From: Candidatus Latescibacterota bacterium | GTDB lineage: Bacteria; Latescibacterota; UBA2968; UBA8231 | Reading direction: 5' to 3' | DNA length: 64,000 nt | Assembly: GCA_965248265.1 (NCBI GenBank) | Contig: CBDFJF010000002.1 | Location: 3,040,001-3,104,000 of the forward strand | Shown here: piece after piece, positions 1 to 64,000 of the stretch | Layout of the letters: each line of letters begins with the position of its first letter | Numbering within the stretch: the first letter of the stretch is position 1 | Translations under genes and position numbers: made by a program | The notes under the pieces: generated by a model | Seen by the model: the letters and a program-made list of their open reading frames with translations, nothing else | What the model was told of the DNA's origin: nothing | The model's database searches: none

Positions 1-830
1 GGGCCGCGGGACGACCTTTCAGGTTCGTCTCCCTGTCCGGCTCGAGCGAGCTGGCGAGTGAGCGAGTCCACTCGCCAAGCGTTCAGCACGAAACCAGTTC
101 AGATGTGGGCACAGAAATCAGTTAGCAAGAAGGCAACATCTAGCCACAGGTGACGAGTTGACAACTGGAGAGAGATTCACAAAGGACTGTGTCATAAAAC
201 ACGGAGTGCAGTTCACGCCAGGTGACGGCGCCGACAAGCTCGTCGTATTGGTTCATCTCGACATAGACCGTATCCACGTCTCGCCCCAAAACGGCGCGCA
301 TATTAATGTCTACTACCCTCGTTCCACAATCAGAGCCATTCTGCCAGACGCCAGATTCAGAGTCAGCTGACGTGCAAACACGAAAGGTGATCGTCGGACC
401 GTCAAGGCGACGCAGATTGTTCTCTGTGGCATTCAGACAGAGTACTGCATCGATACAACTACACGTCGTGCGTACAGTCTCGAGTATAACGTCACGCTGG
501 TAGGTAACGGCCATTCAACCTGGGCGGCACGTTGTCCGCCACCCAAAAAATAGCGCACACCACAACGACGTTCTGTGCGGTTGGTTTGCCAAAGTCGTTG
601 ATTTCGGCCAGTTGCGTTTCGATTGATCCCCAGTTCACTTTGACCGAACTGACGGGCATCACCATATCACTCCGATTCTCGCTGAGCATCGGATGTTGTC
701 TGATTCCCGCCTATCAGTTCGCCCGAGGATCCTTGACCATGTGCATTCGGGGGTGTTTCCTAGTGTCCCACGAGGGAGGCCGCATGGCCAACCTGATCTC
801 AGGCGCTCCCAATGAGGTCCTCCCGACCAT

Positions 831-887
831 GCTCTCGACATTGACGGCGGACCTGTCGGCCAGCTCACCGATGGTGTGTGCGCTCAT
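831..887 (-). pseudogene. MerR-family regulator, N-terminal remnant (~19 aa)
   Basis: MSAHTIGELADRSAVNVES resembles the MerR HTH start (TIGxLAxxxGVNVETIRYY). GAGGA RBS upstream. Similarity stops abruptly after VES. Confidence 0.65.
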
Positions 888-914
888 ACGAAACTTCCTC
901 ACCCACTAACAATT

Positions 915-938
915 CTCCGTACTCAGGTAAGGAGTCAA
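915..938 (-). promoter_or_regulatory. mer-type operator/promoter
   Basis: Minus strand reads TTGACTCCTTACCTGAGTACGGAG: a -35 TTGACT overlapping the dyad CTCCTTAC-N4-GTACGGAG, close to the classic MerR operator TCCGTAC-N4-GTACGGA. Confidence 0.7.
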
Positions 939-1063
939 CGGCCAATTCAGCGTCTGCACCGCGAAAAGCAGCGGCCGTCAACTGTGGTCGCAGCCGAAGC
1001 GGGACTGCGATGAAGGCCCAGGGGGCGTAGTGAACGAAGAGCCGCTGTGCCCGGAGAGAACCG

Positions 1064-3886
1064 CTATTTGAGCAAACTGTGGAGGCGAGCCTCGGAATGC
1101 GCGTTCCAGCCGCTGAGGATCTCGGCGATGCGAAAATCCTCATCGAGGATGAAGGTGATGGGCACGGAAAGCCGATCGCCCGAATAGAGCAATTCCAGGC
1201 TGCTCTCGTCGGCGGTGAAGACTGGATACGAGATTCCGAGTCTGGTGAGAAAGGAGGCGACTTTGCGGCGGGCGTCTTCCACTTCGACGCTGATGCCGAT
1301 CAGATCCACACCAGAGGACAGCAGTTCGGGGTAGAGTTTCTCCAGCTGCGGCATCTCTTCACGACACGGAGCACACCAGGTGGCCCACAGGTTGACGACG
1401 GCAGGGCGGCCCGACGAGCGCAGGGCGGTCGCGGCCCCGTGCCGGTCGGTCAGCGCCAGCGCGGGAAACGGCTCTCCCGGGCGCGGCCGTACGGACTGGC
1501 GGACGAGCTCGTCGGTCGCCGCGGGGTCGGACAGCGAGAAGCGGCGCTCGCGCACGTACTCCAGCTCGTCTTCACCCTCCCGCACCAATACCGATGAGCC
1601 GGCCGCTACCGGGCCAAAACGCTGCGTCGATCCAGCGGGCCACCGGATCTGGAGCCATTGGGCGCTCTCGTCCTGTCCCAGGCCGAACAGCAGGCGCGGG
1701 TCACTCTGCGAGACGAAGCCGCTGCCTCCTGCCTTGATTCGCGTGAGCACTCCCTGCGAGGTCTTGACCCGCACCCGGGCGCCGTAGGCGTCACGCCCGC
1801 TCTCGCTTCCTCTCAGGGCAACGCGGAGGAAGCCGTTGCGAGTGCCGACTTCATTGCGGAACAGGTGATGGGTCTGCCCCTGCAGGCTGGTCAGGAAGAC
1901 GTCGTAGTCGCCGTCGTTGTCGAAGTCGGCGTAGGCGGCGCCACGCGCGTCGCTGACGGCGTCGAGCCCCGACAGTCCGGAAATGTCGACGAAGCGCTCG
2001 CCGCGATCGCTGAGGTAGAGCTTGTCGCGTTCGAAACCGCTGAACGAGAAACCGTCCTCCAGGATCTTGGCCATGTGCTCATTCTGATACTGGGAGTTCC
2101 CGGCGTCTTCCAGTTCCACTGACGACGCCAGCACGTGGCGCCAGAACAGGCTTCACGTGTCCTTCAGCGACTTGCCAGAGACGAATCCGTTGGGGCTGTG
2201 GATGTCCTGCCAGCCGTCGTTGTCGAAGTCGAGGAATCCACCCCCCCAGGCCCATCCGCCGGCGAACGGTCCGATCGCGGCGCTCACGTCCTCGAACCGC
2301 CCGTCTCCGAGATTGTGGAAGACTGTGTTGCCGGCGGCGAGCTTGTTGAGGACGCGGGTCTCGTCCAGGTGCGAGGCGCTGTCGGGGAACAGACGCTTGA
2401 TAATGCGATTGCCTGCCGTCGAGGACATGTTGGTGACGTGCAGGTCGAGATGCCCGTCGTTGTCGTAGTCGCCGACGGAGACACCCATGCCGTTGCCCGG
2501 GTCCAGCATGCCCATGGCGGCGGCGACATCCTCGAACCGGTCCCCGCGATTGAGGTACACCGCGTTCTCGCCAAAGTCGTTGGCAAGGTAAAAATCCTGT
2601 CGACCGTTGTCGTCGAGATCGACGAAGTGGGCCGCATACGACCAGCGGCTGTCGGCCACGCCCCAGGCGGCGCCCTGCTCGGCAAAGGTGCCGTCGCCGC
2701 GATTGACGAACAGCAGATTCGGCGTGCCGTTGGTGGCCCGTGACCAGGAATTGGGCATAACCAGGCCATAGCGATTGTAGGAGGCCACGTGGATGTCGGG
2801 ATAGCCGTCGCCGTTGACGTCGGCCGCGCTGGCGCTGAATCCCTGTGCGGGCAAATCGACGCCGGACGCCGCCGACACATCGACGAAGGTGAGCGTGCCA
2901 TCGGGCACCAACCGACTCTCGAACAGCATCTGATCGCCCAGCGTCGCCACGAACAGATCACTGTCGCCGTCGTTGTCGTAATCGAGAAAGAGCGCTCCCG
3001 AGCCGTTGAGGGTGATCTTGAGACCGGCCGCGGCGGCGCGATTCTCGAAGCGACCGTCGCCCAGGTTCAAGAAGAGGAAGTTCTGCCCCTGACTCGTCGT
3101 GAACACATCGAGCAGTCCGTCGCCGTCGACGTCGGCGACCGCGACCCCGTGAGCGATGAAGCCGGGATTGTCCGGCGAGCCGAAACGCGGCAGGGTGTGG
3201 TATACCTCGGCGGATACGGTGACTTCGTTGAACAGGTCCGTCAACGCGACGCGCGCGTGGAAGGAGGAGAGGGTGAACTCCCCGATGGACCAGCGCTCGC
3301 CGGCGCGGACAGCCTCCACGTGCGCCTTCGCTTCGGTCCAGGCGCGAGCGCCGCTGCGGTCGCGTCCGATGATGGCTATGTAGATGGAGGCATCGGCGCG
3401 CGTCTGTAACTCGCGCATGTCGAAGTCAGCCTGTTTGACCTTGAAACGCACGTCCTCGATACTGGCGAAGCCGCCGAGGTAGCTGTGCCAGCTGCTCAGG
3501 AAGGCGGCTGCGTCCACGGGCTCCAGCGGCCAGGGCGAGTCGACCTCGGCGATCCACTTGATCTGGGGCGTGCGGTCACCTCCCGGCGCAGGCCATGGGG
3601 TCGCGGTGAGTCGGGGACTGAAGTGGCCGGCCATCGAATCGGCATCGCGATCGCGCACGGCGAGGGAGAGTTCGTGCAACTGGTTGGCGAGGTCCTCGCT
3701 CAAATCCTCGATTTGTTCGACCTGAGCCCGGTTCACTGGACCGGCGTCCGACGGACCGGCCTGCGCACTACTCGCAGGAGGGTCGGCGACACCCACAGCA
3801 AGTGACAGGGCAGCGGCGGCGATAGCCGCACGGCGGGCTTCACGCCATAGTGTGATGGGTGCGTGCAAGGGGTTCTCTCGGCTCAC
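1064..3886 (-). CDS. Secreted CRTAC1/UnbV-like FG-GAP repeat protein with ASPIC/UnbV and C-terminal TlpA thioredoxin domains; putative selenoprotein (UGA at 2153-2155)
   Basis: Signal-peptide-like N-terminus, many DxDxDGxxD FG-GAP repeats, ASPIC/UnbV motif (GSGFVSQSDPRLLFGLG...IRWP) and NLWATWCAPCREEMP. ORFs 2153..3886 and 1064..2134 are in frame: SGKSLKDT-TGA-SLFWRHVLASS. Confidence 0.85.
2113..2147 (-). promoter_or_regulatory. Candidate bacterial SECIS element
   Basis: 3' of the UGA: stem GGCGCCA/UGGCGUC closing the loop CGUGC (G at loop position 2, followed by U). The loop starts at the 18th nt after UGA. A lower GUUC/GAAC pairing is also possible. Confidence 0.65.
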
Positions 3887-4331
3887 ATCTCGTTCGGATC
3901 GACAATCGCACTGTAGGTAAACTGACGTACGTGGCGGGCCCGATCAATGTCGCTTACGACGAACGACGACGGTGCGGATGCGGCTGAAGGCCCAGGTGAG
4001 TTCTGCGATAATCAGACAATCAGAATGAAGCTGAGTTCGGCGCTCGAGCAGTAACGCTCGGCCTCGTATTCAAGTTCCGAGCGGGGGAGAGCTCTTTGGA
4101 GTCGACACACGAACCGAACCGATGGGTAGCGCGGTGGCTGTTCATCGTCAGTTGTTCCGTCGTCGGCCTGGTCGCCATCGGCAGGTGGGTGCGGCTGACG
4201 GTCGGGGTTGTCGATGCGGCCCGGATCGCAGAGACTGGTGCCGCTGGAGGCACGGTGGCTGATTCGGTTGCTCGTGCGGTAATCGCACCATCAAACCGAT
4301 TACCGGTGTGAGAGGTCCTGTCGTCAGGAAT

Positions 4332-4364
4332 AACCCTCCCGGAGCACTACGATCCGGGAGGGTT
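4332..4364. terminator. Strong hairpin, probable intrinsic terminator
   Basis: AACCCTCCCGGA-N9-TCCGGGAGGGTT, a perfect 12-bp inverted repeat. Confidence 0.5.
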
Positions 4365-4841
4365 TCTGCTTCGGACGATTTCAGCTCTCAGAGTCAGGAT
4401 CGTTCCACCATGTGCTCTGGTGCGGGACGCGGGTGCCGATGGAATTGAAGAAAAGCTGTGTCGCCGTATGGGGCGGGCCGGCTCCATGGCGAAGCGGCGG
4501 CCGACGGAGTCGTCGTCCCAGGTCCAGCCGTCTCGTTCGCGGACGTTGGCCACCAGTTTCGCCGTGTCGTCGACGTACACCTTGTAGCTGACGTAAAGAT
4601 TGGAATCCGTGTACGCGTGGCGGGCTTCGACAGGGTAGGAGAGCGGATGAAGCCGCATGAAGGGCAGGTTCTTGTGGAACCGAGATACCAGCGTGGCTTC
4701 TTGCCAGGCCACGTCGTTCAACTCTCCGTCGACCACGGGTAGCACGTACGGAGGCAGAGTGAACGCCCGCAGTGATGGTAAGGCAAGGGGGAGGTGTCCT
4801 CTCGGTGACACTCCCCCTTGCTGAGCACGATTCGGCACCAT
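4347..4841 (-). pseudogene. CBM9-like sugar-binding domain fragment
   Basis: PVVDGELNDVAWQEA...YTDSNLYVSYKV...RERDGWTWDDDSV. The frame degrades after DDDSV. Confidence 0.55.
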
Positions 4842-4903
4842 CAGGCGCTGTGACAGCGGAGTAGGTGAGCTCTATCACCGAACGGCGCGTACCTGGCCGT
4901 ATG

Positions 4904-5404
4904 TCATGTGTTCGGCTTCTTCAGCAGAATCTGAAAGATCATGACGTGAGTCACGAAAAGGGCCGGCACGATCAGAAGTGGGATGAAAACCACTCCACCC
5001 AGTTGGCCTGCATCTACGTGCTGCAGACCTTGAGATATGGCATAAACTGCATCGATGGTCCCCTCCAGATTGAAGATCCAGACTAGAGGAATCGCAATCG
5101 ACCATCTGAACTTCAGTGCTACCACCGCAATCAGAGCGAGGATGGACGCCAGAAGGTCGCCGTAGGCAGCCGGCACGGCAAAGTCGTGGGTAACATCGGG
5201 CGATACGACACCAGGAATGAGAAAGGCAAGTCCGATGTAACGAAACGCATGGGGGAGCACCAGTGGGATCAGCGCATCATGGCGGGAAAGTTTCGTTAAG
5301 GCCGGCATGACATACCATCGAGCGATGAGTCCGTAGGTTGCTATCCCGAGCACAATGCTCACCGCGATCTTCAGCATATCCTGCCCCAGGACTTCTGATG
5401 GCAT
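4904..5404 (-). CDS. Hypothetical multi-pass membrane protein
   Basis: GGGAGG RBS before ATG 5404. Hydrophobic segments with HAFRYIGLAFL, PAAYGDL and WIFNLEG motifs. Confidence 0.75.
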   Translation of the reverse strand: MPSEVLGQDMLKIAVSIVLGIATYGLIARWYVMPALTKLSRHDALIPLVLPHAFRYIGLAFLIPGVVSPDVTHDFAVPAAYGDLLASILALIAVVALKFRWSIAIPLVWIFNLEGTIDAVYAISQGLQHVDAGQLGGVVFIPLLIVPALFVTHVMIFQILLKKPNT

Positions 5405-5834
5405 GAGTGTCCTCCCTTCGGTTAAGGCGCTGTGCGCTGGGTGAACGTGATGAGAAACTTCCCGATCAGACTCTTTCTCTTCTTCAGCATCAGCACATGC
5501 CATAGACGAGTCGTGGCCATGGTATTCGTGGACTACCGCCTGCCCCGCCCGGCGGTCGCACAATATGCTGCCTAACGGCAAAAAACGCACTCTCCACAAG
5601 ATGGAGGGGCGCGATCTCCATCTGTTGCGTGATTTGCCCAGGATCATGAAACGATGGATGGAGAGGGAACAGTTGCTGACTAGCCAGGCGAGGCGGATTG
5701 CCGTGGTCCGCTAGGCGAGCATCAGATTCAGTGGACGATTCCCACCCAGTGACAATCGGCAGTGCCTGCTCTCCCATGACTTAAGAACGGAAGCTGCACA
5801 TCACTTTCCTGATCAGTCGTAACATCGGAAGACA

Positions 5835-8288
5835 CTATATCTTTAGGCCACGCAGCCGCAATGCGTTGGCTATGACGGACAGGGAGCTGAAAGTCATGGC
5901 GGCGCTGGCGATGATCGGGCTCAGCAGCAGTCCATAGACAGGATAGAGGACACCGGCTGCGACGGGCACGCCCAGGCTGTTGTAAGCGAAGGCGAAGAAC
6001 AGGTTCTGGCGAATGTTGCGCATGGTACCGCGACTCAGGAGTCGCGCCTTTGCGATGCCACGCAGGTCGCCCTGCACCAGCGTGATGCCGGCGCTCTCCA
6101 TGGCCACGTCGGTACCGGTGCCCATGGCGATACCCACGTGGGCCCGCGCCAGTGCGGGAGCATCGTTAATGCCGTCGCCGGCCATGGCCACCGTGCGCCC
6201 CTCCTCTTGCAGGCGCTCTATGACGGCGCTCTTGTCCTCGGGCAGCACCTCCGCCACAACATGGTCGATGCCAAGCTCGCCAGCCACGGCTCGCGCGGTC
6301 AACTCGCTGTCGCCGGTTAACATGACGATGCGGATGCCAGCCTCGTGCAGCAGGCGGATCGCCTCCGGTGTGGAGCCTTTGATCGGATCGGCTACACCGA
6401 GGACGCCGACGGTCTGGCCGTCTACGGCGACGAACATGGCTGTATACCCTTTCTCGCGCAGGCCCACAGCCGGATCGCGCAGCCCCGATATGTCGATGCC
6501 CTCCTGCGCGAAGAGGGCCGCGTTGCCCAGGACCAGGGCCCTCCCGTCCACCGTGCCCATGACCCCCTTGCCCGGAGTCGACTCGAAACTTTCAACTCCG
6601 ACCAGGTCGAGTCCCCGAGCCTCGGCGCCGTCGACGATGGCGGCCGCAAGGGGGTGCTCGCTGCCGCGCTCGAGACTGGCTGCCAGGCGCACCAGGTCGT
6701 CCTCGCCGAGGGCGTCGGTGGTCTCGACGGCGATCAGCTTCGGCTTGCCTTCGGTGAGAGTGCCAGTCTTGTCGACGACGACGGTGTCCACCTTCTCGAA
6801 CAGCTCCAAGGCCTCGGCGTCACGGATCAGCACGCCGGCGGTGGCTCCCCGTCCCGTGCCTACCATGATCGACATCGGTGTCGCCAGGCCAAGGGCGCAG
6901 GGACATGCGATGATCAGGACCGCCACGGCGTTAACCAATGCGTAGCCCATTGCCGGCTCGGGACCGACAGCGGCCCAGACGAAGAAGGTGGCGGCCGCTG
7001 ACAGCACCACCGCAGGCACGAACCACGCGGCTACCTGGTCGGCGACGCGCTGAATTGGCGCCCGGCTGCGCTGCGCGTCGGCTACCATCTGCACGATGCG
7101 CGACAGCAGCGTGTCGGCGCCGACGCGCTGCGCCACGATGACCAGGGTGCCGTTGCCGTTTACTGTGCCGCCCGTGACGATGCTGCTCACGCTCTTCTCC
7201 ACGGGTATGGGTTCGCCGGAGACCATCGACTCGTCCACCGAGCTACTGCCCTCCACGACTTCCCCATCCACAGGGAGTTTGCCACCTGGACGCACCCGCA
7301 AGTGCATGCCTACCGTCACCTCCTCGAGGGGAATCTCCGTTTCGACGCCGTCTTCGGCGACGCGCAGCGCCGTGGGCGGCGCCAGGCTGAGCAGTTGCTT
7401 CAGGGCAGATGACGTACGGCTGCGCGCCTTCAATTCCAGTACCTGCCCGAGCAGCACCAGGGCGGTGATTACGGCGCCCGCCTCGAAGTAGACGGCCACC
7501 TGACCGCCTTGCCCGCGGAAGGAATCCGGAAACACCTCTGGCGCCAGTGTGGCGACGATACTGTAGCCGAAAGCGGCGCCTACACCGATGCCGATGAGCG
7601 TGAACATGTTGAGGCTGCGGTTGACGATGGACTGCCAGCCCCGCACGAAGAAGGGCCAGCCGCCCCAGAGAATAACGGGCGTGGCGAGGGCGAACTGCAG
7701 CCACGTGTTGGCGGTGCGCGACAGCCAGTCGTTCACCGGGTTCCCGGGGATGTGATCGCCCATGGCCAACACCAGCACCGGCAGGGTCAAGACCGTGCTG
7801 ATCCAAAACCGTCGCCGCATGTCGATAAACTCGGGATCCTCTTCCTCGTCAAGGGTAATGGTGCGCGGTTCCAGAGCCATGCCACACTTGGGGCAGGTGC
7901 CTGGCCCGTCCTGCACGACCTCGGGGTGCATCGGGCACGTGTATTCCGTTCGGTGCTGTGGGCCCTGCAGGGTGACCAGCTCGAGGGCCATTCCGCAGTC
8001 CGGGCAAGATCCCGGACCGACCTGCCGCACCTCGGGATGCATAGGGCAGGTGTATCCAGCCGAATGATCTCGGTGGTCAAGATTGCTAGTCTCTGCGCCG
8101 TGGCCTGCGAGAAACTGTGACGGATCGACGCTGAACCGCTCGCGGCAATGATTGCTGCAGAAGAAATAGGTGACACCATCGTGTGCGAAGCTGGGAGTGT
8201 CGGCTGTGGGCATTACTTCCATGCCGCAAACGGGATCTAAAGCCACCTCCCCGTCAATGCCTCCGGCGTGAACTGTTGGATCTTCCAT
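5835..8288 (-). CDS. copA: Cu(I)/Ag(I)-translocating P1B-type ATPase with YHS and two CPMHP metal-binding domains
   Basis: DPVCGM (YHS), two [38 protein letters not shown] and MxxSS. Confidence 0.95.
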
Positions 8289-8325
8289 TACCTACTCCTC
8301 AGCCCAGAATGCGGGATTCCACGCT

Positions 8326-9240
8326 CTACGGTTTGCTGTCTTCTTCCGACACAAGATCCGGGTTCGGTAACAGCAGATCAGGTGTTACTGTATCCCAACC
8401 TGCTGACGCCACAGTAACCCGATGCATTACTTGCTCGAAACCACCAGGCATTATGGCACTTGCTTCAAACAGAAAGGGAACCATGACCCCATCAATAGCA
8501 CGGTAGTCGAGATAATTTGTTGCGCCAGCTGCGAACCCACTCCCATCCCATCCCATATCGCGGATGGTGTATTCGATACGGTCAATAAGGCCTGTCTCCT
8601 TATTGATATGTACTATGTATTGGTCTACTTCTCGATTCGGTTCGAGGCTGCCCCACGTTACGAAAACACGATCGAAGTTATTGTCCGGACTGTCGCTGAG
8701 AGCAGCGATGACTGTTGCTGAACTAATCCGAAAAGGAAACTCAACCCACCACTGAAAAGTCGGAAGAAAGAAGCGAATTGCTTCGTCTGAACGAAAAACT
8801 GGACTCTGACCTACTTGAGAGCGATAGGTTCTCCAAGCCTGAATACCCCACACCTCCGTTAAGCCTGAGGGATCAAGCAGCTCTAATCGCGACGTCCATG
8901 TACCAAGAAGCAACTGCAATCTGATTTCTTGTCGTGCATTCGGAAAGGGATTAATGAAAGCACGTCCCATCCAATGGAGCCAATCGTCGATTGCCGATAT
9001 TTCCAGGCTGCCGCGCAGGTTCCATTTTTCAACACCATGTACACTGGCGGCGCTTGCGAGTAGTTCTTTGCCTTTGGCGGCAGCCGAATCGGTTATGGTT
9101 CCTTTCCTTAACCCCGTCGGTCGTATGTCAGCAACGTAGGATACAATCGTAATACCTCCACCCACCACCGCGATCAATAAAACCAACGCAACCCAAAGCG
9201 ACAATCGCCGAAGGCGAGACAACTCGGATTCGTCTTTCAT
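8326..9240 (-). CDS. Hypothetical membrane-anchored protein
   Basis: Long ORF with one N-terminal TM segment (LWVALVLLIAVVGGGITIV). Lower GC than its neighbours. Start uncertain. Confidence 0.7.
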   Translation of the reverse strand: MKDESELSRLRRLSLWVALVLLIAVVGGGITIVSYVADIRPTGLRKGTITDSAAAKGKELLASAASVHGVEKWNLRGSLEISAIDDWLHWMGRAFINPFPNARQEIRLQLLLGTWTSRLELLDPSGLTEVWGIQAWRTYRSQVGQSPVFRSDEAIRFFLPTFQWWVEFPFRISSATVIAALSDSPDNNFDRVFVTWGSLEPNREVDQYIVHINKETGLIDRIEYTIRDMGWDGSGFAAGATNYLDYRAIDGVMVPFLFEASAIMPGGFEQVMHRVTVASAGWDTVTPDLLLPNPDLVSEEDSKP

Positions 9241-9362
9241 CTTGGAGCCATCCTTCATTTGTGTGATTTCCGCGTGTTTCGAACGACGCCAGCAAGATAC
9301 TCCTTGGGTTTCAACCCAGCTCATGGAGCGACTTGCGTGATATCGACAGTTGGTGGTCGGGC

Positions 9363-11369
9363 TTATCGAACAGGCGTGACCGGGATCGGTTTGTGCTCTT
9401 TCCCGATCATCTCTGTATAGACCACGAACTTGAACGGATTGAAGAACTGTGCGGCGCTCCGAAGCCTATCTGCAGCCTCCTCTTTCAGCTGGATAATGCC
9501 CAAGTTTTCCTGGTAGCGCTTCTCTGCTGCCACGGCGAACTGCAATGCTAACTCGTTATCGCCTCCATCAATCATCCTGCGCAGCACGTCTTCGACTTGG
9601 CCCTCCGAAAGCCCAAGATAGAGCTCCAGGAATCTCCCATACTCCACTGACGTCAGCGCGTCGAGACCACCAGGCTCCATGCCGGTCACGTCTTCCTGCC
9701 AAATTCCGGTCAAGTGATCTGCCACACGGGCGATGATATAGTCGCGCGGCGCGAGGTAGCTAAAGAGCGCTTCCGGATCGTTCTGCAATCCAGGAACGAT
9801 TAGGTTGAGTCGGACGATGTCCTTAACCGAGTAGCCGTTTTTCACATGCCTTCGAGTCTCGCCAACAAGCCATTCATAGGCGTCCCGGAATGCTCGGAGT
9901 TGTTTGTTTGTCCCGTAAAGCACTGTAATTCCGAGGTGGCCGTGGAGAATGTGCTCGGGGTGCCGGTGAAGCACCTGGTCCATCGTGTCCAATGCCTCAT
10001 CGACGAAACCCTCTTCCACCCACGGCTCGCCATAGAACGGCATCAAGGCATCGCCCATGAATACGACGTCCAAGCTTGGGACACTAATGAGCAAAGCGTC
10101 TTCAGTCTCTCCACCGGTCACGGGAATGAGCTCGAACAGGCTACCACCGACCATGACCTCGGTATGGTCACTCACCGCGACATCCGGCTTGTAGGCGTTG
10201 ACCCATTCGTCCTGGAAACCGGCTCCGCGGAATTGCTTATACGTGTGGTGCCGGAGCACGCGCTCGACCGTGCCCGTGTAATTGTCACGGCCGTAGAAGG
10301 TTATTTCTGGAGTCAGGGTCTTCAGATAGGTGAAGCCACCGATATGATCCCAATGGGCGTGGGTGACGAATACTGTCGTCAGCGGCGGCAAATCGGGATA
10401 TCGCTGCACTAAGAATTTATACGCGCCTTCCATGCTGTAAGGCTGGGTCCCTGCATCAATCGAGATCAGTTTCTGACCGTCGGCGGAAACAACGAAGTGG
10501 ATGTCCGAGAAACCAAAGCCCCGCACGGCGAGAACACGGCCGGGAACGATCCCCTCAATCGATGGCGTCGGGGCAAATAGAAGGCCCTTTTCCTTCGTCG
10601 TCGCAAACCAGCCCATGAACAGAGCTTTGGGCTCGTAGTCCTCATACCCGCTCTTCTTTAGATACTCTTCAGCCAGCGCTCCCTCGCCGTTTTCGGCATA
10701 AAGCTTGGCCAAGTGGTGATACACCTCGCGGTAAAAGCCCGGCGTGGGCTCGAGTTGCGGCCGCTCGACGAGCCACAGAAGTTCGGCCTTCGCCTCGTCG
10801 CCCTTGCCGAAGAAGCCCGGGACTTGGGCGTAGATCAGACCGGCCGACCAGCGAACGAGCGGGTTCTCCTTGGATAGAGCCTTCGCCTCTTCCAGAACGT
10901 CGAAGGTATCAAGCACCCAGAAGATGCGACCGGGGATCGGAACACGCTCGGCGTAGGTGGCTCGTAGGAGTGCGTACGCCGATAGATGAACAGCCCGGAT
11001 GTCGTCGGTCATCCCGTTCTCATAGCGCTTCAGCAGCCGCTCGAGAAACGACAAGCCGCGTTCTTGCTGATTGGTGACGATATACGCATTCGTCAGCAGG
11101 AAGATGGGTCTCGGATCCGAGATCGGCCCGTAGGAGAGGACGACTTCGTAGAAAGCGATGCCTGAATGGAAGCTGCGATCACCCTCAGTCTGGCCGAAAC
11201 CTTCAAACACTTCCGCTGGCGCAAGCGATGTGGACAAGCCAGCTTCAATGACCCTTTGCATCGGCTTAGCCTCCGCCCCGAGTGGCTCCACATCTGCAGT
11301 ATCTCTTGACGGCGCACAGGCGGCCAAAACGAACATGCTCGCAGCCAAAATTGATCGATTCGGTCTCAT
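9363..11369 (-). CDS. Lipoprotein MBL-fold metallo-hydrolase with helical/TPR-like N-domain (alkyl-sulfatase-like)
   Basis: Lipobox LAAC. MBL motifs THAHWDH, GGET, MGD and HGH. Confidence 0.8.
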   Translation of the reverse strand: MRPNRSILAASMFVLAACAPSRDTADVEPLGAEAKPMQRVIEAGLSTSLAPAEVFEGFGQTEGDRSFHSGIAFYEVVLSYGPISDPRPIFLLTNAYIVTNQQERGLSFLERLLKRYENGMTDDIRAVHLSAYALLRATYAERVPIPGRIFWVLDTFDVLEEAKALSKENPLVRWSAGLIYAQVPGFFGKGDEAKAELLWLVERPQLEPTPGFYREVYHHLAKLYAENGEGALAEEYLKKSGYEDYEPKALFMGWFATTKEKGLLFAPTPSIEGIVPGRVLAVRGFGFSDIHFVVSADGQKLISIDAGTQPYSMEGAYKFLVQRYPDLPPLTTVFVTHAHWDHIGGFTYLKTLTPEITFYGRDNYTGTVERVLRHHTYKQFRGAGFQDEWVNAYKPDVAVSDHTEVMVGGSLFELIPVTGGETEDALLISVPSLDVVFMGDALMPFYGEPWVEEGFVDEALDTMDQVLHRHPEHILHGHLGITVLYGTNKQLRAFRDAYEWLVGETRRHVKNGYSVKDIVRLNLIVPGLQNDPEALFSYLAPRDYIIARVADHLTGIWQEDVTGMEPGGLDALTSVEYGRFLELYLGLSEGQVEDVLRRMIDGGDNELALQFAVAAEKRYQENLGIIQLKEEAADRLRSAAQFFNPFKFVVYTEMIGKEHKPIPVTPVR

Positions 11370-11489
11370 TTTGGCCTCAGCTCTATGGCCGCGCTGCGCT
11401 CATACAGCCCGGGAGAGGCGCTGTGAACCTTGGTCTCATTGCTCATGTGTCGATTGCTGTCCTTTCAGCAGTGTGCACGTTACCTCTCT

Positions 11490-12518
11490 TCAAAACTGAT
11501 TGACTCGACCATAGCACTCGCCGCCGGCGTCAAGCTGGATACGGCTTCCCACAGCGCTCTGGACGAACGAGTCGGGGAAGCGGACAGCAAGGCGTTGCAT
11601 AGCCTTCCAGCCCGTGCAGTGAGCCGGAAGTAACAAGGACGGGGAGAGGGCGGCGAGCCCGCAGATGGTCGAATCGATGATCGGCTCAAACATCGGACCG
11701 CTCAGATGGAAGCCGCCGATGATCGCGCAGACGCACCGCTCCCCGGTTAGCTTGAGTGCGTAACGAACGGTGTTCACTATCCCGGCGTGCCCGCAGCCGC
11801 TGATCACGACAAGGCCTCGTTCGCGGAGGTTCAGCACGATTGCCTGGTCGTCGAGGATCAACGGGTCGGCCTGCCACGCGCCATCGCGATGCGCCTCATG
11901 GCCGGGGAAGCCGACTTCGAACTGGGTGGTGCGATCGACCTCGCCGGTAATGAGCACCGAGCCATCGAGCAGGAAGGACGGGTGATGCTCCTCGACGATC
12001 TCAAAACCGATGCCCTCCAGCGCTGAGCGGCTCGGTGACGGTAGCTCCAGGGGGTCGATGCCGGGGAACGCGATCCGGCGCCTGCTCCAAAAATCGGGAT
12101 GGATGAAGACAGGCACATTCGCCCGGCCGAGTTCCCTGGAGATCCCCTCCATGCCTGTCACGTGATCCCAGTGGCCATGACTGAGAACGATCAGTTCGAT
12201 ATCGCCGAGCGGGATCTCGAGTCGGTGCATGTTCTCGACGACGCCGTACGGACTCACCCCCGCATCGAAGAGGATCCGATGCTTACGGTCACCTTTGGTG
12301 ACTGTGACGAGCGCCGAAAACCCATGCTCGGCCACGAGTTGGGCGGGCGCCTCGACGCCGGTGAGCACCGCCGTCGGCACACGCGGGCCAGACGCCATGT
12401 TGAAGAAGTTCGCACGCTTGACCGGCCCGGCGTCCAGGAGCGTCGGATCCGTGACGTTGTCCATCAGGATCTGGACCGTGAGCGCGTCGACCGGTTCGAG
12501 CCTGATCGAATCCAACAC
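11490..12518 (-). CDS. MBL-fold metallo-hydrolase (COG1237-like)
   Basis: AEHGFS, LFDAG, SHGHWDH, SGCGHAG, GGFHL, PAHCTG. Confidence 0.88.
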   Translation of the reverse strand: MLDSIRLEPVDALTVQILMDNVTDPTLLDAGPVKRANFFNMASGPRVPTAVLTGVEAPAQLVAEHGFSALVTVTKGDRKHRILFDAGVSPYGVVENMHRLEIPLGDIELIVLSHGHWDHVTGMEGISRELGRANVPVFIHPDFWSRRRIAFPGIDPLELPSPSRSALEGIGFEIVEEHHPSFLLDGSVLITGEVDRTTQFEVGFPGHEAHRDGAWQADPLILDDQAIVLNLRERGLVVISGCGHAGIVNTVRYALKLTGERCVCAIIGGFHLSGPMFEPIIDSTICGLAALSPSLLLPAHCTGWKAMQRLAVRFPDSFVQSAVGSRIQLDAGGECYGRVNQF

Positions 12519-12583
12519 GCGTTCTTGACCCTCCCACGTTGACTAGAGACCCGATCAGGTGGTTGCGCGCCCAGTCCTGGCTT

Positions 12584-13126
12584 TCATCGTCCGGTTCCTT
12601 CACGTAGCAAGGCCGGTGCGATGGTTTCGCGCACGTGCCCGTCGGTGACGTCATAGACGTAGCCAGCAACGACCAGTTCGTCCGGCAGAGTCGGCGCGGC
12701 TCGGAGCCGGTCGAGGTCCTCGGCCACGCTGATCCGCGGGTCGGTGATGGCAAGCCTTTCGATCGCTGCCTCGTCGACCCCGGCGGCTTGCCCCATCCTC
12801 TGTCTAACCTGAGGTTTGGCGAAGCGGCTGGCTCCACAATCGGTGTGATGGAGGACGGCAACCTCTATGGCACCCGCGCCGGCGACGAAGGCCAACCCCC
12901 TGAGAATCGAGATTTGCTCGATGACCTCGTCGGTGACTCGCCCACCGATGTTGCGCATTACGACGGCGTCCCCCAGCTCGAGACCGAAAAGGTGCGCAGG
13001 GTCGACCCGAGCGTCGAGACAGGTCAGGACCAGTGTTGAGAGGCGCGGCGGCAGACTGAGCTTCCCGTGTGTGAAGCTGTCGGCGAACTCGAGGTTGCGA
13101 TGGATAAGGGTGTGCACATCAGCCAT
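12584..13126 (-). CDS. Beta-class carbonic anhydrase (small, clade-D-like)
   Basis: CLDARV, RNIGGRV and HHTDCG zinc motifs. GGAGG RBS before ATG 13126. Confidence 0.88.
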   Translation of the reverse strand: MADVHTLIHRNLEFADSFTHGKLSLPPRLSTLVLTCLDARVDPAHLFGLELGDAVVMRNIGGRVTDEVIEQISILRGLAFVAGAGAIEVAVLHHTDCGASRFAKPQVRQRMGQAAGVDEAAIERLAITDPRISVAEDLDRLRAAPTLPDELVVAGYVYDVTDGHVRETIAPALLREGTGR

Positions 13127-13200
13127 CGTAGTCCTCCGTGATTGGCAAGGAGGTGTCATCCACACGAATTCTCCTGACGCAACCTGCATGAAATTGCCAC

Positions 13201-14109
13201 TCACTCCATCCAATCTCGAATGGCCTCAGCGGCTTCATCCCCGCAATCTTCCTGCCAAAAATGCCCTGCCTCGAGTGGCACCGTTTTGGTATCGGAAAAA
13301 GTCTCTTCGAATCGTTTTCTTGCCGATTCCTGAAAGGCGAAATCTCGACTACCCCAGAGCAAAAGGGTTGGCCTATCCGCAATTTGCGAAAGCCCACTTT
13401 CAACTTCCTGCAGATACGGTCGCGCCTTTAGCAGCAAGCGTGGGGATATGGACGTCTGTTTGCGGTTTCGCCGCTGATGAAAAGGGGCCAGATACATTTG
13501 CAACACGCGCTTGTCCGGTTTGTTGACCAGTCCTTTCTTGAAGAAGAACCGAGCGACGCCATTGAACAGATAAGCTATTGTCCGGCCCACGGGACCACCC
13601 ATGATTCGACTGAACATGGCTGTTCCTATTTCGCCTTGCAGAGGCCATGCGAATGTATTCCCGATAACCAGACGATCGACCAGCCTGGGGTTTCTTGCGG
13701 CAAAGCCCAGTCCTACGGGTCCTCCCCAATCCTGAACCACCAACGTAAGTGATGTGAGTTCCAGTCCGGCGACAAATCTTTCTACAATTTCGCTATGTTC
13801 TCCCGGCGTAAAACCATAGTCCGGCGGCGCCTCCGTCAATCCAAATCCGGGGTAATCCAGTGCGATGCAGCGGCAGGAATTCCGGAGCGAAAGAATCACT
13901 TTTCGATAGAGAAAGGACCAGGATGGATTGCCGTGCAACATCAGAATTGTCGGTCCCTTGCCCTCGTCCACGTAGTGAACTCGGATACCGTTTTCCAACT
14001 CCAGAAATTGACTTTCGAATGGGAAAAGTTCTCGATCTACTTCGAATTTCAGCGATTGATCTGCCATACTTTCTCTAGCCATTTGTGTGTCGGTATTGGG
14101 TGCTGTCAA
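13201..14109 (-). CDS. Haloalkane dehalogenase-like alpha/beta hydrolase
   Basis: HGNPSWSFLYR, DYPGFG, nucleophile QDWGG, AGHFWQED. Confidence 0.88.
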   Translation of the reverse strand: MTAPNTDTQMARESMADQSLKFEVDRELFPFESQFLELENGIRVHYVDEGKGPTILMLHGNPSWSFLYRKVILSLRNSCRCIALDYPGFGLTEAPPDYGFTPGEHSEIVERFVAGLELTSLTLVVQDWGGPVGLGFAARNPRLVDRLVIGNTFAWPLQGEIGTAMFSRIMGGPVGRTIAYLFNGVARFFFKKGLVNKPDKRVLQMYLAPFHQRRNRKQTSISPRLLLKARPYLQEVESGLSQIADRPTLLLWGSRDFAFQESARKRFEETFSDTKTVPLEAGHFWQEDCGDEAAEAIRDWME

Positions 14110-14151
14110 TCAGGGTCACTAGGACTTCACATTTTCAGTGGGAGACGATAG

Positions 14152-15107
14152 TTACTGCCCTGTTCGGGGGCAAGTCCGGAGACCCTCCGCGAGGGGGACC
14201 CGGCTGGCCCGGAGGACCTGGATTTCTTCCCACCGGCATTCCAGGCTCACGGTTGGGAGGTTCTCGAAATTGAGGACGGACAGGTACAAATAGGCCACCG
14301 ACACCAGGCTCAACGCGAGATACAGGCGGCGTAGATCCCACCGCTCCCCGTAATTAGAACGGTGCTCCGCAACAAACCCTGCGGCCTTGCTGACGAAGGG
14401 GAACCCGTTGTGGCGACTAATCGCCTCGTAGATTTCGTTGAACTCCAAGGAAGATAGCTTGTATTCCTTTGAAAACATCGACTTTAGCAGCTGCCTGGCC
14501 ATGAACCGAGAGCGTTGGCCAAACCAGGTGACCATGCCTCCGAGCGGTGATCTTAGCGCTGGTGTCGTCATAAGCGGGTGACTATGTGCGTCGGTGAAAT
14601 ACCCGCCGTTTATCAGCAAGACACCTTCGATAATAGGGCTAAAGTCGGTGTCATCTTTCATTCGTTCTTCTTGCCTGCTGAGGAGTTCCAGCGTAACCAA
14701 CGAGGAATAATCGAACGACACGATGAATGTGGACTGAATTCCCTTCGATTCCCACTGCGCCTCAACCAGATCGGCGCGCTCCATCGTTCCATAGGGATAC
14801 TTTGAAGGTTTGTCTGAGTCGCCTTGGCCTACATATTCAACGTGGATTTTGGCGTCATGCCATTGTCACCCAGATAATGGTCAACCTTAGCTCAGCCGAA
14901 GGAGCCGTCAGGAAATCCAGGTAGGAACGTCGTCCACACTGATTGATCACCCTGCCCTCCATCGCCGAGTGCGACACGCTCAAAGACCTGGATCGCATCC
15001 GAGGGGTCCGTTCTCTCGCCAGATCTCAGTATTTTTTTTCTTACCGGGTCGTACGGGATTCTCGTACCCGATGAGAACCATTCCTGGGCGGTGACATGGT
15101 CAGTCAT
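14152..15107 (-). pseudogene. Alpha/beta hydrolase (MEST-like), disrupted
   Basis: LPGFPDGSFG then TGA at a normal Trp position, a frameshift before YVGQGDSDKP...MERADLVEA, and loss of the C-terminus. Confidence 0.75.
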
Positions 15108-15360
15108 GGTTGCTACCTCCTCGAATTAGCCAATGGCGGCACAAGGTAGCACGCGAGAAAACTCCCACTTCAGACCATGGCCGAGCGATGTTTATCGACA
15201 CATCGAGGTCGGCGGCATCTCCAGCATCTCATAGTAGGGTGTGTCGCTGGCCCGTCTTTCAGCTGCACCTCCGCCTGGTGCATGAATGACAGCGGCTTTC
15301 ATGGTCGTCATTGTCGTGGCTCTGCGTTATCCTCCTTGAAAATCGCGTTGAACGGGCCGA

Positions 15361-15415
15361 TTACCGCGGATTGGCGGTAGAGAAGCAGTAACGCGCGATC
15401 TTCCACTTGCCGTCG
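15361..15415 (-). pseudogene. NTF2/SnoaL-like protein, C-terminal remnant
   Basis: The frame reads DGKWKIARYCFSTANPR*, a typical C-terminus for this family, with no upstream body. Confidence 0.45.
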
Positions 15416-15523
15416 TGACCGGTTTGTGGCCCGTAAAGCAGGCCATCTCGCCGAACGGGGAAGACCTGGCCGATCGCGGACTTTACGTCCCATCGGGCAA
15501 GACAAGGTGCCAGTGCCTACCGC

Positions 15524-16112
15524 TCAATTTCCCGCAAGGCGCTCAACAGCTTCGTCCGTAGTCCACACCGCATTGGCCATAAACCGGAAATTGATGAGAG
15601 CCGCCAGATAGCCATCGCCCTCCGGAATCTGTGCGGCGGCCGTCGCGTCCTTGATGACGGCGATCTCAAAACCTTGCTCCAACAGCTCGTGCATGTGTGC
15701 TTGTACACAGAGATTGGCAGACATCCCAGCAAGCAGGACCTGATCGATATGCTGTTTTCGCAACTGCAATACGAGGTCATTCTGCTCGGGTCCGTACACC
15801 TTGTGTGGGGACGCAATTGTCGTCTTGCCGTCAAACAAATAGGGCTTGTACTGAGGCATAAAATCAGCGCCGGAATTCTCGAATCCGTCCATCGAATAAG
15901 CTGAGGTCCGATCGAACATGCTGATAGCATGCATGACCTTTTCAAGCGCACCCTCGAATTTCCACCCGTGGTCTGTCGGATAGTAATAGTGAGGTGATAT
16001 AAACACCGGAATTCCATGTTCCTTTGCAGTCTTAAACAGCTGTCCGATGTGTTCGACCGTTTTGTTCTGGGTGACACTATTGCCCACAAGCCCCCACGTA
16101 ACGCCATCAGGG
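15524..16112 (-). pseudogene. Isochorismatase-family cysteine hydrolase, 5'-truncated
   Basis: PHKVYGPEQNDL and AGMSANLCV present. The N-terminal catalytic Asp segment is missing; similarity begins at PDGVTWGLVG. Confidence 0.75.
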
Positions 16113-16311
16113 CGATGACGCCATTGAGATAATCCGCAAACAAATGAAAATCACCGTGCCCATCCTCGTCCTGTCGGGAGAAATCAAGACTGAGGTCATG
16201 GCGAGACTGAAGGCACTAGGAATCTCTGCCTTCGTGGCCAAATCGGCCGACTTCACCAGCAGGCTCAGCGAAGAAGTGGACAAGGCTCTCTCCGAGCAAC
16301 ACGACACCTGA
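16111..16311 (+). pseudogene. Response-regulator receiver domain, C-terminal half
   Basis: GDDAIEIIRKQMKITVPILVLSG...LGISAFVAK...EQHDT*. No start codon or phospho-Asp region. Confidence 0.6.
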
Positions 16312-16461
16312 CCGGCACGCACGACAGATGGAAGCCGCAGGCCGACGAGCAGATGCACCTGCGCAACGGGTATCTCGTCGGACACGCGCCTTGATCGACG
16401 ACTTCGCCGGCTATACTATGGTGTGTTAACCGAATTAACGCCAAAACACACAGGTCGAATC

Positions 16462-17877
16462 ATGCCAAAACTCAGCTCTGTTCGCTTCAAGATCCTGGCC
16501 CCGCTCGGGCTCTTTGTTCTTGCTATCGCCGGTTTCAACTCCCTCTACTTCCCCGCTCAGGAAGAGGAGCTCATCAACGTGCTCTTCCAAGAGCGGCTGC
16601 GGAAGGCAGTCGATACCCTCGCTCTCGGGGCCGGCATATCCATCAATGCGGGCGATCTGGAGGGCGCCGAGGCCACGGTGGATTTCCTGAAGGCGGACGA
16701 GCACATCGCCTTTCTCATCGTCGCCGATGGCGACGGCACGGAGCTCATCACCGATGGGGACGACCAGCGTCCATCAGAGCTTGATGCGACTTCGGTTGCG
16801 CGCCTCTCCGTCGGGAAGTTCATAGAGTCAGGACATTTCCTCGTTCTGAGAGATATGATCCGCTTCGGCGACGAGACGCTCGGTTCCGCCACCGTCGGTC
16901 TGGATACGAGTGAGCGCGACCGGGCCATCCGCGAGAGCATGACCATTGCCTTCCTGCTGAGCGCCGCGGTTGCTGCGTTCGGTATTGGCCTGTTGCTCTA
17001 CATCCAGCATATGACCGGCAATCTCCGATCGATAATCGGCCAGGCGCAGAGATCCGGAATACAGATAACCTCTTCAGTCACCCAGATCTCGGCCACCGGC
17101 CGACAACTCGAAGCTGCGGTGAACGAGCAGGCGGCTTCCACGAACCAGGTCGTGGCCACAGCCAAGGAGATCTCGGCGACCTCTCAGGAGCTGGTGGGCA
17201 CGATGGGAGAAGTGTCGACTATGGCGGAGCAGACGGCCGAATCGGCGGACTCGGGTCAGCAAGGGATCACGCAGATGGAACAGTCGATGAGGGAGATGGA
17301 GGAAGGCAGCAGCTCCATATCGGACAAACTTTCCAGGATCAATGACAAAGCAAGCAACATCAGCTCCGTCGTCACGACGATTACGAAGGTCGCGGATCAG
17401 ACGAACCTGCTATCTCTCAACGCCGCCATCGAAGCCGAGAAGGCGGGCGAATATGGCGCCGGTTTTGCGGTGGTTGCCCGCGAGATCCGCCGCCTTGCTG
17501 ACCAAACAGCTGTGGCGACGCTCGATATAGAAGGGACCGTCGAGGAGATGCGCTCGTCAGTCTCAGCAGGCGTTATGGGCATGGACGGATTCATGGCGGA
17601 GATCCGCCAAGGCTCCGATGTCGTGAGATCGGTGGGTACGCAATTGGGGGGGATCATCGATCAAGTCCAGACGCTTCAGCCCCGGTTCGAAACGGTCGAA
17701 CGCGGCATGGAGGCCCAGTCCGTGGGGGCGCGGCAGATCAGCGAGGCCATGGTTCAGCTCAACGACACGGCGCAGCAGACGGCGACCTCTCTGCAGGAGA
17801 CGAATGCTGCGCTGGAACAGTTGAGCAAGGCCACTCACGATCTGCAGGACGAGATCGGGCGCCAAGATATGGATTAG
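16462..17877 (+). CDS. Methyl-accepting chemotaxis protein (WspA-like)
   Basis: Two TM segments around a periplasmic domain. Signalling motif [34 protein letters not shown]. Confidence 0.9.
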
Positions 17878-18062
17878 GGCACCAGGCCGTCCTGACATGC
17901 AGGCAAGGAGTTAGGCATGAATAGGCACATCACGGGCGCCGGTCTTGTGCGAGGAGATGCGGACAACTGGTCACATGGGCCAAACAGTGCCGGTTCTTTA
18001 TCGTATCCGTGACTTCACCATCAAGTCGACTTAGCGGGAAGCCTCGAAAGCAGGAGGTAGAG

Positions 18063-18452
18063 ATGCGGAGCAGATCACAGTTCAGCCCCATCGTTCTGTT
18101 TGTGGTCTTTGCGGTGACCCAGGCGAATGTCGGTCCGGCCTTCACGCAGGATGATATCTATATCAGTGGATACGGTAACGTCCATTACATGAAGCACGAC
18201 GGCATGCCCGCCACCGTCGGATCACCACCCCTTGACAACGGATTTTTTCAGCTCAGAGAGTTCTCGCTCTTCTTCGACTTCCTGATAACAGACTCGATCA
18301 TCGCTTCTACCGAAATCGAGGCCGGCGACAATGGCAACACATTTACCTCCAATTACGCCTACGTTGACATTCAGACGATCGGTGTGAACCATTCCGCATC
18401 GGAGGAGGACGGAACATGGATAGGAAAATGCTCATGTTGGCTTCCGCTATAG
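18063..18452 (+). pseudogene. Outer-membrane porin-like protein, N-terminal fragment
   Basis: AGGAGG RBS, signal peptide, amphipathic strands (IYISGYGNV...FSLFFD...STEIE...NYAYVD). The ORF then runs into the cupin gene. Confidence 0.5.
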
Positions 18453-19108
18453 GGTTTACGCTTGTTTGCCCGTCACAGTTAGTGGCTCATGATTCTGACA
18501 GTAGTCTACCGGAGCCGACAGTGACCTACTCCGAAAAGGATGAACGGGAAGGAGAAACGGTCGCGCACGGCGAACTCATCAGCGGCATCGATGCAACCAG
18601 AAAGGCGCTTCACTCGCTTCATCACCCACACGGAATCATCGAGAACCGGAGGATTCCCGGGAATTTCGAGAGACCGGCGATGAATAAAGTGAGCGACTTC
18701 GCGCTGTCGAAGGATGACCTCGTTGTCATCAATCCAGGCCCAGGAGAATACGTTCACGTGATGGAAGGGCAGCGTCACGGCTACCGCAGCTTGACCATTG
18801 GCATCACCTACACCGCCCCAGGCGGCGCCCCACCCATGCACACCCACAAGGGCGAAGAGTCCCACGTCCTGACCAAGGGACAGACAGTCCTGTATGCGCT
18901 TGGCGATGAGATCTTCGTCTTCGAGGGTCCTTACATGGTGAACATACCACCCATGGTTCCGCACTCCTTTCAGAATCTCGACGACGAAGTTGCGGAACTG
19001 GTGGTGATCTTTCCGACCAACGTCTGGGAGTATGATGTGCTGGACAATTTCCCATTCTCGACGCCGCGCGCCAAGGCACTCGTGGACAGCGTGAAAGCAG
19101 CAAAGTAG
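18416..19108 (+). CDS. Secreted cupin domain protein
   Basis: GGAGGA RBS, signal peptide, PPMHTHKGEE...IPPMVPHSFQN cupin motifs. Confidence 0.85.
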   Translation: MDRKMLMLASAIGFTLVCPSQLVAHDSDSSLPEPTVTYSEKDEREGETVAHGELISGIDATRKALHSLHHPHGIIENRRIPGNFERPAMNKVSDFALSKDDLVVINPGPGEYVHVMEGQRHGYRSLTIGITYTAPGGAPPMHTHKGEESHVLTKGQTVLYALGDEIFVFEGPYMVNIPPMVPHSFQNLDDEVAELVVIFPTNVWEYDVLDNFPFSTPRAKALVDSVKAAK

Positions 19109-19134
19109 ATCGAGTAGAAGACGTACAAACAAAC

Positions 19135-19391
19135 AGAGCCAGCCTCTCCAGGTCCTCCTGCGCCTCAGAGATCTTGTGAGGCAATTCGTCCAGAGACCGC
19201 TTGTGGAAACCGAACAAGTCTTGCGCAGCCTTCTGGCGTTCCCGCTCGTGCCCGAGTGTCACTCGAACCGAACGGAGCTCCTCAATCAAGATCTGTAGTG
19301 CTTTCTTCTGGGCTTGGAGGCGGTAAGTGAGGAACACACGGGCGCCGATGGCGAGGAAGATCAGAAGGAAAACCAATACGTTTGCGGACAT
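19135..19391 (-). CDS. Small TM/coiled-coil hypothetical protein, probably 3'-truncated
   Basis: AGGAG RBS, N-terminal TM, then a coiled coil. The ORF runs on antisense into the cupin gene. Confidence 0.4.
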
Positions 19392-19462
19392 CGCTGCTCC
19401 TGCGTACGACTGAAGGGCGGTCCCAGCGCGGACGTCGTCAATGCGCCGAACAGCGATCAGAT

Positions 19463-20938
19463 TCAGGCTTCTTGCCCCGCCTCCGTCACTGGTAGGCTAA
19501 CTGTCACCTCCGTACCTGTCCCCACTTCGCTTTCTATCCGGATCTCCCCATGATGATCCTGGATAATCTTGAAGTCACTGGATAGTCCAAACCCCATCTT
19601 CATCCGTCCATCACCGGTCTGGAAGTCAAAGTCGAAAATACGCTCCGGCTGTGCGGGTGGAATCCCTATACCTGTATCAGCGATACGGACATAGACCATG
19701 TCATCTGCCCTTGAGGTGCTGATCTCTATTTCTCCTGTTTCTTCGATGGCTTGAAGGGCATTCTTGAGGAGATGCATGAAGACCTGGTTCAACTGTCCGG
19801 GAGCGCAATACACTGGCTCGATATCACCGTAGTTCTTGGTCACGGCGACCTTCTCACTTATCTGGCTTTCCAGCAGCGTCAGCGCGCTATCGATCCCCTT
19901 GTGGATGTCCACGGTCTGAAACTCGGCTTCGTCCAATCGGGCGAAATTCTGCAAGCTGCCGAGGACAGTGCTCACTCGTTCGGTGCCGTTGGCTATCACC
20001 CGATTGGCATTGGCCACTACTTCGAGCATTGACTGTATGGTCCGATTGTCCTTGACAGCGGGAAACGTGGTCTCAAGCGTCTGTGTCAGTTTGTCTATGG
20101 CGCGCATCAGCGTGTCGTGCATGCTGCCGATGGCCCCCATCGGGGTGTTCATCTCGTGCGCCACGCCCGATACCAGATCGCCCAAAGAGGCCATTTTCTC
20201 CTGCATGACCAGTTGGTTCTGCGTTTCTCTGAGCAGGCGCAAGTTCTCTTCGAGCGCCCGGTTCTGTTCCTCCACGCGCCCAAAATCGAGATAGCGGACA
20301 TAACCCAGCGACAGGGCTTCCGTTAGCTCCTGAACGATAGTCACGTGTGCTTGCACCAATGTGGGTACCATAAAGCTGACGACGCCATGCTCGAACGGCA
20401 CATGGATAAAGATCCATTCGGCTCTTTCGGGTATCGGATAAGGCCGATCCAGGCCCCAGGAATCGCTCAGTGCCTTAAATCTCGATGCACAGTCTTCTCC
20501 GCTTGCCGCTGCAGATAATACCTCTCCTCGGCCCCAGGAATCGATGATTATTGGATCTCTTGGACTGGGCAATTCCACTTCTCCTACCGCGATCTCTTCA
20601 TTGAACTCAGACAAGTGGGGCGAAGTCCACGAGATGCCGAACTTTTTCGGGTTGTAGAGGGCGTAGTAGCGTCTTCTGACGTGAGCACCATCCTCTTCCT
20701 CCTCCACGAATCGAATGCTGTTGCTCACGCTATCAATGCCCAGATTCAACATCTCCTCCCACATCATTCCTACTACCTTCAATAGATCCTTACTGGAACG
20801 CATGGCCATCGCTTCGGCTCGCGTCCGCTCCACAGCCAACTGACGCTCGACACCAGACACATCGACCCTTGCGACCTTCTCGCGTAGGTCGTCCAGCTCT
20901 TCGATGAGCTGCTTCTTGGTCTTCTGCTCGTCTTTCAT
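19463..20938 (-). CDS. Cytoplasmic sensor histidine kinase
   Basis: EKMASLGDLVSGVAHEMNTP H-box, QLNQVF...NA N-box, DTGIGI and GFGLS. Confidence 0.9.
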   Translation of the reverse strand: MKDEQKTKKQLIEELDDLREKVARVDVSGVERQLAVERTRAEAMAMRSSKDLLKVVGMMWEEMLNLGIDSVSNSIRFVEEEEDGAHVRRRYYALYNPKKFGISWTSPHLSEFNEEIAVGEVELPSPRDPIIIDSWGRGEVLSAAASGEDCASRFKALSDSWGLDRPYPIPERAEWIFIHVPFEHGVVSFMVPTLVQAHVTIVQELTEALSLGYVRYLDFGRVEEQNRALEENLRLLRETQNQLVMQEKMASLGDLVSGVAHEMNTPMGAIGSMHDTLMRAIDKLTQTLETTFPAVKDNRTIQSMLEVVANANRVIANGTERVSTVLGSLQNFARLDEAEFQTVDIHKGIDSALTLLESQISEKVAVTKNYGDIEPVYCAPGQLNQVFMHLLKNALQAIEETGEIEISTSRADDMVYVRIADTGIGIPPAQPERIFDFDFQTGDGRMKMGFGLSSDFKIIQDHHGEIRIESEVGTGTEVTVSLPVTEAGQEA

Positions 20939-21394
20939 GGCATCCTCAGGAGGACACTATTTCTGGGACTGTACGGACATTCCAGGACGCCACCAAGTCG
21001 GGGCAGGTGCGTGCCCGTCGGAAACTTGGCCGGCACGCTGGCTCCTCCAGGGTCGGCGATCAAGGAACGTCAATTCGCTTGCCAAGTCCGGTTTTGCCTC
21101 ATTAGCATGAGTAAATACGCCACTACGCTGGCATACTCCCTAGTACAGCGTTATCGGTTATTAACGCCTGTTGATACGCAGTCAGAAATCTGTTCTAGCG
21201 GGCATCGGACTCTGTGACTGATGGTCGCACGAATTCTCACCTGACCGAGATGTGAACTCATTCAAAGTGATTCGCCCAGTACGAGAGGGCGAGACCTTTG
21301 CGTCTGGGCGAACCGGTGATGCAGGACCAGCTCGTGACTCACGTGCCGGTGCGTCTGAGGATCCGGCTGTCCATCAGACTGGCACGGTAAGGCG

Positions 21395-22402
21395 TTATGA
21401 GCTAATGCTCTTGAAATACTCGATCTCGCCATCCTCGGCCAAGTCGGCCACCTTGTCGATGAGCGCCTGCCGGTCCTGCTGGGTCAGCGCCACGAAATCC
21501 CGGGCGAGGCCGATCTTTTCGCGCATCAAATCCGCGTTCTCAGCCCCAGTAATCAGGACGCTCACGGGCAGCGACCACACAAAATGAAGGGCCTGGCGGA
21601 CGCTCACTCGGTCCGGGACGACGGGGTTGTCCGTTTCCCATTGGACCTTGTCCAGTTTAACCTTCTTCGGGAAGAAGCGGCCGTCTGCCAGCGTCTTCAT
21701 GGCCAAGAGCGCGATGTTGCGCGACTGCAGGATCGGGGCGACCTGTGCGATGAAGCTGTGGTAGCTGGGGTCGAGCAGATTCACCGGCATCTGGCAGGTA
21801 TCGAACATGTCGCTGTCGGCGCTCCGCTCCAGCATGCGCAAATGAGCCGCTGGGTTGCTATGCCCGGTAAACCCGATGAAACGCGCCTTGCCGGAAGCCT
21901 TGGCGCGCTCGAACACATCCAGGACACCTCCATCGATACGTCGGTCCACATCATCAGGGTCGCCAATCCCGTGCACCTGCCAGAGATCCAGATAGTCCGT
22001 GTTCAAACGCTTCAAGGACGCGTCGAGGTGCTGCTGGGCGGTATCGGCATCCTTGGCACCGGTTTTGGTCATAATGAAGACCTGTTTGCGGGCCTTTGGT
22101 ACCAAGTATTTGCCATAGCGCTGCTCGCTCCTGCCGTCCCCGTAGCCTTCCGCGGTATCGAAGAAGCGCACACCGCCGGCGAGCGCCGTTTCAATCACGG
22201 CTTCTGCATCCCGCTCGGTCGTCCAGCCGATGTGGTAGCCGCCAATCCCCAGCATCGTCACCGCGTCGCCGGTGCGGCCCAGCACACGTTTGGGCAGCAG
22301 CTGACCCAGTTTGTCCTGCGCCTGGCTGCCGCATCCGAAGGGAATCATAACGCCTGGAAGCGTGGCAAGCAGAGTCTTCAGAAAATCACGTCGTTCAATC
22401 AT
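21395..22402 (-). CDS. Aldo/keto reductase with Tat-like signal
   Basis: ERRDFLK, LGRTG, FFDTAEGYG, SLKRLNTDYLDLWQVH. Confidence 0.9.
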   Translation of the reverse strand: MIERRDFLKTLLATLPGVMIPFGCGSQAQDKLGQLLPKRVLGRTGDAVTMLGIGGYHIGWTTERDAEAVIETALAGGVRFFDTAEGYGDGRSEQRYGKYLVPKARKQVFIMTKTGAKDADTAQQHLDASLKRLNTDYLDLWQVHGIGDPDDVDRRIDGGVLDVFERAKASGKARFIGFTGHSNPAAHLRMLERSADSDMFDTCQMPVNLLDPSYHSFIAQVAPILQSRNIALLAMKTLADGRFFPKKVKLDKVQWETDNPVVPDRVSVRQALHFVWSLPVSVLITGAENADLMREKIGLARDFVALTQQDRQALIDKVADLAEDGEIEYFKSISS

Positions 22403-22510
22403 GACCCACCTCGACAATAGGCACTTCACCACCTCCATCGAGAGAAACAGTGGTAGTCCGGGGATATCTCAGTCTTAGGACAAGGTCGACCGAGGAGTGA
22501 CAGCAGGGGT

Positions 22511-22969
22511 TCATTCGGTAACATCGACCGATTCGGCGTTTCCAGATCCCTCCGTGTATAGCCATGCACCAACCAGCGCAGCGATAGGGACCTCGAAGAA
22601 GCCCCAGATCCACGTTACGACGACCAGCTTGGTCGGGAAGAGGCCTTGTACCAGGGTACTGCCAAAGCCGATGAGCCAAACCCAGAACCACACGGCCAGG
22701 CCGGCGCAGACTGCGGTCTTGGGGCCGGCGCCACATCGTGGACGAATAGCTGCATAGAGCCATATGGTCGAAATCCCGAGCACAAACCCCAGTATCAGGA
22801 ACCAGACGATGGCGCTGCCACCGACCATCGGGAGGCCAAGCGCCTCCATCGCGCTCTTCCAATCCTCACTGAGGATCGGCTCGTTGAGCAGAAACTCACC
22901 GATGTTTATGATGAGGCCCGCAAGCAGTCCTCCCGTCACTACGCGAGCATACGGATCGTCACTCTCCAT
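22511..22969 (-). CDS. Hypothetical four-TM membrane protein
   Basis: Hydrophobic helices with WLYAAIRPR-GAGPKTA and GAWLY motifs. Confidence 0.7.
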   Translation of the reverse strand: MESDDPYARVVTGGLLAGLIINIGEFLLNEPILSEDWKSAMEALGLPMVGGSAIVWFLILGFVLGISTIWLYAAIRPRCGAGPKTAVCAGLAVWFWVWLIGFGSTLVQGLFPTKLVVVTWIWGFFEVPIAALVGAWLYTEGSGNAESVDVTE

Positions 22970-23043
22970 TATATATACACAACGAGTCAGTAAGGACGTG
23001 CGGGGCCTGTTTGGCCGAATCACCAACCATGTGGAGCATTGCG

Positions 23044-23499
23044 ATGCAGCTGACGGATGATCACTACAGAGATTTCCTGGAACAGGGATATGTCGTCATT
23101 GAGAATTTCTATCCCGAAGAGAAACGCGCCCTCATAGCAACCACCCTGCGCAAGATTCTGCCGCCGTGGGAAGAAGTGAAGGACGACCCGCCTGACAACG
23201 TCCTGAACGACAACTTTCCGTACGAGGAACAACTGTTCAACCAGCTCATACTTGACCCTGAGCTGATCGGCTTCGTCCGGAGAGTCCTCGACACTGAGGA
23301 CGTTCACTTCCGCTACGCCCACAACTGGGCACGCTACCCCAAACCTGCTGTGAAGGAGCCACGCTTGCACTTCGACAACGGCAACAACTCGCTGTTGCCC
23401 GTGTGCGACGACATCCGCTACGGGCAAATCAGCTCCTGGTATTTCCCCGAGGCCGTGCCGGAGGACCACGCCCCACCGCAGGGAGCGACGGGCAGGTGA
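23044..23499 (+). pseudogene. Phytanoyl-CoA dioxygenase family, N-terminal fragment
   Basis: MQLTDDHYRDFLEQGYVVIENF, LHFD iron motif. Breaks off before the distal His. Confidence 0.7.
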
Positions 23500-23811
23500 G
23501 TGGGTGATGGTGCCCGATTGGGCCAGACTGGCAAAGGAGGCCGGGATGTCCACCACTCAGGTATACCGCATTCGGGACAGAGAAGTTGATCCGAGATTGG
23601 GAACTCTTTCCAAGCTTGCCACCGCCCTGGGTGCTCTGTCACGCGACATCATCACGGATGAACCCGAACAACCGCGGCCATAGCGAGATCAGCCAGCTAT
23701 CTGGGCGACGCGACTATCATCGCCGCGGCCGCATGTTGTAGCATCTTGATCCCACGCTGCATCCTGCCGCAGGCCTTCTTCAGGCGAGGCACGCTGGACA
23801 ATCTTTCACTA

Positions 23812-24967
23812 GTGCTCTGTTAAGAAATCGAGCTTGTATTTTGTCGTAAGTCGTGGTATCATGGATACATATGGTGAATCCTTCAGGAGGGTGATGCTAT
23901 GTGTCTCCATGCTCGTTCGCCGAACGCGGCGGAGTCTAAGGAACTGGGACGGTGGCTGAAACGGCCTCGCAACGCCGTGCAGATGCGCCGTGGGCAGTTG
24001 ATCTCGTTCAGCGCCCAGGGCATGCGCGTCCAGGAGATCTCGGATACACTGCATCTGCATGAGGAGTACGTTCGCCAGTTGATCCGCCAGTACAACGAAG
24101 GGGGATTGACGGTTTTGCGCACTCGGGCACGTCCGGGGCGTCCTTCGAAGTTGACGCCGGAAGACGAATCCGTGGTGGTGGAAATTGCCACGATGCCTCC
24201 TCGCGCGTTCGGCCAGCCGTTCAACCAGTGGTCGTTGCGCAAGCTGACTGACTGCCTGGTGGGACGGCAGATGATTCCCGAGGTTTCGCATGTGACCATC
24301 GGAAAAATCTTGGATCAACATAAGGTTACCTATCAACGCACGCGCACTTGGAAAGAATCAAAGGACCCGGAGTTTGTCTCTAAAAAAAACGCATCAACCG
24401 ACTCTACAAGCGGGCGCCGAAAGACACGGTCGTAGTCTGTTTCGACGAACTGGGACCAGTCCAGATCAAGCCGCATGCCGGTGCTTCCTGGGCCCCACAC
24501 AAGCGCCCGGTCCGGCATCGGGCAACCTATAGCCGCCACGGCGGCGTCAGCTATTTCTTTGGAGCCTATAACGTCCATGAGGACATCCTGTGGATGCATC
24601 ACAAACCCAAGAAACACGCGTCGGTCGTACTCGATTTCCTCAAGGCCATTCGGCTCCGCTATCGCACGGCGAAGCGGATCTATGTCGTCATGGATAATCT
24701 GTCGACGCACAAGACACCGCCGATCTTGCAGTGGTGCCGACGAAACCGGGTCTCGCCGGTCTTCACCGCCACCAACGCGTCATGGATGAATCGGCTCGAA
24801 TGTCACCTCACGGCAGCCCATTACTTCGTCATCAAAAACAGCGATCCCAACGATCATCGAGAAGTCGGCCAGCGCATGCAGGAGTACCTGAGGTGGCGAA
24901 ACAAGAACACCGACAACGCCAAGCTGGCCAAAGTCCAAAACTCAATGCCCACTCTTTAACAGAGCAC
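23812..24967 (+). mobile_element. IS630-family insertion sequence, copy 1 (1156 bp)
   Basis: TIR GTGCTCTGTTAA/TTAACAGAGCAC, TA duplication within a CTAG target, two-ORF DDE transposase. Confidence 0.93.
23899..24959 (+). CDS. IS630 transposase (-1 frameshift at A8, 24382-24389)
   Basis: AGGAGG RBS. HTH orfA with RPGRP and WSLRKL. The -1 frame carries CFDE, MDNLSTH and SWMNRLE. Confidence 0.9.
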
Positions 24968-25443
24968 TAGCGTATAGAATCGACCTGACCCTGCCGAGAA
25001 TCACGTTCTGCAGCTGACTTAAAATGCGCAGACAGACGCTGCCTTTCCGCCACTGGGAGAGAATCCACAAAGCGGCAGAGGCTGGTCGCCAGATTTCGTA
25101 TTTTCTCTCTTTTTTCAACCGGGTATGCGTTAAAGAGCGCCAAATACGGATGTTCGTCGACTGTGTTGCCGGCCGTCTTTTCCTGAGTTTCATCGTCCAG
25201 AAGATGGAGGTCTACGCCTGCCATTTTCATCAAATCCTCCATGGAGGCTTTTTCGAGCTGTTCGGGTGTCAGCTTCGGCGGCGTGTAGCCATCGAGGTAC
25301 TGCGAATCAATCTCGACACGGCGCAGTCTGGCGCGTACTTGAGTGATCAAACGAGCGCGCATCAACTGCTCGATCTCTTCAGGGTGTGCGGTTTGAGGGC
25401 GCTTTTTCGTTGTCATTTTTCTGTGTCCTTTCGTCTCGGCCAC
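24967..25443 (-). CDS. Hypothetical protein
   Basis: 158-aa ORF downstream of the STGP-motif gene. Its TAG stop is the IS target site. Confidence 0.5.
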   Translation of the reverse strand: MAETKGHRKMTTKKRPQTAHPEEIEQLMRARLITQVRARLRRVEIDSQYLDGYTPPKLTPEQLEKASMEDLMKMAGVDLHLLDDETQEKTAGNTVDEHPYLALFNAYPVEKREKIRNLATSLCRFVDSLPVAERQRLSAHFKSAAERDSRQGQVDSIR

Positions 25444-25473
25444 CGAAGTTGCGGCCTGGTAATTGAGCGTCTC

Positions 25474-26109
25474 TTATGACATCGGTTCGATCTGGCACGC
25501 ACGCAGTTCCCGTAGCTCCTTCATTGCCCGCAACGTGCGGTTGAGCATGGTGGTTTCGTAACGTGAGAGTTTGCTCAAAACATCGGCCCCCATGGCATCG
25601 GCAAGGAAGGCCTGGGCGGCATAGTCGATGTCGGCCTGTTTCGCGCGCAGCCGCGCTTTCTTCTGACCAATCGACCCTTCAGGAGGCGTTGATGAACCGG
25701 CCTGTTCGTCCAGGCGCTTCCGTATCCGTTCGTAGGCATACCAGGTCAAGATGCCTGCCTCAGCGCGGGAAAACCGACGGAGGCGCCACCAGCCATCGGC
25801 GATCAATTCGACAAGGCGATGCTGATCGGGACCACATGGCGCGTACTGCGTGAACGTCTCCCTTATGTGACGATCGAACTCAGCTGGATCTTCGTCTGGC
25901 AGAAGACCCAACGCCGCGCAGCCCCCGTGTTTGAGTGCGTTCTTGCTCGAGTTGGCCTTGCCTCCAGAACTCGTCGGCCCGGTGGATTTTTTTGCATTTG
26001 CTTTATTAGCCTCAGCCTGCTTGGCGGTAGTCATTTTATTTCTCGTTGTCATATGCGCGACGATAGGGGTTATGGGTGACCCGGAGGTCAACTCCGATGG
26101 TTGAGCCAC
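25474..26109 (-). CDS. Conserved hypothetical protein (NAxxSTGPxxxxGKxxSxxNAxKHG motif)
   Basis: KQAEANKANAKKSTGPTSSGGKANSSKNALKHG...WRLRR...LSRYE. True start is probably MTT. Confidence 0.75.
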   Translation of the reverse strand: MAQPSELTSGSPITPIVAHMTTRNKMTTAKQAEANKANAKKSTGPTSSGGKANSSKNALKHGGCAALGLLPDEDPAEFDRHIRETFTQYAPCGPDQHRLVELIADGWWRLRRFSRAEAGILTWYAYERIRKRLDEQAGSSTPPEGSIGQKKARLRAKQADIDYAAQAFLADAMGADVLSKLSRYETTMLNRTLRAMKELRELRACQIEPMS

Positions 26110-26399
26110 CCACTCGATGGATTACGATGTTTTCACGCTGAATCGAACGCCCTCATCTAACAAGGCCGGCGCGGAACCCTGGCCCCACGATCTCACAGAG
26201 ACAAAATTCTTACACGAAGCAAAGGTTCTTTGGTCGGACACGTATCTCTCCTGGCTTTTTCTCGAACGAAGCCTCCTCGGGCGCACGGCTACTCGCACCA
26301 CAGTCTCGATAATCAACGAAACCATGATTCAGATCTGATGTACGAGCCTGCAATTTTCTACTCTCTAGTCGAACATCAGGCCGCGACCAGCGGCTGATA

Positions 26400-26662
26400 T
26401 CACGGCGACGTTGATGCGGATGTTGAAGCAGTCGGGGTCGTGCTCGGTCTGCAGCTGGGTGTGGATCTGGTCGAGGAGGGCGAAGAGCTCGGTGCGCTCC
26501 TCGGGGGTTGTTTCAGACAGGCGGGGCACGTGGCGGTGTGGGATGATGAGGGTGTGGCCGGGGGAGACCGGGTAGGCGTCGCGGAGGGCGCAGGTAAGGG
26601 GGGTGGATTGGGGTGATGGTGGAAGGGGCTGGGTGGCAGAAGGGGCAATGTGGGTGAGGCAC
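26400..26662 (-). pseudogene. HIT-family hydrolase remnant
   Basis: CPFC, a frameshift, then RDAYPVSPGHTLIIPHRHV...FNIRIN. Truncated before the HxHxH triad. Confidence 0.7.
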
Positions 26663-26950
26663 CTGGCTGCAGGCAGGCCCCGGGGCTGTGGGCGTGGCGG
26701 TGCGATTGGATAAGCGGCTTGCCAGGGCTTCGCGCGAATCGGTAATTGAGAGAACGCAGGATCTGTCGGCTTCCGGCGTCTGCGGTCGTTAGCGTAATGC
26801 ATTCTCGCGGTTATATTTGCTGGCGGGGAGGTAAGGGAGGGTTGGGATAGCGCAGCGCGAAGGCAGACACCACGGTGGCCGCCCGCATCGCGGCCAAGTT
26901 TATCATCGTTACCTGGCACGGAACAGCACCGAACGCAAAAGGGGTGGGAG

Positions 26951-27181
26951 ATGGAGCTGCAAGAACGCATCGTAATCGATCCTGATGTGCTCGTCGGTAA
27001 ACCCGTCATCCGTGGGACCAGGCTCGCCGTGGAATTCGTAGTGGACCTGCTGGCGCACGGATGGGACGAGGCGCAGATCCTGGAGAATTACCCGGGGATA
27101 GTTAGAGAAGACATCCTGGCGTGCCTCGAATACGCAACCGAAGCCCTCAAATCAGAAAGAGTTTATCCCCTGGCGAAGTGA
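26951..27181 (+). CDS. DUF433 antitoxin
   Basis: RIVIDPDVLVGKPVIRGTRLAVEFVVDLLAHG...ILENYP...EDILACLEYA. Confidence 0.92.
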   Translation: MELQERIVIDPDVLVGKPVIRGTRLAVEFVVDLLAHGWDEAQILENYPGIVREDILACLEYATEALKSERVYPLAK

Positions 27182-27182
27182 T

Positions 27183-27533
27183 GTGAGAGTCCTGGCCAAC
27201 GAGAACGTACCCAAGGCTGCCGTCGACGAGCTGCGCAACAGAGGCCATGACGTCGTCTGGGCGCGCGCCGATATGGCCGGCGCAGAAGATGAGGTGGTGC
27301 TCGCAAGAGCCCAGGTTGAGCAACGACTGGTAGTTACGCTGGATAAGGACTTCGGTGAATTGGCTTTCCGTCGTGGCCTGCCCAGTCAGTGTGGTGTCGT
27401 CTTGTTTCGCATGACACTCGCTTCGCCGTTGGTCGTGGCACAGCGCATGGCGGACGCCATGGAAAGCCGATCAGACTGGACCGGATCCTTCTCGGTCGTT
27501 GAAGACGAGCGAGTAAGAATCAGGCCGCTTTAG
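27183..27533 (+). CDS. DUF5615 PIN-like toxin
   Basis: LANENVP...GHDV...DEVVLARA...VVTLDKDFGELAF. Coupled to the DUF433 gene. Confidence 0.9.
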   Translation: MRVLANENVPKAAVDELRNRGHDVVWARADMAGAEDEVVLARAQVEQRLVVTLDKDFGELAFRRGLPSQCGVVLFRMTLASPLVVAQRMADAMESRSDWTGSFSVVEDERVRIRPL

Positions 27534-27851
27534 AGCGGCCGACCATCCCCGGAGCCAGGCTGAAGAGCATGAATGACGTGGTGATGGATTCGTTTCTCAC
27601 GTTCTCTTAGTTCTTAACATATTGTTTTATAATAGGTTAGGACAATTATACGTCCAGCCCATGGCGAGCATGTGCCATTTTGCGAAACGAAGCCATTTCA
27701 GCGAGATCGGCGTGGTGATTCTGACCACCCGGGGGACCAATGGGGACCGGTCTGCGTCGCGACGGACCACGACGACTACGGGTGGTCTCGGCCAAAGAGC
27801 TCCGGCAGTCAGAAAAGCTTGGGGGACTTAGGGTTGGGAATCAGGAGCCGG

Positions 27852-27899
27852 TGATTTGTAATCGGGCGGTCCCCGGTTCGAGTCCGGGAGGCGGCTCCA
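27852..27899 (+). tRNA. tRNA-Thr(TGT) 3' half (island att remnant, not a complete gene)
   Basis: Anticodon loop TTTGTAA, T-arm CCCGG-TTCGAGT-CCGGG, acceptor strand AGGCGGC-T-CCA. No 5' acceptor strand or D-arm. Confidence 0.85.
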
Positions 27900-27959
27900 A
27901 TAAAAACAGGCACTTACGGAGTATACTGTAGGTGCCTGTTTCGTTGAAGACATCAATTT

Positions 27960-28286
27960 CGTCCATTCTTCGTCCACTCCGCAGCCGCTGTAGTGATGGC
28001 ACATGACCCGGGCACCGACCGGGGCCAGAGCTTCCGGCACGGCACTGCCGCGGGCGGCCACGACACCGCAGGGCTCGTGACCGGCAATGACCGGGCTGCC
28101 GTCGCCTCCCAGGCCGAGGGAGCGGGCGCCTCCGTCGCCATCGGTGGAAGCGCGATAGAAGATGAGATCGCTGACGCACATGCCAGAGGCCTTGATCTCC
28201 AGCACCACCTCGTGGGGTCCCGGTGTGGGATCCGGGAACTCCACGAATTGCAGCTTGCGATCGCCGAGGAAGACGACGCCCTTCAT
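27960..28286 (-). pseudogene. Zn-dependent alcohol dehydrogenase, N-terminal fragment
   Basis: MKGVVFLGDRK...ASGMCVSD...GHEPCG...HHYSGCG, cut off next to the att site. Confidence 0.8.
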
Positions 28287-28551
28287 AACGGACTCCTGAG
28301 TGAGTGATTGGTGTGCACGTCGGTGTGCCGCTAGTGCAACAAGCTACGCTCTGTGCAATCTTCTCGCACGGCTGCCCCTACCCGGGCAGGCAGGATCGAG
28401 CTGCGCCAACCGCACACCGTCGTCGAACCCTGACAGGAACCATGAGCGGGCATTGCCGATACTTTGTAAACGATGGACGAGTCGCCATCCACGTGAGTTA
28501 CCGGACGATCGGCCACAGCTGGCGACTTCACCGTCGCAGCCCTTACCCCTA

Positions 28552-29707
28552 GTGCTCTGTTAAGAAATCGAGCTTGTATTTTGTCGTAAGTCGTGGTATC
28601 ATGGATACATATGGTGAATCCTTCAGGAGGGTGATGCTATGTGTCTCCATGCTCGTTCGCCGAACGCGGCGGAGTCTAAGGAACTGGGACGGTGGCTGAA
28701 ACGGCCTCGCAACGCCGTGCAGATGCGCCGTGGGCAGTTGATCTCGTTCAGCGCCCAGGGCATGCGCGTCCAGGAGATCTCGGATACACTGCATCTGCAT
28801 GAGGAGTACGTTCGCCAGTTGATCCGCCAGTACAACGAAGGGGGATTGACGGTTTTGCGCACTCGGGCACGTCCGGGGCGTCCTTCGAAGTTGACGCCGG
28901 AAGACGAATCCGTGGTGGTGGAAATTGCCACGATGCCTCCTCGCGCGTTCGGCCAGCCGTTCAACCAGTGGTCGTTGCGCAAGCTGACTGACTGCCTGGT
29001 GGGACGGCAGATGATTCCCGAGGTTTCGCATGTGACCATCGGAAAAATCTTGGATCAACATAAGGTTACCTATCAACGCACGCGCACTTGGAAAGAATCA
29101 AAGGACCCGGAGTTTGTCTCTAAAAAAAACGCATCAACCGACTCTACAAGCGGGCGCCGAAAGACACGGTCGTAGTCTGTTTCGACGAACTGGGACCAGT
29201 CCAGATCAAGCCGCATGCCGGTGCTTCCTGGGCCCCACACAAGCGCCCGGTCCGGCATCGGGCAACCTATAGCCGCCACGGCGGCGTCAGCTATTTCTTT
29301 GGAGCCTATAACGTCCATGAGGACATCCTGTGGATGCATCACAAACCCAAGAAACACGCGTCGGTCGTACTCGATTTCCTCAAGGCCATTCGGCTCCGCT
29401 ATCGCACGGCGAAGCGGATCTATGTCGTCATGGATAATCTGTCGACGCACAAGACACCGCCGATCTTGCAGTGGTGCCGACGAAACCGGGTCTCGCCGGT
29501 CTTCACCGCCACCAACGCGTCATGGATGAATCGGCTCGAATGTCACCTCACGGCAGCCCATTACTTCGTCATCAAAAACAGCGATCCCAACGATCATCGA
29601 GAAGTCGGCCAGCGCATGCAGGAGTACCTGAGGTGGCGAAACAAGAACACCGACAACGCCAAGCTGGCCAAAGTCCAAAACTCAATGCCCACTCTTTAAC
29701 AGAGCAC
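28552..29707 (+). mobile_element. IS630-family insertion sequence, copy 2 (apparently identical to copy 1)
   Basis: Same TIRs and CTAG target. All translated ORFs identical at a +4740 offset. Confidence 0.93.
28639..29699 (+). CDS. IS630 transposase (-1 frameshift at A8, 29122-29129)
   Basis: As copy 1. Confidence 0.9.
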
Positions 29708-29914
29708 TAGTCGACGGTGAGCAGTCCGGGAGCGCGGCGTTGGCTTGCTTGCACAAAGATGCCCCATACCATGTTAGCATTGCTCCTACTCAGGCTCGGA
29801 CGTCAGGCAGACATGTCTGAAGTGACGTGATGCCCGCAGTGACGATCTGAGGCGCGGCCGAACTCGTCGGCACGAGACCCATACGAGTCCCAAACGATAC
29901 GAGAGCTACACAAC

Positions 29915-31545
29915 ATGAACCGACGACGCCGATTGATCTACAACGACGACGGTGGGGGCATTTCCATGGGCAGCAGCGGCGACCCCGTCGAACAGCTGCG
30001 GGACTGGGTTGACCGGGTGCTCGAGCACATCCGACTGGACAGTTTCGCGTTGTCGGTCGCCGAGCCGGACATCATGTTCTGCCGCAGCGAAGCCGGGGAG
30101 ACGGTGGGCCAACGTTTCGCCAACCTCAGGGACATCAAGGCGGACCACATGCGCCGGATCGCCACGGCGATTCGCGTCTTGATGGCGCAAGGCACTGATT
30201 CGCTTACGGTCATCGCCGACCGCGTGCACGAGCACGGCGTCGAGTTTCTGGCCGAGATGCGCATGGGCGACACGCACGTCGTCAAGGTCGATCCGAATGA
30301 CGCGTTCTGCCCGCAGATCACGGTCGACCATCCCGAGTGGATCATCCGGCGCAGCGATCAACTGCCGGAGGGCGTGCACGAAACCGCGCTGGACTATTCG
30401 TTCGCCGCCGTGCGCGAGCACCGGTTAGCCATTGTGCGCGAGTTGGCGCACCGGCCGGAGGTGGACGGGCTTGAGCTCAACTTCATCCGATACACTTCGT
30501 CCGCGAAGAAGCGCCGGAGAAGGCACCGATCATGACCGAGTATGTTGGGCGGATTCACCGCGTCTTGGCGGAAGCGGCCGAGGCACGCGGGCAGGACCAT
30601 CTGACGCTGGGCGTGCGCGTGCCGTCAACACTCGACGAATGTCGGGACGCCGGGCTGGACCCGCAGGCGTGGGTCGCCAACGGCTGGCTCGACTATCTGG
30701 CCGCGTGTGACTACAACTACTCGGACCCCCAGATCCCGATCGAGCAGTTCGCGTCGTTCACCGGAGACACGGAGTGTTCGTTGTTGCAGCAGATGGGGGA
30801 CATGATCGGCGGGGTCTGGCAGGGCAAGCCGTCGATGCAGGACCGCCAGCGCGGATCGGCCGTGTTCATGGATAACTACCACGGGTTGCTGAACACGGAC
30901 GCCGAGGCGCGGGCCACGGCGTATAACGGCTACGCCGCCGGCGCCGACGGCGTCGCGTTCTGGAATATCTGCTGCAACATGGACAGCGGCGGCCATTGGG
31001 GCGGACCGGAGCATCGCGCCCGCATGCTCAGTTGGATGAATGCAGTCGCCGACCCGCAGACCGTGTTGGCCGGGCCGCGACACTATCACTTCCTGCCCAT
31101 GTGGAAATGGCTCGAAACGCCATGGCGCAACTACGCCGTGAACCGGCAGTACCACAGCCCCACGGGGAATACGAACTGCCAGATTCTGACGTTCGGGTCC
31201 GATCGGGTCGGCACGCGACAGGTTTACGCCTTCCGCATGGCCGACGGGAGTAACGGCGAGCGCCTCCAGGGCACGCTGCGATTCCAGGTCTTCCACGTCG
31301 ATGGGGACGATGAGTTCGCGATCGACCTCAACGGCGCGCCGTTGTCGGTGCAAGTGGTGCGCCGCGAGTATCGGCCCGATGCCGATCCGCCCGCGACGTG
31401 GTTTGAAATCTCGCTGGCCGATTGCCCACCCTTTCGTTTCAAGAACGAGTTGGGCCTGACGCTGTTACGCCTGGGCCCTGGTCTGGGCCTTGCCGAAAAG
31501 GCGCAGGCACCCTACATGGAAGAACTGGAAGTGTTCGTCGAATGA
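29915..31545 (+). pseudogene. GHL10-like TIM-barrel glycoside-hydrolase-like protein, frameshifted near 30490
   Basis: RRRLIYNDDG, EMRMGDTH, HPEW, LDYSFAAVR and DGLELNFIR continue in another frame as HFVREEAPEKAPIMTEYV...LGVRVP. Confidence 0.7.
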
Positions 31546-31946
31546 TCCGACGATCCGAATTCGACATCTCAATGAACGGTCGCACGCTTCCTTGCTCACT
31601 GGCCGAGCCCGGCCGCGATACGGCGCCGAGTGACCCGGCGTTGCTAATGTGTCTGGGTGGACCGCGGAAGAAAGCGATGGAAGAATCGCCCTATGTGCAT
31701 TCGGTCGAACGGTTTGTCGACGCAGGCTATCGAGCCGTCAGTATCGATCTACCCTTTCACGGTGACCGCGGCGACCCGCGGGGCCCAAACGGGTTGTTGG
31801 GCATGTGCGCGGCGGTCGTGGCCGGCGAGGACCCGTTCGCCATGTTTGTCGAAGACGGGATGGCCCGTATCGATGAGTGCATTCGGCGAGGTCATGCCGG
31901 AGCGAACCATGGCGTTTACGTCTATGGTCATCGCCCGCTCTGCTGA
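31542..31946 (+). pseudogene. Alpha/beta hydrolase, N-terminal fragment
   Basis: ATGA overlap with the upstream gene. GYRAVSIDLPFHGDR...FVEDG...IDECIRRG. Stops before the nucleophile elbow. Confidence 0.55.
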
Positions 31947-31949
31947 ACC

Positions 31950-32878
31950 ATGAGCATGCGACGGAATTACAAGCCGCTGATGCGCAAGATCGAGGCGATG
32001 GGGTACCGAGGGTACACCGCGGACGAATTCGCCGGCGCCTGGGCATCTCGACCATGTCGTTGATGACCAACAGCGATCCGAACCTGGGCGTGGACGAGGA
32101 CGCGCTGCGACGGGCGGTGCAAGCCGGGGCCCGGAAGATCGAGGCGTCGGCCGATTTTGGCCCCAGTCATTTTCCCTACCAGGACCTCGCGGCAATTAAG
32201 GAGCTGGGCAAGTTTTACGACGGTCACGGTGCGGCGATTTACTCCGTCCACTCTCCTTTCGGGCGTGATCCACAAAAGTGGGACTTCGAGGACGTCAAAC
32301 GCCTGATCGACGCGATGGCGCTCGTCGAGGCGAAAGTCCTCTTGCTGCACTTCGTCTTCACGGACAGGCGGGAGTGGCAGGCCTCGATGGCGATGATGCA
32401 GAAGCTGGTCAACCTGAGCGCGCCTCATGATATCTGGCTGTCCGTCGAGACCGACACGGACATGTGGTTCGACGCGGGATTCGTCGATTGGTTCGAGTTC
32501 CCCCGCGTCGGTATCTGTTGTGATACGGGGCACACCGGCGCCTATCACGGCGGATGGAACGTGCTCGAGAGCCCCTATAACGCCATCTACACGATGTCGA
32601 CGGCGAACGGCAAGCTGAACCATCTGCACCTGTCGGACGTTTCGATCGAGCCGCTGGCCCGCCCGCACCGGACGATGACGCTGAAGCCGAGACTGGACCA
32701 TTGGTCGCCCGGTCGCGGATGCAGCCATTGGGGGGCGATCATGCTTGCCGTCAAGGCGATGGACTATCCGGGTGTGTTTATGTTCGAGATCTGGACAGAG
32801 GACGAGGAGCGCTTCGAGCGCCTGGCCGCGTTCCCCGAAAGGCTCGTGGCGGGCGAGCTGGGAAAGGTTGAGGTTTGA
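31950..32878 (+). CDS. Sugar phosphate isomerase/epimerase (AP endonuclease 2 TIM barrel); 5' end uncertain or frameshifted
   Basis: SVHSPF, SVET, CCDTGH, HLHLSD, DHWSPGRG, YPGVFMFE. Confidence 0.75.
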
Positions 32879-32961
32879 GACAGAGTCCCACGAAGACGCG
32901 AACCCGCAACAGAGATTGACTACGTACTAGGCACAGGCGTTGACGCAACCCAAGCCAACTA

Positions 32962-33053
32962 AGGCAGAATGATTATGGGCAGAATAATTCTTCTCTTCTA
33001 AGCCTAATTCTAACTTCTAATTCTAATCATTTCTGTCCTTAATTATTCTGCCT
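32962..33053. repeat. AT-rich palindromic REP/MITE-like element
   Basis: Two GGCAGAAT(G/A)ATT units facing their inverted copies AATCATTTCTGTCC and AATTATTCTGCC around a TTCTAA-rich spacer. Confidence 0.65.
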
Positions 33054-33069
33054 AAATCGAGATTCCCGC

Positions 33070-34638
33070 ATGACGCGCATCGCGGATCAGATCGGTATAC
33101 CCCTTCAGCCAACGGCCCAGCGATGGGGCGATGCCCGCGAACCCGGCGGGACCGGCCTGGCGTTGATCGTGGGTGATCAGAAGCAGCTTTTTCTGGACGA
33201 CGATTTTCTCGTCGAGTCTGCCGTTCACGTACGACGTCTCATGCATCAACCGCGGAAACATCCGGACAACCCACTGATCCGCGCCGAGAAGCCGTGGGAG
33301 CTGGGGCACTTCGGCATCAATGGCGGATCGGTGATGCTCGACGAGGGCGTCTTCCGCATGTGGTACCGAACGTCCTGGGACGCATCGTGTTCCGACGCGC
33401 CAATGGCCTATGCGACGTCAACCGACGGCATCCACTGGGACAAGCCCAGCCTCGGCAAGGTCGAGTTCGAGGGCTCGACCGACAACAACCTGATCCTGCC
33501 CGCCATCTTTCACGGGGATTGGGCGTGCCACGGCGCCAAAGTGATCAAGGACCCACCCGATCGGGAGCCAGACGCGGCCCGGCGCTACAAGATCATGATC
33601 TTCGCCGTCCGTCCGGGCTCGGGCAAGCCATTGCGGGAGATCGATCCTGCCGTCGACCCCGCGCGCTGGGGCTTCTTCGTCGCGTTCTCCCCCGACGGAC
33701 TGGACTGGACGCTACATCCCGAGCCGGTGATCCTTGATTACAAGAACCACTATGGCGGGTACAACTCGGTGTTCTTCGACTCGATGCTGGGAAGATACGT
33801 CGCCTATATGCAGCGCCGACCGGAGCTGCATTTCGAGGCACCGCGGTACCCGGTCAACCGAAGGTTCGTCTCACGCATGGAATCGCCGGATTTCATCCAC
33901 TGGACGGACCCGAATTACCGTGCCTTCGGTCCGGACGAACAAGACCCACCGGGCTGCGACGTGTTCGAGCCCGAGCCGTTTCAATACGAGCAAGCGGGGT
34001 ACGCCTACGTCAACATCGCCTTGTGGTTGGACCTCTATCGCGATCAGTGTCACACCCGTCTGGCGACGAGCCGGGACAACCTGATGTGGCACTGGGCCGG
34101 TGACCGCAAACCGTTCATTGACAATGGTCCACCCGGCAGTTGGGACGCCAAGATGATTCACCCGCCGTTCATGCCCGCGCTGGTCAAGGATGACGAGATC
34201 CTGATTTATTACAGTGCCAACGGCACGGCCGGCATGGCCGAGGGCAAGACGAGCCAGGTCGCGCGGCGGCGTGACGTGGGGCTGGCGACCCTGCGCCTGG
34301 ATGGGTTCATCTCCCTCGAAGCCGCCGTGACCTGGGGCCAGGTCACGACCTGGCCCATCATGTTCAAGGGCACGAGACTTTCATTGAACGTCAATGCCAA
34401 GCGCATTCTTGATCCCGCGACACGGGACTACGGTGTGCGCGTCGAGATCACCGACCCGATGAATCAGGTCCTGCCGGGCTATAGTTATCGCGATTGTGAT
34501 CCGATCCGGGAGGACAACGTGCGGTGCCCAGTGACGTGGAAAGGCAATCCGGACGTGGGACATCTGTCAGGTCAACCGATCAAGCTGCGGTTTTACATGT
34601 CGTTCGCCAGCCTCTACGCGTTTCGGTTTCACACGTGA
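33070..34638 (+). CDS. Five-bladed beta-propeller glycoside-hydrolase-like protein
   Basis: KQLFLDD, HPDNPLI-EKPWE, Asp-box-like STDGIHW, SPDGLDW, SPDFIHW and SRDNLMW, plus LRLDGFISL. Confidence 0.8.
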   Translation: MTRIADQIGIPLQPTAQRWGDAREPGGTGLALIVGDQKQLFLDDDFLVESAVHVRRLMHQPRKHPDNPLIRAEKPWELGHFGINGGSVMLDEGVFRMWYRTSWDASCSDAPMAYATSTDGIHWDKPSLGKVEFEGSTDNNLILPAIFHGDWACHGAKVIKDPPDREPDAARRYKIMIFAVRPGSGKPLREIDPAVDPARWGFFVAFSPDGLDWTLHPEPVILDYKNHYGGYNSVFFDSMLGRYVAYMQRRPELHFEAPRYPVNRRFVSRMESPDFIHWTDPNYRAFGPDEQDPPGCDVFEPEPFQYEQAGYAYVNIALWLDLYRDQCHTRLATSRDNLMWHWAGDRKPFIDNGPPGSWDAKMIHPPFMPALVKDDEILIYYSANGTAGMAEGKTSQVARRRDVGLATLRLDGFISLEAAVTWGQVTTWPIMFKGTRLSLNVNAKRILDPATRDYGVRVEITDPMNQVLPGYSYRDCDPIREDNVRCPVTWKGNPDVGHLSGQPIKLRFYMSFASLYAFRFHT

Positions 34639-34761
34639 TTAACGCTTTTTGAAATCAAAGTCCGTCATAGCCCGAAGATAATAGGGCCTGGCGAACTGAT
34701 CGACTTGCTCTTGCCACCGACCCCAAGTCTGGCGATTGCCGCAGCGGACCCCGATGCCGTA

Positions 34762-34783
34762 CGAGTCCGGGAGGCGGCTCCAA
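34762..34783 (+). repeat. 22-bp direct repeat of the tRNA-Thr 3' end (att site)
   Basis: CGAGTCCGGGAGGCGGCTCCAA, identical to 27879-27900. Confidence 0.9.
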
Positions 34784-34784
34784 A

Positions 34785-34830
34785 AGAAGGGTGGGCATGC
34801 GATCGGAATCGCCACACCCTTTCTAGTTTT
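34785..34830 (+). terminator. Hairpin after the att repeat, probably the original tRNA terminator
   Basis: AAGGGTG...CACCCTT stem followed by TCTAGTTTT. Confidence 0.55.
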
Positions 34831-36043
34831 CGGAACCTGCTTTCCCACCGTCGATGCGAGCAGCTTCGGGGAGTCTGCGCAGCAAGTACATGGCACCTAT
34901 CCCGAAAGCAGGACCGATTGCCAGAAAGGCAAAAGCCCAGCGCCACGAAACCCATTCAACAAGCTTGGGTATCAAGCGAATCGAACCGAGGGTCAGAAGA
35001 AAACCGATGCAGGTCTGCATGGTCAGGGTGGTACCAACGTAGTCAGGTTCTGAAAGTTCGGTCAGACTCGTCGAGTATTGCGCAGAGTCCGCGATAACGG
35101 CAAAGCCCCATACCAGACACAACACGATCAACGGCGCCGGCGAGTTTCCGAAAAGCAACCCAACCAGCAGGCAACAGCAGCCACTGATCAACAGGGAAGC
35201 GATCGTGATCGTGGTGCGGCCGAAGCGGTCGGCGAGGATGCCGCCGAGCACACATCCAATCCCACCGATTCCGATCGCCGCGAATCCCCAGACACTGGCC
35301 CAGTGCTCGGCCTGATCCATGCCGCTGGCGCGGAAGCTCTCCAGCAGGAACAACGGCAACCATGCCCACATGGCGTAGAGTTCCCATTGGTGGCCGAGGT
35401 AGCCGAAATTGGCCAATCGCACACTGCGGTTGCCGAAGGCGCGGGCCGCGAAGCGCCAATCGAAGCGAGCCCGGCCGGTATCGTAGGGACCGTCGCGGAC
35501 GAACAGCAGGCACAACACGGCAGCTGCCACGGCGCTGGCCGAGGCGGTGAGCATGAGCAGGCGCCAATCGGGGTGGCCGATGACTTTGATTAAATGGGGG
35601 GACGCCGAACCGACGGTGAGGGCGCCGACGATGACGCCGATGGCCATGCCCCGGCCCTCACGAAACCAGCCGGCCATGACCTTCATCGCCGGCGGATAAA
35701 CACCCGCCAGGAATAGTCCGGTCAGAAAGCGAAGCGCAATCGCGAAAGCAATGCTCTGCCCGAACCAGCCGATGGCGCCGTTGGCCGCGGCACCCAGCAG
35801 CGCGCAGACCGTGAACAGGTGGCGGGCGTTGAGTATGTCAGAAAGGTTGAGAAGGGCACTGATCAGGGTGCCGGCGACGAAGCCGATCTGCACCGACATC
35901 GTCAGCCAGGCCTGCTGGCCCGGGTCGAGGCCCCACTCTTCCGTCAGCGCGGGGACGACGGCGGTGGCTGAGAACCAGAGCGCCATCGCCAGCAGCTCCG
36001 CAACGGACAATACAAAGAGTACCCGCCACTTCGAGCCCTTCAC
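34823..36043 (-). CDS. MFS transporter
   Basis: About 12 TM segments. RFLTGLFLAGVYPP, GHQWELYAMW, LADRFGR. Confidence 0.9.
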   Translation of the reverse strand: MKGSKWRVLFVLSVAELLAMALWFSATAVVPALTEEWGLDPGQQAWLTMSVQIGFVAGTLISALLNLSDILNARHLFTVCALLGAAANGAIGWFGQSIAFAIALRFLTGLFLAGVYPPAMKVMAGWFREGRGMAIGVIVGALTVGSASPHLIKVIGHPDWRLLMLTASASAVAAAVLCLLFVRDGPYDTGRARFDWRFAARAFGNRSVRLANFGYLGHQWELYAMWAWLPLFLLESFRASGMDQAEHWASVWGFAAIGIGGIGCVLGGILADRFGRTTITIASLLISGCCCLLVGLLFGNSPAPLIVLCLVWGFAVIADSAQYSTSLTELSEPDYVGTTLTMQTCIGFLLTLGSIRLIPKLVEWVSWRWAFAFLAIGPAFGIGAMYLLRRLPEAARIDGGKAGSEN

Positions 36044-36073
36044 GGCGGTGCGCCGGCGGGTGAACTCACCGCC

Positions 36074-37651
36074 TTAAGAACCAGCGTCCAGGCAGCGGCG
36101 TACGGCCTGCAACAGTTGAGTGGTGTTGAAGGGTTTGAGCAGCACCTCGCTCGCACCCTGGGCGAAGGAATGGGTCAATGGATGACCGGAGACTAGAAGT
36201 ACTTTGGCGTCGACATCGATGTTGATGAGCTCGTTGAGTACTTCCTGGTTGGAAATGCCCGGCTGCGAAAGTCCCAATACAACGAGGCTTATCTTGTCAT
36301 GTGTGTGGCGAAAAATCTCCATGCCATCACGTGCATCCCTGCCCAGGTGGACGTCGTAGCCGTTGTGTTCCAGCATCAGGTCCAGAATTTTCCTGAGGCG
36401 GTCGACATCAGCGATGACGAGGATGCTCTCTTTTCCACCCAGCGCCGCCAGGTTGACTTCGGTGGCCGGGGTGACTTCCTGTGTCACGTCGTCGATGTCG
36501 CCATTGCTGCCGACGAGGCTTTTTTCGGATGGGAGGTAGACGGAGAGTTCGGTGCCCTTGCCCTGCTCACTCGAGCAGTCGATCCAGCCGCCGTGATCCC
36601 TGACGATGCCGTAGGCGACGGAGAGGCCCAACCCTGCGGGCACGGAGGACTGTTTGGTCGTGAAGAACGGCTCGAACATGCGTTCTTTCGTGCCCTCATC
36701 CATGCCGATGCCATCGTCGCTGATGCGCACGCAGGCGTACTGGCCGGCGATCACCTCGGGTGGACCAACGTCATCCTCGGCCGAAAAGTTCACTGACTCC
36801 GAGCGGATACGTATGACGCGATCGGTGATATCGGCGCGTTGTATCAGCGCTTCTTTGGCATTGGTGCAGATGTTGATGATGCACTGTCTCAGTTGGTGTT
36901 GTTCACCCAATACAGATGGCAGCGACTCCGTCTCGTCGACGGCGATTTCGATGTCGGGTGGAAAGGTCTGGCGACACAGCACCACGGCCTCATTCACCAC
37001 ATCCTTGACGTCGATACGAGCGTGAGAGCCCTGTTCATTGCGGTAGAACAGCATGAGCTGCTGCAGTAGTTTGCCGGCACGCTCGGCGTCGAAGGCAGCA
37101 TCTTCGAGAAAGGGTATCAACTCGTCGGTGGCCTTCAACGCAGCCAGATCCAGGTTGCCGATCACACCCTGCAGCATGTTGTTGAAGTTGTGCGCCAGGC
37201 CTGCCGTCAACTGGCCGATGGCCTCCATCTTCGACGACTGTCGCAGACGCTCTTCGAGTCGCGCCTTTTCTTTTTCTACCTCGTGCTTGTGCAGGGCGAT
37301 CTCTACGGTCGTGTACAGATCGCGTTCTTCGAACGGTTTGAGCAGGTAGCCCATAGGTTGGGCTACCTTGGCGCGTTCGAGGGTGGCTTCATCCGAATAG
37401 GCGGTAAGGTAGACGATGGGGATCTGCAATTCGCGGGTGATTTGTTCGGCTGCCGCAACACCGTCGATGTCGCCCTCCAACTGAATGTCCATCAATACCA
37501 GATCCGGACGGAGGGATGCCGCCGATTCTACAGCGCTGGCGGCTGAAGAGACGATCTTGAGTACCTCGTACCCCATGGTACGGAGCTTACTCTGGATATC
37601 GAGAGCGACAATTCCCTCATCCTCGACAACCATGATGCGCGCGTCAGTCAC
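36074..37651 (-). CDS. Hybrid REC-histidine kinase-(pseudo)REC protein
   Basis: VVEDE...LMDI...KP receiver, AHNFNNML H-box, DDGIGM, FEPFFTTK, GLGLS. C-terminal receiver is degenerate. Confidence 0.9.
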   Translation of the reverse strand: MTDARIMVVEDEGIVALDIQSKLRTMGYEVLKIVSSAASAVESAASLRPDLVLMDIQLEGDIDGVAAAEQITRELQIPIVYLTAYSDEATLERAKVAQPMGYLLKPFEERDLYTTVEIALHKHEVEKEKARLEERLRQSSKMEAIGQLTAGLAHNFNNMLQGVIGNLDLAALKATDELIPFLEDAAFDAERAGKLLQQLMLFYRNEQGSHARIDVKDVVNEAVVLCRQTFPPDIEIAVDETESLPSVLGEQHQLRQCIINICTNAKEALIQRADITDRVIRIRSESVNFSAEDDVGPPEVIAGQYACVRISDDGIGMDEGTKERMFEPFFTTKQSSVPAGLGLSVAYGIVRDHGGWIDCSSEQGKGTELSVYLPSEKSLVGSNGDIDDVTQEVTPATEVNLAALGGKESILVIADVDRLRKILDLMLEHNGYDVHLGRDARDGMEIFRHTHDKISLVVLGLSQPGISNQEVLNELINIDVDAKVLLVSGHPLTHSFAQGASEVLLKPFNTTQLLQAVRRCLDAGS

Positions 37652-37737
37652 CTATTCTCCGTCTTCTGGGGATCAGCACTGAATGCAACAGGTACAAATG
37701 TATTGGGAGGCAAAGCCTGGCGCCACCGGATCGTCTC

Positions 37738-38666
37738 ATGGCGAGCGGTATATGTGGCTCCGATCTTCACGTGTATCACGACACCATCAACTTTCCGATT
37801 CGTGCACCCGTGGTGATGGGTCACGAGTTCAGCGGCGTCGTCGTGGACAAGGGGCCTGGAGTTGGTGACGAGGTCGCGATCGGGGACCGCGTGACCGGTG
37901 AGCCGACGATGACGAAGTGCGGTCATTGTGACTACTGCCGCAGCGAGCACTACAACATGTGCCCGGACCGCAACGTGCTGGGATACTGGTTCGATGGCAG
38001 CTTCGCACCGTTCTGCAATGCGGCACGGATCCATCGCTTACCCCCTAGTGTCGGCTTCGAAGCTGGAGCCATGACCGAGTTGCTGGCCTGTGCGTTCATT
38101 CTCTTCTGGATCAGACTGGAGTCCGAGCCGGCGACCACGTCGCCATCACGGGACCAGGCCCGGTCGGACTGATGGCGGCGATGGTGGTGAAGGCAGCCGG
38201 CGGTACGGTCATCCTGTATGGACGCAGTGCGGACAGCAAGCGAATGGAGTTGGCGCAGACCGTGGGTGTCGACGTTGTCGTCGATGTGGAGAAAGAGGAT
38301 CCGCTCAAGCGTATCCACGACCTCACTGATGGCTACGGTGCGGACCTCGTCGTGGAATGCGCGGGGTCGGCGGCTGCCATCGACACGGCCCTGGACATCG
38401 TGCGCCGCCGCGGCCGCTACCTGCAGATGGGTCTGCCCGGCGCGAAGGTGAGCATCGATTTCGAGAAAGTGGCCTACAAGGAACTCGAGGTCACCGGCGG
38501 CCTCGGTCAGCGCCGCCCCGCGTGGCTCCGTGCCCTCGCCCTGATGGAATCCGGCTCCGTGCGCCCGGAAAAACTGATCTCACACGAGCTTCCCCTCAGT
38601 GACTGGCAACACGGCTTTGATCTGCTGGAGCGCCAGGAGGGAATCAAGGTCCTGCTGCGCCCGTAG
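37738..38666 (+). pseudogene. Zn-binding (polyol) dehydrogenase, frameshifted near 38090 and 5'-eroded
   Basis: GICGSDLH, GHEFSG and CGHCDYC. After one missing base the frame resumes VHSLLDQTGVRAGDHVAITGPGPVG. Confidence 0.8.
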
Positions 38667-38789
38667 TTCGCCGTCAGGTTTGGCCCGAACCTGCTCCGCG
38701 CACTTGATCGCCAGAGCCGGTGTTGGCTGAATAGGTTCGGCAGTAGCTGGCTACGAGTGATTTCGACAGGTACGTGAACGAAAAGAGAT

Positions 38790-38822
38790 GGCGGGAGTCA
38801 CCAAGCCTCAGTGACCCCCGCC
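38790..38822 (-). terminator. Intrinsic terminator downstream of dnaK
   Basis: GGCGGGAGTCAC-N9-GTGACCCCCGCC, with a pyrimidine/T-rich tail on the minus strand. Confidence 0.6.
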
Positions 38823-38941
38823 GTTTATGTGTGAATTGAGGTTTCGCCCTAGCCTTCGCGGTTTCACGAATGATTCCGACACAAGATCCAGAAGCGCTCT
38901 AAAACTGGTGCGTCCCCAGGGGTACAGCAGCTACCCTGCTT

Positions 38942-40930
38942 TTAACGCTTAACCCCACCTGTGTCGGAATCATCAACGACCTCAAAATCTGCATCCACCA
39001 CATTGTTGTCTTTTGCGTCATTGCCGTTCGGGCTCTCATCGGGCGCGTGCGGAGGCCCCTCTTGGGGCGCCCCCTCAGGCCCCTGCCCCTCTGGTGGCTG
39101 TTGCTGGTACATGATCTCGGCCAGCTTGTGAGAGGCCGTCTTGAGCTGCTCCAGGCCGGCGTCCAGGGCCGCCTCATCGAAATTCCCTTCGCCTGATTCG
39201 CCGTCAGACGCCCCCGCCAATACCTGCTTGATCTGCTCCAGGGCGGCCTCCACCGGCTGGCGGTCACCCTCTTCCAGCTTGTCACCCAGCTCCGTGAGGG
39301 TCTTCTCCGTCTGATACACCAGCTGATCGGCTTCGTTGCGCTTGTCGACCCGAGCCCGACGACGCTGATCCTCCTCGGCGTGCTGCTCGGCGTCCTTCTG
39401 CATCTGATCCACTTCCTCACTGCTCAGACCCGAAGAAGACTCAATGCGGATCGACTGCTCCTTGTCCGTGCCCTTGTCCTGCGCCGACACGTTCAAGATG
39501 CCGTTGGCGTCGATGTCGAAGGTCACCTCGATCTGGGGCGTGCCCCGAGGCGCCGCCGGAATGCCGTCCAGGTGAAACCGACCCAACGAGCGGTTGTCCC
39601 GGGCAAACTCGCGCTCCCCCTGCAGCACATGCACCTCCACCGAGGGCTGGGAGTCGGCGGCCGTCGAAAAGATCTGGCTCTTTTTAGTTGGAATCGTGGT
39701 GTTGCGCTCGATCAGCTTCGTCATCACCCCGCCCATGGTCTCGATGCCCAACGACAGCGGCGTTACATCCAATAGCAGCACATCGTCGACCTCACCCGAG
39801 AGCACCCCCGCCTGGATCGCCGCCCCCATGGCCACCACCTCGTCCGGATTCACCCCCTTGTGCGGCTCCCTCTCAAACAGCTCCTTCACCAGCGCCTGCA
39901 CCTTGGGCATGCGGGTAGAGCCCCCCACCAGGATCACCTCACCGATCTCGGAGGCCGACAGCCCCGCGTCCTTGATGGCCTGCTGGCAGGGACGCCGCGA
40001 GCGCTCCACCAGATCGTCCACCAGTTGCTCAAACTTGGCCCGCGTCAGGCTCATCTGCACATGCTTGGGACCCGTCTGGTCCGCCGTGATAAAGGGCAGG
40101 TTGATCTCCGTCTGGGAGGCCGACGACAACTCGCACTTGGCTTTTTCGGCCGCTTCCTTCAACCGCTGCAGGGCCATCGCGTCACTGCGCAGATCGATGC
40201 CCTCGGATCCCTTGAATTCATCCGCGATCCAGTCGATGACCCGCTGGTCGAAGTCGTCGCCGCCAAGGTGGGTGTCCCCATTCGTCGACTTGACCTCGAA
40301 AACGCCGTCGCCCAATTCAAGGATCGACACGTCGAAGGTGCCACCACCCAGATCATACACCGCGATCTTTTCAGAGTGACCCGCACCCTTGTCCAAGCCG
40401 TAGGCCAGGGCGGCGGCCGTCGGCTCGTTGACGATCCGCAACACCTCCAGACCCGCGATCGTGCCCGCGTCCTTCGTCGCCTGACGCTGGGAGTCGTTGA
40501 AGTAGGCCGGCACCGTCACCACTGCCTGCGTCACCGGCTCTCCCAAATAGTCCTCGGCCGTCTGCTTCATCTTCTGCAGAATCATCGCAGAAAGCTCTGG
40601 CGGGGTGTACTCCTTGCCGTCAATCTCGACCACGGCCTGGTCCCGAGACCCTTTGGAGACCGCGTAGGGGACCTCCGTCAACTCCTGGGCCACCTCATCG
40701 TGACGCCGACCCATGAAGCGCTTGATCGAGAATACCGTGTTGTGAGGATTCGTCACCGCCTGGCGCTTGGCCGTCTGGCCCACCAGACGCTCGTCATCCT
40801 TGGAAAAACCCACGATCGAGGGGGTCGTGCGGCCGCCTTCCGAATTCGTGATCACCTCCGGCTCCTTGCCCTCCATCACCGCCACGCAAGAATTCGTCGT
40901 GCCAAGATCTATGCCGATTACCTTTGCCAT
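38942..40930 (-). CDS. dnaK: Molecular chaperone DnaK
   Basis: [39 protein letters not shown]. Confidence 0.99.
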
Positions 40931-40997
40931 TGGGAACCTTCCTGATCGTATCGATCAATTGTATGTTGATTAATCCAGTTCTGTCTCCCAATCATTT

Positions 40998-41014
40998 AGC
41001 AAGGCCTGTACCAG
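40998..41014 (-). promoter_or_regulatory. Sigma54 (-24/-12) promoter of dnaK
   Basis: CTGGTACAGGCCTTGCT matches TGGCAC-N5-TTGC with one mismatch. Confidence 0.7.
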
Positions 41015-41318
41015 ATCGGAACTATGTAATTTAATATGTTGTTAATAAATGTGTTACGGTCATAGATCCAATTAAGGAGCGTCTAATCTTAGTATCGAAC
41101 TGATGCCAATATGACCACGATGAGTGCCATATAGGCATTAAACCGGCAAGTGAAGCGTCAGAAACGGCTGGATGAACACACCGCACCGGGGACTCACTCG
41201 TTGACAGTGTTTTCCGGCACCGGTTAGTTTGGTGCGAGGGAATCACTCTTCAACAGGCGATTCCCCAAGTCCATCCGCGGCCAAGGCCTCACGAACCCTA
41301 TCAAAAAGCAGCCTCGAC

Positions 41319-43340
41319 TTGGGAGCCTTCAAACTCGAATCGGAGTACCAACCCAAGGGTGATCAGCCCAAGGCGATAGATGAGCTCGTGGAGGGGCTCA
41401 CAAGGGGGGATCCCGCACAGACCCTGCTCGGGGTTACCGGAAGCGGCAAGACGTTTACGATCGCCAACGTCATCGAGCGCGTCGATCGACCTACCCTCGT
41501 CATGTCTCACAACAAGACGTTGGCGGCCCAGTTGTACGGCGAATTCAGCGGTTATTTCCCCGAAAACGCCGTCGAGTACTTCGTCAGCTACTACGACTAC
41601 TACCAACCAGAGGCCTACAAGCCCAGCACCGACACCTATATCGAGAAGGAGATCGATCTCAACGAGGAGATTGAACGCCTGCGGCTCAAGGCGATGAGTG
41701 CCTTGCTCGAACGCCGGGATGTCATCATCGTGGCCACTGTGTCCTGCATCTACGGCCTGGGATCACCGCAGGAGTTTGCTGAGCAGAAGCTGCACTTGAG
41801 CATCGGCCAACAGGTGGAGAGGGATGCCATCCTGCGCAAGCTCATCAAGGTCTACTACAGCCGCAATGACCTGGAACTGAAGCGGGGCCATTTCAGGGTT
41901 CGCGGCGATATCATCGAGATCGTTCCGGCGTCTGATGATCGGGCCATACGTATTGAGCTGTTCGGAGATGAGGTCGAATCGTTGTCACTGATTGACGCGG
42001 TCTCCGGGGCTGTACTGGAAAAACGCGAGGAGGTCGTTCTGTATCCGGCCAAGGAGTACGTGACTGACGACGACAAGATCGAAAGGGCCTGTGAGGGCAT
42101 TCTGATGGAGCTCGAGGGTCGTCGGATGGACCTCCAGGAGGAGGAGAAGCTGGTAGAAGCCCACCGGATAGAAACGCGGACGAAGTACGATGTCGAGATG
42201 ATCAGGGAGATCGGTTACTGCCCCGGCATCGAGAACTATTCCCGCTACATGGACGGACGGGAACCGGGCGTTGCACCCTTCGTGCTGCTCGACTACTTCC
42301 CTGAGGATTTCCTGCTGGTCGTCGACGAATCGCACCAGACCATTCCGCAGAGCCGAGGTATGTGGAGGGGCGACCGCTCGCGCAAGGACATGCTGGTTGA
42401 GCATGGATTTCGACTGCCCTCGGCGTACGACAACCGGCCCCTGTTCTTCGAGGAGTTCGAAGCCCGGACGGGACAAACCATCTATCTCTCAGCCACCCCT
42501 TCAAAGTATGAATTCGAAAAGTCAGAGGGCGTCGTCGTGGAGCAGGTCAATCGGCCGACAGGGCTGGTCGATCCGGAGATCATCATCAAGCCACTCGGCA
42601 ACCAGGTGGATGACCTGATGGAGGAGATCCGCATCCGGGCACAAAAAAAGGAACGCGTCCTGGTCACGACGCTGACCAAGCGGATGGCGGAAAAACTCAC
42701 CGACTACCTGAGCCAGAACGGCCTGCGGGTGCGCTATCTGCACTCAGAGATCGATACGCTGGAACGAGTCAGCATTCTCCGCGACCTCAGGTTGGGGGAA
42801 TACGACACGCTCATTGGGGTAAACCTGCTGCGAGAGGGGTTGGACCTGCCGGAAGTTTCCCTCGTCGCTATCCTGGACGCGGACAAGGAGGGGTTCTTGC
42901 GTTCAGAGCAGGCGCTGATTCAGAACGTCGGGCGGGCGGCCAGGAACGCCTCCGGAAAGGTCATCTTCTACGCGGACAAGATCACCAATTCGATGCGGCG
43001 GGCCATGGATGAAACTGACCGTCGTCGAAAGATTCAAGCGGAATACAACGCTGAACACGGCATCGTGCCCGAAACGATTTACCGCACGACGGAAGAAATC
43101 ATGCAGGCGACGTCCGTCCTTGAAACCGCCAGAGATCCGGTTATGTACGCCGCCGAAGAGTCGACGCAGGCGGACTACAGTGCCGACACGGAAGTTGATG
43201 ATCTGATTGAGCAGCTCGAAAAGAAGATGAAGGAGGCCGCCGCTGCGTTGGAGTTCGAGCGGGCAGCGCAATTGCGGGATGAGGTCGATCGGCTCAGGGC
43301 AGGAGGGAAGGGTGGCGGCAAGGGCAAGAAGGCGGGCTGA
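41319..43340 (+). CDS. uvrB: Excinuclease ABC subunit B
   Basis: [38 protein letters not shown] and a C-terminal UVR domain. ORF is open from 41229; TTG 41319 preferred because a TTGACA promoter lies at about 41201. Confidence 0.98.
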
Positions 43341-43366
43341 CCCATGGGGCCGGACTCATAACGACG

Positions 43367-43410
43367 ACGACGGCAGATAGGGACGTGATCCGTCCGCCAC
43401 CTGCCGTCGT
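43367..43410. terminator. Hairpin between convergent genes
   Basis: ACGACGGCAG...CTGCCGTCGT with an inner GGACG/CGTCC stem. Confidence 0.5.
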
Positions 43411-43440
43411 GAAATTGGTGTGATGTTTCTTGGCTGACGC

Positions 43441-44142
43441 CTAGGCCGTCACCTGCTGCCCACGACGCATGACCATCTTGATCCGTGCGCTCAACTCCTC
43501 CAGGTCGAAGGGCTTCTCGACGTAGTCATCCGCGCCAAATTCAATTCCCTTCACTTTCTGGGGAGTCGTGTTCAGGGCCGTGATCATGATGATGGGGATC
43601 ACGGAGGTGATCGGGTTGCCTTTCAGGGTCTGGCACACCTGATAACCGTCTACCTTGGGCAGCCTGAGATCGAGCAGGATCAGGTCGGGTTTTTCGGTAA
43701 AGGCTTTAGCCAGGGCTTCCTCGCCATCGCCAGCTTCTGCGATAACGAAGCCTTTGGTCTCCAGGAACTCTCCGACGCTGAGTCGAACCTCCTCCTCATC
43801 GTCGACGATGAGTACGCGGGGAGGCCGGTTCGAGTCCGCCCCCGGGCTGCCTGGAGCAGGCATTCCAGAGCCAGGTTGACCCGTCATCGTGGCAGGCATC
43901 AGATCCTGTCTGGCCGCGGTGAGCTGGTCGGCGATCTGTGACAGAGATAGTCCCTTGAGGCGAAGATCTCTGAGGCGTTCGCGGATCTTGAGGATCTCAT
44001 CCTTGTCGAACAGATCCTTGTTACCCCGTTTATCAGTAACCCTTATGATTCCGAAGTTCTTGTACTTTCGGATGGATTCGACCGACTTACCGAGTGTTTC
44101 CGCAACTTCTTTAATATCAATAAGTTGTTCACTAATTGGCAT
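43441..44142 (-). CDS. MerR-type HTH fused to a response-regulator receiver
   Basis: IKEVAETLGKSVESIRKY...GLSLSQIA, then LIVDDE...LLDLRLPKVDG...EKPF. Confidence 0.88.
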   Translation of the reverse strand: MPISEQLIDIKEVAETLGKSVESIRKYKNFGIIRVTDKRGNKDLFDKDEILKIRERLRDLRLKGLSLSQIADQLTAARQDLMPATMTGQPGSGMPAPGSPGADSNRPPRVLIVDDEEEVRLSVGEFLETKGFVIAEAGDGEEALAKAFTEKPDLILLDLRLPKVDGYQVCQTLKGNPITSVIPIIMITALNTTPQKVKGIEFGADDYVEKPFDLEELSARIKMVMRRGQQVTA

Positions 44143-44398
44143 GGCGTGTCTCCTCGCAGACTTCCGGTTCCCGGGGAGCCAGGGCCACCGCAGCATACGC
44201 AATGGATGTAAGTATTATTTTGGACACTACCCGGATGGCAACCCTACCCAATGTATTGGCTCTGTAGAATTATACCAAATAGTAGTGTTTGACGTCAAGT
44301 CATTGCTCGTAAGTATTATCGGCAGGTAAGGGCCTTTGTTTAGTTTTTGCGGGCATTTAGCATCAATCGGACTCTCCGTCATCGTCAGGTGATTCAGA

Positions 44399-44427
44399 TT
44401 GACTGGGCGGTTGTGCCTGATTAAATT
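44399..44427 (+). promoter_or_regulatory. Sigma70-type promoter
   Basis: TTGACT-N17-TAAATT upstream of the ABC ATPase. Confidence 0.5.
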
Positions 44428-44521
44428 GAAGGCCGCTTAACAAGACACCACCTCAATTCGGTCGCGAGGCTTTTCGTCGCTTCGCGGTTTGCCCTCTTAA
44501 GTCAGTGAACTAAAACAGGTT

Positions 44522-45277
44522 ATGTCCGAGAGCAACGGCAGGGTCATAGTCGATGTCCAGGACGTCCGGATGGTGTACAATGCCAAGAACCGGGATGAAT
44601 CGACGCATGTACACGCACTGAGGGGATTGACCTTACAGGTCCATCAGCAGGAGTTCTTCGCCATCATGGGTCCCTCAGGCTCAGGTAAGAGCACTCTTTT
44701 CAATCAGATCGGCGCCCTGCAAACGCCTACCTCTGGTGAAGTTCTGATCGAAGGGGTCAATCTCGCGGCACTTTCCCCCAAGCAGCTGGCCGCCGTGAGA
44801 TGCTTCGAACTCGGATACATCTTCCAGACCTACAACCTGCTGCCGGTGATGAGTGCACTAATGAACGTGGCGCTGCCGACGATCTTCGCGGGAATGAGCA
44901 CGGCGGAGGGCGAAAAGCGGGCGATGGAGTGTCTGGAGATCGTCGGACTGGATGATCGGGCCCACCATATACCCTCCGAACTCAGCGGCGGGCAGCAGCA
45001 GCGTGTGGCCATCGCCAGGGCGTTCGTGAACAAACCGCGGATCATCCTGGCTGATGAGCCGACCGGCAACCTGGACAGCAACACGGGCCAGGAAATCATC
45101 AATTATATGAAGACGCTGAACGAAGAGACCGGGACCACCATCATCACGGTCACCCACGACGACAAGATGCTCACGGCCGCCGACCGCATGGGCTGGATTC
45201 GAGATGGCCAGTTAGAGCGGATCGCCCTGCGCGACGAGATCGACATCCGCATGGGCAGCATCAAAGAGCAGGCATAG
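44522..45277 (+). CDS. ABC transporter ATP-binding protein (LolD/MacB-like)
   Basis: [29 protein letters not shown]. Confidence 0.93.
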
Positions 45278-45309
45278 ACGAACAGGGCGGGCGCCCCCGT
45301 CGGCCTGTC

Positions 45310-46230
45310 TTACCCACGATTTTTTCGCTTCAATCCCTCTTGCAGGAATAGATCCCGGTTCCGGAAGCCGCTGGCCAGGGTAAATCCTCCGTCCACGGCA
45401 ACCAGCTGGCCGGTCATGAACGGGATGTTGGCGAAGGCGTAGGCCGCCTCGGCGATTTCGTCCGGAGTGCCGATGCGCTGAATAGGCTGTGCACCGCCAA
45501 CGGCCATCAGTTCGTAGGTCTGTGCCACGGTCAGTTCCTCTCCCGACTGCGGATCCACGATGCCGGAGGGCCGATCCGTGAGCGGGGTATCGACTACACC
45601 CGGTCGCAGGGCGTTAACGGTGACATTGTAGCGCCCGCCCTCGAGTGCAGCGCCGGTGACCAGATGGTTGACCGCGGCCTTGCTGACGCCGTAGGGGATT
45701 CGTGTGGATTCGGGAGCCACATCGAAAATGGAGGTTATGAAGAGTATGCTGCGATGTGCTGCAGGGCCGCGCTGACTTGCGTGCTCGCTCTTCGCCTGTT
45801 CGATCATGCGTTGGAGTGAACGCTGCCCCAGGCGGTAGGCTCCCATCAAATTGAGCGACAGCACTTGCTCCATCTCGGCATCGAGGTGCTCGATGGGGGT
45901 TTCGTCGAAGCGATGACGCACGAGCTCGCCGGAACTGTCACGCAGGTAGTTGGCGACGCCGCTGTTGCTGACGGTTACGTCGAGGCGGCCGAAGTGATCG
46001 TAGGCCGCGTCCACGAGTCGGTGGGGTTCGTCGCGTTGGGAGAGGTCAGCTCCGACCACGAGGGTCTCAACACCGTGTGTGTCGCGAATCTGTTGCGCCA
46101 CAGCCTCGGCGCGATCGGCGCCTGAATTGTAGTTGATGACGACGTCGTAGCCCTGGCGGGCGAAGGTTCGAACGGTCGCTGCGCCGATGCCGCTACTGGA
46201 TCCCGAGACCAGACAGACCAGGTTAGACAA
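45310..46230 (-). CDS. SDR family oxidoreductase
   Basis: SGSSSGIG, YGVSK, VNALRPG, TGQLVAVDGG. Confidence 0.9.
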   Translation of the reverse strand: MSNLVCLVSGSSSGIGAATVRTFARQGYDVVINYNSGADRAEAVAQQIRDTHGVETLVVGADLSQRDEPHRLVDAAYDHFGRLDVTVSNSGVANYLRDSSGELVRHRFDETPIEHLDAEMEQVLSLNLMGAYRLGQRSLQRMIEQAKSEHASQRGPAAHRSILFITSIFDVAPESTRIPYGVSKAAVNHLVTGAALEGGRYNVTVNALRPGVVDTPLTDRPSGIVDPQSGEELTVAQTYELMAVGGAQPIQRIGTPDEIAEAAYAFANIPFMTGQLVAVDGGFTLASGFRNRDLFLQEGLKRKNRG

Positions 46231-46325
46231 GGCGGCTTCAGTTTCTCATGGATGGGTGAGAAAGTAGCAACGAATGCGATCTCCTCGACAGCGGATGGGC
46301 CTGAGTCGGGCGCTGGTGGTTGGTT

Positions 46326-47360
46326 CTAGGGCGTCAGTACGACCTTCAGTGCTTCCAGGTTTTCCGCAGCCGCGAACCCCTGTTCCCATTCGGACAGCGG
46401 TAAGCGATGCGTGATAATCGGCTCCACGTCGATCTTGCCGTCGGCGATCATCCAGATCGTCTTGTCCCAGCTCGAATACCCTGTCGACAGATTGAAGTAG
46501 AGGGTCGCAACCTTGGTGATGCCGACATCCCAGTCCAATTCCACGGGTCGGTTTCCGGTGAGTCCGATCGCACAGATTCGACCCCACCGTCGCACCAGGT
46601 GGAGGGTTTGGGCGATCGCCTGCGGCGCTCCAGAGCACTCGACTACCAGGTCTGCTCCGACGCCGTCAGTCAATTCCAGACATTTCTCCAGGGGATCTTC
46701 TTTGCCGAAATTGACCACATGATCGACGCCCAGCCTGCGTGCCGCAGGCAGGCGCAGATCCTCGTCCGCGGGCGCGCCGATCATCATCACTTCCCTGGCT
46801 CCCGCTACTTTGGCTGTCTGAGCAGCCAGCAGGCCGATCGGACCCGGCCCCTGCACGACGACGAAATCGCCCACTTCGATTGCCTGCCGGTCGATGATAT
46901 GGCTGACCGTGTTCGCAGCCGGCTCGACGAGGGAGGCGTGCTCGAACGGCATGTGTTCGGGGATTCGGTGCAGTAGATGGGTAGGGTATTTCAGGTATTT
47001 GGTGAACGCCCCGTCGATGCCGCTGCCAGGCGGACGCTTGTCCACACAGTTCTGAATGTAGCCCCGCCGGCACAGTGAGCACTTGCCGCAGTGCAAGGTA
47101 TGCGGCTCTCCTACGACCCGGTCTCCGACTTGCCAGTCATCGATATTCTTACCGGTCTCGACGATTTCGCCAGCAAACTCGTGGCCCAGGATGACAGGAG
47201 GCCAGTTGGGGAAGGTATCGTGCTTGAGATGAATATCTGAACCGCAGATGCCCGTCGCTTTGACCTCGATCAGAACTTCATCGTCCGTGATCGACGGCTC
47301 AGGCACGTCGCGCAATTCAAGATGCCCCTCGCCCTTCGCTGTTTTGACAAGCGCCAACAT
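46326..47360 (-). CDS. Zn-binding dehydrogenase (iditol/threonine dehydrogenase-like)
   Basis: GICGSD, GHE, CGKCSLC, GPGPIG. Confidence 0.92.
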   Translation of the reverse strand: MLALVKTAKGEGHLELRDVPEPSITDDEVLIEVKATGICGSDIHLKHDTFPNWPPVILGHEFAGEIVETGKNIDDWQVGDRVVGEPHTLHCGKCSLCRRGYIQNCVDKRPPGSGIDGAFTKYLKYPTHLLHRIPEHMPFEHASLVEPAANTVSHIIDRQAIEVGDFVVVQGPGPIGLLAAQTAKVAGAREVMMIGAPADEDLRLPAARRLGVDHVVNFGKEDPLEKCLELTDGVGADLVVECSGAPQAIAQTLHLVRRWGRICAIGLTGNRPVELDWDVGITKVATLYFNLSTGYSSWDKTIWMIADGKIDVEPIITHRLPLSEWEQGFAAAENLEALKVVLTP

Positions 47361-47404
47361 GACGAACCCCCGCTGCCGACGAGATCAGTTCCTGATCGAC
47401 GTGG

Positions 47405-48385
47405 TCAGTTCCTGATAGACTGAACCACCTCGACGACGCGGTCGACGTCCGGAATGGTGGGCATCTCCAGGGGCGGACTGAACGGTACCGGAATCTCGGC
47501 GGCGCCCACGCGTTTCACAGGGGCATCCAGGTAGTCGAAGGCCTCTTCGCTGACAAGGGCGACGAGCTCGCCGGTCACGCCGTAGCGCAGCACGCCTTCG
47601 TCGACGACGACGGCGTAGCCGGTTTTGCGGACGGACTCGATGAGAGTCTCCTTGTCGAGCGGGAACAGGGTGCGTGGATCGACGACTTCGGCGCTTACTC
47701 CCAGGGCTTCCAGCCGTTCCGCCGCTTCCAGGCACACTCCCACCATGCTGGATGTCGCGATCAGGGATACGTCGGTGCCGCTGCGCTTGATTTCAGCCAC
47801 ACCGAACGGAATCGCGAGATCCTCGTCGGGGACCGGGCCGACGTCGTTGTACATCATCTTGTCCTCGAAAACGACCACGGGATTGTCGTCGCGGATGGCC
47901 GTCTTGAGCAATCCCTTGGCGTCTCGCGGACAGGAAGGGATCGCTACCTTGAGTCCCGGGATGTGGGCGTACATGCTGTGGAAGCTCTGCGAGTGCTGTG
48001 CTGCAGAAGATCGACCTGCACCCATGGTGGTGCGGATCGTCAAGGGCACCGTGGCCTGTCCACCCGTCATGTAACGGATTTTCGCGGCTTGATTGATCAG
48101 TTGGTCCATCGTCAGGAGCGAGAAGTCGCCGAACATGATTTCGGCGATCGGCCGCATGCCCGTCATCGCGGCGCCCACGGTCATGCCGACGTAGCCGGCC
48201 TCCGATATCGGCGAGTCGATGACCCGCTCCGGACCAAACTCGTCCAGCATGCCATCACTGCATTTGAAAATCCCGCCTGATCCAGCGACGTCTTCGCCAA
48301 CCAGAAAGACGGTCTCATCGCGGCGCATCTCTTCGGTCATGGCTAGCCCAACCGCTTCGCGGTAGGTGATATCGACGTCAGGCAT
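47405..48385 (-). CDS. 2-oxoacid/acetoin dehydrogenase E1 beta subunit
   Basis: GEDV, DSPISE, AAQHSQS, DAPVKRV. Confidence 0.93.
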   Translation of the reverse strand: MPDVDITYREAVGLAMTEEMRRDETVFLVGEDVAGSGGIFKCSDGMLDEFGPERVIDSPISEAGYVGMTVGAAMTGMRPIAEIMFGDFSLLTMDQLINQAAKIRYMTGGQATVPLTIRTTMGAGRSSAAQHSQSFHSMYAHIPGLKVAIPSCPRDAKGLLKTAIRDDNPVVVFEDKMMYNDVGPVPDEDLAIPFGVAEIKRSGTDVSLIATSSMVGVCLEAAERLEALGVSAEVVDPRTLFPLDKETLIESVRKTGYAVVVDEGVLRYGVTGELVALVSEEAFDYLDAPVKRVGAAEIPVPFSPPLEMPTIPDVDRVVEVVQSIRN

Positions 48386-49439
48386 AAACATCCTCGTAGG
48401 CTTGTTCGGGGGCCGGCAGTGGGGCGTTGCGTCCGAACTCAACCGCGTTCACGACTTCCTCCTCCACCTTCTCCTCCAGCGTGTCGAGCCGGCCCTGAGT
48501 GGCCAGCTTCGATGCAATCAAATGGCTGCCGAGCTTGCTGATGGGGTCCTTGTTCTCCATCCACCAGTCCAGCTCCTCCTTGGTCCGGTAATTGCCTCCA
48601 TCGCCCACGTGGTGGCCACGGAAGCGGTAGGTGACGGCCTCCACGAAAGTGGGCCCGTCACCCCGACGGGCCTTTTCCACTGCCGTTGAAATCACGTCAT
48701 ACATTTCGAGCACGTCCGATCCGTCTGCTTGCACGCCTTCGATGCCAACGCCGGATGCACGCTCAACAATGTGCTCCACCCCGGTGACCGTGTTCATGGG
48801 TGTGTGTTCGCCGTATTGATTGTTCTCGCACAAATAGATCACCGGGAGCTTCCAGATGGAAGCCATGTTGCCCGTTTCCAGTAACAAACCCTGATTGGCG
48901 GCGCCGTCACCGAAAAAGCAGACGGCGACCTGGTCCGTGCCGCGCATCTTCGCCGACCAGGCGGCACCGGTGGCGATGCCGAAGCTGCCGCCGACGATGG
49001 CGTTGGCCCCGAGGTTACCCCCTGACATGTCGGCGATATGCATGGACCCGCCTTTGCCGCGGCAATAGCCGGATTCCTTGCCCATGATTTCCGCCATCAT
49101 CTTGTCCAGGTCGGCACCCTTGGCAAGGCAATGACCGTGGCCACGGTGGGTGCTGGTGATGTAGTCGTCGTTGCGCAAGGCCGCGCACGCACCCACTGCC
49201 ACGGCCTCTTCGCCAATGTACAGATGGGCCAGACCCGGCATCAGTCCACGTGTGTAGACGTCCCAGACGTGCTCCTCGAATTTGCGGATCTCTATCATCT
49301 TGCGGTACATCCAATGGAGCCTGTCCGCGTCCGGTGTCGCGCCGCGGGCAGCTGTCTTTCTCGCCGCTGCAGGCTTGCGCCCGCTAGCGGTTTTCTTCCT
49401 GGCCGCGGATTTCTTCGATGTTTTTTTCCTTGTCGCCAT
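48378..49439 (-). CDS. 2-oxoacid/acetoin dehydrogenase E1 alpha subunit
   Basis: HLYIGEEA, STHRGHGH, GKGGSMH, ThDP motif GDGA...NN, YRFRGH. Confidence 0.93.
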   Translation of the reverse strand: MATRKKTSKKSAARKKTASGRKPAAARKTAARGATPDADRLHWMYRKMIEIRKFEEHVWDVYTRGLMPGLAHLYIGEEAVAVGACAALRNDDYITSTHRGHGHCLAKGADLDKMMAEIMGKESGYCRGKGGSMHIADMSGGNLGANAIVGGSFGIATGAAWSAKMRGTDQVAVCFFGDGAANQGLLLETGNMASIWKLPVIYLCENNQYGEHTPMNTVTGVEHIVERASGVGIEGVQADGSDVLEMYDVISTAVEKARRGDGPTFVEAVTYRFRGHHVGDGGNYRTKEELDWWMENKDPISKLGSHLIASKLATQGRLDTLEEKVEEEVVNAVEFGRNAPLPAPEQAYEDVYA

Positions 49440-49615
49440 AACCGCTCAGTCTGTGTGGTAACGGGTAGATTCGATAGGGGAGCGCAGGACAAACGAAGAT
49501 AGATCCTGACGCTGTATCGTCAAGATGATACTGAAGCCGCGAGGCCCTACGACACCAAAAAAGCAGCGGCATCGCCGCTGCTTCAGTCACCGCCGAGGCG
49601 CATACTCAACCGTGC

Positions 49616-49873
49616 TCAGGCATTCTTCTCTTTGAAGTATTTAGCGTTGATCTCTAAATAGTTGTTCCACTCTTCGGGCAGGTCTTCTTCAGCGAAGATG
49701 GCTTCGACCGGGCATTCCGGTTCGCAAGCCCCGCAGTCGATGCACTCATCCGGGTCGATGTAGAGCATGTTGACGCCTTCGCCGTCCGTGGGATGAATGC
49801 AGTCCACCGGGCACACCTCGACGCACGCCTTGTCCTTCACATCGATGCAGGGTTCCGCGATGATGTACGTCAT
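49616..49873 (-). CDS. Dicluster (7Fe-type) ferredoxin
   Basis: [19 protein letters not shown] and [12 protein letters not shown]. Confidence 0.95.
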
Positions 49874-49964
49874 CTCTTCTTCCTATTACCCCTTCTTGAA
49901 GGTTAAGCTCTCGGCTTCAGTCATATAAAACAACGGGAGTTCGCGCTGTCAAGCGGTGGGCCGC

Positions 49965-50537
49965 TCACGCGGTCACTTTCTCCAAAAGCGTCGACACGCT
50001 CTCCTGTTTCTGAGAGTTGACGCGTATGGAAAAACGATCCTTCTCGCCTTGCTGGCGCTCGATCTTAAACTGCTCGCCATATAGCTGCGTCAGCACTGTT
50101 TCGAGGTCCGGCCGGATAGCTTCCAAGGTGTCGTCGTCGTTGGTAGCATGGAGTCGGTCGTTGACGACGAGCCAACACTGGTCGCCCCTGAAGTGCACCT
50201 TGCCATTAAGCTCATCCTCCTGCTCCAACCGCACGCAGGTCTTGAGTGCCCTGACGAAGGCATCCCGGATGCGCTCAGCCCCCGTCCCACTCACCGGTTG
50301 CTTACGGGCGTACATCACCCCCATGCGTCCGTCGGTGTTGTCGAGACTGTAGTTGGCCTCATGTCCGACCAGCAGCGTCTGCGGGCCATGAGGCAGGTGA
50401 CTGTAGTCGGCGACGTCGATGAGGGTCTCGTCCGTCGTTTGCGGGATCCAGGTGTTGAAGATCCGAAAGGCGTCCTTGGAGGAAATGGAGCCCTCATCCT
50501 CGAGGTACAGTTTGACGTTCAGGCGCTGAAGATCCAT
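49965..50537 (-). CDS. Conserved hypothetical protein
   Basis: Tightly co-oriented with the reductase. LIDVADYSH...GP...LVGHEANYSLD motif. Confidence 0.8.
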   Translation of the reverse strand: MDLQRLNVKLYLEDEGSISSKDAFRIFNTWIPQTTDETLIDVADYSHLPHGPQTLLVGHEANYSLDNTDGRMGVMYARKQPVSGTGAERIRDAFVRALKTCVRLEQEDELNGKVHFRGDQCWLVVNDRLHATNDDDTLEAIRPDLETVLTQLYGEQFKIERQQGEKDRFSIRVNSQKQESVSTLLEKVTA

Positions 50538-50557
50538 GTATTCTGCTTACCTACCGT

Positions 50558-52822
50558 TCAGGCCGTGGTGTCAGCGGCCTCGGAAATGCGGTCGTAGCAC
50601 CGGTACGCGGCCTCGATAAACAACTGAGTTTCCTCGATGGCGCGGTGGGCTACGTCCTTGGTGTAGTCGGTGATCACTTCTTCGTGCGTCCGCTTCAGGT
50701 AGCGGGCGAACTTATCCTTGGCGAACGGGTCGAAGAAAATCTCGGTATCGACAAACCGCTTGCCGAACTCCTGAATGATGACGTCCGCATCATCCGGGAC
50801 ATCCAACCATTCACTCCGGATCAGTGCCTTGGCTGAATGCAGCATCGCCTGGAAGGAGGTCTTGTAGGCGTTTTCGAAATCGCCCTCCTCCAGCAATACC
50901 AGGGCTTCAAAGGCCTCGCGCTCGCACCCGGACAGCTCGAATTGCGCCAGTGGCACGACCTCTCCGGCGCATTCCCCCTTACCCATGTCATCGATCGTGA
51001 ACTCACGGGTATCACCCCAGTCTCGATAGAATGAAGCATCCTCCTCGTACGCCGGTACGGCGGCGAGATCGTCGAGCATGGACTTGATCTCGCGCTTGCC
51101 GGTGCGGCTGATGAAATCCTGGAAGCTCTCCTGCCCCTGGCGTTCCTCAATGAAGCGACCGGTCAATCGACTCACCACGTCGGGGATGTTCTTGGAGGGC
51201 ACGGCCGCCATGGCCAGGCCGAAGGCGCCGCTATTCTCTCGATTCATGCCCCCGAGGATCACCTGGAAGTGAGGCACCGTGATGCCGTTGATCTTGCGGC
51301 TGATTCCGTAGAAGCCGATGTCCGCTGCATGGTGCTGGCCGCAGGAGTTGAAGCAACCGCTGATCTTGATGCGCAGATCCTTGACGGCCTGGTCTAATTC
51401 ATGGTACTGGGCAGCCAGGCGCTGTCGCAATTCGCCCGCCAGTCCGCGTGATGAGGCAATGCCCAACTTGCAGGTGTCGGTTCCCGGGCAGGCTGTGACA
51501 TCGACGATGGTGCCGGCGCAGGGATCCGCCAGGTTGATTTGCTTCAAGTCGCCGTACAACGACGGCAGGTCCGCTTCGCTTACCCATCGCAGTACCAAAT
51601 TCTGATCGACGGTGGCCCGGATCGTATCCTTGACGTAACGGCGGCTGGTGGCTGCCAGCGCTCTCAGCGCATCGGAAGTGATGTCACCAAGGGGCAAATT
51701 GATCGTGACCACGGCGTAGCCCGGCTGCGACTGCGCGCGCACGTTGGTCGTCGACCATTCGTCGAAGCCGGCCGGCAAGTCGACGCCGTTCAGCGGCTGG
51801 CTCGGGTTCAGGGCCTCCTCGCCAAACGCCGGGAGTTCCTCTAGGTAGGCCGTCCAGGCTGGATCCTCGGGGAGCACCTTGCGTTCCTCGAGCACCAGTC
51901 GCTTGAACTCCTCGATTCCCAGCTTGGCGATCAGGAATTTCACCCGCGCACGGGCTCGATTTCTCTTTTCTCCAAGCCGGGCAAACACCCTGGCAATGGC
52001 CTGCGCAGTCGGCAACAGCTCCGACTCCCGCAGAAAATCGTCGTAGAGCTTGGCCTGGTGCGGGACAGCGCCGAGGCCGCCCCCGACGTAGAGCTCAAAG
52101 CCGCGAGTTTCGACGCCATCGATGGTCCGCGTCACGGCGAGAGCCCCCATGTCATGCATGTACACGAGACCACATGCCTCGTGGCGGCAGCCGGAGAAGG
52201 CGATCTTGAACTTGCGGCCGAAGTCCTGGCAATCAGGGTGGCCGAGCAGGAACTTGGTCAGCGCCTGGGCGTAGGGGGTGACGTCGAAGGCCTCGGTGCT
52301 GCAGACGCCCGACAGCGGGCATGCGGTCACATTTCTGACCGAGTTGCCGCAGGCTTCTCGCGTGGTTATGCCGACGGCCGAGAGCCGGCGCATGAGGTCA
52401 ACGGTGTCCTCGATGTGAATGTAGTGCAGCTGCACATCCTGGCGCGTGGTGATGTGACAGATCGAATCCGAGTACTCTTCACCCAAATCGGCGAGGACAT
52501 CCAGTTGATCAGCGGTCAGGCCTCCGAAGGGAATCTTGATGCGCATCATTCCCGGCGCGTGCCACAACGTGTTCGGCCCTTTCGTGCGCTCTTCCGGGAA
52601 GGTCAGCTGCTGAGTGCTGGAGCCATCGAACCGTTGCCCATTGTCGTACCGTTGTCCGTACACCCCTCGGCGCAGACGGGTCTCAGCGAAGATGATCTCG
52701 TCCAGCTTGTCCTGTTTGCGCAGGTCAATCTGGGTCTCGAAAATGTCGATCTCACGGCCCAACTCTTCCGGGATGGACTCGCCTAGTTTTTCCTTCCATG
52801 AAACATCAGTCGCGTCAGTCAT
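50558..52822 (-). CDS. Ferredoxin-dependent sulfite/nitrite reductase hemoprotein with C-terminal HEPN-like extension
   Basis: TTRQDVQ, GNSVRN, RKFKIAFSGC, ACPGTDTC...SGCFNSCGQH siroheme/4Fe-4S ligands. Confidence 0.9.
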   Translation of the reverse strand: MTDATDVSWKEKLGESIPEELGREIDIFETQIDLRKQDKLDEIIFAETRLRRGVYGQRYDNGQRFDGSSTQQLTFPEERTKGPNTLWHAPGMMRIKIPFGGLTADQLDVLADLGEEYSDSICHITTRQDVQLHYIHIEDTVDLMRRLSAVGITTREACGNSVRNVTACPLSGVCSTEAFDVTPYAQALTKFLLGHPDCQDFGRKFKIAFSGCRHEACGLVYMHDMGALAVTRTIDGVETRGFELYVGGGLGAVPHQAKLYDDFLRESELLPTAQAIARVFARLGEKRNRARARVKFLIAKLGIEEFKRLVLEERKVLPEDPAWTAYLEELPAFGEEALNPSQPLNGVDLPAGFDEWSTTNVRAQSQPGYAVVTINLPLGDITSDALRALAATSRRYVKDTIRATVDQNLVLRWVSEADLPSLYGDLKQINLADPCAGTIVDVTACPGTDTCKLGIASSRGLAGELRQRLAAQYHELDQAVKDLRIKISGCFNSCGQHHAADIGFYGISRKINGITVPHFQVILGGMNRENSGAFGLAMAAVPSKNIPDVVSRLTGRFIEERQGQESFQDFISRTGKREIKSMLDDLAAVPAYEEDASFYRDWGDTREFTIDDMGKGECAGEVVPLAQFELSGCEREAFEALVLLEEGDFENAYKTSFQAMLHSAKALIRSEWLDVPDDADVIIQEFGKRFVDTEIFFDPFAKDKFARYLKRTHEEVITDYTKDVAHRAIEETQLFIEAAYRCYDRISEAADTTA

Positions 52823-52978
52823 CAGCAGCGCCCACAGTTAAATAGTTGAATGGGATGGTGAAGGGGTGAAAACGGCGGAGAAATCGCGCCGGTCGGAAAG
52901 CCATAAGTTACTACCGCGACAGAAGATATGGACGGTTGATGAAGTGTCAAGCGCGATCTGCTTTGACATGCACGCGGG

Positions 52979-53857
52979 TCAAGGAGTCTTGCCAGCCAGC
53001 ACTCTCTGCATATAGGTGGCCACGTGCTCGCCGCAGTCGGGGTCGGCCAGGGCGAAATCGATGAAGGCCTCGAAGTAGGAGGCGTGGTTGCCGATGTCGC
53101 AACGTCGCTCCTGAGCGCCCAACGGCACGGCGTGAACACCCAGTCCGGCATCGATCAGCGAAGCAATGGCATGGGTGAGATAGACTTCTCCACCTGAGGT
53201 TGCCTCGGTTTTCCTCAACTCGGCGAAGATTTCCGGAGAGAACGAGTAGCGTGCACTGACGGCCAGGTTGCTGGGGGCGTGCTCAGGTGTCGGTTTCTCA
53301 ACAATACCTGCAATCGGAATGGAATCGACTCCATCCGGTGACTGACCAGCTTTCGGCTCGATGATCCCGTAACGGCCCACATCCTCCCGACCGACTGCAG
53401 TGACGGCGATGCAACAGGCTGCCTGGTGCGACTCGTGCTCCCGGATCATCCGTGCCACCATACTGCCAGGGCAATCGGAGTCGATGATGCTGTCCCCGAA
53501 AGCGACGACGAAATTCCGGTCTGCGACAAAGTGCTCCGCCAGGGCCACCGCATCTCCAGTACCGGCAGGCTTGGTAGCGCCCTCGCGTATGATCTGATTG
53601 ATGAAGTCGAATTCAACGTCCTTCCAACGATCCGACAGTCCTGGAAGGCCCTCGACGTAGTGCTTGATGGCGGGTTTGCTACTATTGGTCACGAGCAGAA
53701 AGCGTCGGATGCCAGCGGCCGCGAGCTCTTCCAGGACGTGATGTAGAACCGGAAACCGGCCAACTGGCAGCATCTCCTTGGGAATCGATACGGATGTCGG
53801 GTACAATCGGGTGCCCAGGCCAGCGACGGCGACGACGGCTGAATTGATCGTTTCCAT
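52979..53857 (-). CDS. galU: UTP--glucose-1-phosphate uridylyltransferase
   Basis: AGLGTRLYP...PKEMLPV, YGII, VEKP, GEVYLT. Confidence 0.8.
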   Translation of the reverse strand: METINSAVVAVAGLGTRLYPTSVSIPKEMLPVGRFPVLHHVLEELAAAGIRRFLLVTNSSKPAIKHYVEGLPGLSDRWKDVEFDFINQIIREGATKPAGTGDAVALAEHFVADRNFVVAFGDSIIDSDCPGSMVARMIREHESHQAACCIAVTAVGREDVGRYGIIEPKAGQSPDGVDSIPIAGIVEKPTPEHAPSNLAVSARYSFSPEIFAELRKTEATSGGEVYLTHAIASLIDAGLGVHAVPLGAQERRCDIGNHASYFEAFIDFALADPDCGEHVATYMQRVLAGKTP

Positions 53858-53917
53858 TGACTCGAATATGCCGGCCAGGACACCAGCGGGTCAATCGGTG
53901 CAGCTCATGGAAATGCA

Positions 53918-53947
53918 TTGACATGCTTGACTCGCCAGCGATATAAT
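53918..53947 (+). promoter_or_regulatory. Consensus sigma70 promoter
   Basis: TTGACA-N18-TATAAT ahead of the Nramp operon. Confidence 0.75.
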
Positions 53948-54029
53948 GATCGCGCCCTCACCTTTCACCAACGCTCACAGCCATCCATATCACCACGAAA
54001 GCTGGGCACCAACGGAGGGAGCCACCTAG

Positions 54030-55448
54030 ATGAGCGAGAGTCATCACTATCCACCGCTCCCCGAGTCTCTACAGCGTGGAGGGGCTCGGAACATGCTCAA
54101 GTTCTTCGGTCCGGGGGCCATCATCGCTTCCGTGACCATCGGTAGCGGCGAGACCGTGTTCGCCTCCCGCGGCGGGGCCGTGTTCGGCTACGCCATGCTG
54201 TGGTGCTTCATCGGCGGTGGTCTGATGAAATTCGTGCAGGTGTACACGGCTGCCCGCTACATAACGCTGACCGGAGAGCACCCGATAGAGCGATGGAAGT
54301 ACCTGCCCGGACCTCATGCCTGGGCAGTGTGGGTGCTTTCAGCCATGACGATATTGTGCTTTCCATTGTGGCTATCCGGCTTGCCGAAAATGCTGGGGGG
54401 GCTCTCCGTCTGGATCGCCGGCCTGGAGGGCGTGCCCATTTGGGGTGACGCCCGAGTCTGGGGCACTGCCTTCGTCATCGCGGCCGTGACCCTGACGATG
54501 GTACAGAGCTACGGGGCGCTGGAGCGGATGCAAACCGTCATCGTCGGCATCCTGCTGGCGACGATTCTTCTGGCCATGCTGGTTTCTCAGCCCGATTGGC
54601 TCGCGGCTCTTTATGGCAGCGTCGTGCCCAGCATCCCTCACTATCCCCCATGGGTGGTCAGCCAGTACCCCGTGGTCGCGGCGCGCTCCTCATGGATCGA
54701 ATTGGGGACTTATCTAGGGGCCATCGGTGGTGGCACCCAGGACTATTTCGGCTATATCGGCATGTTGCGCGAAAAAGCCTGGGGTCTGATGGGGCGCAAA
54801 ACGGAGGGTGGTGCTGCCGGTGTGCAATTGGCGGATACCGCAGAAAACCATGCACTGGGACTGTCCTGGTTGCGGGCGCCGAGGATGGATTCGGCTGTTT
54901 CGTTCACCTGCATCGTCATTTTTACCCTGGCGTTTATGATCCTGGGGGCCTCGTTGCTTCACCCCAAGCAGATCGTCCCCTCCGGCATGGATCTGCTGTC
55001 CGTGCAGGCGGAATTTCTGACTCAACTACACCCGAAGTTCCTTTACTTCTACCAGCTCGGCGTTTTTATCGCCTTCTTCGGCACCATCATGGGGGCCTAT
55101 GAGCTCTACGTTCGCACGACGCACGAGTGTCTGCGGCCCGTGGTAAGGCGGGTGCGGGATGCACCGCTGGCTTCCCTCAGACCCTGGGTCGTCGGCTACT
55201 GCGCCCTCTTTGGGGTCGGCATCATGTGGGTGGGGGGCAATCCGGTATCCATCGTGACCCCGGCGGCCATCTTCGGGGGAGTTCTCACCTGCGGACTGTG
55301 GTGCCTGCTGATGGTCTGGACCGATCGCCGCTACCTACCGCGACCACTGCAGATGGGGCGCCCCCTCCTGATCGCCAACCTCATCAGTGGCACCTTTCTG
55401 ACGGCTTGGGGGATTCGCGGAGTACATGATTTCATCGGCTCTCTATAG
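54030..55448 (+). CDS. Nramp-like (APC superfamily) transporter
   Basis: GPGAIIASVTIGSGE, about 11 TM segments, GGAGG RBS. Confidence 0.85.
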   Translation: MSESHHYPPLPESLQRGGARNMLKFFGPGAIIASVTIGSGETVFASRGGAVFGYAMLWCFIGGGLMKFVQVYTAARYITLTGEHPIERWKYLPGPHAWAVWVLSAMTILCFPLWLSGLPKMLGGLSVWIAGLEGVPIWGDARVWGTAFVIAAVTLTMVQSYGALERMQTVIVGILLATILLAMLVSQPDWLAALYGSVVPSIPHYPPWVVSQYPVVAARSSWIELGTYLGAIGGGTQDYFGYIGMLREKAWGLMGRKTEGGAAGVQLADTAENHALGLSWLRAPRMDSAVSFTCIVIFTLAFMILGASLLHPKQIVPSGMDLLSVQAEFLTQLHPKFLYFYQLGVFIAFFGTIMGAYELYVRTTHECLRPVVRRVRDAPLASLRPWVVGYCALFGVGIMWVGGNPVSIVTPAAIFGGVLTCGLWCLLMVWTDRRYLPRPLQMGRPLLIANLISGTFLTAWGIRGVHDFIGSL

Positions 55449-55486
55449 ATCTGGGTACGGAATCCGGGAAGCAGGCCTATTCTCCG

Positions 55487-56695
55487 ATGGCTGACAACTG
55501 GGGCGAGCCGCTCGAGGAGCGCATCTGGGAGCTGGTCGAGCAGGTTCATGGCAGTGGCTGCCGGGTTTCCCTGCTGACAACCGGCGGGGGCAGCCGGGCA
55601 GTGAGCTGGTTGCTCAATCATCCCGGAGCCTCCAGGGTGATGCTGGAAGCCCATGTCCCCTACCACCCCGCTGCACTTGCACGCTTTCTGGAATCCACCG
55701 GTCCACACAGGGTTGTCGCTGAAACAGCGCGCAGGATGTCGTTGGTCGCCTTCGACAGGGTTCTGTCACTTTTGCCCGATATGGAACCGTCGGCCGGTAC
55801 CTCTGCGCCGGCGACTGTGATAGGGGTGGGCTGCACGGCCGCGCTGGCAACAGATCGGGAGCGCAAGGGGGGCGACAGAGCGTACGTGGCCATACGAAAG
55901 CCGCAGCAATATCACCTGGCAGCAATCGAATTCGACCCGGCCGGCGGTAGAGACCGATTGGCGCAGGAAGGTGTACTCAGCTCGGTGATTGTGCAGCAGC
56001 TGGCTGGTGGTTGTGGCGTACAATCGGAGCCGGGGATGGGGCTTCCGCCCTGGGCAAGGGTGGAGGAGGGAAGGTTGCCAGTCTATTCACCGCTGGAGCG
56101 GTTTCTGCGGGAAGCGCCGAGGGCGCTGGAGATCGACATAGAGGGAAACGAGATCGAGGAGCCGATTGCCCACAACCGGCTGCTGCTGAGTGGTTCGTTC
56201 AATCCATTACACCCTGGTCATCGACAGCTGGCGGCAGCGGCTCAACGCATCACTGGACGTCTGCCTGGACTCGAGCTTTCCGTCACCAATGTCGACAAAG
56301 CCGAGCTCGGTTACCGGGAGGTGATCGAACGCGTGGAGCCCTTGCGGGGCGAGCTCCCCCTCGCCATCACCCGGGCTCCTACCTTTCATGAGAAGGCGAG
56401 ACTGTTCCCAGGGGCATGGTTTGTCATCGGATACGATACCGCAACGCGATTGCTGCAGCCCGAGTATTATGGCGGCTCGATCGACGCCATGATGCAGGCG
56501 TTGGTGGAGATCGGCGCATCGGGATGTCGATTTCTCGTGGCGGGCCGTGTTCAGGACGGCGTGTTTCGCACCCTCGATGACCTGGTCATTCCGCCTGGTG
56601 TGGACTCGGACTTGCTCCAGGCTGTGCCCGAGCGTGAGTTTCGCAGCGACACCAGTTCGACCCAGATACGCAACAACGCTGGAGCGGGATCATGA
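55487..56695 (+). CDS. CinA-C-like domain fused to an HxGH nucleotidyltransferase (NMNAT-like)
   Basis: TGGGS...PGASRVMLEA-VPY, GSFNPLHPGH, VIGYDT, SSTQIR. Confidence 0.85.
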   Translation: MADNWGEPLEERIWELVEQVHGSGCRVSLLTTGGGSRAVSWLLNHPGASRVMLEAHVPYHPAALARFLESTGPHRVVAETARRMSLVAFDRVLSLLPDMEPSAGTSAPATVIGVGCTAALATDRERKGGDRAYVAIRKPQQYHLAAIEFDPAGGRDRLAQEGVLSSVIVQQLAGGCGVQSEPGMGLPPWARVEEGRLPVYSPLERFLREAPRALEIDIEGNEIEEPIAHNRLLLSGSFNPLHPGHRQLAAAAQRITGRLPGLELSVTNVDKAELGYREVIERVEPLRGELPLAITRAPTFHEKARLFPGAWFVIGYDTATRLLQPEYYGGSIDAMMQALVEIGASGCRFLVAGRVQDGVFRTLDDLVIPPGVDSDLLQAVPEREFRSDTSSTQIRNNAGAGS

Positions 56696-57927
56696 GTCCG
56701 GGGCAATATATTGACACAAAAGGTAAATACACGGTCGCCCGATTGCTCGAGCTCGTCGCTATCCCCTCGGTGAATCCTCCTGGAGAGCACTACCGGGAAG
56801 CGGTGGAGAGGCTCCAGCAGTGGTGTGAGGGAGCCGGCATGTCCACGGCCGTACACCGGGTCCCCGATAGAATCGTCAGGGCTGCCGCCGTCGATCCCGC
56901 CTTTCCACGCTACAACCTCATTGCCCGTTGGGACGTCGGAGCTGAACGCACCGTCCACTTCAACGCACACTATGATGTCGTTCCGGCATCGGGTACCTGG
57001 AAGTTCGGTGGGGCCTTCGAGCCCAGTGTCCAAAAGGGGTGGTTGTACGGCCGTGGGGCCGGCGACATGAAAGGTTCTATCGCGGCCTTGCTGGCCGCGG
57101 TGGAGGCGCTCAAAGCATGCGGGCAGTCCCCGGCCTTCAACATCGAGTGTTCGCTCACGGCGGACGAAGAGACCGGTGGGGCCTTGGGAGCGGGCCACAT
57201 CGTCAGCGAAGGACTGGTCAAGGCCGACTACGCTGTGGTTTGTGAAGGGGCCGCCGGAACGAGAATAGGCTGCGGCCACAACGGCGTGCTGTGGCTGGAT
57301 GTACAGGTGAAAGGCAAACCGGCGCACGCCGCCAACCCGCAAGCAGGGGCCAATGCATTCGAGATGATGGCTGAGCTCGTGCACCGCCTGCAATCCTACA
57401 AGAAGCGTCTGGCCTCAACCTCGAGGATGTATACTGACCTCAACGGAGACACTCGCTCGCCGACAGTCAGTATCGGTGGGGTGTTCGGCGGTCACGGCCA
57501 GAAGGTTAACACGGTGCCGGGAAACGCTTCATTCTCCATCGATCGACGACTCCTGCCCAATGAGCGCATCGCCACCGTGGAACAGGAACTACGCAAATCG
57601 ATCGGAGTGGCAGCGGGGGCCGTCGATGGCATGAAGGTCGTTCTCAAGACCCTGTTGCGCATCGAACCCTGCGTCGTCGACCACCAACACCAGCTGCCCA
57701 CAGCATTCGCAGCCTCACTCAAGGCTGTCCGTAGACGCCCTGCGAGTTTCAAGTTGACGACCGGTTTCACCGACCTCCATTACTTTGTTGCCGGCGGTTT
57801 GCCCGGCATCGGTTACGGCGTAGATGGCCGTATGGGTCACGGCATCGATGAGCGCGTGCGGGTCAGCGACATGCTGCTGACGGCCAAGACCTACGCTCAT
57901 TTCATGATGCGGGGCGTGGACTCATGA
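56692..57927 (+). CDS. M20 metallopeptidase (ArgE/DapE family)
   Basis: NAHYDVV, GRGAGDMKG, DEETGG, HGIDE. Confidence 0.92.
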   Translation: MSPGQYIDTKGKYTVARLLELVAIPSVNPPGEHYREAVERLQQWCEGAGMSTAVHRVPDRIVRAAAVDPAFPRYNLIARWDVGAERTVHFNAHYDVVPASGTWKFGGAFEPSVQKGWLYGRGAGDMKGSIAALLAAVEALKACGQSPAFNIECSLTADEETGGALGAGHIVSEGLVKADYAVVCEGAAGTRIGCGHNGVLWLDVQVKGKPAHAANPQAGANAFEMMAELVHRLQSYKKRLASTSRMYTDLNGDTRSPTVSIGGVFGGHGQKVNTVPGNASFSIDRRLLPNERIATVEQELRKSIGVAAGAVDGMKVVLKTLLRIEPCVVDHQHQLPTAFAASLKAVRRRPASFKLTTGFTDLHYFVAGGLPGIGYGVDGRMGHGIDERVRVSDMLLTAKTYAHFMMRGVDS

Positions 57928-59567
57928 GCGAGTCGCCGGTGAGCATGCAGTTGCTGTTCCCCAAATGGGTAAGCGGCAAGGAGATGAGTTGGATCGATCG
58001 ACTTACGATCCAGGACTACGGCGTTTCCGGTGCCGAACTGATGGAGAATGCCGGCCGCGAGGTCGTCGACATCATCCGCGATCGTTCAGAAGGACTCGAG
58101 GGCCTGACGGCTGCGATCGTGTGCGGCAAGGGAAACAATGGCGGTGACGGTTTTGTGGTGGCCAGGTTGTTACACCAGGCCGGTGTTCCCGTGCACGTAT
58201 TCTCGACCGCGCCAACCGAGGCCTTTTCAGGCGATGCGGCCCACCACCTTCGATTGCTGTCAGAAGCAGGTGTTGCGGTTCAACACGCAGCTGCCGACAC
58301 GCTCCATCGAGCGCTGAAGTCAGTCGACCTGATAATAGACGCCATCCACGGCACCGGCCTCGCAGGTGCGGCGCGGGCGGACAGTGCTGCCGCGATCGAG
58401 GCCATCAACGGGGCCGGCCCACCGATAGTCGCCGTCGATATTCCTTCGGGTGTGGAAGCAGACACGGGAGCCGTCCACGGAGCGTGCGTGGAGGCTGCCA
58501 TGACGGTGACGTTCGGCTTGCCAAAGATCGGCCAGTTGATGTTCCCTGGTCGTTCCCGTTGTGGGGACCTGCACCTTGTTGATATCGGTTTTCCCCCTGA
58601 GGCCATCGCGGCCAGCCCGGTGAGTCGCTTTCTGATCGATCCTGACGGGGTCAACCGCTTGTTGCCTCGTCGAGCACCTGAGGCCCACAAGTACAGCTGC
58701 GGTTCGGTCGCCGTCGTCGCCGGCTCGGCGGGCATGACGGGTGCTGCCTCCCTAACCGCTGACGCTGCCCTCTCTTCCGGAGCCGGACGGGTCACCCTCG
58801 GGGTACCTGGCAGCTTGCACGATATCCTGGAGATCAAGCTCACCGAGGTCATGACGCGGGCGCTGCCCGAGGTGCGCCGTCACCGCTGCCTGTCCCTGCG
58901 GGCACTTGGGGACATCAGACAGATGACTCAGCGGGCAGACTGCCTGGCCATTGGCCCGGGGTTGGGTACTCACCGGGAGACCGCGGAGTTGGTTCGCCGT
59001 TGCCTCTCTGACCCAGGGCCGCCCGTCGTCGTCGACGCGGATGGGCTCAACGCTTTGGCTGCAACGGCCGATATAGCAGATATAGTGGCCAAAAGGGAGG
59101 GGCAGGCCGTCTTCACCCCACACCTGGGCGAGTTCGCCAAGCTCGTCGGATTGGATGTGAAGACGCTGCTCAGTGAGCATCCAGAGGGAGCATCGGACAC
59201 CAATCCTCCCCCGCCACTGATTTCTCACGCGCTTGGTCTTGCGCGGGAGTTGGGCGTGACCCTCGTCTTGAAAGGGACGCCGACGCTAGTTGCCCTCGCC
59301 GATGGCCGCCTCTATGCCAACCCGACCGGCAATGCCGGTATGGCTACGGCCGGAGCGGGAGATGTCTTGACAGGGACCATAGCCGGCCTGATCGCCCAGA
59401 GATTACTCCCTGAGCAGGCAGCCGTAGCGGGTGTTTACCTGCATGGATTGGCCGGGGACCTGGCGAAAGAGCGCATCGGGGAGTGGGGGATGAAAGCGGG
59501 AGACATCGGTCAACTGTTGCCCAAAGCCATCCTTGAAACCGCAGGTACGGGACGCGTCACAACTTGA
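57924..59567 (+). CDS. nnr: Bifunctional NAD(P)HX epimerase/dehydratase
   Basis: LMENAG, GKGNNGGDG, DIPSG, GPGLG, DADGLN, TPHLGE, ATAGAGDVLTG. Confidence 0.95.
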   Translation: MSESPVSMQLLFPKWVSGKEMSWIDRLTIQDYGVSGAELMENAGREVVDIIRDRSEGLEGLTAAIVCGKGNNGGDGFVVARLLHQAGVPVHVFSTAPTEAFSGDAAHHLRLLSEAGVAVQHAAADTLHRALKSVDLIIDAIHGTGLAGAARADSAAAIEAINGAGPPIVAVDIPSGVEADTGAVHGACVEAAMTVTFGLPKIGQLMFPGRSRCGDLHLVDIGFPPEAIAASPVSRFLIDPDGVNRLLPRRAPEAHKYSCGSVAVVAGSAGMTGAASLTADAALSSGAGRVTLGVPGSLHDILEIKLTEVMTRALPEVRRHRCLSLRALGDIRQMTQRADCLAIGPGLGTHRETAELVRRCLSDPGPPVVVDADGLNALAATADIADIVAKREGQAVFTPHLGEFAKLVGLDVKTLLSEHPEGASDTNPPPPLISHALGLARELGVTLVLKGTPTLVALADGRLYANPTGNAGMATAGAGDVLTGTIAGLIAQRLLPEQAAVAGVYLHGLAGDLAKERIGEWGMKAGDIGQLLPKAILETAGTGRVTT

Positions 59568-59680
59568 CATCACGGAAGGGATCGATTACCGTATGGCGTC
59601 CCTGCTCCGCGGCGATTTTTGGCGATTTCGGAAGCTCCCCGACAGCCAAACACCAATCCACTAATTCGGTTCGTGCCTCC

Positions 59681-60214
59681 ATGACCAAAGTGAAAGAGGC
59701 CATCGAGGAAATGATCGAGGAGTCCTACCTTCTAGGGCTCTCCGAGCAGGAAATCCGTGCCGATTTCAAGCGCTTCATCGATACCTGTTACGCGGTCATC
59801 CAGGAAAACGTAAAGGACCGTGAGGCTGTCAGTGGTTTGGCAGAGGATCTTGCCCGCGAGCAGACGGTGATTCTGATCGCGGATCGTACCGATGGTCCTG
59901 ACCTGCCATTGAAGGAGAAACCGAGTGGCAAATCCCCGGAGGAAGAATTCTCCGAGCGCGCCGCGCACCGCAAACGGCAGATCCTCCGAATTATCGCAGA
60001 GTACGACCCCCAGCTTGTCAGACTGATCGATGAACATCGCTTTCAGGGAGAATTCGACACCGAGCCAGCCAGTCGTGCATTGAGGCGGTCCGCATGGCGA
60101 CTGGCGTGGCGTCCGGATTGGCAGAGCATGCGCATGCAGTTATTGAAGGTGGGATACGCTACCACCATCGGCATCATCGTTCTTCTGATCTGGCTGGGTT
60201 TCATGCAGTCTTGA
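59681..60214 (+). CDS. Hypothetical protein with C-terminal TM
   Basis: ATG 59681 downstream of TTGACA-N17-TACCGT. Hydrophobic C-terminus. Confidence 0.7.
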   Translation: MTKVKEAIEEMIEESYLLGLSEQEIRADFKRFIDTCYAVIQENVKDREAVSGLAEDLAREQTVILIADRTDGPDLPLKEKPSGKSPEEEFSERAAHRKRQILRIIAEYDPQLVRLIDEHRFQGEFDTEPASRALRRSAWRLAWRPDWQSMRMQLLKVGYATTIGIIVLLIWLGFMQS

Positions 60215-60371
60215 TCGGCCGATATCACACACCGCCGTTGTCTTCCCCAGCAGCAGTTGAAGTTTCTCCTCTCTCCCATTCTCATTCGAATCATGACCGC
60301 CATAGGGTAGTCGCCTTTTTCCGGGTGCGGGCTGATGTTGCCACTCAGGACGCGAGCTGATGGACTAGTAA

Positions 60372-63300
60372 ATGCCGAAACGAACAGACATACAACGAAT
60401 CATGTTGATCGGTTCTGGACCGATCGTCATCGGCCAGGCCTGTGAGTTCGATTACTCCGGTACCCAGGCCTGTAAAGCCCTGCGGGAAGAGGGCTATGAG
60501 ATTGTGCTCGTCAACAGCAATCCGGCCACGATCATGACGGACCCCGACACAGCGGATCGCACCTATATCGAACCGATAACGGCAGCTGTCTGTGAGAAGA
60601 TCATCGAACGCGAGCGTCCGCAGGCCATCCTTCCAACGGTGGGTGGCCAGACGGGGCTCAACACCGCGGTCGAATTGGCGAAAGGCGGCGTGTTGGAGCG
60701 CTACGGAGTCGAGCTCATCGGAGCCCAGTTGGACGCCATCGAGACGGCGGAAGACCGCGAGCTATTCAAGAAGGCCATGGACGATATCGGCCTGGAGATG
60801 CCGTCCGGCTTCTTCGTCCACTCATTCGAACAAGCCGAAGAGAAACAGAAATCGCTGGGGTTTCCGGTGATCGCGCGGCCCTCCTTTACTCTCGGGGGAT
60901 CGGGTGGAGGCATCGCCTACAACAGTGAAGAGTTCGAGCGCGTCGTACGTCACGGTCTCGATTTGAGTCCGATATCTGAGATCTTGATCGAGACCTCCGT
61001 GATCGGTTGGAAGGAGTACGAGCTCGAAGTGATGCGCGATCTCAACGACAACGTCGTCATCATCTGCTCCATCGAAAACATCGATCCGATGGGTGTGCAC
61101 ACCGGTGACAGCATTACCGTGGCGCCGGCGCAGACGCTCAGCGACAAGGAATATCAGGTCATGCGCGACGCGGCCATCCGGGTCATCAGGCGCATCGGCG
61201 TGGACACCGGGGGATCGAACATTCAATTCGCCGTCGATCCCAAAAGCGGTCGCATGGTCGTCATCGAGATGAATCCGAGGGTGTCGCGTTCATCTGCGCT
61301 GGCTTCCAAAGCGACCGGCTTCCCGATAGCCAAGATCGCCGCCAAGTTGGCCGTCGGCTACACCTTGGATGAGATTCCCAACGACATTACCCGCGAGACG
61401 CCCGCTTCCTTCGAACCCACGATCGATTACGTCGTCACCAAGATCCCACGATTCGCTTTCGAGAAATTCCCCGAGACCCCGGATGCGCTCGACACCCAGA
61501 TGAGGTCGGTGGGTGAGACGATGGCCATCGGGAGGACCTTCCACGAGTCCTTCCAGAAGGGGATGAGATCTCTGGAAGTCGGCAGTGCCGGCTGGGGTGG
61601 AGATGGAAAGGAACCCGATCCTACTCGAGTCTCAGACAAAGAGCTGCGTGAAAAGCTGGTGACACCGACCTCACAACGTCTGCTCTACGTCAAAACCGCC
61701 ATGGTCAAGGGGTTTTCGATCGAAGAGATCTACAAGCTGTCGGGTATCGATCCCTGGTTCCTGGATCGGATGTACGAAATCTACGAAGTAGAGCGCGAAC
61801 TCACAGACGCGGCCGATGTCCTGGAGAACCCGGAGCTCTTGCGCCGGGCCAAGCGTCACGGATTCAGCGACCGGCAGCTGGCATTCCTGTGTGACCGGGA
61901 GGAGCGTGAGGTGCGTCAGAGCCGCGAGGCACTGGGTGTCCACCCCGTCTTCAAGACCGTGGACACCTGCGCGGCAGAATTCGAAGCCTTCACGCCGTAC
62001 CACTACTCGACGTATGAACGCGAGACCGAATCCGTGTCCAGTGATCGTGAGAAAATCATGATCCTGGGCGGCGGTCCCAATCGCATCGGCCAGGGTATTG
62101 AGTTCGACTACTGCTGCGTCCACGCCTGCTTCGCGCTGCGCGAAGATGGGCTTGAGACGATCATGGTCAACAGCAACCCAGAGACGGTGAGCACGGATTA
62201 CGATACAGCGGACAAGCTCTACTTCGAGCCACTGACGGTCGAAGACGTCCTCAACATCACCCGCATCGAGCAACCTGATGGCGTCATTGTCCAGTTCGGT
62301 GGCCAGACGCCCTTGAACCTGGCGCTGCAACTGGAGGGAGCCGGGGTCAAGATTATCGGCACCTCACCCCAGAGCATCGACCTGGCGGAGGATCGCGAAC
62401 GCTTCGGAAATCTTCTCATCGACCTCGGTATCCGCCAGCCGGAAAATGGCATGGCTCGCGACCTGGACGAGGCCCGGCAGATCACAGACCGCATCGGATA
62501 CCCTGTGCTGGTGCGGCCTTCCTACGTCTTGGGTGGACGCGCCATGGTGACCGTCTACGACGCGGCGAAACTCGAAACCTACATGGAGACGGCCATCTCG
62601 GTTTCTCCAGAACATCCAGTGCTAATCGACCGCTTCCTGGAAGGGGCACAGGAGTTTGATGTCGACGCGGTCGCCGACGGCACCGATGTCGTCATCGGCG
62701 GTATCATGCAACATATCGAGCACGCCGGGGTGCATTCCGGTGACAGCGCCTGCGTTATGCCGCCGTATGACATAACCGAAGAGAATCTGAAGCTCCTAAG
62801 TGAGTACACCTGCACGTTGGCACGCACGCTGGACGTGGTCGGATTGATGAACGTGCAATACGCCATCCACGATGGCATCATTTACGTGTTGGAGGTCAAC
62901 CCCAGGGCTTCACGAACGGTTCCGTTTGTCAGCAAGGCGACGGGTCGTCCGCTCGCCAAGATCGCTGCCAGGGCCATGACGGGTAAGAGTCTTAGCTCGC
63001 AAGGCGTCACGGACACCATGGTACCTGAACACATCTCGGTTAAGGAAGCGGTGTTACCATTCAACAAGTTCCCGGGTGCCGATGGCATCTTGGGCCCGGA
63101 AATGAAATCGACGGGTGAGGTGATGGGTATGGGTTCGAGTTTCGGCGAGGCCTTCCACAAGGCACAGATGGGGGCTGGATCTTCATTGCCCACCAGTGGA
63201 CGGGTGTTCATCAGCGTCAACGACAGCGACAAGGAGGGTGTGGTGCCCATCGCCCGGCAGCTCAAGGAGTCGGGTTTCGATCTTGTCGCGACGCAGGGGA

Positions 63301-63593
63301 CTCTTGACTTCCTGGCAACGCACAGCATCACTGCGGAGCGGATCCTCAAGCTTCATGAGGGCCGTCCACACGTCGAGGACGCGATCAAAAGTCATGACAT
63401 CGACCTAGTAGTGAACTCTCCATTGGATGAGCAGTCACAATATGACGATGTCGCCGTGCGTCGCGCGGCCATCATGAACGGCATCCCCTACACGACCACC
63501 CTGTCCGCTGCGCGAGCTGCTGCCGCTGGGATTGCCGCCTTACAGAGCTCGGAGTTGAGCGTGCGTGCTGTCCAGGACTACCACGCCGGCTGA
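60372..63593 (+). CDS. carB: Carbamoyl-phosphate synthase large subunit
   Basis: MPKRTDI...[17 protein letters not shown], duplicated ATP-grasp domains, MGS domain. Confidence 0.99.
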
Positions 63594-63627
63594 GTTTCGG
63601 GCAATCTCCGACCACAGGTTCTAGCAT

Positions 63628-64000
63628 ATGGGGCGACGACGACCCTTCTTCTGCTCAAATCGGGCTCTCTTCATGTGGGCATTGTGCTCTTTGAGCTTCG
63701 CCTCGTGCGTTTACTTCAATACCTATTACAACGCTCAGAAGTATTTTCGCCAGGCAGAAAAAGCTCGGCTGGAGGAGGAAGAGACGACCCGGGGAAGCCG
63801 CCGCAACAGCCAGATCGGCGGCCGTAAATCCCCGATTGGAGAGCAGGCAACCAGCACCAGACGGTCTCAAGGTCGGGGTAGACGGCCCGCATCCTCGGCT
63901 AAGCTCTACGAGAAGGCGGTCGAAAAGGCCTCAGCGGTTCTGGAAGAGTACAAGGACAGCGATCTCATAGATGATGCCATGTTTCTGGCTGGTCGGGCAC
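63628..64000 (+). CDS. TPR lipoprotein, partial (runs off the window)
   Basis: Lipobox FASC then VYFNTYYNAQKYF...LYEKAVEKASAVLEEYKDSDLIDDAMFLAGRA. Not in the ORF track because it has no stop. Confidence 0.75.
   Translation, partial: MGRRRPFFCSNRALFMWALCSLSFASCVYFNTYYNAQKYFRQAEKARLEEEETTRGSRRNSQIGGRKSPIGEQATSTRRSQGRGRRPASSAKLYEKAVEKASAVLEEYKDSDLIDDAMFLAGRA

Follow-up and report, generated by a model that had tools for sequence, protein, structure and literature searches.

A probable selenocysteine codon in the gene of a predicted exported, CRTAC1-like propeller protein fused to a TlpA-like thioredoxin domain in a Latescibacterota bacterium

The 64,000-nucleotide stretch of Candidatus Latescibacterota DNA analysed here (the window) carries on its minus strand two open reading frames of 577 and 356 amino acids (2153..3886 and 1064..2134 in the ORF listing), which lie in the same frame, separated by a gap of 18 bases. 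Such an arrangement raises the question of whether these frames are two genes, one gene broken recently, or one gene in which an internal TGA is translated. The TGA at 2153-2155 is their sole interruption, with neither a frameshift nor a further stop. When it is read as selenocysteine (Sec, U), the region 1064-3886 translates into a chain of 940 residues whose one unusual codon, U578, is flanked as in KDT-U-SLFWRHV, as expected from the initial annotation, which had described one frame split by a single TGA. We consider it highly likely that 1064-3886 forms a single gene, encoding an exported selenoprotein of 940 residues, in which Sec would be inserted at position 578 by way of SelB and a hairpin located downstream of the UGA (Table 1).

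Table 1. Features of the candidate selenoprotein gene, with their coordinates in the window.
Feature	Coordinates	Strand	Remarks
Whole gene	1064..3886	-	940 codons + stop; GTG start 3884-3886; one in-frame TGA
Signal-peptide-like segment, residues 1 to ~34	3785..3886	-	REARR basic stretch, hydrophobic AAIAAAALSLAVGV, then VA/D; by eye
NTF2-like alpha+beta domain, residues 53-221	3224..3730	-	AF2 of the domain + Foldseek
CRTAC1-type FG-GAP beta-propeller, residues ~245-690	1817..3154	-	Pfam + fold; interrupted by the Sec codon
Motif D-T-U-S-L-F-W-R-H-V-L-A-S-S	2120..2161	-	Sec = first residue of helix 578-589 (AF2 model)
UGA codon 578, very probably read as selenocysteine	2153..2155	-	Conserved at the same codon in orthologs
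SECIS-type hairpin	2124..2142	-	7-bp stem, 2136-2142 with 2124-2130; loop CGUGC, 2131-2135
UnbV/ASPIC domain, residues 700-765	1592..1789	-	Pfam PF07593, 5.9e-17, 61.8 bits vs cut-off 23.4
TlpA/ResA-like thioredoxin-fold domain, residues 803-922	1121..1480	-	Pfam Redoxin 4.5e-16, AhpC-TSA 3.9e-15
CAPC redox motif (within WCAPC), Cys838 + Cys841	1364..1375	-	The protein's only cysteines besides Sec

All close orthologs read have TGA at this codon, including a paralog in the same genome (G000:C1:2418755-2421448), which is 77% identical, with a dS of about 1, and has its TGA in the same motif. The in-frame TGA recurs in five phyla, and the aligned codon was confirmed in 59 distinct downstream sequences, including Acidobacteriota, Planctomycetota, Verrucomicrobiota and Myxococcales MAGs, a recurrence that, as judged from the aligned sequences, is far beyond chance. 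A search of relatives returned 17 match rows from 15 of 61 genomes; 15 of these rows have one TGA, and the other two represent one broken gene of genome G012, in which the TGA is still kept. Matches were found in 27 of 168 genomes from the bacterium's own phylum, in 29 rows (27 with one TGA; one with TAA, in G012; one with none). The Acidobacteriota sample gave matches in 86 of 401 genomes, with one TGA in 44 of the 45 rows at E ≤ 1e-98, and the close TGA form was present in 43 of the 401 genomes, i.e. about one tenth. In the Planctomycetota sample, where 51 of 301 genomes matched with up to seven copies per genome, 79 of 90 rows have one TGA, counted irrespective of its position. The gene is present in several complete genomes of the Acidobacteriota and Planctomycetota.

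The view that the gene decayed recently, or that the TGA is a sequencing error, has nothing more in its favor than the stop codon itself, and we regard its probability as negligible in view of the presence of the same TGA in dozens of genomes from several phyla and of the low dN/dS downstream of it. Compared with the in-genome paralog (dS of about 1), dN/dS is 0.155 upstream of the TGA and 0.127 downstream; both halves are under purifying selection, and the earlier remark that neither shows other lesions holds, with no second stop or frameshift found. As regards sequencing error, the stretch is reproduced by contigs from the runs X1-X3, all of one sample, and from X5, and none of the differences listed, which are all but 38, falls at 2153-2155; no clean contig bridges the TGA codon with 31 letters on each side, and the check with X1-X3 is not independent, because their sample may be the source of the assembly. 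The sequencing runs listed for the stretch include no RNA run.

Another explanation is that two separate proteins are made, translation stopping at the TGA and restarting at the GTG located 18 nt downstream. It accords with the gene callers and with the public collections, which store the halves separately (P0057, 571 aa; P0129, 356 aa, sources NCBI and ENA), and the GTG indeed stands six codons past the TGA. We nevertheless find it extremely improbable from the following lines of evidence. First, the intervening SLFWRH is conserved as protein, and it is continuous in the full-length non-Sec relatives. Second, the split would fall inside the propeller, ahead of its last FG-GAP repeat; the statement of the initial annotation that the downstream frame begins mid-propeller and holds that repeat agrees with both Pfam and the AF2 model. 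Third, the GTG at 2132-2134, which the ORF caller took as the start of the second frame, encodes Val585 and lies inside the apical loop of the hairpin, and no Shine-Dalgarno-like sequence could be seen by eye before it, in keeping with the early remark that no ribosome-binding site was obvious there. The whole chain was modelled by AF2 as one confident fold (pLDDT 89.2, pTM 0.88).

The hairpin begins 10 nt past the UGA, inside the reading frame, with a spacing of 17 nt between the UGA and the loop. The bSECIS model, as given in the legend of Fig. [quoted passage not shown] With its 5-nt loop, 7-bp stem, G-U at loop positions 2-3 and distance of 17 nt, the hairpin agrees with all four of these published rules (PMC13188914, Fig. 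2 legend), and its MFE is about -11 to -12 kcal/mol. Its distance from the UGA is fixed and its loop follows the pattern NGUNN. Among 29 distinct sequences, 96.6% of the cells are paired and four of the seven pairs show compensatory changes; none of 500 shuffles paired as highly, and slid controls pair at 30-72%. The mean number of stem pairs kept is 6.53 of 7 in the 59 Sec sequences vs 3.7 in 14 relatives that share the peptide motif but lack Sec. Rfam gave no match across 1950-2250 at E ≤ 10. The SECIS-like hairpin noticed at the outset is thus supported by the bSECIS rules as well as by covariation.

The initial annotation had called for a search of the genome for the Sec genes, and all of them are present: selA (560.9 bits), selB (332.8 bits), selD, with one in-frame TGA (Sec-containing), and a tRNA-Sec with the anticodon TCA. 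Among the TGA-bearing genomes, selB occurs in 25 of 26 from the same phylum, selA or selB in 43 of 43 Acidobacteriota with the close TGA form (selA in 39, selB in the other four) and selA in four of four from other phyla, the Sec genes (selA/selB) being common anyway, with baselines of 128 of 168 genomes in the phylum and 300 of 401 in the Acidobacteriota. As far as sequence comparison can tell, the TGA at 2153-2155 is very probably a selenocysteine codon, at which SelB with Sec-tRNA(Sec) would recognise the hairpin and insert selenocysteine, so that translation does not end at 578. Read-through without selenium, in which a near-cognate tRNA would insert Trp, Cys or Arg with the help of the hairpin, could invoke the general ability of a stable hairpin after a stop codon to promote read-through. 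We hold it to be very unlikely, because the hairpin matches the SelB-type consensus down to the invariant loop G-U, because the TGA co-occurs with selA/selB as counted above, common as these genes are, and because an ordinary sense codon, being the simpler solution, should then have taken the place of the TGA in many genomes.

The domain order proposed at first sight for this 940-residue secreted chain, i.e. propeller, UnbV/ASPIC and a thioredoxin domain with WCAPC, was recovered by Pfam and fold searches. Export of the protein is predicted from the signal-peptide-like segment; in the AF2 model the N-terminus contains a helix at residues 12-28, with residues 1-47 at pLDDT <50, and hydrophobic leaders likewise open the ortholog sequences. 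The N-terminal domain had been called NTF2/SnoaL-like by eye, a call that the fold search of its model (pLDDT 91.8, pTM 0.85 for the domain alone) sustained: Foldseek against the PDB retrieved 3b8l, 3ef8, 3hx8, LinA, SgcJ and other NTF2-like proteins, with E from 2.5e-5 and TM by target of 0.5-0.8. As the domain has no Pfam match, its NTF2-like membership is at the level of the fold only. The propeller matches FG-GAP_3 (PF13517; 2.3e-41, 140.6 bits, six stretches) and FG-GAP (PF01839; 9.2e-17, 61 bits), and among PDB structures it comes closest in fold to murine CRTAC1 (9etn_A; E 5.2e-28, TM by target 0.74). The C-terminal domain has structural matches to ResA, StoA and TlpA, with NCBIfam scores under the cut-offs (70.2 bits vs 170 for the ResA subfamily, 64.1 vs 230 for the TlpA equivalog); it is TlpA-like, not TlpA or ResA proper.

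In the AF2 model, which is confident, Sec578 is predicted to open a helix that belongs to a helical insert of the propeller specific to this family. At least 90% of the aligned rows keep T577, W582 and R583, and these three residues, together with D576, are conserved regardless of the residue at 578. The N-terminus of a helix is the usual setting of a redox-active Cys or Sec. We propose, with a confidence somewhat short of even, that Sec578 is redox-active and is resolved by the fused CxxC pair, the three chalcogens forming a relay. In this proposal, the redox-active center would be the selenolate with which the helix begins; the CxxC pair would resolve the oxidised Sec through a selenenylsulfide, and its own reduced state would be maintained from the cytoplasmic side, as in other TlpA/ResA-type proteins; and the relay would act on a substrate outside the cytoplasm, which the NTF2-like domain may hold.

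A possible, though rather unlikely, alternative is that Sec is inserted but is not catalytic, being a soft metal or metalloid ligand, or a tuned helix cap, at D-T-x-S-x-F-W-R, while the TlpA-like domain serves other periplasmic clients. The evidence bearing on these two readings comes from the co-occurrence of Sec and CxxC, from the gene neighborhood and from the non-Sec relatives. Of the 62 distinct Sec genes that could be evaluated, 57 have a single CxxC 256-296 residues after the Sec, vs a CxxC domain in 11 of 35 non-Sec rows, which speaks against a non-catalytic Sec, as do the position of Sec at a helix N-terminus and the lack of any cysteine other than the CxxC pair in the mature protein. 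This pair makes up the sole cysteines besides Sec here and likewise in eight more of the 19 Sec forms inspected. When kinship was taken into account, the association of Sec with the thioredoxin domain was not significant (four independent pairs, median p 0.5), in an analysis whose tree input left out four Sec rows without CxxC (L074, L075, L078 and L080); these four represent a short Sec form without any CxxC.

A metal ligand would be in line with the metal-related neighbors, namely a heavy-metal P-type ATPase at 5835-8288 of the window and, scattered among the 21 loci compared, COX15/CtaA (adjoining in four), an RND pump (three) and an FTR1-cytochrome c fusion (three). Against it, these neighbors are not conserved across the 21 loci, which share no partner common to most of them.

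The non-Sec relatives also speak for the non-catalytic reading. At the aligned position they carry, in the protein search, S (11), D (11), R (10), M (10), A (4), C (3) or others and, in the tree set of 49 non-Sec rows, mainly S (12), D (8), N (6), E (6), A (6) or C (3), the only Cys forms of that set being P0007, P0010 and P0011. The alternation of TGA with Cys, anticipated by the initial annotation as the mark of Sec, came out oddly: the TGA is conserved, but among full-length non-Sec relatives Cys occurs in these three only, the others having mostly S, D, N, E, A, R or M. With these non-Cys residues in the alignment, a classic Cys/Sec catalytic site becomes a less secure assumption. Helix N-caps are typically formed by S, D, N or T, and position 578 may be structural in many members. 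In favor of the relay, the Cys-form relative P0010 retains the thioredoxin domain. Against it, there are thioredoxin-fused relatives in which the site is occupied by V, L, S, G, A or D (P0002, P0004, P0006, P0088, P0087 and P0070/72/80/96/97), so that the CxxC domain has a job for which Sec is not needed. Arg, which had been named in advance as a residue that would count against Sec, does occur in some non-Sec relatives. However, in the non-Sec relatives the intact hairpin is absent and the thioredoxin domain mostly so; they therefore do not refute the decoding of Sec in the TGA forms. The site codons of the non-Sec relatives (TCC, AAC, AAT, GAG, GCA, GCC and CAG) include no excess of one-step neighbors of TGA, and there is accordingly no sign of a very recent loss of Sec.

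Returning to a redox-active Sec578, we advance as a still more tentative proposal that Sec, the fused CxxC and the NTF2-like pocket make up a self-contained extracytoplasmic selenoenzyme; that D-T-x-S-x-F-W-R is the active site of the CRTAC1/ASPIC-UnbV superfamily; and that Sec is ancestral in the clade and was lost many times to non-redox residues along with the thioredoxin domain. If true, this would be an unusual history, with Sec forms far outnumbering Cys forms.

The gene resembles the fdhF-type genes of E. coli in its in-frame UGA, in its coding-region stem-loop immediately 3' with G-U in a small apical loop, in its spacing within 16-37 nt and in the presence of selA, selB, selD and tRNA-Sec, whereas its 940-residue product is exported and belongs to a different family. 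In FdhA the Sec binds the Mo or W cofactor (PMC13188914); no cofactor-binding domain was found in the 940-residue protein by Pfam and NCBIfam scans. With the catalogued thioredoxin-motif selenoproteins it shares an extracytoplasmic TlpA/ResA-like domain and, likely, thiol/selenol redox chemistry, but their Sec lies inside the thioredoxin motif (PMC13188914, Table 1), whereas here this motif is an ordinary WCAPC and the Sec is 260 residues upstream, on the propeller. A further resemblance is to predicted exported or envelope selenoproteins with Sec outside the thioredoxin fold, i.e. the TonB-dependent receptor of the FCYXU type, GSU2204/MtrB-PioB and the ExtKL cytochrome (PMC13188914, Table 1), all of unrelated folds and compared by description only. 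The FG-GAP propeller and UnbV_ASPIC domain are those of the CRTAC1/ASPIC/UnbV family (9etn; bacterial proteins named 'CRTAC1 family protein' or 'enediyne biosynthesis protein E4', as the relatives are in databases), whose members lack Sec and to which the present clade adds the DT-U-S-x-F-W-R helical insert and the NTF2-like and thioredoxin domains. We know of no established biochemical function for the CRTAC1/UnbV family.

The 119 prokaryotic selenoprotein families of the 2026 catalogue (PMC13188914, Table 1) include no FG-GAP, CRTAC1 or UnbV entry, and NCBIfam r20 gave only sub-threshold matches of thioredoxin type. Terms for FG-GAP/CRTAC/ASPIC propellers are absent from the texts of PMC13188914, PMC12013277, PMC13326102 and PMC9312934, whose supplements may list the family, and FG-GAP and UnbV have no occurrence in the main-text passages covered of PMC4807772 (2016), whose S9 Table may list candidates. 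Literature searches tying selenoprotein or selenocysteine to FG-GAP, CRTAC1, UnbV/ASPIC, or Acidobacteri with SECIS and in-frame UGA, found nothing relevant. The Sec-bearing CRTAC1-like family is widespread and is missing from the current selenoprotein lists covered here (the 119-family catalogue of 2026 and NCBIfam). As gene callers split its genes in two, a large exported family is mis-annotated in the genomes examined. Its recognition would bring in a selenoprotein that is abundant in soil and marine settings and has its Sec outside the thioredoxin fold, and it singles out, for the CRTAC1/UnbV family, one particular site that can be put to the test.

The two annotated open reading frames, which are separated by 18 bases, lie in one common frame. 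Translating positions 1064-3886 of the window with TGA read as selenocysteine (Sec, U) yields 940 residues in which U578 (context KDT-U-SLFWRHV) is the sole odd codon and no other lesion occurs, so that the single frame broken by one TGA, as described in the initial annotation, is confirmed. The GTG at 2132-2134, called as the start of the downstream frame, is Val585 of the continuous protein, and the two halves have separate entries in public collections (P0057, 571 aa; P0129, 356 aa, the latter from NCBI and ENA). The same genome carries a paralog of 930 aa (G000:C1:2418755-2421448; L026, 1408-4200 (+)), 77% identical, whose only TGA falls in the same motif (GKSLKDT-U-SLFWRHV) and whose neighbours are a COX15/CtaA gene and an AcrB-type RND pump. 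Between the two copies dS is about 1 per site, and dN/dS amounts to 0.155 in the part before the TGA and 0.127 in the part after it, so that translation and constraint extend to both halves. In metagenome contigs aligned to the window, depth rises a hundredfold at the DxDxDG motifs of the FG-GAP repeats (1886-1947, 2196-2257 and 2413-2505); the sample must contain a great many related repeat genes, and depth there is uninformative on this gene.

Coordinates of the features in the window
Feature	Position	Strand	Description
Upstream ORF	2153..3886	-	577 aa
Downstream ORF	1064..2134	-	356 aa
Hairpin	2124-2142	-	bases 13-19 pair with 25-31 (from the U of UGA); 5-nt loop CGUGC
Heavy-metal P-type ATPase	5835-8288	-	817 aa; YHS and two HMBD metal-binding domains

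From the following lines of evidence, we consider it very likely that UGA578 is decoded as Sec, and very probable that the gene represents a family of bacterial selenoproteins whose in-frame SECIS is of the standard type. First, the hairpin that follows the UGA satisfies every rule of the bacterial SECIS model as given in the section "Prokaryotic SECIS elements" and the Fig. 2 legend of PMC13188914 (loop of 3-9 nt; stem of 4-16 bp; G within loop positions 1-2, often with G or U next to it on the 3' side; UGA-to-loop distance of 16-37 nt; MFE <= -7.5 kcal/mol), its spacing being 17 nt and its MFE about -11 to -12 kcal/mol. In 29 distinct sequences sharing one register, 96.6% of the cells are paired, compensatory changes affect four of the seven pairs (10 cells) and G and U of the loop never vary; none of 500 shuffles attained any of the five measures, and sliding the 3' arm lowered pairing to 30-72%. 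In ortholog L039, for instance, an Arg-codon change on one arm is offset by an Ala-to-Thr change on the opposite arm. Since encoding the peptide W-R-H/Q-V-V/L-A is enough to favour some of the stem, relatives that share this peptide but have a sense codon at the aligned site (non-Sec) were used as controls: these 14 sequences keep a mean of 3.7 of the seven pairs (one keeps 6, nine keep 4; MFE about -6), as against 6.53 in 59 TGA-bearing (Sec) sequences (all seven pairs in 41; MFE -12.0). The sequences include kin and are not independent, and the p-values of this comparison are therefore exaggerated. Other subfamilies have the stem shifted by one or seven bases in register, with different arm sequences. 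The hairpin matched no Rfam family, as expected for a family-specific bacterial SECIS.

Second, the TGA is widely kept. Among relatives (E <= 1e-60), 15 of 61 genomes matched, and 15 of 17 rows hold exactly one TGA; the other two belong to a single broken gene of genome G012, which still keeps it. Within Latescibacterota (168 genomes, E <= 1e-40), 27 genomes gave 29 rows, 27 of them with one TGA; the exceptions are a G012 row with one TAA and a G116 row that lacks the TGA (35% identical, no motif). The same codon occurs in named MAGs of Acidobacteriota (L081-L084), Planctomycetota (L085/L103), Verrucomicrobiota (L086/L087) and Myxococcales (L088). Of 401 Acidobacteriota genomes sampled evenly, 86 matched, with one TGA in 44 of the 45 rows at E <= 1e-98 (Ser in the other, G559) and a TGA in 25 of the 64 weaker rows (none in 39); this tally includes the unpublished genomes G221 and G324, on neither of which any conclusion depends. 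In a sample of 301 Planctomycetota genomes, 51 matched and 79 of 90 rows hold one TGA, counted anywhere in the match. The codon and the downstream stretch were read in 59 distinct TGA-bearing sequences.

Third, the genome possesses selA (560.9 bits), selB (332.8 bits), selD (352 bits; G000:C2:1010876-1011799, L014) and a tRNA-Sec with anticodon TCA, i.e., all the machinery that the initial annotation had proposed to search for. The selD match contains one in-frame TGA and probably encodes a Sec-containing selenophosphate synthetase. In Latescibacterota, selB occurs in 25 of 26 TGA-bearing genomes (background 128/168), the sole exception being G033 (87% complete, 780 contigs). Among 43 Acidobacteriota with a close TGA form, 39 have selA (300/401 in the whole sample) and the other four have selB above cut-off; in other phyla, selA is present in 4/4 TGA-bearing genomes. 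Since the Sec trait is common in these phyla, this co-occurrence is consistent with Sec decoding without being decisive.

The G012 ortholog (L046/L051/L070; G012:C9:37357-40061) has a frame change and TAA/TAG stops, yet keeps both TGA and hairpin; either the gene is a pseudogene or the MAG, which is in 250 contigs, was misassembled here. The planctomycete G771 (C4) has seven matching rows, each with one TGA somewhere in the match, a putative multi-copy expansion of a putative selenoprotein.

The protein body is a propeller that matches the crystal structure of murine CRTAC1 (9etn_A; TM by target 0.74, E 5.2e-28), and Pfam matches over cut-offs comprise FG-GAP_3 (six stretches), FG-GAP, UnbV_ASPIC (700-765) and Redoxin/AhpC-TSA (803-922). 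The C-terminal domain of the AlphaFold2 model (42-row alignment; pLDDT 89.2, pTM 0.88) matches ResA, StoA and TlpA; in NCBIfam, ResA, TlpA, StoA and DsbE matched below threshold only, and no selenoprotein family matched. Residues 1-47 are modelled as disordered, except for a helix (12-28) that would fit a signal-peptide-like leader (basic, hydrophobic, then VA/D); orthologs have leaders of similar type. Residues 53-221 form an alpha+beta cone (pLDDT 91.8 when modelled separately), whose fold matches are NTF2-like proteins (E from 2.5e-5), namely a putative ring hydroxylase (3b8l), a scytalone dehydratase-like (3ef8) and a ketosteroid isomerase-like protein (3hx8), LinA and SgcJ; the NTF2/SnoaL assignment, originally made by eye, thus holds at fold level. 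In the model, helix 578-589 begins with Sec578 and, together with helix 598-610, makes up an insert (local pLDDT 86-87) that separates two strands of the propeller. More distant CRTAC1-like proteins lack both this insert and the D-T-x-S-x-F-W-R motif.

Cys homologs are normal for selenoproteins. Of the expected alternation of a conserved TGA with Cys, the first part stood, the TGA being conserved across orthologs, whereas Cys is rare at the site: the 49 non-Sec rows of the motif-bearing tree set have S 12, D 8, N 6, E 6, A 6, C 3, Q 2, L 2 and V, R, T and G one each. In the protein collection, full-length relatives without Sec have S 11, D 11, R 10, M 10, A 4, C 3 (P0007, P0010, P0011) and others, the M and D rows coming in part from more distant subfamilies. 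The classic helix N-cap residues are S, D, N and T, and the simplest reading is that the site is a helix cap position recruited by one lineage for selenium chemistry. A maximum-likelihood tree with 113 rows, quickly built and unrooted, requires 10 changes of the Sec label, at least six of them forced by well-supported branches, and several deep clades hold Sec forms; this tree and the common hairpin position suggest that Sec may be old and have been lost repeatedly.

The protein has no cysteines other than C838 and C841, both in the WCAPC motif. Among 19 Sec forms, eight further rows likewise have none beyond the CxxC pair, and two more have extra cysteines confined to the first 27 residues. 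Of the 62 distinct Sec genes that could be evaluated, 57 have a single CxxC 256-296 residues past Sec; the exceptions are the gene that is broken in G012 and four genes of a short form (L074, L075, L078, L080). The proposal that Sec578 is recycled by the fused thioredoxin domain is a reasonable working model, to which we give somewhat less than an even chance. A serious rival is that Sec acts as a ligand or cap and the thioredoxin domain works independently; eleven non-Sec relatives keep this domain, ten of them without Cys at the site. The fusion occurs in 58/59 Sec rows versus 11/35 non-Sec rows as raw counts, with four short forms dropped (58/63 when counted), an association lost in a kinship-aware test (only four independent pairs, median p 0.5). 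K572 and K575, shortly ahead of Sec, as well as N68, W133, K149 and K151 of the NTF2-like domain, are among the positions conserved in >=90% of 14 Sec forms and <=35% of 17 non-Sec forms, which hints that the N-terminal domain may go with the Sec site, kinship being a confounder.

The short form (Latescibacterota, genus g14; about 900 aa) keeps the TGA in the motif ED-S/T-U-SLFWRTVV, has its hairpin one base out of register and ends 212 residues past Sec, the CxxC domain being absent.

No conserved operon emerged from the window and 20 other loci compared, and neighbours recur only locally: COX15/CtaA adjoins the gene in four Latescibacterota loci, an AcrB-type RND pump is near it in three loci and an FTR1-cytochrome c fusion in three Acidobacteriota. 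The P-type ATPase lies 2 kb upstream, and the intervening ORFs (4347-5647 (-)) had no Pfam match. Three weak matches to other FG-GAP/ASPIC paralogs of this genome contain in-frame stops (G000:C1:34849-35349, one TGA; G000:C1:1417318-1418553, one TGA and one TAG; G000:C1:1311352-1311891, three TGA and one TAA), which may represent additional Sec sites, decay of these copies or a match that crosses a gene border.

Table 1 of Zhang et al. 2026 (PMC13188914; 119 families/subfamilies) lists no FG-GAP, CRTAC1 or UnbV protein, and FG-GAP, CRTAC, ASPIC, propeller and VCBS are absent from the main texts of that paper, deep-Sep (PMC12013277), BSepDB (PMC13326102) and a 2022 review (PMC9312934). The main-text passages of Kim et al. 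2016 (PMC4807772) that discuss selenoproteins name no FG-GAP/UnbV-type one, and a literature search for FG-GAP/CRTAC1/UnbV selenoproteins returned nothing relevant. What makes this probable selenoprotein family stand out is how abundant it is, together with its fold, its predicted export and the scarcity of Cys forms.
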